Shown: in pieces, positions 1-64,000 of the stretch
Position numbering within the stretch: the first letter of the stretch is position 1
Layout of the letters: the number at the start of each line of letters is the position of its first letter
Source of the DNA: an uncultured Rivularia sp.
GTDB lineage: Bacteria > Cyanobacteriota > Cyanobacteriia > Cyanobacteriales > Nostocaceae
Assembly (NCBI GenBank): GCA_963665115.1
Contig: OY762007.1
Location: 4,128,001-4,192,000, forward strand
Direction of reading: 5' to 3'
DNA: 64,000 bases
The notes under the pieces: model-generated
The model's database searches: none
What the model saw: the letters and a program-made list of their open reading frames with translations, nothing else
What the model was told of the DNA's origin: nothing
Program-made: the position numbers and the translations under genes

Positions 1-917
1 TATATATGAGCGGCTGCTAATTCTTGTAAAGGATAGGTGCAGTCAATAACCACTCGCAGTTTACCCGCTTCAATCAATTCGTTGAGATAAAGCAAATCGG
101 CAGTGTTGGGTTGAGCAAGAATGAATTTAGCTTTTTGACTTCCGAATAAACTTGTTAGGGCGTTCAACGCGATAGCGTTGCGGGCTATCGCCACAATATT
201 TTGCAGATTCGGCAGGGTTGTAATGTAGATGCCATTGGGTTTAAGGACTTTCTTACAGTTATCAAAAGTCTGCTTACCAACTGCATCAAAAACAATATCG
301 TACTGCACCTGATTTTTAGTAAAGTCATGAGTCGTATAGTCGATGAGAGAATCGGCTCCGAGTGACTTAATAAAGTCTAGGTTTTTACCGCTACAAACTC
401 CGGTGACTTCTGTCGATAAAGCTTTGGCAATTTGAACTGCAAAAATACCTACTCCACCGGAAGCTCCATTAATAAGTACGCTTTGTGAAGGTTGAATGTT
501 GGCTTTGTCTCGTAGCGACTGTAAAGCGGTAAGGGCTGCGACGGGTAAAGCTGCTGCTTCTTCAAAGCTGATATTTTTTGATTTAATCGCAGCGACTTTT
601 TGAGGTACTGCTGCGATTTCGGCATAAGCGCCTCCAGGTACACCAAGTGAGCCATAAATTTCATCTCCCACTTGAAAACCAGTGACTTGAGAACCCACTT
701 CTAGAACAACTCCAGCCAAATCAAATCCCAGAATCATCGGAAATTTATTCCCACTAATGATTTTGAGCATTCCTTTGCGAATCTTCCAATCAATCGGATT
801 CACTGCCGCAGCATGAACTTTCACTAACAACTCGTCGGCTTTGATTGTTGGTGCTTCTACTTCTTCATATCGCAAGACATCAGCACTGCCGTATTCTCGG
901 ATGACTACTGCTTTCAT
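1..917 (-). CDS. NAD(P)-dependent zinc-type alcohol dehydrogenase / quinone oxidoreductase family protein (3' end outside window)
   Basis: Manual translation of the minus strand from ATG at 917: [15 protein letters not shown]...[16 protein letters not shown]...GFDLAGVV...[20 protein letters not shown]; the frame stays open to the window edge. Confidence 0.85.
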
Positions 918-1316
918 AATCCCACACTCCACCCCAAGCTATATTTCCCTAAATTCAGTTTGACATTTTTTATTCCCAGACAGCGATTGCAATAACAAGC
1001 AGACTATGGGAATATAAGAGGAAATCCCAACTAATAGCAAATAATTCTCACTAAGCAGAAAATAATTATTTGCCTCTAGCCATTATTGAATCTACACTTC
1101 AGCCGTTTTTTATTTGTTTATGAAGTAAAAGTTAAGAAAAGAGTATTTGCGTTTTCTGTTCAAAAAAAAGTGATATGTTAGTTACAGAATTGAATAAGAA
1201 AAACAATGTGGGCTAGTTCTTCGCCGTAGCGGCATTCTAATTTTCAGTTTTCAGTTCTTTATATATATAGAAGCGTTTGAAATAGAAATTAAGCGGGTTT
1301 CGAGTACAGTAAAATG

Positions 1317-3410
1317 GGTTATGTCGAAAATGCCGAAAATGGCTGAGACTCTTTCCAAAACTTGTTTTGAGCCGAGTGCAGCAATACTAGTACCTCGTTA
1401 CATAAATACCAGCCCCCCAGTGAAATAATACTAGTACCCCTACCCGGAAAAAAACTTTTAAAACTTCATAAATCTTTTACAGCAAAGCTTTCAGGATTTG
1501 AGTGCAAATTTAATAAAACTAATAAACCCAAGCAGACGGGATTTAAAAGTTCGCGAAAAAGCGCCTGATATAACTTAGACATCGCCAAACACCAAACGAG
1601 TCAAATAAACCTTAGACACGGTTGGTGAGTGGAGGGATGAGATATTACTACCTTTACAAAAACCCTATATATCTCGTAAATTGTTTCATACGAACACTTT
1701 GGTTCAACCAATTGTTCATCCAAAACAATACGAAAATTAGTCAACTTTTAGTCAACTAATGCAAGACATACAGGGCAAGGTTTTTAGTGATTTTGATGTT
1801 CCCGCTACTTCTGATGGCAGTTATTGGGGTAGGAAGAAGATAGTAGACGCTACTAAAGAACATCACAATATGAAATTTGAGCAAGAGCTAATAAAAGTTA
1901 ATCAGAGACTCAAATCTAGTAAAGCGAAAGTATCTATTGAGGCAAGCAAAGGGGGAATACAGCTTAGAGCTACACTGCCCCTTAAACCAGATGACACTCA
2001 TAAGCAAGGCAAAGAAACAAAGCAATACAAGATATCTTTGGGTATCCCAGCAAATTTTGATGGTTTAAAGACTGCTGAAGAAGAAGCCTACGAATTAGGA
2101 AAACTAATAGCTCGTAAAACTTTCGTTTGGAGTGAAAAATATTTAGGGCAGCAAGCTAAAAGAAAAAACAGCATTACTTTTAAAGAGTTTTATGAACAGT
2201 TCGAGAAAATATATTTTCAAACTCGCAAAAGGACAATTAGAAGCGAACACAGTTTTCTGGATTATCAAAGAAAATTTAAAAGATATTTTTACTCTAATGA
2301 TGTTGTAACAGCAGAATCTCTGAATCTAAAAATCAAGCAAACGAACACCTTTAACACTAGACGTATTGCAATTATTATTGCTCATTTTATTTGCAAATCG
2401 CTTGAGATCAAAACTGATTTTTCTGACCTGAAAATTAAAAAAGAAGTAAAAAAGAGAGATATACCAGAAGATAAAACAATAGTTAATGCAATCAACTTGA
2501 TTGATTATTATTTAGAACAGATAAAACCGTGCAACAAAGACAAATCATCAAAAGTTTGCCAGCGCAATAAGCTTATTTTTGGATTATTAGCTGTTTATGG
2601 TTTGCGTCCTAGAGAGATATTTAATCAACCCGATCTAGATTGGTTAATGTCATCAGAAAATCAACATAATACTTTTAAAGTTCATGAATCCAATAAAACC
2701 GGATACAGAGAAGTTTTCCCTTTTGTACCTGAATGGCTCGAATTATTCGATCTGAAAAATCAAGAGAATCTCAATTTACTTAAAAAGTATATTTTAGAAG
2801 AGCAAAGCGCGATTGACTTACATTATAAAGTTAGCAAGCTAGGAGATTTTTTTAAATCATATAAACTTTTATTTACGCCATATGACTTGAGGCACGCTTG
2901 CGCCATAAGAGCGCACTTACAAGGAATTCCGATTAAGGCAGCCGCTGACAATCTAGGACACACAGTTGAGATACATACTAAAGTTTATCAGCAATGGTTC
3001 GGACTTGAAAACAGAAGAAAAGCTTTTGATAATGCTTTTGATGAGTCAAGCAAGCTTGAACAATGCGAAAAACAGCTTGCTGAAGCCAGAAAGAGAATAG
3101 CTGAATTAGAAACCGAAGTCACGCGATTAAGCCTGCAAAATAGTATGATTTATAGCTAAATAACCTAGCGAACTACTATGCCTCTCCTCTGAATGCTTCA
3201 AGCATCAACAAAAGATAGCAAGATATACAAACTATTGCAGATATTGTATATTATTTGACAATCATATCTGCATTGAACATTTTCAATATTGCAGACAGAG
3301 TAAAATAAAGGTGCATTTATGACTCGTAATCAAGCAACAAAGCAACAATAGTAAATAATGGTGCAAAATATTAGTTCTACTCTACCAGGCGATCGCCACA
3401 CAGGTTATGT
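1317..3410. mobile_element. Putative XisA-type excision element in the intergenic region upstream of nifB (boundaries tentative)
   Basis: Contains an XisA-like recombinase. Candidate 8-bp direct repeat GGTTATGT at 1317-1324 and 3403-3410 (2086 bp apart, similar in size to the other minimal elements here). An 8-bp match alone could be chance. Confidence 0.45.
1759..3159 (+). CDS. XisA/XisC-family tyrosine recombinase
   Basis: 466 aa. LQLRATLPLKP and SLGIPANFDGLKTAEEEAYELG N-terminal motifs; catalytic GLRPRE, YDLRHACAIR, LGHT..H..VY; C-terminal coiled coil. Confidence 0.9.
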   Translation: MQDIQGKVFSDFDVPATSDGSYWGRKKIVDATKEHHNMKFEQELIKVNQRLKSSKAKVSIEASKGGIQLRATLPLKPDDTHKQGKETKQYKISLGIPANFDGLKTAEEEAYELGKLIARKTFVWSEKYLGQQAKRKNSITFKEFYEQFEKIYFQTRKRTIRSEHSFLDYQRKFKRYFYSNDVVTAESLNLKIKQTNTFNTRRIAIIIAHFICKSLEIKTDFSDLKIKKEVKKRDIPEDKTIVNAINLIDYYLEQIKPCNKDKSSKVCQRNKLIFGLLAVYGLRPREIFNQPDLDWLMSSENQHNTFKVHESNKTGYREVFPFVPEWLELFDLKNQENLNLLKKYILEEQSAIDLHYKVSKLGDFFKSYKLLFTPYDLRHACAIRAHLQGIPIKAAADNLGHTVEIHTKVYQQWFGLENRRKAFDNAFDESSKLEQCEKQLAEARKRIAELETEVTRLSLQNSMIYS

Positions 3411-3502
3411 AAGGGTAACAGCAATTTTATTCCTCTCGAATTAATTCTCTTTTCCCTCTTCCTCTGCGTACTAGTAGTTCATTTCATTAGTTTTGATGGG
3501 TA

Positions 3503-3869
3503 CGTAGTTGCGCTTCAGCGCCTCATATTCCGGTATCCGGAGGCGCTGAAGCGCAACTACGAACAATTATTAACCCCTCATAACTTATGTGGCGGAGTAC
3601 TAGTAGTCCTTTGCATTAATTCTGAGGGGTACGTTTTCGACCTAACGTCGGGAGACGTAGCACTGCTACGTCTCTACAACCCATTAAAACAAATGAAAAG
3701 GACTACTAGTAAGGTTTTTTTATCCGCTCATAACCTCGCATAACTTATGTGATGGAATACTAGGCGATCGCCACTTCACTCGCTTATTAATTGATATACA
3801 AGAATAATCAAGGTTCGTAGTAAGGGTTTTAACCATTAATTAGAGGACTAAAGTCCTTACTACGAACCT
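3503..3869. repeat. Cluster of short palindromic/MITE-like repeats upstream of nifB
   Basis: Perfect 22-bp inverted repeat 3503-3524/3540-3561, 15-bp inverted repeat 3811-3825/3855-3869, GAGACGTAGC/GCTACGTCTC palindrome, repeated TACTAGTA. Confidence 0.7.
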
Positions 3870-4296
3870 CTATGAGAGTCAATAGTAAATATTTAGTCAA
3901 CTACTTTTGTAAATCAAATTAGCAATTTAGCTGAAATAGATGAGTTACAAAATAAGCTGATTTAGCCAACTTTCAGTCCATTTTATTAAGCCCAAAAGTG
4001 AAAGCGTTGCTATATAAGACTTTTGACTGCTTGGCTTAGTAATGAGATAGCACCATGCCCTGTAAATAGAAGTCGCGGTGGTCAGAGCTTAATAAAGGTA
4101 ATTCCAGTTATCTCAAGCGTTGATACACACCAGCCGAGAAACCGGAATTTACCTCTCGATTAACTCACGCTCCATAAAGATGGCGAGTTTTTCGACTAAA
4201 GCGTAAACTGCCGCTACTTCGATTCCTGGGTAAAAGCAGAAGCGATGGCATCTCCCACTAGGCAATTTGTCCAGTGACCGACGAACGCGAAACTAA

Positions 4297-5757
4297 ATGA
4301 CATCACCGTCTACTCCAACAGGAATCTTCACCCCTTCCGAAAGCGAATCTACAGCTACACCAGCGAAAGCTAAAAAAGGTGGTTGTGGAACTGGCTGCGA
4401 CGATAATAGCAGCCCTAGCATCGAAATAGATGAGAGAACAAAAGAGCGGATTGCAAAGCACCCTTGTTATAGCGAAGAAGCTCATCATCATTATGCAAGA
4501 ATGCACGTTGCCGTTGCTCCTGCCTGCAACATTCAGTGCAACTACTGCAACCGAAAGTATGACTGTGCGAACGAAAGTCGTCCCGGAGTAGTTAGCGAAC
4601 TACTCTCACCAGAAGAAGCAGCACAAAAAGTTCTGGTAGTTGCAGGTAAGATTCCTCAAATGACAGTGTTAGGAATCGCTGGTCCTGGCGACCCCTTAGC
4701 AAACCCGGAAAAGACCTTCAGCACCTTTGAGAAGATTAATAAAGAAGCACCAGACATTAAATTGTGTCTATCAACCAACGGTTTGATGCTACCGGATTAT
4801 GTAGAACGGATTAAGGAATTAAACGTTGACCATGTAACAATTACAATCAACATGGTCGATCCTGAAATCGGAGCCAAAATCTACCCTTGGGTTCACTATA
4901 AGCGCAAGCGTTACAGAGGAATTGAAGGAGCAAGAATTCTGCATGAAAGACAGATGGAAGGCTTAGAACTTCTTCGCGAAGCAGATATTCTATGCAAAAT
5001 TAACTCTGTATTGATTCCAGGAGTTAACGACCATCATCTTCCCGAAGTAAACAAAGCTGTCCGCGAACGAGGCGCATTTATTCACAATATTATGCCCTTG
5101 ATTAGCGCCCCAGAACACGGTACTCACTTTGGATTGAACGGACAAAGAGGTCCTACTTCTAAAGAATTAAAAGAAGTACAAGACAAATGTTCTGGTAACA
5201 TGAAAATGATGCGTCATTGTCGCCAGTGTCGTGCAGACGCAGTAGGATTATTAGGAGAAGACCGCAGCCAAGAATTTAGCAAAGAAAAATTCATGGAAAT
5301 GACTCCAGAATATAATCTGGAGCAGCGTCAAGAAGTTCATCAAGGCATCGAGAAAAATATACAAGAACTCGAAGCAGCCAAAAAAGGACTTGAAACCTTC
5401 GATTTAGAACTTAGCGGCGAAAAAATGTTGCTAGCAGTAGCAACCAAAGGTGGTGGTATAGTTAACCAACACTTTGGACATGCCAAAGAGTTTCAAATAT
5501 ACGAAGTTGATGGTAGAAAAGTTGAATTCATCGGCCATCGCAAAGTTGACCATTTCTGTCAAGATGGATACGGTGAGGAAGCCACTTTAGAAAATATCAT
5601 AAAAACACTTGCTGATTGTCAAGCAGTATTGGTTTCCAAAATTGGGGATTGTCCCAAAGAAGAACTTCAAAAAGCAGGAATAAAAGCTGTTGAAGCTTAC
5701 GACGTAATTGATAAAGTTGCTCTAGAATTTTACAAAGAAGCAATTAATAATCAGTAA
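4297..5757 (+). CDS. nifB: FeMo-cofactor biosynthesis radical SAM protein NifB
   Basis: HPC motif, CNIQCNYC radical SAM motif, [12 protein letters not shown]-terminal NifX-like domain (VNQHFGHA). Confidence 0.98.
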
Positions 5758-5790
5758 AAGTTAATAGTTTTAGATTTTGGATTTATATTC

Positions 5791-5830
5791 AATCCAAAAT
5801 CTAAAATCCAAAATCCAAAATCCAAAATTC
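5791..5830. repeat. Heptamer short tandem repeat (AATCCAA/AATCTAA, STRR-like)
   Basis: About 5 tandem heptamers between nifB and fdxN; the same family recurs at 41141-41186. Confidence 0.75.
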
Positions 5831-5891
5831 AGAATCATTCATTACCCAGTGCCATTACCTCAATTCAAGAACATAAATAAAGGTAGAAAAA

Positions 5892-6227
5892 ATGGCTTAC
5901 AAAATTACTAACAAATGTATTTCCTGCGATTTGTGTAAAACGATATGTCCCGAGAACGCTATCAAAATAGTTGATCAACGTCCCTGGATTGACCCCGAAC
6001 TTTGTACAAATTGTGTTGATAGTATTTATTCAGTACCCCAATGTAAAGCAGGTTGTCCTACATTTGACGGCTGCGTGGAAATAACATCCGATTATTGGCA
6101 AAACTGGTTTGAAAATTACAAAAATGTAATATCACAAGTCACTAATAAAACAGATTATTGGCAAAACTGGTTCAATATTTATTCGCAAAAATACTCCGAA
6201 CAGTTAGTAGTAGACAGTGAGCAGTGA
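5892..6227 (+). CDS. fdxN: nif-associated ferredoxin FdxN
   Basis: CISCDLCKTICP and CTNC...C...CP 4Fe-4S motifs, cyanobacterial DYWQNWF tail, position between nifB and nifS. Not interrupted by an element here. Confidence 0.92.
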   Translation: MAYKITNKCISCDLCKTICPENAIKIVDQRPWIDPELCTNCVDSIYSVPQCKAGCPTFDGCVEITSDYWQNWFENYKNVISQVTNKTDYWQNWFNIYSQKYSEQLVVDSEQ

Positions 6228-6363
6228 GTGAGGTTAAAGGTTATTCACCTTGTCCCCTTATACCCTTGTCTCCCCATTTCCTTCTCTCCTACTGCCTGGT
6301 TATAAAAAAAACAGTAAAAGAGAAAACCGTTTATTCTGAAGTATTCTTAGAGATATTAAAATT

Positions 6364-7577
6364 ATGCAAAAAAAAGACTGTATTTATTTAGATAATAACG
6401 CTACTACTAAAGTAGATCCGCAAGTTGTAGAGGCAATGTTGCCCTACTTAACCGAAAATTACGGCAATCCTTCCAGTATGCATACCTTTGGAGGAGGAGT
6501 CGGTAAAGCAGTAAAGCAAGCTAGAGAAAATATTGCAGCTTTGCTTGGTGCAGAATCCTCTGAAATTGTCTTTAACAGTGGTGGAACTGAAGGAGATAAC
6601 GCTGCTATTCGGGCTGCACTCCAAGCACAGCCTGACAAAAAACATATTATTACCACCCAGGTAGAACATCCCGCAGTACTTAACCTTTGCAAACAACTGC
6701 AAAAGCAAGGCTACAGAGTTACTTATCTTTCGGTGAATCGTCAGGGGGACAGCTAGATTTACATGAATTGGAAGAAGCACTAACTCACGAAACCGCTTTG
6801 GTAAGCGTTATGTATGCTAATAACGAAACTGGCGTGATATTCCCGGTAGAAGAAGTTGGCAAACTAGCTAAAAAACATGGCGCACTGTTTCATGTTGATG
6901 GAGTCCAGGCTGTAGGGAAAATTCCCCTTAATATGAAAGACAGCACCATTGATATGCTGACGCTCTCAGGCCACAAAATGCATTCACCCAAAGGGATTGG
7001 CGCATTATACGTGCGAAAAGGAGTCAGATTCCGTCCTTTGATAATCGGTGGAGGGCAAGAACGCGGCAGACGTGCGGGAACCGAAAACGTGCCTGCAATC
7101 GTAGCTTTAGGTAAAGCTGCCGAACTCGAACTGCTACATTTAGAAGAAGCAGGAAAAAGACAAAAAAGTTTACGCGATCGCCTAGAACAAGCTATAATAG
7201 AATCAGTTGAAGAATGCGAAATCAATGGTGGCGCAACGCAGAGATTGCCTAACACTACAAATATTGGTTTCAAATATATCGAAGGCGAAGCAATTTTACT
7301 ACTACTCAATCAGCACGGAATCTGTGCATCCAGCGGTTCCGCTTGTAGTTCCGGTTCTTTAGAGCCTTCCCATATTTTACGGTCAATGGGAGTACCCTAT
7401 ACAACTTTGCACGGTTCCATTCGCTTTAGTCTTTCTCGTTACAATACTGAAGCTGATGTTGATGCAGTATTAGCAGTACTACCCGCCATCGTGCGCCGTC
7501 TACGCGAGCTATCACCCTTCAAAAACGATGATGCGGCTTGGCTAAAAGACCAAGAACAAGCTTTAGCTCAACACTAA
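6364..7577 (+). CDS. nifS: Cysteine desulfurase NifS (apparent frameshift in a G run at about 6744-6748)
   Basis: Overlapping ORFs 6364-6756 (YLDNNATT) and 6687-7577 (SGHKMH PLP lysine, SSGSACSS catalytic Cys). They join if two G are removed from CAGGGGGACAG, giving QGQLD. Confidence 0.93.
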
Positions 7578-7695
7578 AAGTTAGGAATTAGGAGTTAAGA
7601 GTGAGGAGTTAAAGAATTTATCCTACTCTTCCCAAAACTCCCACCTCCTCACGAAAAATTATTCATAATTCACTACTCATTACGAAAATAAAGCT

Positions 7696-8595
7696 ATGTG
7701 GGACTACACAGATAAAGTATTAGAATTCTTCTACAACCCAAAAAATCAGGGTACTTTAGAAGATAACGGCGAAAATGGAGTTAAAGTTGCTGTTGGGGAA
7801 GTAGGTAGTATCGCCTGCGGAGACGCACTAAGACTGCATATAAAAGTAGACGAAGATACAAACAAAATCCTTGACGCTCGATTTCAAACATTTGGTTGCA
7901 CAAGTGCGATCGCATCTTCCGAAGCTCTGGTAGAATTAGTAAAGGGCAAGACAATAGATGAAGCCCTCAATATTTCTAACAAAGAGATTGCCGAGTTTTT
8001 AGGCGGATTACCTCAAGAAAAAATGCACTGCTCGGTAATGGGGCAAGAAGCCTTAGAAGCAGCAATTTCTAACTATAAAGGTATTCCAATTGTCGCTCAC
8101 GACGAAGATGACGAAGGAGCTATTATCTGTACCTGCTTCGGTATCACCGAGCCTAAAATTCAACGAATTGTAAAAGAAAATAAGCTTACAACCGCAGAAG
8201 AAGTTACGAACTTTATTAAAGCTGGTGGCGGATGTGGAACTTGTTTGGCAACCATTGATGACATCATCATCGAAAACCAAAGAAGTTCTCACTTTACCGC
8301 TCAGGAAACATCCAGCAACGGTAATACAAACGGCAAGATTAGCGAAAAACCGCTAACACCAGTGCAAAAAATAGCACTTATACAAAAAGTATTAGATGAA
8401 GAAGTAAGACCCATTCTAATCGCCGATGGGGGAGACGTAGAACTTTACGATGTAGAAGGCGATAATGTCAGAGTTATGCTTCAAGGCGCTTGCGGTTCAT
8501 GTTCTAGCAGCTTGGCTACTCTCAAAAATGCCATCGAAGCTAAATTAAAAGAACGTATCAGCAATAGTATTACAGTCGAATCAGTTAGCAGTTAG
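7696..8595 (+). CDS. nifU: Fe-S cluster scaffold NifU
   Basis: IscU-like N-domain (ACGD, FGC, MHCS), central CTCF...GCGTC domain, Nfu C-domain (GACGSC). Confidence 0.97.
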   Translation: MWDYTDKVLEFFYNPKNQGTLEDNGENGVKVAVGEVGSIACGDALRLHIKVDEDTNKILDARFQTFGCTSAIASSEALVELVKGKTIDEALNISNKEIAEFLGGLPQEKMHCSVMGQEALEAAISNYKGIPIVAHDEDDEGAIICTCFGITEPKIQRIVKENKLTTAEEVTNFIKAGGGCGTCLATIDDIIIENQRSSHFTAQETSSNGNTNGKISEKPLTPVQKIALIQKVLDEEVRPILIADGGDVELYDVEGDNVRVMLQGACGSCSSSLATLKNAIEAKLKERISNSITVESVSS

Positions 8596-8797
8596 TGGTT
8601 AGTAGAAATCTATGAATATCAACTAGCAACTAGCAACTATCAACTAACAACCATCAACTAATTATGAATCTACAGCAAATAGTTGTAGAGCGTGCGCCAC
8701 CCGCGACGTTCTATAAGCAAGTCACCCACCTCATAGGAGTGACAACTAGCAACCACTGCACCCACTCGATAAACCAATTAATTGCAGGAGAAAATAA

Positions 8798-11080
<2,283 letters not shown>

Positions 11081-11161
11081 TAAATCTACTTTTTATAATT
11101 TAAAACTTTCAAAAAAAAATATCTAATTTTAACTATAGGATTAATATTTAGGTATTAAAAG

Positions 11162-11192
11162 ACCTGCTTTTATTCACAAAAGCGGGTTTTTT
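11162..11192 (+). terminator. Intrinsic terminator-like hairpin inside nifH element 2, oriented in the nif direction
   Basis: ACCTGCTTTT / AAAAGCGGGT stem (one U-G pair on the + strand) followed by a T run. Confidence 0.5.
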
Positions 11193-11265
11193 AGTTATTG
11201 TTAATCAATCAAAAATATTTATTTATGATTATTCCGAATTTACAATGTCCAATTCCCAAATTCCT

Positions 11266-12711
11266 TTACTTAGTAAATTTTGATAATAATGTTGTGAGTT
11301 GATTTATTTGTGCTTGCTGTTGCTCAATGATTGCTTTCAATTCATCAACTTGAGAATTATTTTGTTGTGTATTTTCTTTGATACAAGATAACTCTGGATT
11401 AATATCGCTAGCAACCATTGATGCATCGCGGTAATGTTTACGACTTACTTCTTCTGAATGCTCGCACCATGCGTTAACAATATGGGTTTCTCGACCTAAA
11501 TCATATATTTGATGAGAAACAAAAGTATGCCGAGTATTATTAACAGGTAAATATTTTGATACTTTTCCTTGCTCTACTAAATCTTTAACTAATCCTATAT
11601 AATGAACGCCTCTAGAGGTTTTCCCATACCATTTTTCGCTCAAAGTTACTTGATGTATAGGTTTACCATTACCTTTAACTGAAAACACGCAATCATTGTC
11701 TTCTCCTTTTTTTAATTTGCTTAATATTTTCCATAATTTACTATCTCTTTTCATGGGAAAGAATCTTATTGTTTCATTCTTAGTAGGCTTGAATATACGT
11801 GATTTACTATCAAAAGATTTTCTGATAATAATTCTTTCCTCATCAAACCTTATATCTTGCCACCATAAAGCTAAAGCCTCACCATTTCTACATCCAGTTA
11901 AAAATTTAAATGCGATTAATGGATAATATTTACAAAGTTTGGGATGAGTTTTAAAAGCTTCCATAATAATTTCAGCTTCTTCCCAACTAAAAGCTTTCTT
12001 TTTATCTAATAATTCATTATCTTCTGTATTTGATTTATCTTGATTTATTTCTTTTATTCTCTTTTTTGCAATTAAAGTCTCTTTTAATCCTAAAAAAGGA
12101 TTTTTACCGATATAAACATCTTTGGCTATAGCGTAACTGTATGCTCTTTCTAAAGCGCTCACAAGAGATTTTACATCATGAGCGTTACGATTTTTAATTA
12201 ACCAATTAAATATTTGATTTGGGTCATATCCTACTTCTTTGATAGCAGAATTTAAATAATTAAGAAATGCACCTTTATAACTATTGATAAAAGTTGTTTT
12301 AGCTAGTCTATGTTCGGAAAATTCACAATACATTTGCCAAATTTCCAAAATTGAAGGATTGGGTTTTACTGTACCTCCACTTTTATCTTCTGAAGCGATT
12401 CTAACTAATCTGATACGTGCCTTCAATCCGTACTCCTCTAAAACCTGTTGATACCTCTGTTCGTTAAATGCACCGCTGGTATCTACAAGCCATCCTAATT
12501 CCAATTCTTGCTGCAACCTCCGAGCAATTTTCATGGCTAATTCTTCATTATCAGAAATGGCTTCTAAATTAATAGACTTCTTAAATTGCTTTCCTGCAAA
12601 ATACTGTTTAGGAAAAACAACTCTAAATCTACCTTTTAAATTTTCAATAGTGACTTGTTTTATATTCTTTTTACTATTATCTGATTCAAGGTACATATTC
12701 TGTATACTCAA
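11266..12711 (-). CDS. Tyrosine recombinase (phage-integrase type with N-terminal arm-binding-like domain) of nifH element 2
   Basis: 481 aa. FLTGCRNGEALALWW, KPTKN, NTRHTF, HSEEVSRKHY. Lacks the XisA-type N-terminal motifs. The true start may be the ATG at 12696. Confidence 0.87.
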   Translation of the reverse strand: MSIQNMYLESDNSKKNIKQVTIENLKGRFRVVFPKQYFAGKQFKKSINLEAISDNEELAMKIARRLQQELELGWLVDTSGAFNEQRYQQVLEEYGLKARIRLVRIASEDKSGGTVKPNPSILEIWQMYCEFSEHRLAKTTFINSYKGAFLNYLNSAIKEVGYDPNQIFNWLIKNRNAHDVKSLVSALERAYSYAIAKDVYIGKNPFLGLKETLIAKKRIKEINQDKSNTEDNELLDKKKAFSWEEAEIIMEAFKTHPKLCKYYPLIAFKFLTGCRNGEALALWWQDIRFDEERIIIRKSFDSKSRIFKPTKNETIRFFPMKRDSKLWKILSKLKKGEDNDCVFSVKGNGKPIHQVTLSEKWYGKTSRGVHYIGLVKDLVEQGKVSKYLPVNNTRHTFVSHQIYDLGRETHIVNAWCEHSEEVSRKHYRDASMVASDINPELSCIKENTQQNNSQVDELKAIIEQQQAQINQLTTLLSKFTK

Positions 12712-12758
12712 AACAATTTTAAGTATTGCAAAAGTTGAATTTAAACTAATTGCAATAA

Positions 12759-14595
<1,837 letters not shown>

Positions 14596-14862
14596 TTCTG
14601 GGTTGTTCATAATCTTTTTTAATGTTTCATCATCAAGGTGTTTGAAGCGTTTGAACAGCATCAATTGTTCTAGTAGTTCTTCGGCTAGGGTTTTCATCTG
14701 CTTATTTACTATATTTACAGTAAAAAATGAAGGAATAAATTGATAAAGACTAAGATAAAACTTAATTTTTTGTTGCGCTGTACTCTATAAACCAAACTAA
14801 GCATTTTCATGATTAAAGAGAAGCGCATCAGAGAATAAACACTGAAGGAGCAATGAAATTAC

Positions 14863-15280
14863 TTAAAACGTAGACTCTATAAGCTTCATAGCCCTTATAC
14901 CTTTTTGATAATACTTTTGCTTGTTGCGATTTAATCTGATTAATCTGATTACTAATTCTATGCAATCATCCTTGAAAATAACCCAATTTTGACCGTATAA
15001 ACCAACATAAAAACTGCTATGTCTTCGCTCCAAACGAGGATATTATTTGACACGACCTACATATTTTTGTACTCCTTTATGTTTAATTTTTTGACCTTGA
15101 ATAGTTGCGCTAGTGTAAGCAATTGCTATTAACAACACTAAACAAATAAAGCGTTTATCTTTAACATTTGTCTCTTCCAAATTATAGCCGCCTGTTTTAA
15201 ATTATCTAAATATTTCCTCTATATCAAATCGTTTTTTACAAGCCAAAATTGCGGATTATAAACTATCAAAATTTGAACTG
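14863..15280 (-). pseudogene. IS4-family-like transposase C-terminal remnant
   Basis: Minus-strand translation KKRFDIEEIFR*FKTGGYNLEETNV...RRHSSFYVGLYGQNW...KYYQKGIRAMKLI, with internal stops. Confidence 0.65.
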
Positions 15281-15551
15281 GGAGAACAAGGAATCGGTGG
15301 AAACCGCGAAATCAAAGGAGGTCAGATATTTGCTCCCTTTGCGATCGCCGACGGAACTCTTGAAGAAGTATTAGACGATAATCCCGACAACGACCCCCCA
15401 AGTCTACTTTGCTCATATTAGTGCAAATACTGATGGAGTAGACCACATTCGTAACTTAGGTGGTAACACCTGGGGTGTCGAAGAGATGCTCGGTGGTGGT
15501 GATATGGACTTCAACGATATTGTCTTTAAATTAGACGTAACTGTGAGATAA
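15281..15551 (+). pseudogene. Orphan C-terminal DUF4114-like fragment
   Basis: APFAIADG...VYFAHISANTDGVDHIRNLGGNTWGVEEMLGGGDMDFNDIVF resembles the C-terminus of the 1922-aa protein. No N-terminus; abuts the IS remnant. Confidence 0.6.
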
Positions 15552-16071
15552 ATGCAGTCTTCGTCGATTTAACTTAAAAGGTTTGAGTCTCCTCTCCCGC
15601 TAAAGCTTAAAACTTTAGTGGGAGTTTCTTCATTACTTGGTATTTTAAAATACATTTAATCAATAAAGTTTTATTTTCATATTTCCTCAATATTTTTCTA
15701 TGAATAAAAATAAAAATTATATTTTTGTTAAAAATAAACAACCGAAACAACGAATTACAAATGATGCTCAAAATATTCGTCAACCAAAACATAGTGATTC
15801 TATTGAAAGTACTCTAGAAATTCTCAGACTATTAGAACGGAATGATAATCTCTCTAAATGTAAAACGGTGTCTTCTTGAATAGTTCGTTTTCCCTGAAAC
15901 AATGTAGAGACGTAGCAATGCTACGTCTCTTTTATTTGCTGCTATAAGTAAACCGCTATTGTCAACTTTAAAGAAACCCAGTTTCTTTTTATAAAAACAC
16001 GATTATCTCGTTTGGTCATTTGCAAGAAACCGGGTTTATTAGTGCTTGTTGATAATGGTGCAAGATTTGTG

Positions 16072-19000
16072 TTAACCGATAAAATCAACCTTAACAATCA
16101 AGTCGTTATAATCAAAGTCACCACCCTTGGGTAAATCCTCAAAACCAAAGGTATTGTCAGCAAGTAACTTAATATGGTCAACACCATCACTATTCGCTCC
16201 CAAGTATGGGAAGTAAATTGAAGGGTCGTTGCTGGTATCATCGTCGTTAAGTTGGTCAAGATTACCGTTAACAATAATCAACGGAGCAATAATCGAACCA
16301 GCTTCCATTTGAGCAACCCCGGTTTCAAGTCCTTGATTATCAGCACTGAATTCAACAACTTCACCTGTAACCGCATCTTTAACAATGTTATCTAAAGCAA
16401 CTTGCAGATAGTTATCGGTATTTGGTGCGAATCCGTCAACTTCACCCGCTACATTATCAACTTGATAGAAGTAAACTTCGTTGTCGAATGCAGCTTCTCG
16501 GAATACAGAAAACTCAGCAGTTACTTGTCCGGTAACACCAGTTAAATCAATTAATTCAAGGGAAGAATTCTGAAGATTTGTACCTATCGCTAAATCTTGG
16601 GAACTTGGTTGAATATCTACTACCAAATCATCATTCCAAGCAAGAGAAAATCCTGAATCACCATTCGATTCTACCTGTAAATTAGTGGTGTTAGAGAAAA
16701 TCACTTGTTCAGTAGAATTACTATCTTGAGCGAAATAAAATCTAATATTCTCACCGTTAGCAAATTCCAAAATGCGAGTATTAGTTTCAGCATCAAAACT
16801 GTTAGGAGAATTAGCTAGTGCAGAGAAAATAACTTGCGCTCTTTCAAGTGCTGCACTTGTGTAACCAGCTTCATCGGGAAGAATACCGTTGATGCTACCT
16901 TGCTCATCATCAACTACAAATACTCCCAGTTCGGTTACAGCATCGGAATCGTTACCACTCAAAGTTACTTGTAGTTTGGGATTACCAATTTCTTGAGAAA
17001 GATTAAAGATTGCTAATTCAGAATTAGTTTGGTTAATTTCTCCTGTAAAAATCTGTTCTAATTTCTGCTGCAATTGAGTTTGAGCATCTTCTGGTGTGAT
17101 AGTATTGGCACCAACTTCATACAATAATTCGGGAATTTGGTTGTAAGCAATTTGTTTGATGCTCGCGCTTCTTTCTAATAAAGATTCTTCATCCTCTGCT
17201 AAAGGTAATAATGCTCTATCGATAAATTGCAGCGTCAACCCAAAGCTATCAGCCAAGAAACTGGTATCTTTATTATCAATGAGCGACAGAATCGAATCAT
17301 CTAAATTACTGTTGAAAGCTTCTTGGAACGCTTTTTGTATTGCTTCATCATCTAAGTCAGCATCCAACTCACTTAAACTGAGTAATCCAGTTGCAGTTAC
17401 AGCGACGCTTAACTCGTCTACTTCTGCAAATTCTTTACCAGTAGCACCGCTCAAGAAATGGGTCACTCCATGCAGTAAAGCAGCTACTCGAATGTGGCTA
17501 AGGTAAGTAGTTGCAGCTAATTCTGTATCGGTACCTTGCCCCAAAGCTTCAACGGGGTTGAAGGTATGAATATCTACCGACTCATCAATACCCAACACTT
17601 GCTTGATTTGTGCTTCTGCGCTGTCATGCTCCATCCCGGTTTGCATCAACCGTTGTACCATTGTCGTCAACGGGGTAATCATTGTACTACCTGCTACTGC
17701 CCATAAGTCGGAATGCAATGGCACATCACCAATGGTATCGGTTCCTCCAGTTGCTACCAGTCGTCCTTCTTCGTAATCTAATTCACCGTTATTATTGGTG
17801 TCGAATATGTTTAATGGGATCGTTAGGTCATACTCGCCATCGGCATTGGTAACGGTAAAGGGTTCTTCTTCATCAATTTCATTGTTGAAATTAGCATCCC
17901 AGTAGACGGTAGAAGTTTCTACTGGTCCGTTGGATACCGTACCTGATTCGCTAGAATACTGGATTTCGTAAGCCCCGATATCGGTAGCATCACCACTTGA
18001 ACGCTCGTAGCCGTCACCGCGTTGGTCGGTTTCTAAATTGTCGTCGTTATTACCAGCATCAAGAGCAGGGCTATCATCTAGCAGAGCATGGGTGTAGGTG
18101 GAACCGCCGTTATCAGCTAAGGTTGTGTCGAGGATGTCTTCTAAAGCTGTTGGGTTTGTGCCGTCGCTGAAAGCGGTGATGTCGCTGTCTTCTAAAGTAA
18201 CATTCACCAATGCCTGTGCTTCAGTTTGGCTATCGTCGCCGAATAAATTATTTCCATCCGAAGAAGTTGTACCACCGAAAGTTGAAGAGTAGACTTCGTT
18301 GCCATCTTCGTCTGCTGTATTGCCAGAAATTAAACTACTGGTGATATTTAATTGTCCCGAATCTCTGGATAAACCACCACCATCATCCCCAGCGATATTA
18401 TTTATAACAGTACTGTTACTCAAGTTAAGAGTACCGCCGATTAAAGCAATGCCACCACCATAACTTTCAGTTGCTTCGTTACCAGAAATTGTACTGTTAC
18501 TGATGGTGATTGTATCACTACTTAAAATTTTAATACCACCTGCGTGATAGATAGCCGTGTTATTAGAAATAGTACTGTTATTTAGGTATAAATTAGCTCG
18601 AAAATCGTTATGAATACCGCCACCATACTCGGCTGTATTACCAGAGATGGTGCTATCGGTGATAGTAAGAGTTTCTAAATTATAAATACCACCACCGCTA
18701 ACTGCGTCCACAGCCGAATCGTAACCAGTATAAACAAATGAGCCTGTATTTCCTCCTGTAATTGTTAAACCAGTGATTTCAACTGTCTCTTGATTGAAAT
18801 AATCACCATCAGAAATGTAGAACACCCGGCTATTCTCTTGAGCATCGATGGTTAAGTCAACATTAGAGCCGTCGATTGTAACCGAGCGCTCAATCTCCAA
18901 CTGTTCCAATAGGTAGATAGTCTCGCCATCTAAAGATGCATCAAACTCAATATTTCCGCCATCTTCAACAAGAATCAGCGCTTCTCGAAGCGATAAATCA

Positions 19001-21840
19001 TTATCAGAGAAGTTACCGTCTAATTCGTCTTCTAAAAGCGTAACTGTAACATTTGCAGCGTTAGTGAAACTAGTATTGTCCGTGATGTTTTCAATATTCT
19101 CGAAAGAGAAATAATCAGCGCTGGTATTCCCACTCAACACCACTGTATCGCTATCCGAGCTAGAACCAATAAAGTTTTCTACATTGGTGATAATGTCAGT
19201 GCTACCCGAACCATCAGTTACCGTAATGCTGCTAGCATCGGTATTGATATAAATAGTAACTGCACTGTCACTATCGCTATAATCAACGGTATCGCTTCCG
19301 GTTCCACCATCAAAAGTATTATCGTTGCTGTCACTAACAAAAGTATCGTCGTAATCCGAGCCAATTACATTGTCAATATCAACTAAAGTATCGGTACCAC
19401 CATCTCCATCGCTAGCCGTACCCGCTTCTAAATCAACGCTAATACCACTACTTGCCGTGCTGTAGCTAACGGTGTCGGTGTCATCTTCAGTATCCCCATC
19501 ATCGGCAGTACCGCCATAAATTGTATCATCGCCTCCACGACCTTCGAGAGTATCGTTCCCTTCACCGCCTTCAAGGATATTATTATTATCGTCGCCCGTA
19601 ATACTATCATCGTAGCTAGAACCAGTTACGTTCTCAATACCAGAGATATAATCTTGGTCTCCATAGCCATCATTAGTAACTGCTTGTTGGGTAGAGGGTT
19701 CGTAGGTGGAGCTATCATCATAATCGTCCGCAGACTGATTAATTAAATCTACAGTCACACCATCTTCTGCATTAATATAGCTAACAGTGTCGCTGCCACC
19801 CTCACCAAAAATTAAATCCTCACCAGCTACACCATGAAGAATATTGTCGTTATCATCACCAATAAGGGTATCACTGTAGGAACTTCCCGAAAGATTTTCA
19901 ATGCTGTAAAGTTTATCTAAACCTTGTTCTTTAGTTGAACTTTCGGGTAAACCATCATTGGCTGTAGCATACTCCTCACCGTCTGTATCTACAGATACAT
20001 TAGAAAGGTCTACATAAACACCTTGGGTAGCACCGATGAAAAATGCAGTGTCGCTACCATCACCACCGTAGAGTTCGTCATCACCTTCACCACCATCAAG
20101 CCAGTCATCGCCACCATAACCGAAGATTTCATCTTCATCGTCCGTATCAGCATTGTCTTTAGTATAGCCATAAAGAACATCGCTATACTCTTCGGTTCCA
20201 TAAATTTTATCTGTATTCTCCGTGCCATAAACGGTTTGAGGACCAAAGGCTCCAACAATGAAAAACCCACTTTCATAGTCGGTGATACCTAAATCTGAGA
20301 AACTAAAATTATCCAATTCATCCTCAGAATAAGTCTCACCTCCCTGACGGATCTGATATTCACCACCTACCTTTTCTACATAAATGGCATTATTAGTATA
20401 CTGAGTTGACAAATAATCTTTAGCATTTGCATCGTCATTAAAAAAATCTCCACCTAAATGAACCAGGAACTCATCATCATTATTTTTGAATGTTATTCCG
20501 GGTAGTCCATCATAGATATCACCAGCCGTATCAAATGCAACAGTATCATCGTCGTCATGATAAACAACTAAGAAATCTTCTGTAGGGTCGAAATCGTAAA
20601 TAACTGTACTTGTTTGAGTGCTTTCTACAGGTTCTGCGGCGCTCGTTTCTGCTCCATCTACAATGTAATCTAAAATATCTTTGGCAATGGGAACGACTTC
20701 TTTAATTAAATTTAGAGTAAAACCAATTTCGCTAGGGGCAAGTTCTTTGAGTGTAGTGAAAACTGTGTCGCTTAAATCTGTTAAAATGTTATCATAAGCA
20801 TAATCAAGAAAATCACTTCCAGTTCCAGAACCACTTCCACTGCCTGAATTTGGGTTAGCATTAATAATAAAGGTGTCTATCCCTTCCCCACCAAATATAT
20901 GGTTTTCGTCCTCATCGTAGACGCTTTCATAGATTACGTCGTTTCCATCACCACCAGAGATAACTGTATCTCCTTGACCTCCGTAAACTACGTCGTCACC
21001 TTCGTTAGCAAATAGAAAGTCTGCACCATCAGATTCAAATTCGATAGTAATCGAATCTTTATTGCTGCTATCTTCTACAACAATAGTGTAGTCACCGTCT
21101 GCAGTAGATGGTGAAGTTGTATTAGAACCAGAAATAACGTCGTCTCCAGGACCTGCCCAGATACCATCATTATATACACTTCCAATAATTTTATCGTTAC
21201 CTGAAATTTCGTATTCAGCAAAACCCAGAGCTAAGTCTTCTAGATACTCAATATAAAATGAAGTAGTGTCTGTTGTCCCATAACCATAGAAAGCATTAAA
21301 GGATGTTGTAGGCTCTATCTGACTTACGCGATTGTAATCAGAGTTAGCAACCACATATTTACCTTCACCAACATCGTCTGCTAAATAGTCTAATATGTTG
21401 TCAAATGAAGAATAGTTATCTAACGAACCACCGTAATCTTCTTCAAGAGCTTCCTCCTCTTCCTCATCAAAATTATGGTCAAGACCAGCACTGAAGTCAA
21501 GCTCCATATCCAGAACTTGATCTGAATCAAATATTGTTTGATAGTCATACAAATCAAACACGGAAATATAATCGTTTGAATTATACTCAGATTTAACGTA
21601 ACTGCCACTACCATTACCAGCAGCGAAATAATCAGTAGTTCTATCCTCAGACTCTAAATATTGACTTAAATAATTCTCAACATAAGGTAGAAATGAATGA
21701 GTAAATTGTACTTCTTCTTCATTCTCCCCAAGTATCAATCCGTTCCAGATATATTCAAAAGCATCGTCGAATGAGACAACCTCAAAAGCTTCAGTATATT
21801 CTGAGTCTCCATTGCTATACAATTTCAAGCTTTGTGTCAT
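16072..21840 (-). CDS. Large acidic secreted protein with RTX-type Ca-binding repeats, polymorphic-membrane-like beta-helix/anchor segment and DUF4114-like C-terminus
   Basis: 1922 aa. GGxGxDxLxG repeats, LSLREAL motif, GG(G/A)I repeats, SPALDAG...DQRG...DIGAYE, C-terminal GFEDLPKGGDFDYND. Confidence 0.8.
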   Translation of the reverse strand: MTQSLKLYSNGDSEYTEAFEVVSFDDAFEYIWNGLILGENEEEVQFTHSFLPYVENYLSQYLESEDRTTDYFAAGNGSGSYVKSEYNSNDYISVFDLYDYQTIFDSDQVLDMELDFSAGLDHNFDEEEEEALEEDYGGSLDNYSSFDNILDYLADDVGEGKYVVANSDYNRVSQIEPTTSFNAFYGYGTTDTTSFYIEYLEDLALGFAEYEISGNDKIIGSVYNDGIWAGPGDDVISGSNTTSPSTADGDYTIVVEDSSNKDSITIEFESDGADFLFANEGDDVVYGGQGDTVISGGDGNDVIYESVYDEDENHIFGGEGIDTFIINANPNSGSGSGSGTGSDFLDYAYDNILTDLSDTVFTTLKELAPSEIGFTLNLIKEVVPIAKDILDYIVDGAETSAAEPVESTQTSTVIYDFDPTEDFLVVYHDDDDTVAFDTAGDIYDGLPGITFKNNDDEFLVHLGGDFFNDDANAKDYLSTQYTNNAIYVEKVGGEYQIRQGGETYSEDELDNFSFSDLGITDYESGFFIVGAFGPQTVYGTENTDKIYGTEEYSDVLYGYTKDNADTDDEDEIFGYGGDDWLDGGEGDDELYGGDGSDTAFFIGATQGVYVDLSNVSVDTDGEEYATANDGLPESSTKEQGLDKLYSIENLSGSSYSDTLIGDDNDNILHGVAGEDLIFGEGGSDTVSYINAEDGVTVDLINQSADDYDDSSTYEPSTQQAVTNDGYGDQDYISGIENVTGSSYDDSITGDDNNNILEGGEGNDTLEGRGGDDTIYGGTADDGDTEDDTDTVSYSTASSGISVDLEAGTASDGDGGTDTLVDIDNVIGSDYDDTFVSDSNDNTFDGGTGSDTVDYSDSDSAVTIYINTDASSITVTDGSGSTDIITNVENFIGSSSDSDTVVLSGNTSADYFSFENIENITDNTSFTNAANVTVTLLEDELDGNFSDNDLSLREALILVEDGGNIEFDASLDGETIYLLEQLEIERSVTIDGSNVDLTIDAQENSRVFYISDGDYFNQETVEITGLTITGGNTGSFVYTGYDSAVDAVSGGGIYNLETLTITDSTISGNTAEYGGGIHNDFRANLYLNNSTISNNTAIYHAGGIKILSSDTITISNSTISGNEATESYGGGIALIGGTLNLSNSTVINNIAGDDGGGLSRDSGQLNITSSLISGNTADEDGNEVYSSTFGGTTSSDGNNLFGDDSQTEAQALVNVTLEDSDITAFSDGTNPTALEDILDTTLADNGGSTYTHALLDDSPALDAGNNDDNLETDQRGDGYERSSGDATDIGAYEIQYSSESGTVSNGPVETSTVYWDANFNNEIDEEEPFTVTNADGEYDLTIPLNIFDTNNNGELDYEEGRLVATGGTDTIGDVPLHSDLWAVAGSTMITPLTTMVQRLMQTGMEHDSAEAQIKQVLGIDESVDIHTFNPVEALGQGTDTELAATTYLSHIRVAALLHGVTHFLSGATGKEFAEVDELSVAVTATGLLSLSELDADLDDEAIQKAFQEAFNSNLDDSILSLIDNKDTSFLADSFGLTLQFIDRALLPLAEDEESLLERSASIKQIAYNQIPELLYEVGANTITPEDAQTQLQQKLEQIFTGEINQTNSELAIFNLSQEIGNPKLQVTLSGNDSDAVTELGVFVVDDEQGSINGILPDEAGYTSAALERAQVIFSALANSPNSFDAETNTRILEFANGENIRFYFAQDSNSTEQVIFSNTTNLQVESNGDSGFSLAWNDDLVVDIQPSSQDLAIGTNLQNSSLELIDLTGVTGQVTAEFSVFREAAFDNEVYFYQVDNVAGEVDGFAPNTDNYLQVALDNIVKDAVTGEVVEFSADNQGLETGVAQMEAGSIIAPLIIVNGNLDQLNDDDTSNDPSIYFPYLGANSDGVDHIKLLADNTFGFEDLPKGGDFDYNDLIVKVDFIG

Positions 21841-22319
21841 GATTATTAATTCCTTCGTGTAATTTTGTTAGCTTTTACGTCTCAACAATCCGAAAATAAT
21901 CAACGCCGATTATTTAACCCCTAAAGTCAAAGTTGAAAATCAAGTCGCTACAATCAAGGTCATTACCCTCCGGTAAATGCTCAAAACCAATTGTTGTAAA
22001 TCAAGATATCTACACCATGATTTTTGTTTCCTTATTTGTGTTCTAAGTAATATATTCATAGATACAAATAATGTAGCTCTAGGTAGATGCAATACTTAAC
22101 GAGTCTCAGCCTCTAGCTTAAATAAGCAAAAACTGATTATTTCAGTTATGAAGTGCAACCCCGTGAAAAGTCGAGTCCAATTTTGATTGTGAAATATTAA
22201 GAAATTATTTCAATAAATCAAACCAAAATTAGCTATCTACGATTAAGATTACACAGGAAATTCCTTTAAGTGGTATTGCATATTACCTTCAAAGCAGGGT
22301 AGAAAAAGTTGTCAATTTT

Positions 22320-22349
22320 TATCAACTTTTATCAACTTTTATCAACTTT
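22320..22349 (+). promoter_or_regulatory. Triple 10-bp direct repeat TATCAACTTT upstream of the TpsA-like gene
   Basis: Three tandem copies. The same motif occurs in gene-sense orientation upstream of two other genes in the element. Confidence 0.5.
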
Positions 22350-22605
22350 CAGTTGAATAGTAATGGTTTTTCCTATCGGTTTTCTGTAGGAGAATAAAGC
22401 TAAAAAAGAGCATACAGGATAAATTAATTTGCATTTTTTATATAGTTGGTAATTAATATCCAATTAACTCAAATAATCATCACTTTTCGCTTAATTAATT
22501 GATAACTTATAGCAATATAGCGGTTTTCGATTATGTGAGGTACACTTTATAACTGTATTTATCAAAATTTAGCTATATTTACCATAAGCTATTGCTATAC
22601 CTGTT

Positions 22606-25600
22606 ATGCCCAATTATTTACTAATCAAGCACAAGCAAATATTCCTATGGTATAGGAATCAATTACAGGTACTTTTATCTCTGGAAAAATTAAAATCAAC
22701 ATTTCTTTACCTATCATTACTCTGGAACATTACTACCGCAATCTCCACGCTGACAATTTCCACAGTTTTGGCTCAAATCACTCCCGATACAACTTTAGAT
22801 AATTCTCCCTCTAAAGTAAATTCTCAAGGTTTGAATAATTTATTGATTGAAGGTGGAGTTAGAAACCAAAGCAATCTTTTTCACAGTTTCCAAGAATTTA
22901 ACATAAACAACGGACAGCAGGTTTTTTTTGCAAATCCCCAAGGAATAAACAATATAATCACTCGCGTTACAGGTAATAACCCTTCAAATATCAACGGTGT
23001 TTTAGGAGTTAACGGTTTAGCAAATTTATTTTTTATTAATCCCAACGGAATTATCTTTGGTAAAGGTTCTCGTCTTGATGTAAATGGTTCTTTTATCGGT
23101 GCGACTGCTGAGAGCGTAATCTTCTCAGATGATAGTATTTTTAGTGCTGTTGAACCGAATAATCCAGCGTTATTAAAAGTAAACGTTCCTTTGGGTTTGC
23201 AATACGGTAAAAATACCGCAGCAATTCAACTAAAAGAAGCTAATTTACAAGTAAAACCTGGTGAAAGTTTAAGTTTAATTGGTGGAAATGTTGATCTAGA
23301 AAATTCTACTCTCAAAGCACCGGGGGGAACGATTCAATTAGGTGGTTTGTTAGCTTCGGGAACTGTGAATTTAAATGATTTAAAATCCTTCAGCTTTCCA
23401 GAAAACGTAAAACTTGCTGATGTTTCTTTAACTAATAAATCCAATATTGAAGTTATAGCTAGTGGTGGTGGAGATATTTTTGTCAATGCGAATAATTTTT
23501 CTTTAAATAACAGTAGTTTTCGAGCCGGAATTAAAGATAGATTGGGAGATAGAGAAGCAGTTGCGGGTGATATTTCTATTAACGCTACAGGAGATATTAA
23601 TATTGACCAAGACAGTAATATTAGGAATATTTTAGAACTTAATTCTTTGGGTAGTGGAGGAAAAATTGATATCAAAACAAATAACTTTTTCCTTAAAGAT
23701 TCAAATATATTAACCAATACTGGTAGTATTGGTGATGCGGGAAATATCACGATTGAAGCAGCGAATAATTTAGAAGTTATTTCTAGTCCCCAAAACATAG
23801 CTTTAGGAATAAGAGGAAGAAAAGGTATATTTTCCAGAGTTGAAAGAAATGGCACTGGGAATGGTGGTAATATTACTGTCAAAGCTCCGGATATTACTCT
23901 TTCAGGTATTGGCGGTATTGAAAGCGGAAGCAGTGGTTTGGGAAATGCTGGGAAAATATTGATAGAAAGCGATCGCCTTAAAATCATTGAGAATGCAGTT
24001 GTATCAGCAAATACAGCGAATTTAGGGAATGCTGGAGAAATTTTAATTAAGTCATCTGAGTTTATTGAAGTCAGTAATAAAATTAGCGATTCTCGATTTG
24101 CAAATTTAACCGGACCACCGGGAGGAATTGTTGTAGATGTACGTCCACGAGGTACTGGAAATGGTGGCAAAATTAGTTTAGAAACCACAAGATTAACTAT
24201 AAAAGATGGAGCATTGGTTGTAGCGGGTAGTAGAGGAGGAGGAAATGCTGGTGATATAAATATTCGTGCTACAGAATTAATTGAAGTTACTGGTAGAAGT
24301 CAAAACGATAGAAATATGTATACCAGTCAAATAGGTACAGCATTACAGGAAAATTCCACGGGTAAACAAGGGGGTAATCTTTTTTTAGAAACCAAGAATT
24401 TGATTGTTAGTAATGGAGCAGAAATTGATGTTAGTACAAATAATTCTGGACAAGCTGGAGATTTAACTGTTATAGCATCTGAATCGGTTTTTTTAGGGGG
24501 ATTATATGAAGGTATTCCCAGCCGTTTGCAATCTCAAGTCGATAAAAATGGTAGCGGAACGGGAGGAGATATTTTAGTTCAAACTGGAATAATAAATTTA
24601 AAAAATGGCGCTCAAATTTCTGCTGCTAATTTAGGAAAGGGAAATAGTGGTAACGTTAATATCTTTGCTGATGAAATAAATATAGCCGGTTCTACATTAG
24701 CTCTTGAAAAATTGCCTTTTAGAACTTCCGAATTTGTCACAGATGACACGGGGAATTTATTTCCGAGCGGAATTTTTAGCAGTTCATTACAAGTAGGAGA
24801 TGCAGGTAATTTAGAAATAGAAACGGGTAAATTAACTCTTGAAGATAAGGCTCAAATTTCAGTCAGCAGTCAACAACTTGGTGCAGCAGGAAATTTGGAA
24901 ATTCAAGCAAATCAAATTTATCTCGATAATGCAATAATCAGCGCTGACACTGTAGCGGGAGATAAAGGAAGTATTTATTTGAATGGTGCAGATATTCGAT
25001 TGCGTCAAGGTAGTCGGTTAACAACAAATGCGACTCAAACTGCTACCGGAGGTAACATTGATATTGATAGCTTAACTTTAGTTGGTTTAGAAAATAGCGA
25101 TATTACAGCTAATGCAGAAGATAATTTTGGTGGTAGAGTAATTATCAATGCTGAAGCACTTTTTGGGATTGCGTTTAGAGATTTTATCACTCCACAAAGC
25201 GATATTACTGCAACTTCTGCGTTGGGAGCAGAATTTAATGGTGTCGTCGAAATTAACACCCCAGATATTGACCCCTACTTCTGCGTTGGAAGAGTTACCA
25301 GAAACATTTACCAACCCATCGCAAATTACAGCGGGATGTCCCGCTGATGGAGGAAATAAGTTTGCTGAAACAGGAAGAGGTGGTTTACCAAAAAGTCCTC
25401 AAGAAGTTTTACGTTCTCAGGTAGTTGTTGAAGATTGGAGAGTTTCGCTTGGGGAAGTTGTTGATAAAGCAGAAATTCAACAAGAAGAAAATAAATTTAC
25501 CCCAATTGTTGAAGCTCAAGGTTGGATTGTAAACGAAGACGGAGTTATCGAATTTGTGGCTAATTTACCTAAAGATAATGTCCCTGTTGGAAACAATTCA

Positions 25601-25615
25601 GTAAATTGTGGTTAA
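22606..25615 (+). CDS. Filamentous haemagglutinin-family (TpsA-like) exoprotein (apparent frameshift near 25275)
   Basis: AQITPD, NLFHSFQEF, NPNGIIFG TPS-domain motifs, beta-helix repeats. The C-terminus (TGRGGLP...IVEAQGW) continues in ORF 25148-25615 after a CCCC run. Confidence 0.88.
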
Positions 25616-25779
25616 AGCTGTGAAAAATTAACGGTTAACAATTAACGAGAAAATTGTAGGTTGGGTTGAGCCACGTTAGCGAAGCGTGTCCGATAGGACA
25701 TAAACTAACACAAAATCTATTGTTACAAAATTCAAAAAATTGGGAAACATAAGAAAGTCAATTTCAGTAATATCCTGTA

Positions 25780-27918
25780 ATGAAAGCCGTTTTACAACAC
25801 AGCGAAGAAGATTGTGGTGCTGCTTGTTTGGCTACTGTTGCGAAACACTACGGTAGAACTTTCACTCTGAGCAGAATGCGAGAATTTGTTGGTACGGGTA
25901 GTCAAGGTACTACTCTTTTAGGGTTGAAGCGGGGAGCAGAAAATTTAGGATTTAATGCTCGTACACTCAGAGCTACTCCTAAGCTGATCGAATCGTTAGA
26001 TCAAATAACTTTGCCTGCAATTATTCACTGGAAGGGCTATCACTGGGTAGTATTATTCCAGCAAAAGGGAAACAAATATGTAATTGCAGATCCTGCTGTG
26101 GGTATACGCAACCTTAGCAAGCGGGAATTAACGCAAGGTTGGGTAAATGGCGTAATGTTGCTCTTAAACCCCGATGATAACCGTTTTTACCAACAAGAAT
26201 CAGATAAGATAGACGGTTTTGGTCGTTTTTTGAAACGGGTTTTACCTTATCGGTATATTTTAGCAGAAGCGATCGCCATTAATATTGTGGTGGGTTTGCT
26301 GGCTTTGGCAACTCCTTTTATGATGCAAATACTGACGGATGATGTATTGGTTAGGGGTGATATCCAGCTTTTAACTACTGTCAGTATTGCGGTGATGGGG
26401 ATGAATGTTTTTCGCTCTGCAATTGGTATTGTGCAATCCCATCTTGTAGGACAATATGCTCAACGGTTAGAATTAGGTTTGATTTTAGATTATGGCTATA
26501 AGCTGCTACGTTTACCTTTATCTTATTTTGAAGCTCGTCGTAGTGGAGAAGTTGTTAGCCGTATTAGTGATGTTAGGAAAATCAATCAACTGGTTTCTCA
26601 AGTTGTTTTAAGTTTACCCAGTCAATTTTTTATCGCTGTCATCTCTTTAGGGATAATGTTATTTTACAGTTGGCAGCTTGCTTTGGCTTCTATACTCGCT
26701 TTTATTATAGTTATAGCTGTTAACTTTTTATTTTTACCCGCATTGCGCCAAAAAACCCGCGCTACGATTATTTTAGGTACGGAAAATCAAGGTTTTTTGG
26801 TAGAAACATTTCGCGGTATTCAAATTCTCAAAACAACTCAGGGAACTCCCCAAGCTTGGGAGGAATATCAAGCTAATTACAGTCGTCTTGCTAATCTCAA
26901 CTGGAGTACTATGAAGTTGGGATTATATAGCAACACATTTACAACTTTGCTCAATAGTCTGACAAATGTTGGTTTACTTTGGCTGGGCAGTTATTTTGTA
27001 ATTAATCGCACCCTCAGCATCGGACAATTACTTGCTTTTAACGGTATGAGCGGTAATTTCTTAGGCTTTTTAGGTGTCGCGATGGGATTAATTGATGAAT
27101 TTATTACTGCTCAAGTAGTAATTAAACGGTTGACTGAAGTTTTAGATGCGAAAGAGGAAGATGAAAACGGGAATGAAAAACCTTGGGTAGAAATTTCAGA
27201 AAAAGCCAATATCGTCTGCGACAAACTTAATTTTCACCATCAAGGTAGAGTTAACCTGCTCAAGGATTTTTCTTTAACTATTCCCGGTGGAAAGGTGACA
27301 GCTTTGATTGGACAATCTGGCTGTGGTAAAAGTACTTTAGTTAAAATTATTGGCGGATTGTACGAATTGCAATCGGGAAATATCCGCTACGATATTTACA
27401 ATCAAGACGATATTTCCTTAGAATGTCGCCGACAGCAGATAGTATTAGTTCCCCAAGAGCCTCATTTTTGGAGTCGCTCAATTGTTGATAATTTCCGCTT
27501 TGCCTATCCTAGCGTTGATTTTGAACAAATTGTTAAAGCTTGTCAGATAGCTTATGCAGATGAATTTATCAGCGAATTACCAGATAAATACCATACTATT
27601 TTAGGGGAATTTGGTACAAACCTTTCTGGGGGACAAAGACAAAGATTAGCGATCGCCAGAGCAATTGTCACAAACCCACCGATTTTAATTTTAGATGAAT
27701 CTACTGGTGCTTTAGATCCAGTTTTGGAAAGTAAAGTATTAGAAAGCTTATTAGAATATCGTCAAGGAAAAACAACGATTATGATTAGTCATCGCCCTAG
27801 AGTCATTGGACGTGCGAACTTTATTGTACTGTTGGAAAAAGGAGAATTGCAGCTTACAGGTAATCCTCAAGAATTACTACAAAAACCAGGGAAACATTTA
27901 GATTTTCTAACACCTTGA
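25780..27918 (+). CDS. C39 peptidase-containing ABC transporter (PCAT)
   Basis: QHSEEDCGAACL catalytic Cys, HWVV His, transmembrane domain, GQSGCGKS Walker A, LSGGQRQR, LILDE. Confidence 0.93.
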   Translation: MKAVLQHSEEDCGAACLATVAKHYGRTFTLSRMREFVGTGSQGTTLLGLKRGAENLGFNARTLRATPKLIESLDQITLPAIIHWKGYHWVVLFQQKGNKYVIADPAVGIRNLSKRELTQGWVNGVMLLLNPDDNRFYQQESDKIDGFGRFLKRVLPYRYILAEAIAINIVVGLLALATPFMMQILTDDVLVRGDIQLLTTVSIAVMGMNVFRSAIGIVQSHLVGQYAQRLELGLILDYGYKLLRLPLSYFEARRSGEVVSRISDVRKINQLVSQVVLSLPSQFFIAVISLGIMLFYSWQLALASILAFIIVIAVNFLFLPALRQKTRATIILGTENQGFLVETFRGIQILKTTQGTPQAWEEYQANYSRLANLNWSTMKLGLYSNTFTTLLNSLTNVGLLWLGSYFVINRTLSIGQLLAFNGMSGNFLGFLGVAMGLIDEFITAQVVIKRLTEVLDAKEEDENGNEKPWVEISEKANIVCDKLNFHHQGRVNLLKDFSLTIPGGKVTALIGQSGCGKSTLVKIIGGLYELQSGNIRYDIYNQDDISLECRRQQIVLVPQEPHFWSRSIVDNFRFAYPSVDFEQIVKACQIAYADEFISELPDKYHTILGEFGTNLSGGQRQRLAIARAIVTNPPILILDESTGALDPVLESKVLESLLEYRQGKTTIMISHRPRVIGRANFIVLLEKGELQLTGNPQELLQKPGKHLDFLTP

Positions 27919-28045
27919 GAATATAGCGCTTTTCACCGTTGATGGAATACACATTAACCTCACCCCCATCCCCTCTCCTTGTCAAGGAGAGGGGTGGAAG
28001 GAAAGGGGTAAGGTTGCGACTTATGGACTCAATTGAAAACTGCTA

Positions 28046-28206
28046 TATATGAGTATTCCTAAACAAAGGTGAGATGACTATTAATAGCATTCCTAAATCA
28101 TTTGTGAGATTTTAGAAACCCGGTTTTTTGGAAAAACCGGGTTTGTGGCACCTACCTTTTTTACGACTCATCTAGGATTGCTATATGAGTATTCCTAAAC
28201 AAAGGT
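28046..28206. repeat. 25-bp direct repeat flanking a small palindromic MITE-like insert
   Basis: TATATGAGTATTCCTAAACAAAGGT at 28046-28070 and 28182-28206, with an AAACCCGGTTTTT/AAAAACCGGGTTT palindrome between them. Confidence 0.6.
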
Positions 28207-30407
28207 AATATCGCTATCCAGATTAAAACCAGATCCATTTAGGGAAGCAACGGTATTTCCTTCATAGGATAAAGTACCGCCAACTGTGATTGTCTGTTTG
28301 AATGGGGCCCCCATCCGATATTTATAGTCTGAGAACTATAACTAAAGTCATCCAAACTAGCATCAGAAATTCCAAGAGCTTGAACATCTATACCGATTTT
28401 GTCTCCCTGGCTAGAATTAAAGTCAGTAATTATGTCATAACTACCAAAATCATCTAAGACGAACAAGTCACTACCATTATTACCACTGAGAGTATCTCTT
28501 CCGGCACCACCATACAAAGTATCGTTACCAGCTTTACCAAGTAGATTATCCTGTCCGGAACCACCATAGACAATATCGTGGTTAGCACCAGCATAGATAG
28601 TATCATTACCGTCACCACCTACCAAGATGTCGTTGCCATTATAGCCTTTGATGAAATCTGCACCATCGCTACCAAAAATATAATCGATACTATTTGAACC
28701 ATTTAGAGTATCGTTACTGTTCGTACCTGCTTGGAAGTTATCATTAAAACCGGCTAAAACCCCCGTGGTACCAGCAGCGGTAATTGCCATGCCTAAGTTA
28801 TAAGCATCTACTCTCTGGAAATCTAACCCTGTATTGGTAACGTTATCATTTTCGTCATCACCGTCATTAATAGTCACACCAGTAACTTGCATTAAATCGC
28901 GGAATTCTTCTACAGATAATCTGCGTCCTAATTCTTGTACTGCTAAGTCTTGGGCTAAAGTAGCGATACCAGCAATGAAAGGTGAAGCTTGAGAGGTACC
29001 TGCCGATGCCATATATCCACCAGTAGCATTAGCACCAGTAATTAATGCTCCAGGAGCAAAAATATCGAGTAAAGTTTCGTGTCTTTGGGAAAAACTAGCA
29101 ATCCTATCTACATCGCTGCTGTAATCAGTTGCACCACTGCCATAACCAATTGCACCTTCATTCTCTTCATATACTGCACCTACGGTAATAACATCCGAAT
29201 GTGCGCCAAAGACATTGACTCCCTGTTCGCTGCTATTGCCATAAAAATCGTTACCAGCAGCAGCAGCGACTATGACATCATTATTTGCTAAAGTCTGAAA
29301 TACATTGCTAAAACTACTAACTACTTCAGTATTGTAATTACCAGAACCAAGGGATAAGTTAACGCTGGCAATATTATAGGTATCGATGTTACTTGTCACC
29401 CATTGTAAGGCTTCATAAACATCAGTCATAGAAGCGCTAAGGCCACTATCATCAAACACTTTTAAGTGAATGATATCGGCACCAGAGGCAATGTTCCCAG
29501 CGATGCTAGAAACGTGAGAACCATGTCCGTTATAGTCTTGAGCATTATTGTCATTGTTGCCATAAAAATCATAAGAATAAGCAATGCGATCGGCAAAAAC
29601 GGAATGGTCTAAGTCAATTCCGGTATCAATGATAACCATTGAAAAACCAGAACCATCAACGTTAGCGCCAAAAGTGTTATTAAAATCATCCAATCCAACA
29701 GCATCATAGCCACTGTCAAATTGAGGTGTGAAAACATCTTCAGAACTTACATCAACTCTGATTACTTCTTGGGTTGTAGCAACAAATTCCTCATTTACAG
29801 ATTCTGAGTTGGAAGTATTGCTATTCTCACTTACACTATTGTCAGATTCGGTATTTTCAGCTTCAGTTTGATTTTGAACCTGGCTATTGTTGGTTTGACC
29901 GTTCTCAGATTCTTCTAAGTCTTGATTATCTTGGAAAAGATTTTCAGAATTATTCGAGTTTGATAAATCAAAATCTTTTTCTTTTTCTGGTTTATTTGGA
30001 TTGGATTTATTATTAACAGTTGTTTTCTTGACGATTTTAGGTAAATCTGCAAAAAAGTCTTCTCGTAAATTGTAATTATTTAGAAGAGATAAAACTTCTT
30101 TGAAGCTATTATAAATATTGGCGCTATTTACCTCATTTTCTACATCTACAGTTGTGCTGTTTGTATTTAGTATGTTATTAACTTCTGCTACATACTGGCT
30201 ATTATCAGATACAACTTGTTGCAGATTATTTATTTGCTCATCAGTCAAAGATAAATCACTTACACCATAGTTGGTAAGCATCCACCATTCGACAAACCCC
30301 GCTTTCCATTCACCATCTGTTAACTGTTCCCAATACTCATCTGAAAATACTTTTTCCAATTTTTCTTTATTCTTAACTGCTGAATTTTTATGGTTATTTA
30401 CAGACAT
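28195..30407 (-). CDS. Subtilisin-like S8 protease with RTX repeats (apparent frameshift near 28305)
   Basis: Catalytic triad IIDTG, HGSHV, GTSQASP; GGxGxD repeats. Shifting frame at GGGGGCCCC gives a T1SS-like tail ...GFNLDSDITFV* ending at 28195. Confidence 0.85.
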
Positions 30408-30940
30408 GATAATTCTCTCAAATTTATAAAATTGTTAAAATTTTGTTTGTCTTATTTGAATAGAGAGTTGAAGTTTTTCTCTATCTGTTAAACATCATAT
30501 TTATTATTTTTCTAATCGTAAATAGAAAATTGATGATATTTTGTTGTAGAAAATAAATGGTTTATGTAAAGTTGATAATAGTTGATAAAAGTAAATGCTT
30601 TTTCTAATTACTATTGACATTTAGCGAATATATTAAGTAATATTTTTTTATCTTAAGTATATTAATCGAGATGAATTCACTTTATTCAAAATGAAAAATA
30701 TATTGAAATACTGTTTGATTGCTGAAACTAATACTTTACCCGATACCCGTTTATGGTTGCGGCTGATAGCCTGCGGGCTTTTGCCATCCGAAGGGATGCT
30801 TTCTGCTCAATTATCTGGACTTGATGTTGAACAAAAAAATAGAGATGTCAAACTAAACATCTCCAAAAGAAAAGAAAATAGAACACAATAAGTTTTACCC
30901 ACCAAAAAATAATGACTTATATATAATTTTATAAAAATAT

Positions 30941-32527
30941 TTATAAATTAACTAATAACCTCGCTTTTCTCAGCATAAATGTTAAAACTGTTTCTTCCTT
31001 AGAAATAATATCTGCACTACCTTCCATACCTAATTGAATATTACATTGTTTCCCAGCTACATTTAAGATTAAATTATCGGGTTTAATTTGTACTTGATAA
31101 CTTGCTCCTTGAGGAACTATTCCCATTGGGGAAGCGGAGTTAGAAGCAATTGAATTAGATTGAGGATTGATTGCATCGGGGGAAATACTGCTAACCCTTC
31201 CTTTAAGAGTTCCATAATCGGGATAGGGACAAGCTGATACTCGCATATGTACTATTTGCCCAAGCTCAACTTTACTGATTTCCCCAGAGGGTATGCTGGC
31301 TTTAATTTCTAAAGGTGTGTCACTAGGAGCAATTTGAGCAATCATTTCTCCAGCACGAATCACCTGGGAGGTATTTCGCAAATTTAATTGGGCAATTATT
31401 CCAGAAGCGGAAGCTCGAATGTTAATATCTTCTAGTTCGGTTTCTATTTGTTGTAAATCTTTTTTATAAGTTTGTAATTGATTCTGTAACTGTGCTTGAT
31501 TTTGCATCAATTGTTCTTTTTGCTGCTTGAGTCTGGATGAAGTCGCTTCTCCCCTAGCTCTTTCTTGTGCAATTCTTTCTCGTGCGATCGCAATTTCTGC
31601 TGGAGTAGGATTAAGAGTAGTTTTTACCTTCTTTAATCTTGCATTCGCTACTTCTATCGCTCTTTGTTGCTTAGCAACGGTTTGTTTATGAGCTTCAACT
31701 ATGGCTTTTTGTGATTCTAGAGCTTGTTGTTGTTGCTCGACTGCGAGAATAGCTTCATCATATCTGTCTCGGGAAAGCGCACCCGATTCAACAATTGATT
31801 TATAGCGATCGCGCTTTTTCTTTGCTGTTTTTAAGGAAGCTGCGGTAGAGCGTAAATTAGCTTGAGCCGATTTTAATTCTGATTTACTTCTTCGTAAATC
31901 TTCTTGCATTAATCTAACATTAGCCGTCGCTTCTTCAACATCGGAGATAGCGCTAATTTGACGGTTTTGATGCTCCCTTTGAGTACGTTGCAATTCCGCT
32001 AATCCAGAAGCTACTGCGCGGTTGGTTTGTTCTGCTTCTGCTCTAATTTGATTATCTAATGCTACAATTTGTGCTGTTAATTGAGTTAATTGAATTGTAC
32101 TTTGTTGAATATTTCCTGCTAGGTGACTTTTCTTAGTTTGTAAACGAGAATCATCAAGTACGGCAATGATATCTCCTTGTTTAACTTGTTGATTTCCCTT
32201 AACTAAAATACTATTTACCGTTCCTTCCGTCGCAGCTTGCACCAAACGCAATTCCCCAGCCGGACGAATTGTCGCGGGAACTTTAACTGTAGTCTTATAT
32301 TTAAGGATACTTGTAAGAGTAACACCCGCACCAAAAGCAGCTAAAAGTACTAAACCGCCAATCGTAGTCCATTTACCAATAGGAGGTAAAAAATCTTCTG
32401 GATTTGCAGTATTTATAGATTCTAAATTAATTCCTTTGGGTGATGGTATTGCTTTTTCGATTGATTTTTCTACCCCAGAGAAGGAATTTATATTATTTGA
32501 TATTGAAGGAATATCGGCATTAGTCAT
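30941..32527 (-). CDS. HlyD-family membrane fusion protein
   Basis: Single N-terminal TM helix, lipoyl halves (VKQGDIIA; IRASASGII), long coiled coil, YPDYGTLKGRVSSISPD. Confidence 0.92.
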   Translation of the reverse strand: MTNADIPSISNNINSFSGVEKSIEKAIPSPKGINLESINTANPEDFLPPIGKWTTIGGLVLLAAFGAGVTLTSILKYKTTVKVPATIRPAGELRLVQAATEGTVNSILVKGNQQVKQGDIIAVLDDSRLQTKKSHLAGNIQQSTIQLTQLTAQIVALDNQIRAEAEQTNRAVASGLAELQRTQREHQNRQISAISDVEEATANVRLMQEDLRRSKSELKSAQANLRSTAASLKTAKKKRDRYKSIVESGALSRDRYDEAILAVEQQQQALESQKAIVEAHKQTVAKQQRAIEVANARLKKVKTTLNPTPAEIAIARERIAQERARGEATSSRLKQQKEQLMQNQAQLQNQLQTYKKDLQQIETELEDINIRASASGIIAQLNLRNTSQVIRAGEMIAQIAPSDTPLEIKASIPSGEISKVELGQIVHMRVSACPYPDYGTLKGRVSSISPDAINPQSNSIASNSASPMGIVPQGASYQVQIKPDNLILNVAGKQCNIQLGMEGSADIISKEETVLTFMLRKARLLVNL

Positions 32528-32657
32528 GGTTAAAGGAAAACAGGTAAATTTAAGAAAAGAAAAGGTAGAGATATTGTATTTAACATCTCTACCAAAAAAA
32601 GTGTATAAGAGAATATTTTTTAAGGCAATTAGATGAAAATTCTCATAATTTTTACTA

Positions 32658-32803
32658 TTAAATACTTATCCTCCAAGTAGACGGTACAAAGCTATAAGCA
32701 AGAAAAAATCCACCAGTTAAGTTTTCAGAAGATTCATCTGACAACACTTGAAATATTTTTTTTTAACTTCAGTAGCTATATTTTTCTTCTTTTTGATAGA
32801 CAT
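32658..32803 (-). CDS. Double-glycine leader peptide precursor 3 (frameshift in an A9 run; not in ORF track)
   Basis: With one extra A: MSIKKKKNIATEVKKKIFQVLSDESSENLTGG|FFLAYSFVPSTWRISI*. Confidence 0.65.
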
Positions 32804-32938
32804 GACGATTTTCTCCAAGTTTTGAAAAAGGTTTTATTTAATTTTGGTTTATGAGTGAAGCTGAAAGATTTAGTAATCTAGGTAGTGTATAGTTTGCTTT
32901 GATTTTCTTACTTCAAAAGCTTATCTAGGTTCTTACCT

Positions 32939-33193
32939 TTACGATTTGATTAATATTATGTCTACTTGAGCTTCTTGTTCATCTGATGAAGTTATTGTTG
33001 TTTCTCCGATCACTGTTCCTTCTCCGTCATAATTATCGGCAAACTTAAATAATTTTTTAAGTTCATTTAACCACGAACTACTACTAAACAGTTTATTTAA
33101 AATTGAAGCAGTAATAAATCCACCAGTTAACTGTTCGGAAGCATCATCTGACAATTCTTCAAACAAATGTTGTTGATTTTTGTTACTAAACAT
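32939..33193 (-). CDS. Double-glycine leader peptide precursor 2
   Basis: MFSNKNQQHLFEELSDDASEQLTGG leader followed by FITASILNKLF... Confidence 0.8.
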   Translation of the reverse strand: MFSNKNQQHLFEELSDDASEQLTGGFITASILNKLFSSSSWLNELKKLFKFADNYDGEGTVIGETTITSSDEQEAQVDIILIKS

Positions 33194-33388
33194 TATTTTA
33201 AATCCAAGTTTTTACCAAAGATTTGAGTTAGTTGTACCTTGAGTGAAGTTGAATTATTTCGTAAATTGGGTACTACTCTACTTTAATTTCATAAAAATAG
33301 AGTTTTTTTAGATTTGTTAGAGATATTATAAATAACATCTCCAACAAGATTGCACCTCAATCACTCAAAGTATTTAACGGCTTTATAA

Positions 33389-33628
33389 TTAACCAAACAT
33401 TGAGTTATATTGCGCGAGCAACATTGGTTTTACAATATTTCTCAAAAATTTTGGAAAAGACTTTAATGTATTGCCAAACATTTCATTAAATGATGGGGGT
33501 TCGTCTGTAATATATGTTGGTTGAATATCTTTGGATTCTGCATACAGTTGTTCTCCACCAGTCAAATTTTCAGAAGCTTCATCTGACAATACTTCAAATA
33601 ATTGCTCTTGATTTTTGTTAATAGACAT
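33389..33628 (-). CDS. Double-glycine leader peptide precursor 1
   Basis: MSINKNQEQLFEVLSDEASENLTGG leader followed by EQLYAESKD... Confidence 0.8.
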   Translation of the reverse strand: MSINKNQEQLFEVLSDEASENLTGGEQLYAESKDIQPTYITDEPPSFNEMFGNTLKSFPKFLRNIVKPMLLAQYNSMFG

Positions 33629-34189
33629 TGTTTGAACTCCAAGTTTTAAAAAAGGTTTTAAGTTGTTTTAAGCCTTGATTGAGGTTTTGCTTTGCTGTTC
33701 CTCCATCTGTAAACAATACTAAACGTTTTTTCTCTCAGTGTAAATAAACAAAAGTTGATATCTTTTTTGAAGAATAAACCAACATTTTCATCAAAGTTGA
33801 CAAAAGTTGATATATCCGTTTTTTGCCCTTGCAAAAAACTTGATTGTTGGTGTAATAGTTATTCTTTGCTTTTAATTTTTTTTGATTAAATATGATTGCT
33901 TAGCTTAAGATATTTAATATATGTAATTATTCCCACATTCTTGATAAGAAAGAAGTAAATTAATTAGTGATTATTTTAAATAAAATATGAAGCTGTTGAT
34001 TTTTTTCTAGTAATTTTCACTAACATTTGTTTCTATATCCGCAAATACCACGACTCGAAGAGAAATAATGCAACTACAACTGTCACAGCATTCGCAGCGG
34101 AATTTTACGAAATTATATGATTGCGAGCGGTAGCCTTAACGGCAGCTTTGCGGAACGAAAGTGTAGCGTGTCCCGTATGGACTCAGCAA

Positions 34190-34990
34190 TTTACCCTTAT
34201 ACTGGGAATGTTTACTGTTACGCTACTTCCAGCTTAATATTGCTCCGATAAATGACTACGCAACAATCCATAGATGTTCGTGGGTATCCGGCCATATTTG
34301 AATTTGCGGACGAGCTTCTAGCGCCGTACTAATTAATTGACTGGCAATATCGGCGTGAATAGAAACTCCACTGACTCTATCGCGATAATGAGTATAAAAA
34401 TAGTCATCTAAACTTGCCGCTGTAGGGTCCAATTAAAACAATGCGATCGCGAATAAATTCAGGTGACATTTTCCCTGTTAATACCTGATTCATTGAGATT
34501 GTAGGGAAACCAGAGCGGAGGTTGCGAAAGTTAGCTAATACTTGATAACCACCTATATCATTTCGCAGATAGCCGCCATCCGAAGCATCTAATTCAATTA
34601 GAAAACCTTTACCGAGTTTGAGCGATAAAACTTCTTCTCCAACAAATTCTGGATAAATGCCTTTGCTTTCAAGATAGTTTAAAGCTAACTGCGTTCCCAA
34701 ACCCAAGATAATGTCGCCGTTTTTATCTTCAATAGATAATAGATTACGTCTGACTCTACCATCTTGGTCTACAACTATATCAGAAGCACTTACCTGTCCT
34801 AATTCTTTTAATTTTAGTGGTGGATTAACGAAATTAGAAGCACTACCCGTCATCTTCTAAATTCCGAATAAACTTAGTGTGGATGCAAAAACCTGTACTA
34901 GCTGCTTAAATGCTGGCTCTACAGGTAAATCGCGATAAATATCAAGTCCAATAACTGATGGTTGGTGTTGTTTTACGATTGATAATAATC
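34190..34990 (-). pseudogene. Truncated CHASE2-domain sensor remnant at the right end of nifH element 3
   Basis: PSVIGLDIYRDLPVEP, DIVVDQDGRVRRNLL, RDRIVLIG, SGVSIHADIASQL. Internal stops; N-terminus missing just inside the element boundary. Confidence 0.75.
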
Positions 34991-35029
34991 TCATCTTCCC
35001 AAAAAATATATCCTTGTATGGTCTACACC

Positions 35030-35141
35030 TCTAGAAATGGATGAGTTAGAAGCACTTCTCGTTGAGTTCGGTATCTTGGATGATGATACCAAGAACGCAG
35101 ACGTAATTGGTAAAAAAGCTGAAGAAGTTCCTGCTACCTAG
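35030..35141 (+). CDS. nifH: NifH segment 4 of 4 (C-terminus)
   Basis: [36 protein letters not shown], stop at 35139-35141, immediately upstream of nifD. Confidence 0.95.
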
Positions 35142-35292
35142 TAGTAAGTGATGTCTTAGCGACAAAGGGTAAAGCTAAAGGTACAACTAAACGTTATACC
35201 TTTTACCCTTTACCTTCTACCAAATGCTTCAATCAACTCTTACTATTCCTCAAATCCCAAGTAGTTACCAGTAGTAAAAAAGGCAGAGAAAT

Positions 35293-35525
35293 ATGTCACC
35301 CGTAGATAAGAAGAACACCGTCGAAGAAAGAAAGCAGCTAGTTAACGAAGTTTTAGACGCTTATCCTGAGAAAGCTAAAAAAAGACGTGCTAAGCACCTC
35401 AACGTCCACGAAGAAGGTAAGAGTGATTGTGGCGTAAAGTCTAATGTCAAGTCTCTTCCTGGTGTAATGACCGCTCGTGGTTGTGCATATGCAGGTTCCA
35501 AGGGTGTGGTTTGGGGTCCGATTAA
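35293..35525 (+). CDS. nifD: Nitrogenase MoFe protein alpha chain NifD, segment 1
   Basis: [13 protein letters not shown]...[23 protein letters not shown]; ends at CGATTAA. Confidence 0.96.
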
Positions 35526-37213
35526 AAATATGTTTTATCTTTAAAATAAAATACCCTAAACTGTTTGTAGAGAACAATTTTAAGCAAATTAAATGTTCTT
35601 TACAAGCAGTTATTTTTTAGGGCATATTTAGGATGAAAAAGGTGCATCAAGAAGATTTAGATGATTTATTTGAATATTTTGAAGTTCCGGCAAGCACCGA
35701 TGGAAGCTACATGGGTACACAAGCTCAGGTGAAAGCAACGCAAGAATATATGGATAAAATAATTGAGGAGAAGCTTACAAATATAAATGCAAGACTCAAG
35801 GCGAGTCAAAGCAAGGTAAGTATTAAAAAAGTTGGAAACACTCTACAGTTAAGAGCTACTCTTCCGTTAAAACCTGGCGATACTAATAAATCGGGGAGAA
35901 CTAGAAAGCAATACTTTATCTCTTTAAGTATTCCAGCGAATTTGAACGGATTAAAAACAGCTGAAGAAGAAGCTAATGAATTAGGCACGCTGATTGCAAG
36001 AAAATGCTTTGAATGGAATGACAAATATCTAGGTATAAATACAAATAAACAGGAGTATAAAACTTTTAAGCAAGTATTAGAAACTTTAGAAAATGAATAT
36101 TTTAGTACTAGAAAAAGAACTATTAAGAGCGAGCATAGTTTTTGGCATTTGTATAAACGATATAAACAATATTTTGAATCAAATTTACCAGTTACCAGTG
36201 AAAATATCATTACAATTATTAGAAATATTGGTTCCCCGACATCTCGCGACCAAGCAATCAGAGTCGCTAGGGTATTTTCTCAAATTCATCAAATAGAAGT
36301 CAATTTCAAAAATTTAAAATTGCCTGTAGTCCCTAATGATAGGTATATACCTTCAGATATTGAAATTACAGAAGCTTTTGGAAAATATAAGGTAAAAGGC
36401 AATAATACAAAAGTAAGGAAAGACTATCGAAACTCTTGGAAGCTACACAGGTTAGTATTTGGACTAATTGCTACCTATGGTTTAAGACCGCGTGAGGTAT
36501 TTAATCAACCCGATTTAGAATGGTTTTTAAGTGATGAAAATACCGATTGTACTTGGAAAGTTCATAAGTCAAATAAGACAGGTTACAGAGAAGTTTTGCC
36601 TTTTATACCAGAATGGGTAGAATTATTTGAATTAAAAAATCCAGAGGCTATTTATTTATTGAATCAAAAAATAGAACAGATAACAAGCTTTCATGAATTA
36701 TCACACTTAGTTCAAACTAATGCTCGATGGTTTAGACGCATTCTAGATCTACCGTTTGAACCTTACGATTTAAGGCACGCTTGTGCGATTAGAGCGCATA
36801 TTCAAGGTTTACCAATCAAAGCATCAGCAGATAATTTGGGGCATTCTGTAGAAATGCATACTAAAGTCTATCAGCGTTGGTTCTCTTTAGAAAATCGCAA
36901 GAAAGTTATGAAATCTGCAATCAACAAAAAATCAGATGAACAGTTAGAAGCTGAAAATATCAGGTTAATGGCAGAAAATCAACAACTGAAATACCAATTG
37001 GATAAATTACGGCAAATTTCATCAAATATTCGCTAAAAGTTCTTCAATTAGGGTAGATTTAGGATTCATCAAACCCAAGCATAATTAGCAATTTGATTTA
37101 CTGTTTTAATTTTTAGGGAGCTTGTTTAGGGTAAATTCAGGTTACTCGACTGCGGAGGTTTGCGAAACTACTGTTATATAGATTTTTCAGCAGTCGAAGA
37201 ATATCACGATTAA
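35519..37213. mobile_element. nifD excision element 1 (1688 bp, recombinase only)
   Basis: Direct repeat CGATTAA at 35519-35525 and 37207-37213. Joining gives [20 protein letters not shown]. Confidence 0.94.
35633..37036 (+). CDS. XisA-family tyrosine recombinase of nifD element 1
   Basis: 467 aa. LQLRATLPLKP, GLKTAEEEANELG, GLRPRE, YDLRHACAIR, LGHS..H..VY. Confidence 0.92.
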   Translation: MKKVHQEDLDDLFEYFEVPASTDGSYMGTQAQVKATQEYMDKIIEEKLTNINARLKASQSKVSIKKVGNTLQLRATLPLKPGDTNKSGRTRKQYFISLSIPANLNGLKTAEEEANELGTLIARKCFEWNDKYLGINTNKQEYKTFKQVLETLENEYFSTRKRTIKSEHSFWHLYKRYKQYFESNLPVTSENIITIIRNIGSPTSRDQAIRVARVFSQIHQIEVNFKNLKLPVVPNDRYIPSDIEITEAFGKYKVKGNNTKVRKDYRNSWKLHRLVFGLIATYGLRPREVFNQPDLEWFLSDENTDCTWKVHKSNKTGYREVLPFIPEWVELFELKNPEAIYLLNQKIEQITSFHELSHLVQTNARWFRRILDLPFEPYDLRHACAIRAHIQGLPIKASADNLGHSVEMHTKVYQRWFSLENRKKVMKSAINKKSDEQLEAENIRLMAENQQLKYQLDKLRQISSNIR

Positions 37214-38343
37214 GGACATGATCCACATCAGCCACGGTCCTATCGGTTGTGGTTTCTACTCTTGGTCTGGTCGTCGTAACTACTACATTGGAACCACAGG
37301 TGTTGACTCCTTTGGTACAATGAACTTTACTTCTGACTTCCAAGAAAGAGACATCGTTTTTGGTGGAGATAAGAAGCTCGCCAAAATGATTAACGAAATT
37401 GAAGAACTCTTCCCCCTCAATAGAGGCGTATCAGTTCAATCTGAGTGTCCCATCGGTTTGATTGGTGATGACATCGAAGCGGTTGCTAAGAAGGCATCCA
37501 AAGACCTTGGTAAGCCAGTTATCCCCGCTCGTTGTGAAGGTTTCCGTGGTGTGTCTCAGTCTTTAGGACACCACATCGCTAACGATGCTATTCGTGACTG
37601 GGTATTCCCTGCTGCTGATAAAGCTCACAAGGAAAACACCCTTGATTACGAACAAGGTCCTTACGATGTATCAATCATCGGTGACTACAACATCGGTGGT
37701 GACGCTTGGTCTAGCCGTATCCTCTTAGAAGAAATCGGCTTGCGCGTAGTCGCTCAGTGGTCTGGTGATGGTACTCTCAACGAGATGATGCTCACACCGA
37801 AGGTGAAGATGAACTTGATTCACTGCTACCGTTCGATGAACTACATTTCTCGTCATATGGAAGAAGCTTATGGTATTCCCTGGATGGAATACAACTTCTT
37901 CGGACCTACCAAGATTGCTGAATCTTTGAGAGCGATCGCCGCTAAGTTCGATGAGAAAATCCAAGAGAATGCTGAGAAGGTTATTGCTAAGTACCAGCCT
38001 ACAGCTGATGCAATCCTTGAAAAATACGGCGCTCGTCTAAAAGGCAAGACTGTTGCTTTGATGGTTGGTGGTTTACGTCCTCGTCACGTAGTACCTGCAT
38101 TCACAGACTTGGGAATGGAACTTGTAAGTACTGGTTATGAATTCGGTCATAACGATGACTACAAGCGTACTACCAACTACATTGAAAACGGAACCATCGT
38201 TTACGATGACGTAACTGGTTACGAATTCGAGCAGTTTGTAAAAGGACTTAAGCCCGACATCGTTGGTGCTGGTATTAAAGAGAAGTATGTCTTCCAGAAA
38301 ATGGGTCTTCCCTTCCGTCAAATGCACTCTTGGGATTACTCCG
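37214..38343 (+). CDS. nifD: NifD segment 2 (about 40 C-terminal residues missing from the window)
   Basis: [45 protein letters not shown]. Similarity stops at GGATTACTCCG 38333-38343. Confidence 0.96.
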
Positions 38344-38947
38344 AGCTTACTAATGGTAGTAGAAGTAATACAGAGTGAGCTTTTTAGGGGTTATAAAATT
38401 AAGTAGATTAACTTTAGACTTTAGATTAAATATTAGATTTTAATTACAATAAGATATTTTTTGACCGACACTATAACAAGTTTATTTTATCAAGTTATTT
38501 GCATCAATTAATATTGCGTGTTCTGGAAACTGTAAATTGTAAACCTTTATTGACTACGATTTTTTAGACTAATTTTTTATTGGCTTCGTGATTTTTAATA
38601 GTTTATGCTCTTCCTAAATCTTCTTTTTCAGCTATCAGAAACTTCGTAACAATTAATTAGTAGATTTCACGTATAAATTAAGCTTGTTAAATTTTAAAGC
38701 TTTGTATTATAAACAATAAATTAAAATTTGGCAATAGTCTGAGGTATTAAAAGTGGGTAGATTTTATTTAAATAGAGTATGCTGACAAGCAAGCAAATAG
38801 CAAATACAACAAACAAGAATAAATCATAAATTAATCAATACTATCTTCCATTGGGTTGATACTGCAATCTTTATCTGAGGCTAAATAAAGTAGAAGTATT
38901 GAGCAATCGGGAAAGATTTTCTTGTCAATGAATGAATATGTTTATTT

Positions 38948-39742
38948 TTGACAAGACAAATTATAATGTTTAATATGATTAATTTACATAACTTAATAAC
39001 ACCCAAATCGATGTCTCTGATTATTGGAACCAGGATTCATAGTGGCGGTGGTACCCATACACCTAACTTTTCTCGATTAAAAAAATGGTGCGATCAAGTA
39101 TTAGAGTACGCCGATTATGTGGTGATAGCGACCGACGAACACCTGTTCAACGACATTGCCAATAATGTTTTGGGTTTCGGGAACCGAGTACATTCCCTTT
39201 TGGTTAACCCTTGGAAAGGATTCGCTCATCCTTTAAATGCAATCGTCTATGAAGCAACTTCTTTGGGTGGCAGCAAGCTTTTACTGCAAAGTCCAGAAGT
39301 TTACGTTAATTCGGCAGACATAAAAATACTAGATTTGCATCTAACCGCAGATACATTAGTAGCCGGAGCAAAGATGATTTTAAGTCATGGAGGAGATGCT
39401 GGAGTTAAACCTATAGATGGAATGACTTCACCTTGGAATACTTTGGCTTTGTGGAATTTATCAAAATTGAATATAACGGGATTTTTAGGAGTTTCCAGCG
39501 GACTTCTTAAAGATATACCTGGAGGAATGGAAGAAGTGACAACTATTTCGCTACTGCAACAGCTTTATCCAAATGAAGCTCATGCCAAATTAGTGACTTT
39601 ATCACAGCTAAAGTGGATTAACGATTGGAAGGATTTAAAACGCAAAAAGTACCACGAACAGAAAATGTCCTCAAAATTATCCCGAGCAGAAATACAATTA
39701 AAATACTCCAATATTCAACGGGGAATCGTTACTGTTTTGTAA
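38948..39742 (+). CDS. Hypothetical protein, first gene of a sugar-acid operon
   Basis: 264-aa ORF ending 3 bp before the next gene. No family confidently recognised; the start may be a downstream ATG. Confidence 0.7.
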   Translation: MTRQIIMFNMINLHNLITPKSMSLIIGTRIHSGGGTHTPNFSRLKKWCDQVLEYADYVVIATDEHLFNDIANNVLGFGNRVHSLLVNPWKGFAHPLNAIVYEATSLGGSKLLLQSPEVYVNSADIKILDLHLTADTLVAGAKMILSHGGDAGVKPIDGMTSPWNTLALWNLSKLNITGFLGVSSGLLKDIPGGMEEVTTISLLQQLYPNEAHAKLVTLSQLKWINDWKDLKRKKYHEQKMSSKLSRAEIQLKYSNIQRGIVTVL

Positions 39743-39745
39743 ATC

Positions 39746-41077
39746 ATGAATCAAGAACGTTTTGTGAATTGGTCGGGGGAGTACCAATGCATACCTAATT
39801 ACGTACATCACCCTGCAACAGATGAAGAAGTTAAGGATATTGTTTGTCAAGCTATCAAACGGGGAAGCAAAATTCGAGTATTTGGTAGCGCCCATTCTCC
39901 TAGCGATATGGCGATGAGTGATGAGGAATTAGTTTGTCTTGATGGTTTAAATACGATTAAAAATATTGACTATGAAAATCAAACCGTTGTGGTTGAAGCG
40001 GGAGTTACGATTCATGATTTGAGTCAAAGTTTGGCCAAATATGGATTAGCATTACCCAATTTAGGCTCTATTTCGGCTCAAACAATTTCCGGTGCAATGG
40101 CAACTGCAACTCATGGAACGGGTTTGAATTATGGTACAATGCCGACAATTATTGAAGAAATAACTTTGGTAGATGGGAAAGGAGAAATTGTCAAGATTTC
40201 CCAATATGAAAATTCTCAATTATTCAAAGCGGTTCAATGTCATTTAGGAAGTTTGGGATTAATTACAGAATATAAATTAAAAGTCACGGAAAGTTTTGAT
40301 TTAGAAGTAAAAGAGCAACCGCAAACTTTAGAAGCCGTATTTGAGAAGTTACCGGAGTCTTTGAAATCCGACCACTATCGTTTTTGGTATTTACCTCATG
40401 CAGATATGGCTTGGGAGTGGAATGCAACTCGTAAATCACCGGAAAATATTACAGATACAGAAAACAATATTGTACGCCGTTTGGGGAACTGGTATCAACA
40501 AAAGCTTATTGGCTATTATGCTTTTGAATTTTTATTATATTTAGCTGCTTATAATCAAAATTTGATTCCTGCTATCAATCGTTGGTATGCTAAACAAATG
40601 TTTAGTCAACCGAAGCATTCACGGGGTGATAGTTTAAGTCAATTTAATTTTGATTGTCTATTTAAACAGCGGGTAAATGAATGGGCTATTCCCATAGAAT
40701 ATACCGTTCAAGCTATAGAAGAAATTCGCAATTTGATTCAAAATAAAAACTATAAAGCTCATCTTCCCATTGAAGTACGTTTCGTTAAAGGGGATGATAT
40801 ATGGTTAAGTCCTTGTCAAGGAAGAGATAGCTGCTACATCGGCATCATCGGTTATATGCCATACGGAAAATATATTGATTGTCAAGATTATTTTGATGAT
40901 TATGAAAAAATAATGCTTAGTTTTGATGGTCGTCCCCACTGGGCTAAAAGATTTGGCCCAGATGCAGAAAAATTAGCACAAATATATCCCCATTGGAAGG
41001 ATTTTCAAAAAGTACGCCATCAACTCGATCCAGAAAATCGCTTTGGTAATTCCTATAGCGATCGGGTGTTGGGGTAG
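39746..41077 (+). CDS. FAD-linked aldonolactone oxidase (L-gulonolactone oxidase / D-arabinonolactone oxidase family)
   Basis: NWSG start, GSAHSPSD (covalent-FAD His), ATATHGTG, PIEVRFVKGDDIWLSP, GRPHWAK. Confidence 0.88.
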   Translation: MNQERFVNWSGEYQCIPNYVHHPATDEEVKDIVCQAIKRGSKIRVFGSAHSPSDMAMSDEELVCLDGLNTIKNIDYENQTVVVEAGVTIHDLSQSLAKYGLALPNLGSISAQTISGAMATATHGTGLNYGTMPTIIEEITLVDGKGEIVKISQYENSQLFKAVQCHLGSLGLITEYKLKVTESFDLEVKEQPQTLEAVFEKLPESLKSDHYRFWYLPHADMAWEWNATRKSPENITDTENNIVRRLGNWYQQKLIGYYAFEFLLYLAAYNQNLIPAINRWYAKQMFSQPKHSRGDSLSQFNFDCLFKQRVNEWAIPIEYTVQAIEEIRNLIQNKNYKAHLPIEVRFVKGDDIWLSPCQGRDSCYIGIIGYMPYGKYIDCQDYFDDYEKIMLSFDGRPHWAKRFGPDAEKLAQIYPHWKDFQKVRHQLDPENRFGNSYSDRVLG

Positions 41078-41186
41078 AGGGGGTAGAGGGGGTAGAGGGG
41101 GTAGAGGGGGAGAATAAAAATAACTTTGAGATTTACTTAAAATCCAAAATCCAAAATCCAAAATCTAAAATCTAAAATCTAAAATC
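41073..41186. repeat. Tandem 9-mer (GGGTAGAGG x4) and heptamer (AATCCAA/AATCTAA) repeats
   Basis: Seen directly in the intergenic gap. Confidence 0.75.
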
Positions 41187-41188
41187 AA

Positions 41189-42436
41189 ATGACAGATATT
41201 TTAGTTGTCGGAACGGGGGAATATGTTACGGGTTTTGTTCGGGGAGCGGCTGCTGATTCTGATAAAAGCGCTGGTGTAATCGGATTGGTGCTTTTTGATT
41301 TGAGAAGTCGTGGTAAGGTAAATCAAATTGCTTTGTGCGGTCGTGATGGCAAGACTTTTCCGGGTATTCGCGGTCATTTTACTGAGAAAATTGCCAAGCA
41401 ATATGAAGGGATAGATATTAACGTAAATACTTTTCCCGGTGACGATCAATATAATCCTCAAGCTTATCAAACTGCGATCGAGAAAATGAAACCTGGGGAT
41501 GGGGTGATTGTCGTCACACCCGATGATACTCATTTTGAAATGGCGATGACAGCTATTCGTCATGGATTGCACGTTTTGGTTGTAAAGCCTTTGGTGAAAA
41601 CTTTAGAAGAGCATCAGAAATTAATAGAAGTTGGGAAACAGCATAACGTACTGGTGGCAATCGAAATGCATAAAAGATTTGACCCCATGTACTCCGACGC
41701 TCGCGATCGCGTTCGTAGTTTTGGAGATTTTAGCTATATGAATAGCTATATGAGCCAACCTCGGAGTCAGCTGCACACTTTTGGTAAATGGGCTGGAAAA
41801 TCTTCTGATATCAACTACTATCTGAATTCCCATCATATCGATCTATTGGATTGGATGGTCAGCGATTTTGCTAGACCAATTAAAGTAACTGGTTTGGGTG
41901 CTACCGGAGTTGCTAAAAACGAGTTTGACATAAATACCGAAGATACTATTACCACTACAATTCAATGGGAAAATATTCAAAGTGGGAATTTAGGAATTTC
42001 CGTTCATACTGCTTCGTGGATTGCTCCGAAATCTGACGTTCATTCCCAACAACGTTTCTTTTATATGGGACATCAAGGTGAATTACAAATTGACCAAGCT
42101 CATAGGGGTTATTCATCCGCAACAGTTTCCGGAGGATATGCTAGTATCAATCCTTTATTTATGAAATACGAACCTTCCAACGGTAAATTTGCCGGTCAAA
42201 GAGCTTATGGTTATCAAAGCATTGAAAAATTTATTGATGCTGTAGCTGGTATTAAGGAAGGAGCAAAACCAGAAGATTTTGATAACGATATAGCAACCGC
42301 TGGGAAAACATTACAAACAACAGCGATTTTAGAAGCAAGTCGTATTAGCTTGGATAATGATAATTCGTCAGTTGAAATTGAATATAATTCTTCTGAATCG
42401 CTGATTCCAGAAAAATTAAAAAAGGTTAAAGGTTAG
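41189..42436 (+). CDS. Gfo/Idh/MocA oxidoreductase, D-galacturonate-reductase-like
   Basis: VVGTGEYVTG Rossmann start, VTPDDTH, VKPLV, HKRFDP, YYLNSHHID. The subfamily call is from memory of eukaryotic proteins annotated as D-galacturonate reductase. Confidence 0.75.
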   Translation: MTDILVVGTGEYVTGFVRGAAADSDKSAGVIGLVLFDLRSRGKVNQIALCGRDGKTFPGIRGHFTEKIAKQYEGIDINVNTFPGDDQYNPQAYQTAIEKMKPGDGVIVVTPDDTHFEMAMTAIRHGLHVLVVKPLVKTLEEHQKLIEVGKQHNVLVAIEMHKRFDPMYSDARDRVRSFGDFSYMNSYMSQPRSQLHTFGKWAGKSSDINYYLNSHHIDLLDWMVSDFARPIKVTGLGATGVAKNEFDINTEDTITTTIQWENIQSGNLGISVHTASWIAPKSDVHSQQRFFYMGHQGELQIDQAHRGYSSATVSGGYASINPLFMKYEPSNGKFAGQRAYGYQSIEKFIDAVAGIKEGAKPEDFDNDIATAGKTLQTTAILEASRISLDNDNSSVEIEYNSSESLIPEKLKKVKG

Positions 42437-42487
42437 AGGTCAAAGGTTAAAGGTTAAAGGTTAAAGGTTAAAGGTTAGAGGTCAAAG
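42420..42487. repeat. Heptamer tandem repeat (AAAGGTT-type)
   Basis: About 9 tandem copies overlapping the stop codon of the oxidoreductase gene. Confidence 0.75.
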
Positions 42488-42672
42488 TTTTTTAAATCGT
42501 ACTATTTAGTTTTGAATCTCTTTTTCCGTTTGTATCAAAATTATTTTACCTCCTCTTCCTTCTCTTTCCTCTGCGTCCTCTGCGGTTTATAATCTACTTT
42601 ATTTTCATACAAACAAATTAATGTATCTTCCGTCTTGTATAGTAAAAAACCGTATCTTATATAATAAAAACC

Positions 42673-44374
42673 ATGCAAAATAACAATCATATTAGTGAAA
42701 AATATAATAAATATTTAGAATACGAAAATCAAAGATTTAAAGAATTAGCCGAGCAAAATGTAAATAGCTGGGCTGATGTTTGGCAACAGTCAGTAGATAA
42801 ATATCCCGAAAAACCAATTGTTCGTGAAGTGGGTTCGTCAAAACCTTGGACTTATCAAGAACTTGACCGTGCAGCCAATAAAATTGCCACTTGGGCTATT
42901 TCTTTAAATCAAAATAATAAAAATAAAAATAAAAAATATATCGGAGTTCATCAAAGTAACAGTGCTGTTTTATTAGCAACTGTATTGGGATTAGCTAAAG
43001 CGGGAATTACCGCAGTTTTATTTAATGTTAGAGAATCCGAGCAGAAATTATCAACTTTAGCGTCTGATTGTGGAGTTGAAATAAATATAGGTAAACCAAT
43101 TCCATCAGTAAAGAGCTTCGATCCGAATTTAATTCTGTCAGCAGAATGGGAAGGAAGAATTTCCAAAGAGCATCGCGATCGCATTACTATAGAAGATCCA
43201 GTAGTAATTATCTTCACCAGCGGCACCAGCGGACGTAGTAAACCAGCACTTTTTAATCATCGTCGCATGATTGGAGCGGGAATTGCTTGGTCTTTAAGAA
43301 CTGAAATGACACAGGAAAGTAACTGTTATATAACTTTGCCTTTATATCACGGTAACGGTTTAGCAGTAGCTTTTGCTAGTTGTGTAGAAGCGGGAGCTTG
43401 TGCTGTAGTTAGAGAGAAATTTTCGGTACGAGCTTTTCTAGATGATGTGCGTAATTATAATTGCGATTCCGTTGTTTATATAGGAGAACTTTGGCGATAT
43501 TTAGCTAATAGTCCCCAAAAACCGGATGACAAAGATAATCCTTTAAAAGTTATTTTTGGCAATGGTTTGTCATCTGGATTGTGGGAAAATACTATTGAAA
43601 GATTTGGGATTGAAAGAGTTGTAGAACATTTTGGTGCTACAGAAATGCCAGCATCAGCTTTGACAAACTGGACGGGAAAACCTGGTTATTGTGGTTTTAT
43701 TCCTCCAAATCATCCCAATGCTGAAAATGTAGTGTTGGTTGACGAACAAGGAAAACCCGTTGCAATGGGAGAAATTGGACAAGCTTTGTTACGGGTTCCC
43801 GGCGATCGCTATCGAGGTTATCTCGACTCTTCACTTGATGAAAGTAAAATTTGGGAAAATTTATTGGAAACCGGGGGATTTATGGTGGTGTTCTGGAGAC
43901 TTGTTATCTAGAAATGCTGACGGTTTTTTTGCATTTATCGATCGTATGGGAGATACCTTTCGTTGGAAAGGAGAAAATGTTGCTTGTCAGGAAGTAGAAG
44001 AAGCAATTTTGTCAACTGGTTTAGTTAAAGAAGCGGTAGTATATGGAGTTGAGATTCCCAAAGCATCGGGTAAAGTTGGGATGGCATCTCTTTTAACCAT
44101 AGAATCTTTTTTTGAAGGTAATATTGATAATTTTTTAAATCAACTCAAAGAACTTTTACCTCCCTATGCGATTCCCCATATTATTAGATTAGTAGAACAG
44201 CATCATCAAACAACTTCTACAATGAAAATTCTTAAATCCCAATTACAGAAACAGGGATTTCAACAAATTGATAAATATCCGCATTTTATTCTTGTGGAAG
44301 GTAAGTATGTTGTTTTGACAAGAGATTATCTATCAAAGTTGGAGAATGGTAAGTTAAATTTCGGATTTCGCTAG
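42673..44374 (+). CDS. FATP-like (very-)long-chain acyl-CoA synthetase (apparent frameshift near 43870)
   Basis: IFTSGTSGRSK, LPLYHGN, YIGELWRYL, FGATE, then SGDLL...DRMGDTFRWKGENV in the overlapping ORF 43739-44374. Confidence 0.85.
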
Positions 44375-44429
44375 AAAATAGAATCCCTTCCCCTCTCCTT
44401 AATAAGGAGAGGTTTTGAGTATAAATTAC

Positions 44430-44633
44430 GTAGGTTGGGTTAGACGCGCAAAATATTTGATTATTAACGAACAAATTCGATTAGCGTCGTAACCCAACAT
44501 TTCTATTGTTAATTAAATAAGAAATACTTTTTAAAATTTGAATTGAATTATCTTAGATATCGAATGTTGGGTTACGACGCAATATAAGTTATGATGAATA
44601 ATTTAATTTTGTCGTGCGTATAACCCAACCTAC
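44430..44633. repeat. REP/MITE-like element with GTAGGTTGGGTTA termini
   Basis: Terminal inverted repeats 44430-44442/44621-44633. Near-identical copy at 53219-53555 and a partial copy at about 44711-44927. Confidence 0.8.
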
Positions 44634-45168
44634 AACTATTGATTTAACAGAATATCCTTTACCTCCAATCGAACTGATATTTAATCAATTAATTTATATG
44701 GTTAGTAATGCGTAGGTTAGGTTAGACGTACAAAGATATTTAATTATTGGCGTTGCTGAATAAAAATATGAAATTACGTTTTCATATTGAAAGAGACGTA
44801 GTAATATCCCCTGTTTTTACACAAGTTTCATGCTTACTACAAAATGTAGGTAAATATAATTCATAGCTTAATTCAGCAACGCTTAATTATTCACTAGTAA
44901 ATCGCTGGGAGCATCGTAACCCAACATCAGAATTTTGATTAAATAAGTAATATTGAATGTCATTGCTAAAAGTCTCTCAACTTCTATTAAATGTAATATC
45001 TACTGACAGTGGTAGTAACACTGACCTAACTATCGGCGCTGAAACACTGTGTTTTTACGGTTAGATCCAAGCAACTTGTAAAGCTATACTTAATCGGTGA
45101 ATTTACGAAGATTAGCGTACTTAAAAATTTGAGCTTTTAGTAAAAACTATTAATTGTATAAATAAATT

Positions 45169-47062
45169 ATGACATTCGCCAAGTCGAGCTTAAGTATATA
45201 CGATCTGCTTGAAGGTAGTGCTAAAAAAAATCCCGAGAATATAGCTATTGTAACTACTCAAAAGTCTCCTCTCACTTACAGCAGTTTGCTTAATGCTGTA
45301 AACGATGTACGAAGCAAGTTAAACCTAATGGGTATAGGTCGTAATGACCGAGTAGCTGTGGCTTTACCTAACTCCCCAGAGATGGCTGTGACTTTTTTAG
45401 CTATTGCTTCTTGTGCGACTTGTGCCCCTCTCAATCCTAATTATCGTGAATCGGAATACGATTTTTATCTTTCCGATTTAGATGCTAAAGCCTTAGTCTA
45501 TCAGTCGGGAATTGCTGAAGCTGCTGTGGAAGTAGCGAAACAAAAAGGTATTTCCTTAATAGAACTTTCTACAGAAAAAGAAGCCGTATCGGGTATTTTT
45601 CAATTGACGGTTGGGGAAGCGAAGAATCCAATTCAAAGCGGTATTGCTCAATCAGAAGATGTGGCCCTTGGTATTGCATACTTCCGGAACCACCTCTCGT
45701 CCCAAAATGGTTCCACTCACCCATAGTAATCTTTGCACCTCTGCTGAAAATATTTCCTCCACACTTAATTTAGTAGAGAATGACCGTTGTCTGAATGTAA
45801 TGCCTTTATTCCACATTCACGGACTTATAGGAGCTTTACTCTCATCGCTGAATGTTGGAGCAAGTATAGCTTGTACACCAGGATTTTACGCTCCTAATTT
45901 CTTTAAATGGGTCGAGGAATTACATCCTACTTGGTATTCAGCAGTTCCCACCATGCATCAAGCAATTTTGGCGCGGGTAGAGACGAATAGTGAAATTATT
46001 GCTAGTTCTCAAATCCGCTTAATTCGTTCTTCTTCTGCTCCTTTACCACCTCGAATAATGACAGAATTGGAACAAGTTTTTAATGTTCCGGTAATTGAAT
46101 CTTATGGGATGACAGAAGCCTCTCATCAAATGGCTAGTAATCCTCTTCCTCCCTTTATACGTAAACCTGGTTCGGTAGGGATTGCAGCAGGGCCAGAAGT
46201 TGCAATTATGGATGATACGGGTAAATTATTGTCATCTGGAGAAATTGGAGAAGTAGTAATTCGGGGAGTCAATGTTACTCAAGGTTACGAAAATAATCCC
46301 CAAGCAAACAAAACTGCTTTTACTAATGGTTGGTTTCGGACGGGTGATTTGGGTTATTTAGATAAGGATAATTATCTATTCCTCAAGGGTCGAATTAAAG
46401 AAATTATTAACCGTGGTGGGGAAAAGATTTCTCCTCGTGAAGTTGATGAAGTGCTTTTAGATCATCCAAACATTGACCAAGTTGTTACCTTTGCGGCTCC
46501 TCATACTCTTTTGGGTGAAGATGTTGCTGCTGCTGTGGTTTTAAAACAAGGTGCATCATTAACAGAACTAGAAATCAAGGAATTTGCAGCATTAAAACTA
46601 GCTGATTTTAAAATTCCTCGTGTAGTGTTATTCGTAGATGAAATACCGAAAGGTCCTACAGGTAAAAGACAGCGTATAGGTTTAGCCCAAAAATTAGGAT
46701 TAACAGCTTCCGATCCTACTGCAACTACAGAATATGCACCTCCGACAACAGCTATAGAAGAAAAATTAGTTCAAATTTGGTCTAAGGTATTAGGCGTTGA
46801 AAAGGTAGGAATTAACGATAACTTTTTCGGGTTAGGAGGAGATTCTATCTTAGCGGCTCAAATTATCAATAGAGTTCGCGAAGTTTTGCAAGTTGAGTTA
46901 TCTTTTCTAATCTTCTTTGAACAACCTACTGTTGCGAGTATGGCAATCAAAATCACTCAAAATCAGGCTGAAGAAGTAATGTCTGAAGAATTAGATGATG
47001 TATTAAACAACTTAGAATCTCTTTGCGAGTCAGAAGTTGAAAAACTGTTAGGACAGATGTAG
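45169..47062 (+). CDS. Oxalate-CoA-ligase-like (AAE3/Pcs60-type) adenylation domain fused to a carrier protein (apparent frameshift near 45667)
   Basis: PLNPNY, LVLHTSGTTSRPKMVPLTH, MPLFHIHGL, WYSAVPTMH, RSSSAPL, YGMTEASHQMASNPLP; C-terminal FFGLGGDSI phosphopantetheine site. Confidence 0.8.
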
Positions 47063-47099
47063 TTAAATAATACCTATTACAATTAATTGCAACTAGATT

Positions 47100-47933
47100 A
47101 TGGATAATTCCCCAAATTACTTACGAGAAGAATTGAAAGCAAAAGACATCATTCCTTTCATTGGTGTTTATGATGCTTTCTCAGCTTCAATAGCAGCTAA
47201 ATATTACAAAGGTATTTTTATTAGTGGTTTTGGTTTTGCAGCTAGCCACTATGGCTTACCAGATATTGGATTTATTTCTTGGTCTGATATTGTCGCTTTT
47301 GTCCAAAGGGTGAAAAATTTACTTCCCAATCACCACATTATTGTTGATATTGATGATGGCTATGTAGATACAGAAGTTGCTTGTCATGTAGTTTCTTTAT
47401 TGGAATCTATTGGTGCGGCTGGAATAATTATTGAAGACCAAAAACGACCTCGTAGATGCGGTCATGTTGATGGCAAAATATTGATGGAATTAGATGAATT
47501 TATAGATAAATTAAAACAAGTTTTAGCTGCTCGTAAAGATATTTTTGTAGTGGCTCGGACAGATGCAAGCGATACCTCAGAAATTATTAAAAGAGCTAAA
47601 GCTTATGCAGAAGTAGGAGCAGATGCCATATTGGCTGATGGAATTCATGATTTAGATGTAATTAGAACTCTTAAAAATCAAGTTGATAAGCCTTTAGTAT
47701 TTAATCAAATAGCGGGTGGAAAATCTCCTGAATGCAGTTTAACTGATTTGAAAAAAGCAGGTGTATCTCTTGTTAATTACAGTACACCATGCCTATTTGC
47801 AGTTCAAACAGCGATTGAAGACGAGATGAAATTGCTTAGAGAAAATGACGGGTGGTTGCAAAAACAACGTGTGGGTGTACGAGAGTGTAACGCGCATTTA
47901 CATGAGAATCTTGCAAATAAGAAAAATTATTAA
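47100..47933 (+). CDS. Isocitrate lyase/PEP mutase superfamily enzyme (oxaloacetate hydrolase / methylisocitrate lyase-like)
   Basis: SGFG, DIDDGY, IEDQKRPRRCGH loop, VARTDA. Confidence 0.85.
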   Translation: MDNSPNYLREELKAKDIIPFIGVYDAFSASIAAKYYKGIFISGFGFAASHYGLPDIGFISWSDIVAFVQRVKNLLPNHHIIVDIDDGYVDTEVACHVVSLLESIGAAGIIIEDQKRPRRCGHVDGKILMELDEFIDKLKQVLAARKDIFVVARTDASDTSEIIKRAKAYAEVGADAILADGIHDLDVIRTLKNQVDKPLVFNQIAGGKSPECSLTDLKKAGVSLVNYSTPCLFAVQTAIEDEMKLLRENDGWLQKQRVGVRECNAHLHENLANKKNY

Positions 47934-47960
47934 AAACTAATTATATTTTTGTTAATAAAC

Positions 47961-50900
47961 ATGAAAGATATCACCCAACGTATTGCAAATCTCTCACCAG
48001 CAAAACGAGCGCTTCTAGAACAGCAACTTCATAAAAAAGCATTACAAACTAAACAAGAGAACAACATCTCTCCGAGAAAACAATATCAAGACACTCCCTT
48101 ATCGTTTTCTCAGCAAAGAATGTGGTTGCTAGACCAATTAGAACCTGGAAATCCAGCTTATAATCGTCCGGCAAATATTAGTTTGACTGGTACGATCAAT
48201 GTACAAGTATTGGAAAAAATTCTCAACGAAATAATACGTCGTCACGAAGTCTTACGTACTAGCTTTGAGGAAGTAAACGGACAACCTTTTCAGAAAATCA
48301 CTCCGAATATAACTTTAAAGCTACCAATAGTAGACCTCAGTAATTTAAATGATGAAAATAAAGAAATTGAAGTTCAAAAACTAGCGACTGAAGAAGCACA
48401 GCAGACCTTTGATTTAACTCAAGTTCCTTTAATAAAAGCTAAATTGGTACGACTCCACGAGCAGAAACATATACTCTTGCTGACAATGCATCATATTGTC
48501 TTTGATGGTTGGTCTATGGGAGTTCTACTCAAGGAAGTAGGAGAACTTTACCAAGCTTTCTCAACGGGTAAACCATCTCCTCTACCAGAATTACCCATCC
48601 AATATGCTGACTTTGCTGTTTGCCAGAGAGAATGGTTAACAGATAAAGTTCTAGACAAGCAACTAAATTATTGGAAACAGCAACTAGCAGGTGCAAATCC
48701 AGTACTGGAATTACCCACAGACAGTCTACGTCCACCAGTGCAGACTTATAATGGTGCTACTGCTACTCTCATCCTACCTCGAAGCTTGAACTATAGACTC
48801 CAACAGCTTTGTCGTCAGGAAGGGGTGACATTATTCATGACCTTATTGGCTGCATTTGGGACTCTACTCTACCGTTATACCGGGCAAGAAGATATTCTGA
48901 TTGGTTCGCCCGTTGCCGGTCGCAACCGGGGAGAGATTGAACAATTAATCGGATTATTTGTCAACACAGTTGTTTTGCGGACTAGTTTTACCAAACAAGA
49001 TAGTTTTCGTTCTTTGTTAGCTCAAGTTAGAGAAGTTACCTTGGGTGCTTATGACCATCAAGCTATGCCTTTTGAGAAACTGGTAGAAGAATTCCAGCTT
49101 GAGCGAGATACCAGCCGCAACCCTTTATTTCAGGTGTGGTTTAATATGCTCAACTTGAAAGATATCCAACTCGAACTACCGGGGATAAATGTAGAATCTA
49201 TTTCTGCGGGGGAAGCAGCTTCCAAGTTTGATTTAACTTTATATGTGGCAGAGCAAGAAGATGGATTGAAACTAAAATTAGTCTATAATTATGACTTGTT
49301 TGCGACCGAGCGGATGATGGAAATGCTCAATCAATACCACCATTTACTTTTGCAGATAGTTGAAAATCCAGAAGTTAATATTAACGAACTGTCTATAGTA
49401 ACTCAGTCAGCTAAATCATTCTTACCAAATCCTCAAAAGCAACTTTCTAGTAAATGGGAAGGAGATATTCCTAAGTTATTTTCTCAACAAGCTCAAAGGG
49501 TACCACAGCATCTAGCGGTTGTGGATGCCCAAGTTGCTTGGACTTACGACGAACTAGAGAAACGTGTTAACCAACTCGCAAACTATCTACTGGGAAATAA
49601 TATACAACAGCAGGATATTGTTGCTATTTACGCTCAGCGTAGGGTTAGGCTAGTTTGGGCAATTTTGGGAGTTCTCAAAGCTGGTGCTGCATTTGTAATT
49701 CTCGATTCAGCTTATCCCACTTTTCGTTTAATTGATTGTCTGCAACTCGTTAAACCCCGTGGCTGGTTACAAATTGATTCTGAGGAACTTCCCACTGACT
49801 TGCAAGAGTATGTGAATTCTTTATCTTTTGATTGTCAGCTTAATCTTCCCCAAGATTCAACATCGGCAATTTCTGAAAAATTAAAAGATTATCCAACTAA
49901 CACTCCAGAAATAATAATTGAGCCAGATAATTTAGCATATGTTGCGTTTACCTCTGGTTCTACGGGAAAACCAAAAGGGATAAAAGGAACTCACAGACCT
50001 CTATCCCACTTTTTACAATGGCATTATCAAACCTTTGGTTTAAATCAGTCTGACAAATTTAGTATGCTCTGCGGTCTGTCCCATGACCCATTGTTACGGG
50101 ATATCTTCACCCCATTGTCGTTAGGTGCGACTTTATATATCCCCAGACAGGAAGATATTTATTCACCACCAAAATTAACCAATTGGATGGTAGAACAGCA
50201 AATTAGTATTGCTCATTTAACACCAGCAATGGGGCAAATGTTGAGTGCAGATACTAAAACTACTACAAAATACCTTCGTTATCTATTTTTTGGGGGTGAT
50301 GTATTAACAAAAATTGACGTAGAAGGAATTACTAAATTTGCTCCAAACGCTACCCAAGTTAATTTCTACGGTTCTACTGAAACTCCCCAAGCAATGGGCT
50401 ATTTTATTATTCCCCGCGATTGCTTACTATCGAATACCGTACCTTTGGGTAAAGGCATTGACGATGTACAATTATTACTTCTTAATTCTAAGCAGCAGTT
50501 AGCTGGGATTGGAGAGTTAGCAGAAATCTATGTTCGTACCCCTTACTTAACTAAAGGCTATATCAACAGTGAAGAATTGACGGATCAAAGGTTTATTGTT
50601 AATCCCTTCGCAAAAAATCCTGAAGATAAACTTTATAAAACTGGGGATTTAGGACGCTATTTAAGTAATGGTAATATCGAATTTTTTGGTCGTATCGATA
50701 ACCAAGTAAAGATTCGCGGCTTCCGCATCGAATTGGGAGAAATAGAATCTTTACTTAATACCCATCCCCAAATCCAACAAGCTGTAGTTATTGTCCGAGA
50801 AGATATCAGTAACGACAAACGCTTAGTTGCCTATCTAGTTCAAGATGAATCACTTACTACCGAAGAAGTACGTGAATTTGTCAAGCATAAGTTACCAGAA

Positions 50901-52226
50901 TATATGGTGCCTAGTACCTTTGTTAGCTTAGAGAACATACCTTTAACAGCTAACGGCAAAGTAGATAGAAAAGCATTACCCGCACCAGATTCATTAAGTA
51001 TTAATTTAGAGAATAATTTTGTTAAACCCAGTAATTATACAGAAGAAATCTTAGCAACTATTTGGGCAGATGTTCTGGGTGTAGAGCAAGTAGGAATTCA
51101 TGACAACTTCTTTGAATTGGGCGGTCATTCGTTGTTAGCTATGCGCTTAGTAGCACAAATAGAACAAGTAACTCAGAAAAAACTACCATTAGCTGCTCTA
51201 TTTAAATTTACAACAATCTCGGAACTAGCCAATCTGATCCAAAACGAAGTTGCAGATACCAATCCAAATTTATCAGTGGACTTACCGTCAATAGACACAG
51301 ATATTTTTCGTGCATTATTAACTATAATCGCTGGTAGGGAAGGAGCGCGACCAAGACCTGATTCTCTAATGGTTGCATTTCGTGAAACAGGAAAAAAGCC
51401 TCCCTTATTTTTCTGCGCTAATGCTACATGGGAAATACGTCCCCTTACCCAGTATCTAGATGAAGAGCAACCAATTTATTTACTAGAATCTGGTTATGCT
51501 GTTTTTGATCGGAAAGGTCAATTAAACAAGGCTCCTAGAGATGATATTAAGGCGATCGCTACTCGTCACGTCCGCGATATATTATTAATAAATCCAGAAG
51601 GACCGTATTTTTTGATCGGATATTCTTTTGGAAAACTTGTAACCTATGAAATAGCTAAGCAATTGCAAGCAAAGGGAAAGAAAATTGCATTGTTAGCAAT
51701 CTTAGATACTCCCGGTTCGGCAAAAACTTATCAGTATACAAAAAAAATATTGGTAGGGATAGCTGAAATGTCACAGGAGCTATTTAGTGGTTCATTACTA
51801 AGTTTTACTAAACGTTTTGGTTTATCGATATGGAAAGTAAAAGAAGATTTGGCAGAAATTGGTAGCAAAACTATTGTAAAACTTTTGCGTATAAATAATT
51901 TTTCTCATAAATCCGACCTTGACTCCAATCCTATTTCCGAGAAACAGCAAAACAATCCAGAAATTAAAGAATCCATATCTTATATGGAGCAAAATAAAGC
52001 GAAGTACATAATGGAAGGCTATCAAGGCAAAATTACGTTTTTTGTTACTTCCGTTGTTCGTCGTAACCATAACAAAATTCTACGTCGGCTATTTCCTTTA
52101 ATGGGTTGGAACAAACACGTTATAGAAAAAGTCAAAGTCCCCGGCGACCATAATAGCATGGTAAGAGAACCTGACGTGAAAGCCTTAGCAGAAAGTTTAA
52201 TGGATATACTCGCAAATCTGAAATGA
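47961..52226 (+). CDS. Single-module NRPS (C-A-T-TE)
   Basis: HHIVFDGWS C domain; A domain FTSGSTGKPKG, LSHDPLLRDIFTPL, YKTGDLGRY; FFELGGHSLL T domain; GYSFG TE with PGDH. Confidence 0.93.
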   Translation: MKDITQRIANLSPAKRALLEQQLHKKALQTKQENNISPRKQYQDTPLSFSQQRMWLLDQLEPGNPAYNRPANISLTGTINVQVLEKILNEIIRRHEVLRTSFEEVNGQPFQKITPNITLKLPIVDLSNLNDENKEIEVQKLATEEAQQTFDLTQVPLIKAKLVRLHEQKHILLLTMHHIVFDGWSMGVLLKEVGELYQAFSTGKPSPLPELPIQYADFAVCQREWLTDKVLDKQLNYWKQQLAGANPVLELPTDSLRPPVQTYNGATATLILPRSLNYRLQQLCRQEGVTLFMTLLAAFGTLLYRYTGQEDILIGSPVAGRNRGEIEQLIGLFVNTVVLRTSFTKQDSFRSLLAQVREVTLGAYDHQAMPFEKLVEEFQLERDTSRNPLFQVWFNMLNLKDIQLELPGINVESISAGEAASKFDLTLYVAEQEDGLKLKLVYNYDLFATERMMEMLNQYHHLLLQIVENPEVNINELSIVTQSAKSFLPNPQKQLSSKWEGDIPKLFSQQAQRVPQHLAVVDAQVAWTYDELEKRVNQLANYLLGNNIQQQDIVAIYAQRRVRLVWAILGVLKAGAAFVILDSAYPTFRLIDCLQLVKPRGWLQIDSEELPTDLQEYVNSLSFDCQLNLPQDSTSAISEKLKDYPTNTPEIIIEPDNLAYVAFTSGSTGKPKGIKGTHRPLSHFLQWHYQTFGLNQSDKFSMLCGLSHDPLLRDIFTPLSLGATLYIPRQEDIYSPPKLTNWMVEQQISIAHLTPAMGQMLSADTKTTTKYLRYLFFGGDVLTKIDVEGITKFAPNATQVNFYGSTETPQAMGYFIIPRDCLLSNTVPLGKGIDDVQLLLLNSKQQLAGIGELAEIYVRTPYLTKGYINSEELTDQRFIVNPFAKNPEDKLYKTGDLGRYLSNGNIEFFGRIDNQVKIRGFRIELGEIESLLNTHPQIQQAVVIVREDISNDKRLVAYLVQDESLTTEEVREFVKHKLPEYMVPSTFVSLENIPLTANGKVDRKALPAPDSLSINLENNFVKPSNYTEEILATIWADVLGVEQVGIHDNFFELGGHSLLAMRLVAQIEQVTQKKLPLAALFKFTTISELANLIQNEVADTNPNLSVDLPSIDTDIFRALLTIIAGREGARPRPDSLMVAFRETGKKPPLFFCANATWEIRPLTQYLDEEQPIYLLESGYAVFDRKGQLNKAPRDDIKAIATRHVRDILLINPEGPYFLIGYSFGKLVTYEIAKQLQAKGKKIALLAILDTPGSAKTYQYTKKILVGIAEMSQELFSGSLLSFTKRFGLSIWKVKEDLAEIGSKTIVKLLRINNFSHKSDLDSNPISEKQQNNPEIKESISYMEQNKAKYIMEGYQGKITFFVTSVVRRNHNKILRRLFPLMGWNKHVIEKVKVPGDHNSMVREPDVKALAESLMDILANLK

Positions 52227-52380
52227 TAATTTAATACATATTAAAATAAATGGTGTTGCCTCATAACGATATGAATTTACAAAGGTATCTAAAAGCAGCC
52301 CCCTAAGTCCCCCCAATTTTGGGGGAATTTGAAATAGATTTCTCCTCCAAAATTAGGGGTTGGGGGGCTAAACATAATTT

Positions 52381-52728
52381 TTATATGGCTATCTGATTTA
52401 TCGGTGAAATTTCTGCAATACTAAACTTTGCAATCTCCTTTGCTTTGATAATTGCTCGCTTTCTCCAAAAAGACGGAAGCCAAGGAACTTGTTTGGCAAT
52501 AGTCTTATTTAAGTCGGCAAAAGCAGATATCGTAAAGTTGATATTTTCTACTTTTGCATTAAATTCTTGAAAAATAGCCGGTTGGGAATCAACGGGATAG
52601 TTATAGTGGCTTAATAAAGCGTAGGGAAGCCAGTTATCTATAAAAAAAATTGGTAAAAATGCGATTACTATGCCGATGAGAAAATTCTTCCACAACTGTG
52701 GAATATTTTTGTAAATCAAAATTATCAC
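52381..52728 (-). CDS. Hypothetical membrane protein
   Basis: 115-aa ORF with a hydrophobic N-terminus, overlapping the upstream gene by 4 bp. Confidence 0.45.
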   Translation of the reverse strand: MIILIYKNIPQLWKNFLIGIVIAFLPIFFIDNWLPYALLSHYNYPVDSQPAIFQEFNAKVENINFTISAFADLNKTIAKQVPWLPSFWRKRAIIKAKEIAKFSIAEISPINQIAI

Positions 52729-53129
52729 CTATCATTCTTTTCCTGCTTTCCATTCAAACCAGCCGATGCTGTTCCCCATGACGGATAATTACCCATGATT
52801 GCTAAATATCCCGAAGGAATACCCCAGAAAACAAAACCTTTAATAGCTCGTGAAAAATTCTGAGTTTGGAAGCTGTCATAGGCATAAGCAGCATAACTAC
52901 AGAAAATAACCGTACCAATCATTCGTAAAGTAAACGGATGAGTTTTTGGGAAAAAACAAGCAACTGCAATAATCACGAACAATGCAGCCATAGCGTAAAA
53001 TCCAGCAGCACCCGTAGGTAAACCCTCTGGATCTAATGCAGTCATGAAGAAACCCACTGCACCAAGTAATGCAAATATTCCAATTGCTATACGCGAACCT
53101 TTACTCATGCGATACCATCCTAAAAACAC
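52725..53129 (-). CDS. Hypothetical 4-TM membrane protein
   Basis: Four hydrophobic segments; likely ATG start at 53109. Confidence 0.7.
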   Translation of the reverse strand: MFLGWYRMSKGSRIAIGIFALLGAVGFFMTALDPEGLPTGAAGFYAMAALFVIIAVACFFPKTHPFTLRMIGTVIFCSYAAYAYDSFQTQNFSRAIKGFVFWGIPSGYLAIMGNYPSWGTASAGLNGKQEKNDR

Positions 53130-53218
53130 CCGTATAACGAGTGATGATATCTAGAAATTTTTATAAACGTTAACCGAAATATTACGGTAAAATTCTTTTT
53201 TCGATTTTGTTTAGATGC

Positions 53219-53555
53219 GTAGGTTGGGTTAGACGCGCAAAGACATTTAATGATTAACGAATCAATTTGATTAGCGTCGTAACCCAACATTTCTATTGTT
53301 TTAGGACTTACGTAAAAGGGACGAATTTACGTTATTATTCGCTGCGCGAAATAATCTCCCCAGACGCTGAAATTTCTTCCCTACAATGCGTTCCGGTCGC
53401 AATGACAATTCAAGATGCGTAAGTCCTGTGTTTATTAAATAAGAAATAATTTTAAAAATTTGAATTGAATTATCTTAGATATCAAATGTTGGGTTACGAC
53501 GCAATATAAGTTATGATGAATAATTTAATTTTGTCGTGCGTCTAACCCAACCTAC
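53219..53555. repeat. Second copy of the GTAGGTTGGGTTA MITE-like element, with a nested insert
   Basis: Matches 44430-44633 but carries an extra ~127-bp insert bounded by AGGACTTACG/CGTAAGTCCT (about 53302-53428). Confidence 0.8.
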
Positions 53556-53579
53556 AACTACGATTACAAATTCAATTAT

Positions 53580-54035
53580 TTATCTAATCTCAATCTGCTG
53601 ACTATCTACTTCTAAAATTACTTCATCATCATATTTCAAATCATCAATTTTAAAAGTAATAATCTCTAAAATATCCGCAGCTTGAAAATGCTCTGGTTTT
53701 GTATCTGGATGGGGATAATAAATCAATCCTTCTTTGACTTCACCGTTTGTGAGCAAAATTCTGCAATCAAAAAATGAAAAGTCTTCCGCTGGTTCGTTTT
53801 CCGCCCATTTGAGATTTTTAAAGGTGTATTTGGCTTGTTTAACAGAATATTGATGGGGAGAAATTGAAATATTCAAAGTTCCTGAAAAATACGGTTGTAA
53901 ATCAAGTCCTAACTCACGAAAGAAAGGCTTTTGCATTTCAATTGTTCCGTTGGGGAAACGTATATCTCCACCTTTACCCGATGCGACACCGTAACCTTTT
54001 TTGATAATTCCTTTGACTTGTAAATAATTGATCAT
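53580..54035 (-). CDS. Hypothetical protein, possibly CTP-dependent riboflavin-kinase-like fold
   Basis: GIIKKGYGVASG and GTLNI motifs; 151 aa. Confidence 0.55.
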   Translation of the reverse strand: MINYLQVKGIIKKGYGVASGKGGDIRFPNGTIEMQKPFFRELGLDLQPYFSGTLNISISPHQYSVKQAKYTFKNLKWAENEPAEDFSFFDCRILLTNGEVKEGLIYYPHPDTKPEHFQAADILEIITFKIDDLKYDDEVILEVDSQQIEIR

Positions 54036-54059
54036 GATTAAGTATTAAAAATTTATTTG

Positions 54060-54536
54060 TTAGTAATTAAGATGTTCGCGGTTTCTACGTACCTTTACCC
54101 AATGTTCCGCGTCTTTAACTAAATCCTCAATCCATTCCCAAATAGATTTGTAGAATTCTTTAATTGTTTCATTATTCTCATCCTCATAATCATATACATA
54201 AACAAGAGAGTCTTCTTCCCCATTGGCTAGTATGAAATTTGGTTGATTATTGTATCTGGACAAAATGAAAAAAGCATTTTTGGGTAGATTGATAGGATTT
54301 TCTCCATCAATTATTCCTTCTTCTCTATCTTGAAGCACTCGTTCATTTAATTACAGAACTTCGTCAATGTAAAACTCAAACTCACTTTTGCTAATCAAAG
54401 TTCCAGATCGATGTCCAGCTAAAAGGAGAATTTGTTTGTATACATATGGAAGGGTTCCATATTTTGCCTCTATATTTTCAATTTCGGAAACTTTACATCC
54501 ACGGAATCCATATTCATTGGTTAAGCTGCTACGCAT
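54060..54536 (-). pseudogene. SMI1/KNR4-family immunity-like protein with an in-frame stop at 54351-54353
   Basis: GCKVSEIENIEAKYGTLPYVYKQIL...EVL*LNERVLQ...SIWEWIE; both ORFs are in the same frame. Confidence 0.65.
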
Positions 54537-55246
54537 ATAGTTTGTATAGCATTAGCGAGCAAGATGCTCGCACTACAACCTTTTCAAATTCTTGCATTAT
54601 TCAATTTAGCTGCACATCAGCTTACTACTCCGCTCGTCAACAACCTTGTTTTTAACTCATTAATACTAGAAATCATTGGTCAATCTTAGAATTTATCAAG
54701 TTATTTGCGATAACATGAAAATTGTATTTAACTCGTTTCATTGTTTCTCGTGCAACACCTAAAGCTTCATTTTTTAAAGATTGCTCGCTAATTTCACCCA
54801 GATTTTCAATTCTTGCCAAACTTGTTTGCATTCACCAGCTTTGTAACGTTTAAGTAATTCTTGTTTTGACACAATTTATTTTATCTCAACCACGGAGGTA
54901 ATGAGTACGTTTATTTGTGTAGTCTAAGCTAAAAAACGAGTAGAAATACTCATGAACATTACGTTCAGCTAGAACATAAATTACGAGCAACAGTAAAAAT
55001 AATGAACCGATTCGTGTTTCCTCGGTGGAAAAGTCGGCTACCACTACTTAGAACTGTTTCATCATGTCATCTAAATAATTTATAATTACTTAACAAATGG
55101 TATAGTCGCCATCAGCAGGAAGACATAAAATGTCTGTGATGGTATAGTCCCAGCCCGTGCTGACTTTTAGACCAACGCCGATTCCCCGAATCGTAATACT
55201 TAAGTGTAGTCACCGACCGTTCTAGCACCTAGTTATATAGTCAAAT

Positions 55247-57337
55247 ATGAAAGACCTCACTCGTTATCGAAATATCGGCATCTTCGCTCACGTTGATGCA
55301 GGAAAAACAACCACAACTGAAAGAATTCTCAAGCTTACTGGTAAGATCCACAAAATCGGTGAGGTTCATGAAGGTGCGGCGACAACGGACTTTATGGATC
55401 AGGAGCAGGAGCGCGGTATTACGATTCAATCCGCTGCTACAAGCTGCTTCTGGAACGAACATCAATTGAATATCATCGATACCCCTGGGCACGTTGATTT
55501 CACGATTGAGGTATATCGTTCTCTCAAGGTTCTGGACGGCGGAATCGGCGTATTTTGTGGCTCTGGTGGTGTGGAACCCCAGTCGGAAACCAACTGGCGC
55601 TATGCTAACGACTCGGAAGTTGCGCGTGTTATTTACGTTAACAAGCTCGACCGCATAGGAGCAGATTACTACCGCGTTATCAAACAGGTGGAAGATGTGC
55701 TTGCTGCTAAGCCGTTGGTTATGGTACTACCTATCGGTACCGAAAGTGAATTTTCTGGCGTTGTTGACTTGCTGACTCGTAAAGCATGGGTGTGGGATGA
55801 TTCCGGCGACCCTATGAACTACGAGATTAAGGAAGTTCCGGAAAACATGAAGGATGATGTCGAAACTTGGCGCGAAAAGCTAGTTGAAATCGCTGTGGAA
55901 CAAGACGATGCGTTGATGGAAAAATACCTTGAAGGTGAAGAGGTATCCGTAGATGAGTTGAAGCGCTGTATCCGCAAGGGCACCATTGACTTAGCATTCT
56001 TCCCTACTTACTGTGGTTCTTCCTTTAAAAACAAGGGCGTACAATTAGTACTCAATGCAGTTGTTGACTATTTGCCTAACCCCAAAGAAGTCAAGCCTCA
56101 GCCCGAAGTTGACCTTGAAGGTAACGAAACTGGCGAATTTGCCGAAGTTGACTCAGAAGCACCATTGCGGGCGCTAGCATTCAAAATCATGGACGATCGC
56201 TTCGGTGCTTTGACCTTTACTCGCATATATTCAGGTACCCTTTCAAAAGGTGATACCATCCTCAATACCTATACTGGTAAAACCGAGCGTGTCAGTCGTC
56301 TTGTAGAAATGCACGCCGATTCTCGCGAAGAAATCGATACAGCCCAAGCTGGAGATATTGTCGCGATTGTGGGTATGAAGAACGTCCAAACCGGACATAC
56401 CTTGTGCGACCCCAAGGACCCCGCAACCCTAGAACCAATGGTGTTTCCAGACCCCGTAATCTCTATTGCGATAGCACCTGCGAAGAAAGGAAGCTCCGAG
56501 AAACTCGGTATGGCTTTGAGCAAGATGGTTCAAGAAGATCCTTCCTTCCAGGTTGAAACCGACAAAGACAGCGGTGAAATGATTATCAAAGGGATGGGAG
56601 AACTGCACCTGGATATTAAAGTTGATATCCTCAAGCGGACTCACGGCGTTGAAGTGGAAGTTGGTAAGCCCCAAGTAGCATACCGCGAATCTATTACTAA
56701 GCGCATCGAAGACACCTACATCCATAAAAAGCAATCCGGTGGTTCCGGTCAATTCGGTAAGATTGAATATATTATCGAACCTGGCGAACCCGGTACTGGC
56801 TTCGAGTTCCAGTCCAAAGTAACTGGTGGTAACGTACCCAGAGAATTTTGGCCCGCAGTTCAAAAGGGTTTTGAAAGCAGTATTGACAAAGGTGTTTTAG
56901 CTGGATTCCCCTTGGTAGACGTGAAAATTACCTTAACTGACGGTGCTTATCACCCAGTTGACTCCAGCGCGATCGCGTTTGAGATTGCAGCGAAATCCGG
57001 TTATCGTCAAACTTTACCAAAAGCCGGTCCTCAGTTGCTTGAGCCAGTTATGAACGTAGACGTATTTACACCTGACGACCACGTTGGTGATGTAATTGGC
57101 GACTTAAACCGTCGTCGTGGCATGATTAAATCCCAAGATCCAGGTGCTACAGGGGTTCGCATCAAGTCAGAAGTTCCTCTAAGCGAAATGTTTGGTTACA
57201 TCGGCGATTTACGTACCATGACTTCCGGTCGCGGTCAGTTCTCAATGGAATTTGACCACTACGCACCATGTCCTAGAAATGTCGCTGATGAAGTTATTAA
57301 GGAAGTGAAAGAACGCGATGCTGCTGCTAAGAAGTAA
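55247..57337 (+). CDS. fusA: Elongation factor G (stand-alone paralog outside the str operon)
   Basis: [37 protein letters not shown]; no rpsL/rpsG/tuf neighbours. Confidence 0.95.
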
Positions 57338-57384
57338 ATTGTCAAAGTGATTTGATTTTTTACTTTCAGTTTTTAATTAAAAAT

Positions 57385-57419
57385 TCCCGACTGACTCTTC
57401 GTCAGTCGGGAGTTTTTTT
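57385..57419 (+). terminator. Intrinsic terminator of fusA
   Basis: 11-bp stem TCCCGACTGAC/GTCAGTCGGGA followed by T7. Confidence 0.85.
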
Positions 57420-57520
57420 GTTTGGTAATTGGTAATAGTTAGAAATAAGATTTACTTAAAACTAAAGAACCTTTGATTATATTTGTATTTATTAAAGCTT
57501 ATGATATTATTGCTTCTTGT

Positions 57521-57946
57521 TTATCCAGCTTGCATAGCATCAACTTTCTTATTCAAACGTTCAACTTCTTCCTGTAACTCCATAACTATAGTATGAAGGT
57601 CTTTCTCGGTCTTCAACTGTGCTTGATATTCTTCTTCACGCTTTTCGATTGTAACGAGCAATTTTTTTGCGGCTTCTCTTATTAATACCGCATCTAATTC
57701 TCCCGGCTTGCAAATATATTGAGTGACTTTTTTCTGTCTATGATTTCTTTCTAGGTAGATGTATTTGTTACCTCTGGTGTTATACACTCTACAACGAAAA
57801 ACTTTTTCTTTATAGCTGACTCGGAAAGATAATACATCAGGTAGTGGAGTATATACCGTAACATCCTCCAATACTATTCCAGGGTCTTTTGCTTTATACA
57901 TACCAAAATCCGTTCTTCTCCTACACGATATTTTAGCACTACACAA
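57521..57946 (-). CDS. Hypothetical small basic protein with C-terminal coiled coil
   Basis: 141-aa ORF; likely ATG start at 57901. Confidence 0.55.
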   Translation of the reverse strand: MCSAKISCRRRTDFGMYKAKDPGIVLEDVTVYTPLPDVLSFRVSYKEKVFRCRVYNTRGNKYIYLERNHRQKKVTQYICKPGELDAVLIREAAKKLLVTIEKREEEYQAQLKTEKDLHTIVMELQEEVERLNKKVDAMQAG

Positions 57947-58098
57947 CCGGCTCGCAGTTAAAAAAATATTGAAAAACTACTTGACACTGTACCTTTTTAC
58001 CTACTAGTGTGAATTTTGTAGCCAAAAAAGGATAAAATAAAAAACAGACGCAATTCCGGCAAGAATTACCACGTCTGTTTCTGTTAAATCATCTCAAC

Positions 58099-58213
58099 CA
58101 ATCGAGATTCAAAACGCCGAACTTTTTTCTTTCAATCAAAAATTCAAAATGTTGAACTTTTTTCAATCCAGATTCAAAACGTTGAACTTTTTTCAATCGA
58201 GATTCAAAATGTT
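58099..58213. repeat. Four ~30-bp tandem repeats (iteron-like)
   Basis: Unit CAATC(G/C)AGATTCAAAA(C/T)GTTGAACTTTTTT starting at 58099, 58133, 58164 and 58194 (last one partial). Confidence 0.75.
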
Positions 58214-58506
58214 GTATTTAAGTATAGTACAACCGAACGTCCCTTGTCTACTCCAGCGAAGCTGTAAAGCTGATAGTGAGCTGCTTTTCGTGCAAAACCG
58301 AGAAAGGCAAAGCGATATTTCAACTAAAGAAAGAATAATAGATTCCCCTGAAACTGTTATAAACCAAGGACTTTGGCGAGATTTCCGCTTGGAGGGAAGC
58401 TTTCCACCGAGGTACATCTAACGAATTTTAGATATCAACTTCCGTTAATCAGCAAGAAAAATTTTCAATTACTTGTCCGCTTCATTATGTTCAGGGGAAT
58501 CTACAA

Positions 58507-59610
58507 ATGGTCATTGCTGCATCACTACAAACTTCAAACTGTGCCCAAAATTTAGGTAAAGCAACTCAAAATATTCTGCACAATGCTTTCTACATCGCAA
58601 AGCAGAAACTAGAATTATCTCGCAAAGCATATAAACAACTAATTAAAGAATGGGGATGGCAGAAGGAAGATAAAAAGTATCTCAAGTTAGCTCGAACCTT
58701 TGAGAAATTCTCTCCTTCGGATTTAGCCGAAATTGAACCCAATACTTTATTTATGCTATCCAATCAGAGCAAGAAATATGCTCCTGTAATTGAGCAAATT
58801 CTCGATATCGGCTACATTACTCAAGAAAAAGTACGGGAATTAATCAATCAGCAGCGCAAACCCAAGCCAATCAAGCCAGAAAAATCATCAATTTGGCGAC
58901 GCACTAAAAACGGTGGAAGATATTGTCAGGTTCCCCCAATTCATGACGAGACGACGGGGGTTGCTCTGCAACAAATGATGGATGAAGAAGGATTAACTGC
59001 TCAAGAAATAGTTGCAGAAGCACTGGCGTTGCGACAAGGGATCAAAGAAGGGCGCTTAAATGTTGAATCTCAGAATCAAGCAACAGAGGATATTGAAGTA
59101 ACAATTTCGGAAGTTGTAGAAAGCGATGAATTCTTAGATAATCAAAGTCAAGAGGTTGTATATGAAGATATTTTCGATTCGGAGCTATGTTTTGAAATAG
59201 ATAATTCGGAAACACAGGAAAATTATGCTGTTTTTTCAGACGACATCATTTTTAATCCAACGACAAATCAAGAGACAGTAGAATTTTTGAGCAAGCAATT
59301 ATTTGTCGCTGTAGAAAATCTTAACAATTTTGGTAGAGCACAAGTTAAGGAAGCCGAATTAGTAACATCGATTATTAATTTCTGTACCTCTCAACCTGTT
59401 TCCGAGCAATGGAATACTTTGGCTGAAATTACTTGTAGGAATAGTAAAGCTTTAATGGTATTGAAGGGATATTCGGGGGAAGAGCATTCAGAATGGTTTT
59501 TTGATTTGCCTCAATTACTTGCAGATGCAGCCTTGGATAATCCCGAAGAATTAGAGTGGGTAGATAAAAAATTGCGTTCTGAAGCGCTGTTATTAATTGC
59601 GGCTCGATAG
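58507..59610 (+). CDS. Hypothetical protein (basic N-half, acidic C-half)
   Basis: 367-aa ORF; no family confidently recognised. Confidence 0.7.
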   Translation: MVIAASLQTSNCAQNLGKATQNILHNAFYIAKQKLELSRKAYKQLIKEWGWQKEDKKYLKLARTFEKFSPSDLAEIEPNTLFMLSNQSKKYAPVIEQILDIGYITQEKVRELINQQRKPKPIKPEKSSIWRRTKNGGRYCQVPPIHDETTGVALQQMMDEEGLTAQEIVAEALALRQGIKEGRLNVESQNQATEDIEVTISEVVESDEFLDNQSQEVVYEDIFDSELCFEIDNSETQENYAVFSDDIIFNPTTNQETVEFLSKQLFVAVENLNNFGRAQVKEAELVTSIINFCTSQPVSEQWNTLAEITCRNSKALMVLKGYSGEEHSEWFFDLPQLLADAALDNPEELEWVDKKLRSEALLLIAAR

Positions 59611-59673
59611 TTTATTGTTTTCAATTATGAGGATGAGTTGCTAAGGTTATTATGCGGGATTCTTGAATAATAT

Positions 59674-60309
59674 TTGAGAATATTCTTCGTTAAATCGCAG
59701 TTTATGAATAAATCCATCAATGAAACAAAAGTAATTCTAATCGGTGGCTCGTCTCATGCTGGGAAATCAACTCTTGCTCAATATTTAGCTGCAAAACTTA
59801 ATTGGAATTATTGTTCTACAGATAAACTAGCTCGTCATCCCGGAAAACCTTGGATACAAGCAAACAAAAAGACTATCCCAGAACACGTAGCAGAACATTA
59901 TCGGACTCTTTCTACCGAAGCTCTTTTTTTAGGTGTATTATCGCATTATGAGAAAAATGTTTTCCCGCAAGTAGAAGATATTGTTTGTTCTCAGGAACAT
60001 CTTATTATAGAAGGCTCGGCGTTATATCCGGGATTGGTAAAAAATTTAGTTAATGAAAATAGTGTCAAAGCGATTTGGCTGACAGCTAGCGACGAACTTT
60101 TTCAAAGCCGAATTTATAGCGAAAGTAATTTTGATCGTGTAAGTGAAGATGAAAAGTACCTAATTCAAAAGTTTATCAATCGTACTCTTTTGTACAATAA
60201 ACGCATGATGGAATCAGTTGAGCATCTGGGATTTATATCTATTGATGTGGAATCTATTACAAATGCAGAAGAACTTTTATATTTCTCGTTACAAGGTTCT
60301 ACCTTGTAA
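59674..60309 (+). CDS. P-loop kinase (2-phosphoglycerate-kinase-like)
   Basis: ILIGGSSHAGKST Walker A, LIIEG Walker B-like; likely ATG start at 59704. Confidence 0.75.
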   Translation: MRIFFVKSQFMNKSINETKVILIGGSSHAGKSTLAQYLAAKLNWNYCSTDKLARHPGKPWIQANKKTIPEHVAEHYRTLSTEALFLGVLSHYEKNVFPQVEDIVCSQEHLIIEGSALYPGLVKNLVNENSVKAIWLTASDELFQSRIYSESNFDRVSEDEKYLIQKFINRTLLYNKRMMESVEHLGFISIDVESITNAEELLYFSLQGSTL

Positions 60310-60400
60310 TGCATTTTATGAAGGCTCTGCCTCCCATGATATAAAAAGGCAGAGCCTTTAGATATGCGTTTCCAGGCTGAGCCTAGAAACGAGTTGAATT

Positions 60401-60925
60401 TCAATTTTTCACTCGGTAATTAACCAATACAACACCATTTTCATAAATCTTACTATCGGTAAGTTCTAAAAAAGTCGGTTTAATAACTTCGCCAAAAAGC
60501 GGAATTCCCGAACCCATAACAAATGGATTCACTTTCAAAACGATTTCGTCAATCAAATTTTCAGTAAACAATTTTGTAGCTAAATTCGCACCACCACAAA
60601 GATAAATATCTTTTCCCGCTTCATTTTTTAAACTTTTTACCAATTCAATTCCATTCTCCGAAACAAATTCTACTTTCTCATCCGGACTTTGTTTCATCGA
60701 ACGTGAAAAAACATAACTTTTCATCATCGGATAAGGATTAGTTTTACCTTCTTTTAATCCCACTTCATAAGTTTTACGTCCCATCAAAACGATATCAAAC
60801 AATTTAAAAGACTCGATATAATCATTTACGACTTCACCTTTAAAAACAAAATCGTTAAATGAACCATCTTTTCTAGCAATAAACCCATCAATACTGGAAG
60901 CAACGTAATATTTAAGTTTTCGCAT
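60401..60925 (-). CDS. Dihydrofolate reductase / RibD C-terminal domain protein
   Basis: ASSIDGFIA, LMGRKTYE, IYLCGGANL, LIDEI...P..MGSGIPLF. Confidence 0.88.
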   Translation of the reverse strand: MRKLKYYVASSIDGFIARKDGSFNDFVFKGEVVNDYIESFKLFDIVLMGRKTYEVGLKEGKTNPYPMMKSYVFSRSMKQSPDEKVEFVSENGIELVKSLKNEAGKDIYLCGGANLATKLFTENLIDEIVLKVNPFVMGSGIPLFGEVIKPTFLELTDSKIYENGVVLVNYRVKN

Positions 60926-60937
60926 ATTGATATTTAA

Positions 60938-61516
60938 TTAATCTGGAAAAGCTAAACCACTTCTGGGGTCGCGGATATACAATCCTAAAGTAAGACTTCT
61001 TATAACTTCATCCCATACGGGTGTTAATTGTTCTGCTTGATCTGCCCAAAACTCATATGTAATTAAACACTGAATATTTGAACCTATAGCAATACAAGTG
61101 CGTGAAAAAGCTTCTCGTGGTTCTTCCTGAGTGTCGATAAATTTCATCTCAATCCAGACTATTCTGGCAGTTTGACGTTTTACTGTTACAATTTCACCGA
61201 CTTCAAAAGGATTGCGACTGTCATCTTCAATTATCTGTCTTAAAGTACGCTTTATCGGAAATAAACTCCAGTCTCTATCAGGTAAATGATTGTAAGATAC
61301 CTCCAAACCGCAATCATCATCTGGTGGTTTTTTATCGCAGAATCTAAACGAATTCTCTTTCGGTTCAAAATGCCAATCGTGAGGGACATTGAAACGAACA
61401 GCCCCCCTACCCGCCACAAATATCTTATGCTCCGGTGGAGATTCCCAATGATGATCGGGTTTTAGTTCAAGCGTTTCCTTAATCCACTTCAGATTGCTTT
61501 TCTTACGCTTTGCCAT
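60938..61516 (-). CDS. Hypothetical protein
   Basis: 192-aa ORF co-directional with, and 12 bp from, the DHFR-like gene. Confidence 0.7.
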   Translation of the reverse strand: MAKRKKSNLKWIKETLELKPDHHWESPPEHKIFVAGRGAVRFNVPHDWHFEPKENSFRFCDKKPPDDDCGLEVSYNHLPDRDWSLFPIKRTLRQIIEDDSRNPFEVGEIVTVKRQTARIVWIEMKFIDTQEEPREAFSRTCIAIGSNIQCLITYEFWADQAEQLTPVWDEVIRSLTLGLYIRDPRSGLAFPD

Positions 61517-61643
61517 AATTTAATCTGCTGGCTGATTTTGCACTCGTCCACTTTGACAATAGTACCAAATTCCCAAAATTTAGGTAAACTAATCGCTCTG
61601 CTGCTTTAGCATAAATATAGACTTGCACGGGAAGACAGCGATT

Positions 61644-62357
61644 ATGCCTTATAGTCAGTTTACAAATATTAGTAAAGCTAAAGAAGCTTTCGGGTTAAAA
61701 ACAAGAGAAGGCGGGAGATTTATTCTTCCTACAGAACCTATTGAACCATCAGCGACACTAACAGCTTACCTTGAAGAAAGTCTTCCCCTCGCTGCTTCCG
61801 CAAGTGAGACCACTCGGCGGTGTCAGTTTCTGTCCCGTCGAAGTGGTGAACCCGGAGGGTGAGAAAGCACGCTCGGAAGGGATTATTTTCCCGGTATTAT
61901 TAGAAGTTCGACGGATATTAAATCGAGAAATTAGTTTGTTTTCGGGAGAAGATTTCACTATTGATGAATCGATTGGATTAAATGGAAAATGCGATTTCCT
62001 TTTAAGTCGTTCCCCGGAGGTGCTTGAAATTGAAGCTCCAGCAATTGTAATTGTAGAAGCCAAAAAAGCCGACTTAAGAATCGGATTTGGACAATGTATG
62101 GCAGAAATGGTTGCAGCACAAAGATTTAACGCTGCAAAAAATCGTCCTGTTTCCGTAATCTATGGTTCGATTACCAGCGGTACTCAATGGCGATTTTTAA
62201 AGTTAGAAGAAAATATTGTGAGACCACTCGGCGGTGTCAGTTTCTGTCCCGTCGAAGTGGCGAACCCGGAGGGGTCACCATTGATTTGATGGATTATCCT
62301 CTACCACCAGTAAATGAAATTTTGGGAATTCTGGTTTGGATGGTTGAAAATGGTTAG
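61644..62357 (+). pseudogene. PD-(D/E)XK nuclease-like protein disrupted by two copies of a ~55-bp mini-element
   Basis: Removing 61806-61860 and 62220-62275 leaves 603 bp, an open 200-aa frame: MPYSQF...SEKARSE...CDFLL...IVEAKK...Q..AEM..AQ...WRFLKL. Confidence 0.75.
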
Positions 62358-62753
62358 TTTGTTAATTGGATTTACAGCCCTTTGCAGCTAAATGAGGTAC
62401 AAAGCTATATTCAGAAAGTCTTGTGGGATGGGCATCCCTGCCCGTCAGAATGTACTTCACCAAAACTAAATATGCTGTAATTCACCAGATAGCGCCATCC
62501 CCTATATCGCCTTGGAATCAATTCCCAGGCTAACAAGCAAAGTCGTCTTAAGACGACTAGGTATGGTTTTTAGTGCATTTTAACTACTTTGTATATGTGC
62601 CTTGGAATTCCCAACCGAGGTGGTTTTAAAAGCTAACTGAGAATGGTGCAAGTTATCAGGATTTCGAGGATGGTGCAAAATGTTTATTTCTACACAGCTC
62701 TATTTTTAACCAAAATCTAAGAAAATAAGAATCAAATACTTACGGTCAATATT

Positions 62754-63485
62754 ATGACTTTAAAACGTCGGCATTTCTTATACTTACTTGGAATTGGTGC
62801 GAGTACATTTGCGTTAGAGAGTTGTGCGTTAGCAGATAACTCCAAAATTGCTCAAAGTGGTTCTGGTGATATCAAATTACCTCCTTTGCCTTACGATTAC
62901 AATGCTTTGGAACCCCACATAGATGCCAAAACGATGAAGTTTCATCATGACAAGCACCATGCTGGTTACGTGAAAAACTTAAATGCAGCTTTAGGAAAGT
63001 ATCCACAACTCAAACAACAAAGTGTGGAAGAATTATTGGGGAATCTTGATAGCGTACCCGAAGACATTCGTACTACTGTAAAAAATAATGGCGGTGGGCA
63101 CGTAAACCACTCGATGTTTTGGGAAATTATGAAATCCAATGGTGGAGGGGAACCCAACGGTGCGATCGCAAATGCTATCAAGGATAATTTTGGCAGTTTC
63201 AATGACTTAAAAAATCAATTTAACGAAGCTGGAGGAAAGCGTTTTGGTAGTGGTTGGGCTTGGTTGGTATTTAATAAAGATGGCAAATTAGAAGTTATGA
63301 GTACCGCTAACCAAGATAGTCCTTTTAGCGAAGGCAAATATCCTATCATGGGTAACGACGTTTGGGAGCATGCATACTATCTTAATTACCAAAACCGTCG
63401 TAAGGATTATTTAGACGCTTGGTGGAATACGATTAATTGGGATGAGGTTAATACAAGGTTTGAAGCAGCGAAGAAATTCGTTTGA
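62754..63485 (+). CDS. sodA: Mn superoxide dismutase with Tat-type N-terminal signal
   Basis: KRRHFL twin-arginine, [27 protein letters not shown]. Confidence 0.9.
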
Positions 63486-63593
63486 GCTTAAATAAAAATT
63501 TATAAACCCGGTTTTTTGAAAAACCGGGTTTACTGATGTATTGTCAATTAAAAAGGAACTTGCTCGTTGATTGAATAATTATTGTCCAAGGAA

Positions 63594-64000
63594 TTATCCT
63601 TTTAGTATTTTTTTCATTGTTAAAGAATTATCGGATTTACTAACAACTTCAAAGCCTAAATGGTGATAAAGCTGCAATGCTGGATTATCTGAAGATACAC
63701 TTAAAGAAATTGCTGGATATAAATCTCTTACTCTTTTCAATAAATCTAAAATTAACTTTGTCCCAATACCTTGGTTACGATATTCTGGTAAAACAGCAAT
63801 TGAGAGTTCGGGTGTTTTATCATTAATATATCCATAACCAGGATTATTAATATTAAGCAAGCGAATCCATGTAGCTCCGATAGCAGTTTGATTAGACTCT
63901 AACACTGCAATCAAACCAATATCTGAAGTTTGCCAATTTTGAACATATTTTGCAAATTCTGGTTGATAAATTATCTTTTTTGGTAAAGGTGTAGTTCCTG
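63594..64000 (-). CDS. GNAT family N-acetyltransferase (5' end outside window)
   Basis: PELSIAVLPEYRNQGIGTKL motif A, NPALQLYHHLGF. Confidence 0.85.
   Translation of the reverse strand, partial: GTTPLPKKIIYQPEFAKYVQNWQTSDIGLIAVLESNQTAIGATWIRLLNINNPGYGYINDKTPELSIAVLPEYRNQGIGTKLILDLLKRVRDLYPAISLSVSSDNPALQLYHHLGFEVVSKSDNSLTMKKILKG

Follow-up and report, generated by a model that had tools for sequence, protein, structure and literature searches.

Both teaching and surveys present heterocyst rearrangements as repairs of coding sequences. The window (the whole 64,000-nucleotide stretch analysed here, from an uncultured Rivularia sp.) holds a recombinase gene of the kind that carries out such repairs, alone between a zinc-binding dehydrogenase gene, its upstream neighbour, and nifB, with no interrupted reading frame on either side; an earlier note, made from the letters alone, had said as much, and the open reading frames agree with it. 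The question is therefore what this element interrupts, and what its removal would restore. The features that frame the question are:

1637..1644, + strand: left direct repeat ATGAGATA, attL, with a 7-bp core TGAGATA at 1638-1644, from comparison with empty sites
1759..3159, + strand: xis, a XisA/XisC-type tyrosine recombinase gene (466 aa), 114 bp inside attL, from the ORF, its motifs and a tree
4042..4049, + strand: right direct repeat ATGAGATA, attR, from comparison with empty sites
4297..5757, + strand: nifB, which opens the nif operon and is uninterrupted, from the ORF and TIGR01290

A search of 41 genomes placed the ends: relatives match the window through 1644 and then again from 4042, which leaves an Xis-type element of 2,405 bp (1645..4049, + strand, GC 0.35) with ATGAGATA at both ends (1637-1644 and 4042-4049). 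Relatives with an empty site carry a single copy of the repeat, the direct-repeat arrangement of heterocyst excision elements. When 1644 was joined to 4050 and compared with the closest empty genome (G007), the two aligned as a single 1,395-bp block (96.8%); the empty site is precise in G007, and small length changes are found there in 13 other genus genomes. G007 retains its nifH element, which argues that it was not assembled from heterocyst DNA. The occupied state, with both junctions, is reproduced in the contigs of four sequencing runs. The junction falls in non-coding DNA, 247 bp before the nifB ATG, nifB is whole and matches TIGR01290, and the flanking ORFs are whole, which bears out the proposal that an Xis-type element here interrupts non-coding DNA upstream of nifB and not a coding sequence. 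The 5' leader of nifB thus holds an element of the Xis type that is built like a heterocyst excision element and departs from that family in interrupting no coding sequence.

The earlier note had set the ends elsewhere, at a pair of GGTTATGT copies (1317 and 3403) that would bound a 2086-bp element. Both copies exist, but they are not the ends: the 1324/3411 join that was offered as a check is gapped against G007, and it is the 1644/4050 join that is collinear instead. The GGTTATGT repeat has 190 copies in the genome, among the 28 relative loci no other has two copies, and a 1324/3411 deletion would take out the promoter described below (boxes and motifs at 1374, 1383, 1427 and 1500, the -10 and the predicted +1). 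The note's own caution that an 8-bp repeat carries little statistical weight was well placed, as 28 8-mers are common to both intergenic stretches.

The recombinase had been described as intact, and it is. Its 466-aa ORF gives a weak Phage_integrase match and has XisA/XisC-type motifs (R283, K313, Y375-x-x-R378, H401 and Y410) with the catalytic residues in place; Y replaces H in the catalytic tetrad pattern given for XisA and XisC in the accessible text of PMC3610870. The gene sits near one edge of the element, at its beginning, and is co-oriented with nifB. Xis homologues number 616 at E<=1e-60, two of them named XisC at 56%, and identity to seven other Xis proteins of the same genome is 40-58%. 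In a quick tree of 59 rows the Xis proteins from the leader group as a single clade (SH-aLRT 100), which also takes in P0004, a protein that its source assigns to Rivularia sp. PCC 7116. All 28 pairs of eight intact genes have dN/dS values of 0.066-0.147, in a set that excludes G003 (frameshift) and the incomplete G016 and G022; by these comparisons xis is intact, conserved and under purifying selection. The xis gene of G003 has a 1-nt frameshift in its assembly, which may be an assembly error, because similar indel errors near the element in the window's assembly are absent from the contigs of run X1.

Within the element, four further features were distinguished:

1645..1650, + strand: inner arm TTACTA, which pairs with TAGTAA at 4037-4042
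1738..1758, + strand: tandem TAGTCAACT repeats directly before xis, candidate arm-type recombinase sites, kept in 12 left ends
3160..3873, no strand: variable non-coding filler, from comparison of relatives
3883..3983, + strand: right-end copies of a AGTCAACT-type repeat, from sequence comparison

The TGAGATA core is flanked by 6-bp inverted arms, as in att sites of tyrosine recombinases: TAGTAA at 4037-4042 is the reverse complement of TTACTA at 1645-1650. The arms agree at 6/6 positions in six of 11 elements and at 3-5/6 in the remaining five; they are not evident around the element of a second genus (G066), described below. A stretch like the TAGTCAACT repeats also precedes the xis gene of the nifN element, and these repeats are candidates for arm-type sites on sequence grounds. 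The AGTCAACT-type repeats, inverted arms and end repeats are conserved at the inner ends and the filler is variable; its two strong hairpins (3500-3564 and 3811-3869) are genome-wide repeats that are absent from close relatives. Complete elements (n = 9) span 1,781-4,529 bp, and in all nine xis begins 115-116 bp in, on the nifB strand.

What the element separates is best seen from the predicted nifB promoter:

1301..1308, + strand: CnfR-type box 1 (CGAGTACA), after motif TGAGTACA of bioRxiv 2025.04.01.646610
1373..1440, + strand: CnfR-type box 2 (1373-1380) and two A/C-rich AATACTAGTACC motifs (1383 and 1427), from genus conservation
1499..1506, + strand: CnfR-type box 3 (TGAGTGCA), kept in 58/58 aligned loci
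1566..1574, + strand: extended -10 (TG-n-TATAA), predicted nifB promoter, kept in 58/58 aligned loci

A TGAGTRCA box, the extended -10 and an invariant ATCGCCAA are common to 58 aligned loci. The extended -10 sits 66 bp after box 3, and a box with an extended -10 at such spacing is unique in the genome. A CnfR-dependent nifB promoter is marked by three TGAGTACA-type boxes and by an extended -10 that lacks a -35, and the region upstream of nifB has both; in the portions of PMC8510180 available, nifB promoters have an extended -10 and lack a -35, and our sigma-70 scan, which requires a -35, omitted the extended -10 from its list. We infer that box 2 and the AATACTAGTACC motifs correspond to the motifs published as 1B, 2A and 2B in the accessible text of the preprint. 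The genome also has a ferredoxin+HTH CnfR-like gene. From motif spacing, transcription is predicted to start at about 1581, which puts 311 nt between the predicted +1 and the nifB ATG on the joined allele (median 304, range 157-528, 73 loci); mapped nifB starts are given at -282 (PMC3141674), -296 (PMC3610870) and -328 (PMC4284476) in the parts of these papers available to us. The GAGTACA motif reported at 1302 is present, and it is one of three GAGTRCA boxes (1302, 1374 and 1500) that, with both AATACTAGTACC motifs and the sole TG-n-TATAA, all lie left of the junction; no GAGTRCA box, AATACTAGTACC or extended -10 occurs in the element or in 4050-4296. Excision would therefore link the operon again with an entire promoter and make the leader whole, and would not carry activator sites to a core promoter. 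The scan for terminators found no intrinsic one in 900-4400.

The nifB promoter of Anabaena variabilis and Nostoc PCC 7120, which depends on CnfR, likewise has three boxes of the TGAGTACA type, an extended -10, A/C-rich motifs and a leader of about 300 nt, as far as the available portions of PMC4284476, PMC8510180 and bioRxiv 2025.04.01.646610 describe it. There the promoter is contiguous with nifB, whereas here it stands 2.4 kb off and would do so until excision. As a separate observation, the boxes lie 80-280 bp upstream of the predicted +1 and 390-590 bp upstream of the ATG, and a sentence in PMC8510180, as accessible, puts conserved boxes 300-600 bp upstream of the TSS, a range that disagrees with mapping from the predicted +1 and agrees with the distance from the ATG.

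Between promoter and nifB, the element divides the leader into two parts:

1581..1644, + strand: 5' part of the predicted nifB leader, P1/P2 and the 5' strand of P3, from a covariance model
4050..4296, + strand: predicted nifB leader, 3' part, opening with P3's 3' strand and a conserved GAAGTCGCGG motif, from alignment and covariance model

The motif split in this way is 50 bp long, near-invariant and found in 369/389 family genomes; the five genomes without the motif that were queried for NifB gave no match by the query used. The 18-mer that spans the junction is found unchanged in 192/388 genomes and 58/68 genera; in a large genus (g67) a variant with one base changed prevails. The match to covariance model R1 begins at 1581, and the crossover is located in the predicted P3 loop. 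A structure drawn by eye on 64 sequences has 94% paired cells, against 36-50% in slid controls. Changes in P1/P2 are two-sided (36 cells, 5 pairs; 0/500 and 23/500 shuffles) and those in P3 and the closing helix one-sided only, RNAalifold independently recovers P1 plus part of P3, and single-sequence folding is no better than shuffles (z-scores -0.5 to -1.2); on this modelling, a structured leader RNA is plausible. By blastn the motif was found in 26/26 family genomes and weakly in 2/174 genomes outside the family, and by covariance model in 6/6 family genomes and weakly in 1/114 others. Rfam gave no family match for it in two scans, one of them covering 201 nt with E allowed up to 10, with only chance-level matches elsewhere. 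Among the genomes searched the motif is apparently confined to heterocyst formers, and it is seemingly uncatalogued. Its 3' half is lost in G094 and the motif has diverged in genus g49, which means that it is not needed everywhere. Some short words around the P3 helix resemble the SAM-III (SMK box) riboswitch, and NifB is a radical-SAM enzyme; on this evidence, however, the motif is not a member of that family, as it has no Rfam match and lies far from the ribosome-binding site. In the accessible portions of PMC4284476, PMC8510180 and bioRxiv 2025.04.01.646610, this leader motif downstream of the start goes unmentioned.

The site is present in 25/27 genus genomes, 11 of them occupied (two with the element ends on separate contigs) and 14 empty; the left junction is common to 10 other genomes and one metagenome contig, and 1/43 metagenome loci is occupied. 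An exact occupied-site pattern, which passes over shifted sites and can also match empty sites that differ by one base, found 10 loci among 185,579 genomes, five in Rivularia sp. and five in cyanobacterial bins. Length changes at or beside the core mark 14/15 empty alleles, in eight variants. Occupancy requires 5-6 changes on the flank tree (24 rows), and xis distances are uncorrelated with host-flank distances (Mantel rho 0.05, p 0.40, 8 genomes), so that movement of the element between lineages, besides its loss, is probable. The Mantel test does not support a strictly vertical inheritance of xis, though close pairs agree. We caution that the purifying selection on xis may stem from spread between lineages, not from host need. 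Viral contigs contained no Xis relative, and their 39 pattern matches include none similar to the element; four att-like ones lie inside a long phage ORF.

A second element occupies the same motif in another genus. The complete genome G066 has a 5,575-bp Xis element 3 bp further on, with AGATAGCA as its repeat and an Xis that is 44% identical; it carries an AbiEii gene, xisH/xisI on the opposite strand and a terminator-like site, and the site is empty in its congener G123. Since a single clade for both Xis kinds was rejected (AU test, p 5.8e-55, 19 proteins), the leader motif has, on this phylogenetic evidence, been invaded twice independently. Among 24 weak- or double-match family genomes outside the genus, a set that leaves out about 15 weak-scoring g49 genomes, only G066 has another split leader.

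We consider it likely that the element, about 64 nt past the predicted start, is excised during heterocyst differentiation, rejoining promoter and leader to the nif operon; that this excision takes place in heterocysts is likely by membership of the recombinase family. In this scheme, Xis would recombine the two cores during differentiation, freeing a 2.4-kb circle, and the same event would rejoin promoter, leader and nifB-fdxN-nifS-nifU-nifH. In A. variabilis the nifB promoter is the chief promoter of the nif cluster, according to the available text of PMC4284476. The site would suit a mobile element in the way that nif coding sequences do, being conserved in heterocyst formers and needed only in heterocysts. 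Before excision the nifB promoter would face xis, whose ATG lies 178 nt past the predicted +1, and such an arrangement would permit self-timed excision; xis may instead have its own promoter, because tyrosine elements of both orientations share a spacing of 108-132 bp. A fuller reading, which we hold tentatively and think less likely true than false, is a self-timing DNA switch for the whole nif operon: in the vegetative chromosome the CnfR-activated nifB promoter transcribes xis first, Xis removes its own gene, the cut re-forms a structured leader specific to the heterocyst clade and needed for nif expression, the site has been invaded independently at least twice, and the eight empty-site variants are scars of ongoing invasion or escape from it. 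Contigs from seven runs showed no 1644/4050 joint among the joints listed (9/9; 15 of 78), and nifH-element joints were likewise absent, so the comparison does not discriminate; contigs of run X1 span nifH elements without an excision joint. A circle-junction pattern matched once across the 27 genus assemblies, in unrelated sequence.

An alternative interpretation, which we consider unlikely though it is the strongest rival, is that the element is a tolerated passenger that is never excised: polymerase starting at the nifB promoter would run on through xis to nifB, and only movement between Rivularia lineages would keep Xis conserved. The co-oriented xis and lack of a terminator-like site are in keeping with this, as are the size of most element versions (just 1.8-2.8 kb), the uncorrelated host and xis distances, the 5-6 occupancy changes on the flank tree and the dispensability of the leader 3' half in G094. 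Versions of 4.5 and 5.6 kb are known, however, and the 5.6-kb one carries opposite-strand xisH/xisI and a terminator-like site; in A. variabilis, downstream transcripts all but disappear when the 11-kb nifD element stays unexcised (PMC4284476, as available). The frameshifted xis of G003 would also fit a passenger, but it may be an assembly error, and mobility requires excision anyway.

Excision in heterocysts that rejoins an intact promoter to its operon is also better placed than the promoter-assembly switch put forward in the earlier note, by which excision would bring upstream CnfR sites to a core promoter right of the element. All GAGTRCA boxes do lie left of the element, and the 300-600 bp upstream of the TSS given in the accessible text of PMC8510180 would allow for such a core. 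The conserved extended -10, however, itself lies to the left of the junction and follows box 3 by 66 bp in 58 aligned loci, with no counterpart in the element or in 4050-4296, and the mapped starts in the cited excerpts (-282 to -328) also fall left of the junction at -247; we regard this reading as improbable. A decayed insertion or assembly artefact, currently inactive, could be argued from the indel errors nearby in the assembly but is the least credible explanation, given both junctions in the contigs of four runs, the left junction in 10 other genomes and one metagenome contig, and an intact xis under purifying selection.

The element can be set beside those already described, for which the statements here follow the available portions of each source. 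Known tyrosine-recombinase heterocyst elements include nifD/XisA, hupL/XisC and nifH/XisG (PMC4874684). The survey of Hilton et al. 2016 (PMC4874684) counted 101 elements, all by an interrupted coding sequence, as its method demanded, and left 44 xis-like genes unassigned; its nifB elements lie at coding positions 170 and 952, and its Table B gives nine elements for Rivularia sp. PCC 7116, all in genes, among which nifB-170, hupS-610 and nifD-227 are small. The leader element is like these in its XisA/XisC-type recombinase with Y for the tetrad H, its short direct repeats, its target in the nif cluster, its recombinase-only size (1.7-2.4 kb) and the position of xis about 115 bp from the edge, at the start if co-oriented; many Table B rows for tyrosine elements give edge distances of 108-132 bp. 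It differs in lying in non-coding DNA, with all ORFs intact and the promoter parted from its operon. We found no non-coding heterocyst element in the literature searched, subscription papers being outside it, and the accessible part of bioRxiv 629832 deals with coding repairs only.

A leader element would widen heterocyst rearrangements to regulatory DNA and place a single cut ahead of the whole nitrogenase operon, and leader elements offer a testable explanation for part of the 44 xis genes that the 2016 survey left unassigned (as far as its available text goes). As no frame is broken, the viability of a xis mutant would depend on transcription alone, which makes for a cleaner test of selfish against regulatory roles. 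The element's target also exposes the near-invariant leader motif. In Calothrix sp. NIES-4101, nif rearrangements are reported and circles detected (Uesaka et al. 2024, PMC11249958, as available), and as here the nif cluster is heavily fragmented, with recombinases beside short repeats. Unlike the leader element, the events listed in the accessible text of PMC11249958 all repair coding fragments, and the DNA upstream of nifB in that strain is a contiguous 1.1-kb stretch with a CnfR element.

The predicted 5' leader of nifB opens with a motif of ~100 nt, which the leader element divides in the window (1581-1644 and 4050-4090; alignment A1) and which was present in 369 of the 389 genomes of the family while being essentially absent outside it. 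Covariation was found in the predicted helices P1 and P2 and no match in Rfam; the motif is itself a candidate regulatory RNA. In one small genome (G094, locus L229), the promoter and P1 are kept and the remainder of the leader is gone, and the predicted +1 lies ~80 nt upstream of the nifB start.

Length changes at or beside the 7-bp crossover core, TGAGATA (1638-1644 in the window), are carried by 14 of the 15 empty alleles of the genus (loci L024, L026, L028, L031, L035, L036, L016, L037 and L039-L044), in eight variants ranging from -2 to +4; only the same-genus genome G007 has the canonical empty allele. Two leader copies with differing core variants occur in the single bin G042 (L040 and L044), possibly reflecting a strain mixture. 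In G001 (L021), a 52-bp tandem duplication (6101-6152) has its first base exactly at the right crossover point and may be an assembly artefact or a recombination footprint. One extra T at about codon 147 of the leader element's xis causes a frameshift in the G003 assembly (L023), which may be an error or a real loss, and a 4.5-kb version in G024 (L038) has a multicopper oxidase gene as cargo (1159-2850).

The nifB leader of G066 (L145, 1795-7369) holds a second Xis element, of 5,575 bp, unrelated to that of Rivularia, with the repeat AGATAGCA and a cargo of xisH, xisI and an AbiEii-domain gene; the leader site is empty in its congener G123. A different Xis element lies ~200 bp within nifB in several empty-leader genomes, and some genomes have both the leader element and a Xis element inside nifB (among loci L017, L018, L020, L013 and L168).

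In the window, two small recombinase elements split nifH, and another nifH piece lies near 34995:

9161-11079, first nifH element, candidate repeat TTAGAATT
11058-12800, second nifH element, candidate repeat TCCGCGAAGGAAAA

Three tandem Xis-family genes on the minus strand (G000:C1:4194793-4200314) lie shortly before a nifK fragment, which suggests nested or stacked elements.

The window assembly contains three apparent frameshifts:

6744, in nifS
10021, in the xis of a nifH element
13876, in nifD

All three are missing from the contigs of sequencing run X1 (2, 2 and 3 letters left out, respectively) and so are probably assembly errors.

What the first reader, a model, noticed from the sequence alone, without database searches (positions are those of the whole stretch)
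38948..44374. Candidate ascorbate-type (vitamin C-like) biosynthesis cassette in a cyanobacterium
Seen: a co-directional run of hypothetical protein, aldonolactone oxidase, Gfo/Idh/MocA reductase and FATP-like ligase. The oxidase has the covalent-FAD His (GSAHSPSD), the Glu-Arg pair (PIEVRF) and GRPHWAK typical of L-gulonolactone / D-arabinonolactone oxidases. The reductase resembles, from memory and unverified, eukaryotic proteins annotated as D-galacturonate reductase. Established: uronate -> aldonate -> aldonolactone -> ascorbate is the Euglena-type and animal-type route, and ascorbate synthesis is not well established in prokaryotes. Inference: this operon may make ascorbate or an analogue, perhaps acylated by the FATP-like enzyme. 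No recognisable lactonase is present; the first gene is unassigned.
Basis: partly seen in the sequence, partly recalled or inferred. Interest (0 to 1): 0.8.

Follow-up and report, generated by a model that had tools for sequence, protein, structure and literature searches.

The report
Four-gene bacterial vitamin C pathway
Four genes that sit together here and travel together across distant bacteria likely form a complete pathway for making vitamin C, which bacteria are usually thought not to make; two of the four are predicted to carry out steps with enzyme types not described for this pathway before.

Summary
The four genes are real and form a conserved unit. They recur in marine cyanobacteria, Thiotrichales, Campylobacterota, Myxococcota and Dyella. 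In 201 sampled Campylobacterales genomes, all four occur in the same 6, even where the oxidase is unlinked. ORF2 has the full aldonolactone-oxidase active site, with the oxidase glycine and the galactono-type specificity glycine. ORF3 matches the GaaA/Euglena Gaa1 D-galacturonate reductases. ORF1 has a GT-A nucleotide-sugar fold without DxD. ORF4 is a soluble FATP-derived clade whose fatty-acid tunnel Phe is replaced by His (120 of 120). Three different oxidase lineages, including a plant-type GLDH, sit beside the same three-gene core, and two loci add a UDP-glucuronate-4-epimerase-like gene. Best reading (inferred, no assay): UDP-D-galacturonate to D-galacturonate (ORF1), to L-galactonate (ORF3), to L-galactono-1,4-lactone by ATP-driven ring closure (ORF4, replacing the missing lactonase), to L-ascorbate (ORF2). 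Here the unit is cargo of a 29.9-kb nifD excision element. The ORF4 frameshift is absent in 3 of 4 matching runs. Earlier papers noted only the oxidase; four look-ups in this scan's findings returned no report of this cassette.

The parts
38333..38343 (+). Left 11-bp direct repeat (GGATTACTCCG) of a 29.9-kb nifD excision element that carries the cassette; the right copy lies beyond the window (G000:C1:4196185)
   Evidence: removing the element in silico restores the nifD frame; a Xis-type recombinase gene lies next to the right repeat
39011..39742 (+). ORF1, 243 aa, GT-A (GT2-like) fold without DxD; predicted UDP-uronate hydrolase that releases D-galacturonate (inferred)
   Evidence: model pLDDT 95.5; Foldseek; VIA-align Z 18.3, rmsd 2.5, 200 aligned to BcsA and Z 18.2 to PcManGT; invariant S94, P141-W-N-T144, E174-E175, K218, K222, R225 in 76 of 76
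39746..41077 (+). ORF2, 443 aa, FAD-linked aldonolactone oxidase; predicted L-galactono-1,4-lactone oxidase
   Evidence: His50, Gly107, Cys304, Gln308, Glu343, Arg345, Gly366, Lys401 map on vGalDH residues named in PMC11099136
41189..42436 (+). ORF3, 415 aa, Gfo/Idh/MocA reductase of the GaaA/Gaa1 type; predicted D-galacturonate reductase
   Evidence: N-terminus 7 of 10 residues identical to Euglena Gaa1 as read from the primer in PMC9192788
42673..44374 (+). ORF4, about 566 aa when read without the extra base near 43868; soluble FATP-derived adenylate-forming enzyme; predicted ATP-dependent aldonolactone synthetase (inferred)
44392..44412 (+). Terminator-like hairpin just after ORF4, likely the end of the unit
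   Evidence: consensus match only; 3 found against 4.5 expected in shuffles

Best explanation
The four genes are a conserved, co-inherited unit that likely makes L-ascorbate from UDP-D-galacturonate by the carbon-chain-inversion (Euglena-type) route. Housekeeping UDP-glucose dehydrogenase and UDP-glucuronate 4-epimerase would supply UDP-D-galacturonate. ORF1 (GT-A fold shown by model; activity inferred) would hydrolyse it to D-galacturonate. ORF3 (family shown; activity inferred from characterised GaaA and Gaa1) would reduce C1 to give L-galactonate. ORF4 (adenylating machinery shown; substrate inferred) would activate the carboxylate as acyl-AMP, possibly passing through a CoA thioester, so that the 4-hydroxyl closes L-galactono-1,4-lactone, replacing a lactonase that works against equilibrium at neutral pH. 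ORF2 (active site shown; activity inferred) would oxidise C2 with O2 to give ascorbate and H2O2. The likely use is as antioxidant or Fe(III) reductant (speculative).
For: Unit: of 46 ORF1 loci from GTDB genomes, the reductase is in 36, the ligase in 34 (including a remnant in L009 and a broken copy in L016), an oxidase in 30, all three in 21; gene order is shuffled between phyla. Picked independently by the ligase, 18 of 19 metagenome loci at 40% identity or more with at least 500 bases downstream carry ORF1 (5 further loci end at the ligase). In 201 Campylobacterales genomes the oxidase, ligase, reductase and ORF1 are each found in 6, the same 6, although the oxidase is about 1 Mb away in G001 and on another contig than the ligase in G004 and G008. 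Of 12 core loci without an adjacent oxidase I tested 10; 9 have it elsewhere in the genome. Within the window's genus the ligase is in 7 of 18 and the oxidase in 8 of 18 genomes, 7 shared. End product: three oxidase types stand by the same core: the window's type, a Campylobacterota/Thiomargarita type at 31-34% identity, and in L039 a plant-type GLDH (TIGR01676, 396 bits of cut-off 458). ORF2 keeps the vGalDH substrate residues (Cys340, Gln344, Glu386, Arg388, Lys456 = C304, Q308, E343, R345, K401), the oxidase Gly at position 113 (G107) and the covalent-FAD His50; position 413 is Gly (G366) in 29 of 31 cassette oxidases, the other 2 truncated, where animal GULO has Asn. Start substrate: a NAD-dependent epimerase with the look of UDP-glucuronate 4-epimerase (family label recalled; Pfam PF01370) abuts the ligase in L039 and L069; homologues exist in G000 (57% and 56%) and in 5 of 5 Campylobacterota cassette genomes; a UDP-sugar dehydrogenase family member is in 5 of 5 and uronate isomerase UxaC in 0 of 5 genomes tested. 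Lactone step: no lactonase in the loci examined (neighbour scan of 58 of 92 neighbour proteins); PF08450 absent in 4 of 4 and PF10282 below cut-off in 5 of 5 Campylobacterota cassette genomes tested. The ligase keeps FATP2's catalytic T225, H268, E360, R480 and K572, but FATP2 F361, whose side chain forms the fatty-acid tunnel, is His in 120 of 120 clade members, A270 is Asn in 120 of 120, and W210, R213, P330 are in 119 of 120; the N-terminal membrane anchor is absent. ANL enzymes that close lactones with ATP are known (OleC/NltC, 10.1101/856955), and L-galactonate lactonisation needs low pH without help (PMC4299797).
Against: No enzyme assay, metabolite or expression evidence exists. ORF1's fold fits a transferase as well as a hydrolase, and no GT-A-fold UDP-uronate hydrolase turned up in my reading. 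Four distant ORF1 homologues (L043-L046, 33-40% identity) have none of the partners, so the wider family does something without this pathway. GaaA-like reductases occur in Planctomycetes and other bacteria, and GaaA also reduces D-glucuronate and is catabolic in fungi. The window's own genome has two strong SMP-30/gluconolactonase-family genes, so it would not need ORF4 for lactonisation. The ligase keeps the R-x8-GEN hinge motif of CoA ligases (117-118 of 120), so a CoA thioester product is possible. In 9 of 31 oxidases the substrate Cys is His, so the product may differ by lineage. ORF2 falls just short of the TIGR01678 cut-off (373 against 396.8), and 3 of 301 cyanobacterial genomes have 32-36% identical oxidase-family genes with no ligase. 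One ligase locus (L064) lacks ORF1 and one core genome (G009) gave no oxidase. The Campylobacterota genomes are incomplete assemblies and kin, so absences and co-occurrence are weaker than the counts suggest. Pocket mapping rests on a profile alignment, not on coordinates.
Confidence: 0.6

Rival explanations
1. ORF3 and ORF2 make ascorbate (lactone formed spontaneously or by a housekeeping lactonase), while ORF1 and ORF4 decorate it: ORF1 as a true glycosyltransferase giving an ascorbate glycoside, ORF4 as an acyl-activating enzyme giving an acyl-ascorbate.
For: ORF1's best structural matches are transferases; ORF4's nearest solved relative is a fatty acyl-CoA synthetase and CoA-ligase motifs are kept; G000 has lactonase-family genes; natural ascorbate glycosides exist (PMC6191929 figure legend).
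Against: It leaves no source of free uronate and no lactonase in Campylobacterota carriers; no acyltransferase is in the unit; the ligase pocket is polar and lacks the membrane anchor; the epimerase, ligase, ORF1 and reductase are the tightly linked block while the oxidase drifts away, which fits upstream roles.
Confidence: 0.15
2. Same four-step logic but a different sugar or order: UDP-D-glucuronate to L-gulono-1,4-lactone, or a substituted uronate (for example an N-acetamido one) giving an ascorbate analogue, or ORF4 lactonising the uronate before ORF3 reduces it.
For: GaaA accepts D-glucuronate; animal-type oxidases take both lactones; 9 of 31 cassette oxidases have His for the substrate Cys; the epimerase's exact substrate was not tested (its best NCBIfam hits are all far below cut-off).
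Against: Gly at the 413 position in all 29 complete oxidases and a plant-type GLDH in L039 point to L-galactono-1,4-lactone; characterised GaaA and Gaa1 act on the free acid.
Confidence: 0.17
3. The unit has nothing to do with ascorbate-like reductones: it builds another sugar-acid-derived metabolite or cell-surface component, or is catabolic.
For: All four activities are inferred; reviews state that prokaryotes most likely do not make ascorbate; the oxidase family includes alditol and other oxidases.
Against: The complete aldonolactone-oxidase site, the replacement by a GLDH in L039, the GaaA-type partner and the absence of an uptake system or UxaC are hard to explain otherwise.
Confidence: 0.08

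Closest known systems
Euglena/stramenopile D-galacturonate (inversion) pathway of ascorbate synthesis (Wheeler et al. 2015, PMC4396506; Gaa1, PMC9192788)
   Same: GaaA/Gaa1-type reductase, L-galactono-1,4-lactone as predicted last intermediate, an aldonolactone oxidoreductase as last enzyme.
   Different: Bacterial and clustered; no SMP30-type aldonolactonase in the unit; an ANL ligase and a GT-A-fold protein are fixed members; the last enzyme here is an O2-using oxidase type, not mitochondrial GLDH (except L039).
Aldonolactone oxidoreductases: animal GULO, fungal ALO, trypanosomatid galactonolactone oxidase, plant GalDH (PDB 8QMY/8QNC; PMC11099136)
   Same: VAO fold, His for covalent FAD, Gly gate, Cys/Gln/Glu/Arg/Lys substrate site, HWxK.
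   Different: Has GalDH-type Gly, not GULO Asn363, at the specificity position. [quoted passage not shown]
Aspergillus niger GaaA / Euglena gracilis Gaa1 D-galacturonate reductase (EC 1.1.1.365)
   Same: Rossmann Gfo/Idh/MocA family, similar length (415 against 420 aa), N-terminal motif; 54-60% identity to eukaryotic homologues in stramenopiles and a rotifer.
   Different: No full-length comparison with the characterised proteins was possible; cassette reductases branch apart from the eukaryote + Planctomycetes group in an unrooted quick tree.
FATP/VLACS acyl-CoA synthetases (human FATP2, PDB 9VZP) and, by function, beta-lactone synthetases OleC/NltC
   Same: FATP2: sequence family (E 1e-90) and all ATP/adenylation residues. 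OleC/NltC: proposed logic of ATP-driven intramolecular ring closure of a hydroxy acid.
   Different: Tunnel Phe361 is His, Ala270 is Asn, no membrane anchor; not shown to be related to OleC beyond the ANL superfamily; proposed product is a gamma-lactone of a sugar acid.
GT2/GT-A glycosyltransferases (BcsA, PcManGT); by function PseG-like UDP-sugar hydrolases
   Same: GT-A fold over the whole chain; an acidic pair (E174-E175) and a basic helix (K218, K222, R225) where GT2 enzymes have their TED and QxxRW motifs (position inferred from the model's secondary structure; motif names recalled).
   Different: No DxD (QSxE instead), about 10% identity, no Pfam hit. [quoted passage not shown]
nifD interruption elements of heterocyst-forming cyanobacteria (Hilton et al. 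2016, PMC4874684)
   Same: Direct repeats, Xis recombinase at the far end, EF-G paralogue as cargo.
   Different: Carries this biosynthetic cassette, which is not element-specific: outside Rivularia/Calothrix it lies elsewhere.

Membership tests
Aldonolactone oxidoreductases (ORF2) | FAD_binding_4 plus ALO domains | tested here: met
   PF01565 and PF04030 above cut-off
Aldonolactone oxidoreductases (ORF2) | Substrate site Cys340, Gln344, Glu386, Arg388, Lys456 (vGalDH numbering) | tested here: met
   C304, Q308, E343, R345, K401 by alignment to 8QNC
Oxidase branch (GULO/ALO) (ORF2) | His for covalent FAD and Gly at position 113 | tested here: met
   His50, Gly107
Animal GULO (ORF2) | Asn363 at the specificity position | tested here: not met
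   Gly366, as in GalDH Gly413
NCBIfam TIGR01678 sugar 1,4-lactone oxidase (ORF2) | Score above curated cut-off 396.8 | tested here: not met
   373.3 bits, best family; TIGR01679 passed narrowly, 292.8 against 292.25
Aldonolactone oxidoreductases (ORF2) | Oxidises a sugar 1,4-lactone to ascorbate | not testable with these tools
   needs assay
GaaA/Gaa1 D-galacturonate reductases (ORF3) | Gfo/Idh/MocA Rossmann family, about 420 aa, matching N-terminus | tested here: met
   many close homologues carry the automatic name D-galacturonate reductase
GaaA/Gaa1 D-galacturonate reductases (ORF3) | Full-length orthology with the characterised GaaA or Gaa1 proteins | not tested
   neither sequence was returned by a tool
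FATP/VLACS fatty acyl-CoA synthetases (ORF4) | P-loop, His268, Glu360, Arg480, Lys572 | tested here: met
   T186, H230, E322, R428, K521 of the L004 protein
FATP/VLACS fatty acyl-CoA synthetases (ORF4) | Hydrophobic tunnel residue Phe361 and N-terminal membrane anchor | tested here: not met
   His in 120 of 120; N-terminal hydropathy maximum -0.77; PRK08279 pieces 242 and 170 bits against cut-off 625
ANL lactone synthetases (ORF4) | ATP-dependent ring closure of a hydroxy acid | not testable with these tools
   needs assay
GT-A / GT2 glycosyltransferases (ORF1) | GT-A fold | tested here: met
GT-A / GT2 glycosyltransferases (ORF1) | DxD metal-binding motif after the fourth strand; Pfam GT2 match | tested here: not met
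   Q-S-x-E at 93-96; no Pfam hit at E 0.1
Euglena-type ascorbate pathway | SMP30-type aldonolactonase | tested here: inconclusive
   not in the unit; absent in 4 of 4 Campylobacterota carriers tested (incomplete genomes) but present elsewhere in G000
Euglena-type ascorbate pathway | Ascorbate made with inversion of the glucose carbon chain | not testable with these tools
   needs 13C labelling
nifD excision element | Direct repeats bracketing the element, recombinase gene, frame restored on excision | tested here: met

The most novel reading that the evidence does not exclude
This is a complete, dedicated bacterial vitamin C pathway with two new enzyme activities, a GT-A-fold UDP-galacturonate hydrolase and an ATP-driven aldonolactone synthetase, and it also names the missing enzymes of the inversion pathway in protists: ORF1 has homologues in diatoms, oomycetes and Phaeomonas, and intron-bearing eukaryotic contigs encode the same His/Asn/Trp ligase subtype.
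Probability: 0.4. Interest if true: 0.93.

Novelty: new variant of a known kind. Interest (0 to 1): 0.82.

Why it matters
Whether prokaryotes make ascorbate de novo is an open question; reviews say they most likely do not (PMC6191929, PMC4396506), and earlier notes on cyanobacterial GULO-like genes rested on the last enzyme alone. A four-gene unit with one gene for each needed step makes this directly testable, in cultured carriers such as Calothrix parasitica NIES-267 or by expression in E. coli. If ORF4 closes the lactone with ATP, it removes the step reported as a probable bottleneck in engineered D-galacturonate-to-vitamin-C production (PMC4299797). If ORF1 releases the uronate, it gives a candidate for an unassigned step in algae and other protists. 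Carriers are largely marine and oxygen-gradient organisms, where a reductant could matter for oxidative stress or iron uptake (speculative).

Tried and rejected
Downstream acyl-CoA ligase-ACP, ICL/PEP-mutase and NRPS genes (45169-52226) as part of the unit: rejected, they are in none of the 46 related loci. Real loss of ORF4 in this lineage: not supported, 3 of 4 runs (one study) lack the extra base. Recent transfer from eukaryotes: not shown; the reductase tree is a quick, unrooted one with long branches and gives no direction. ORF1 on plasmids or viral contigs: no match. Expression: no RNA holder listed. ESM Atlas gave only unnamed clusters for ORF1, plus a weak GT2 lead (PF00535 on 13% of one viral cluster), and generic AMP-binding clusters for the ligase. 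Fold search of the ligase model gave generic ANL enzymes at 15-22% identity and no substrate clue. Promoter and terminator scans were not above chance. The Euglena aldonolactonase paper was not held. The eukaryotic range of the ligase clade was not mapped by a wide profile search, so the hosts of L079, L082 and L083 are unidentified. No oxidase tree with eukaryotic GULO/ALO was built, for lack of those sequences. Four look-ups in earlier scan findings returned nothing on this cassette.


Full report
Observation. The window holds four co-directional genes at 38948/39011-39742, 39746-41077, 41189-42436 and 42673-44374. ORF4 is split by one extra base near 43868 relative to intact relatives. Contigs from 3 of 4 public runs that hold this DNA lack that base, two of them with no other difference over the gene, while one run reads like the window; the same pattern holds for a second frameshift at 45665 (all four runs are of one study). 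I therefore treat ORF4 as intact in the lineage and used the Calothrix parasitica copy (L004) for analysis.

Setting. The cassette starts about 600 bp after an 11-bp repeat that interrupts nifD; the second copy lies 29,852 bases further on, next to a Xis-type recombinase gene, and removing the element restores the nifD frame. The same repeat lies 619-887 bases upstream of ORF1 in 7 of the 9 closest loci (L001-L009; the other two contigs hold under 600 bases upstream) and in none of the other 37. So in Rivularia/Calothrix the unit is cargo of the nifD element that such cyanobacteria excise in heterocysts (PMC4874684, passages), but elsewhere it is not tied to it. It is patchy: ligase in 7 and oxidase in 8 of 18 congeners, intact in only G000 among 301 sampled cyanobacterial genomes, and decayed in L009, L016 and L139.

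A conserved unit. A scan of GTDB genomes with the ORF1 alignment gave 46 loci (one exact peptide pattern, so a lower bound) in cyanobacteria, Thiotrichales and other Gammaproteobacteria, Campylobacterota, Myxococcota and Dyella. The reductase is in 36, the ligase in 34, an oxidase in 30 and all three in 21; many gaps are contig ends; four distant homologues (33-40%) have no partner. Order varies: ORF1-oxidase-reductase-ligase in most cyanobacteria, ligase-ORF1-oxidase-reductase in others, ligase-ORF1-reductase with a convergent or distant oxidase in Campylobacterota. Picked by the ligase instead, 18 of 19 informative metagenome loci carry ORF1. Of 12 core loci without an oxidase, 10 genomes were searched and 9 have one elsewhere. 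In 201 Campylobacterales genomes each of the four genes was found in 6, always the same 6. These genomes are kin and incomplete, so I give no p-value, but co-inheritance of an unlinked gene is strong evidence of one pathway.

ORF2. Best family TIGR01678 (373 bits, cut-off 396.8), then TIGR01679; best solved relatives are GalDH structures. Mapping on vGalDH (PMC11099136, parts 1-3 of 6 read): substrate residues Cys340, Gln344, Glu386, Arg388, Lys456 are C304, Q308, E343, R345, K401; the oxygen gate is Gly (G107) and the flavinylation His is present (H50). The specificity position is Gly366, as in GalDH, not the Asn of GULO, in 29 of 31 cassette oxidases (2 truncated). This predicts an L-galactono-1,4-lactone oxidase, in line with the grouping of the Moorena and C. 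parasitica proteins with trypanosomatid enzymes (PMC9602106, section 4.2). Three oxidase types accompany the core: this one, a type at 31-34% identity in which the Cys is His, and in L039 a plant-type GLDH. Different lactone oxidases beside one core suggest that the core delivers an aldonolactone.

ORF3. Gfo/Idh/MocA family. The top 120 of 2,876 hits include stramenopile and rotifer proteins at 54-60% and many automatic 'D-galacturonate reductase' names. Euglena Gaa1, found as the GaaA homologue and shown to reduce D-galacturonate (PMC9192788, parts 1-3 of 4), is 420 aa and its cloning primer reads MVDVLMVGTG against MTDILVVGTG here. GaaA also takes D-glucuronate (PMC6353982, passages). Stand-alone homologues exist in Planctomycetes, so this gene alone proves nothing.

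ORF1. No family hit, but a confident model (pLDDT 95.5) has the GT-A fold (Z 18.3, rmsd 2.5, 200 residues to BcsA). DxD is replaced by QSxE; PWNT, EE and three basic residues are invariant in 76 of 76 aligned homologues (of 99 hits). The pathway needs free uronate; carriers tested lack UxaC (0 of 5) but have UDP-sugar dehydrogenase (5 of 5) and epimerase homologues (5 of 5, plus G000), and an epimerase gene abuts the ligase in L039 and L069. In liver, glucuronate comes directly from UDP-glucuronate (cited in PMC6353982). I infer a UDP-galacturonate hydrolase; a transferase role is not excluded. Homologues occur in a diatom, Phaeomonas and many oomycetes.

ORF4. A compact clade (45-91% identity, top 120 hits) derived from the FATP family (E 1e-90 to FATP2). 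The ATP and adenylation residues tested in FATP2 are kept, but the tunnel Phe361 (10.64898/2026.07.06.736331, sections 5-6) is His in 120 of 120, Ala270 is Asn in 120 of 120, W210, R213 and P330 are in 119 of 120, and there is no membrane anchor. This points to one small polar substrate. The unit has no lactonase; Campylobacterota carriers tested have no PF08450 (4 of 4) and no PF10282 over cut-off (5 of 5), though G000 has two strong PF08450 genes. Lactonisation of L-galactonate absorbs protons and needed low pH in engineered Aspergillus (PMC4299797, passages), and ANL enzymes that close lactones with ATP exist (10.1101/856955, passages). I infer an ATP-dependent aldonolactone synthetase, direct or through CoA. 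Three metagenome contigs (L079, L082, L083; two nearly the same gene) encode the same subtype (HGNA, EHYGSTEMP, conserved Trp) in pieces separated by GT-AG-bounded gaps, so eukaryotic orthologues probably exist.

Mechanism. Four genes match four steps: UDP-D-galacturonate to D-galacturonate (ORF1), to L-galactonate (ORF3), to L-galactono-1,4-lactone (ORF4), to L-ascorbate (ORF2). Shown: genes, folds, residues, co-inheritance. Inferred: every activity. I put ascorbate or a close analogue at about 0.9 summed over readings, and this exact scheme at 0.6.

What is known. Wheeler et al. 2015 found one GULO in Rivularia PCC 7116 and no clear evidence of prokaryotic synthesis (passages); Duque et al. 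2022 added Moorena and C. parasitica oxidases; Smirnoff 2018 and the 2024 review treat ascorbate as eukaryotic and assign the D-galacturonate route to algae with secondary plastids (passages). Searches for a bacterial ascorbate cluster found none: six phrases gave 0 papers, and a four-term search gave only Wheeler et al.. The library is open-access only and I read no supplements, so a report in a subscription journal or a supplement could have been missed. I did not test whether the PCC 7116 gene sits in the same cassette.

Verdict. A real, conserved, undescribed four-gene unit; a new bacterial variant of the inversion pathway with two candidate new enzyme activities. Interest 0.82.

Noticed in passing
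window 45169-52226: Separate cargo in the same nifD element: an acyl-CoA ligase fused to a carrier domain, an ICL/PEP-mutase-family gene and a C-A-T-TE NRPS. It looks like an oxalate-activating peptide cluster (labels recalled). It is in none of the 46 related loci; its frameshift at 45665 is absent in 3 of 4 runs.
   Followed up: partly
window 1759-38378: The nif cluster is heavily interrupted: nifH and nifD are in several pieces, with at least five Xis-like recombinase genes in the window and more just beyond it.
   Followed up: partly
window 53580-54035 and 55247-57337: A small gene with a weak hit to CTP-dependent riboflavin kinase (PF01982, E 0.012) and an EF-G paralogue follow the cassette in several Rivularia/Calothrix loci; the EF-G paralogue is known cargo of such elements (PMC4874684).
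   Followed up: no
L013:14125-14862, L014, L015, L019, L057: A TauE/SafE-family membrane gene sits in or beside the cassette in 5 loci; a possible exporter of the product.
   Followed up: partly
L039:3736-10433: A proteobacterial contig has a plant-type GLDH gene divergent from epimerase-ligase-ORF1-reductase; GLDH was described as essentially absent from prokaryotes (PMC4396506).
   Followed up: partly
L043-L046: Distant ORF1 homologues without any partner gene, two in candidate-phyla bacteria (Komeilibacteria, Doudnabacteria); role unknown.
   Followed up: no
L009, L016, L139: Decayed cassettes: transposase insertions after ORF1 or within the oxidase, and a stop-split ligase with truncated oxidase in a Nostoc assembly.
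   Followed up: partly
L018:9971-11650: ORF1 homologue of 559 aa with a long C-terminal extension that has no Pfam hit, in a region with mobile-element genes.
   Followed up: no
window 41078-41188 and 42437-42490: Short tandem repeats fill the gaps between ORF2, ORF3 and ORF4, as is common in filamentous cyanobacteria (recalled).
   Followed up: no
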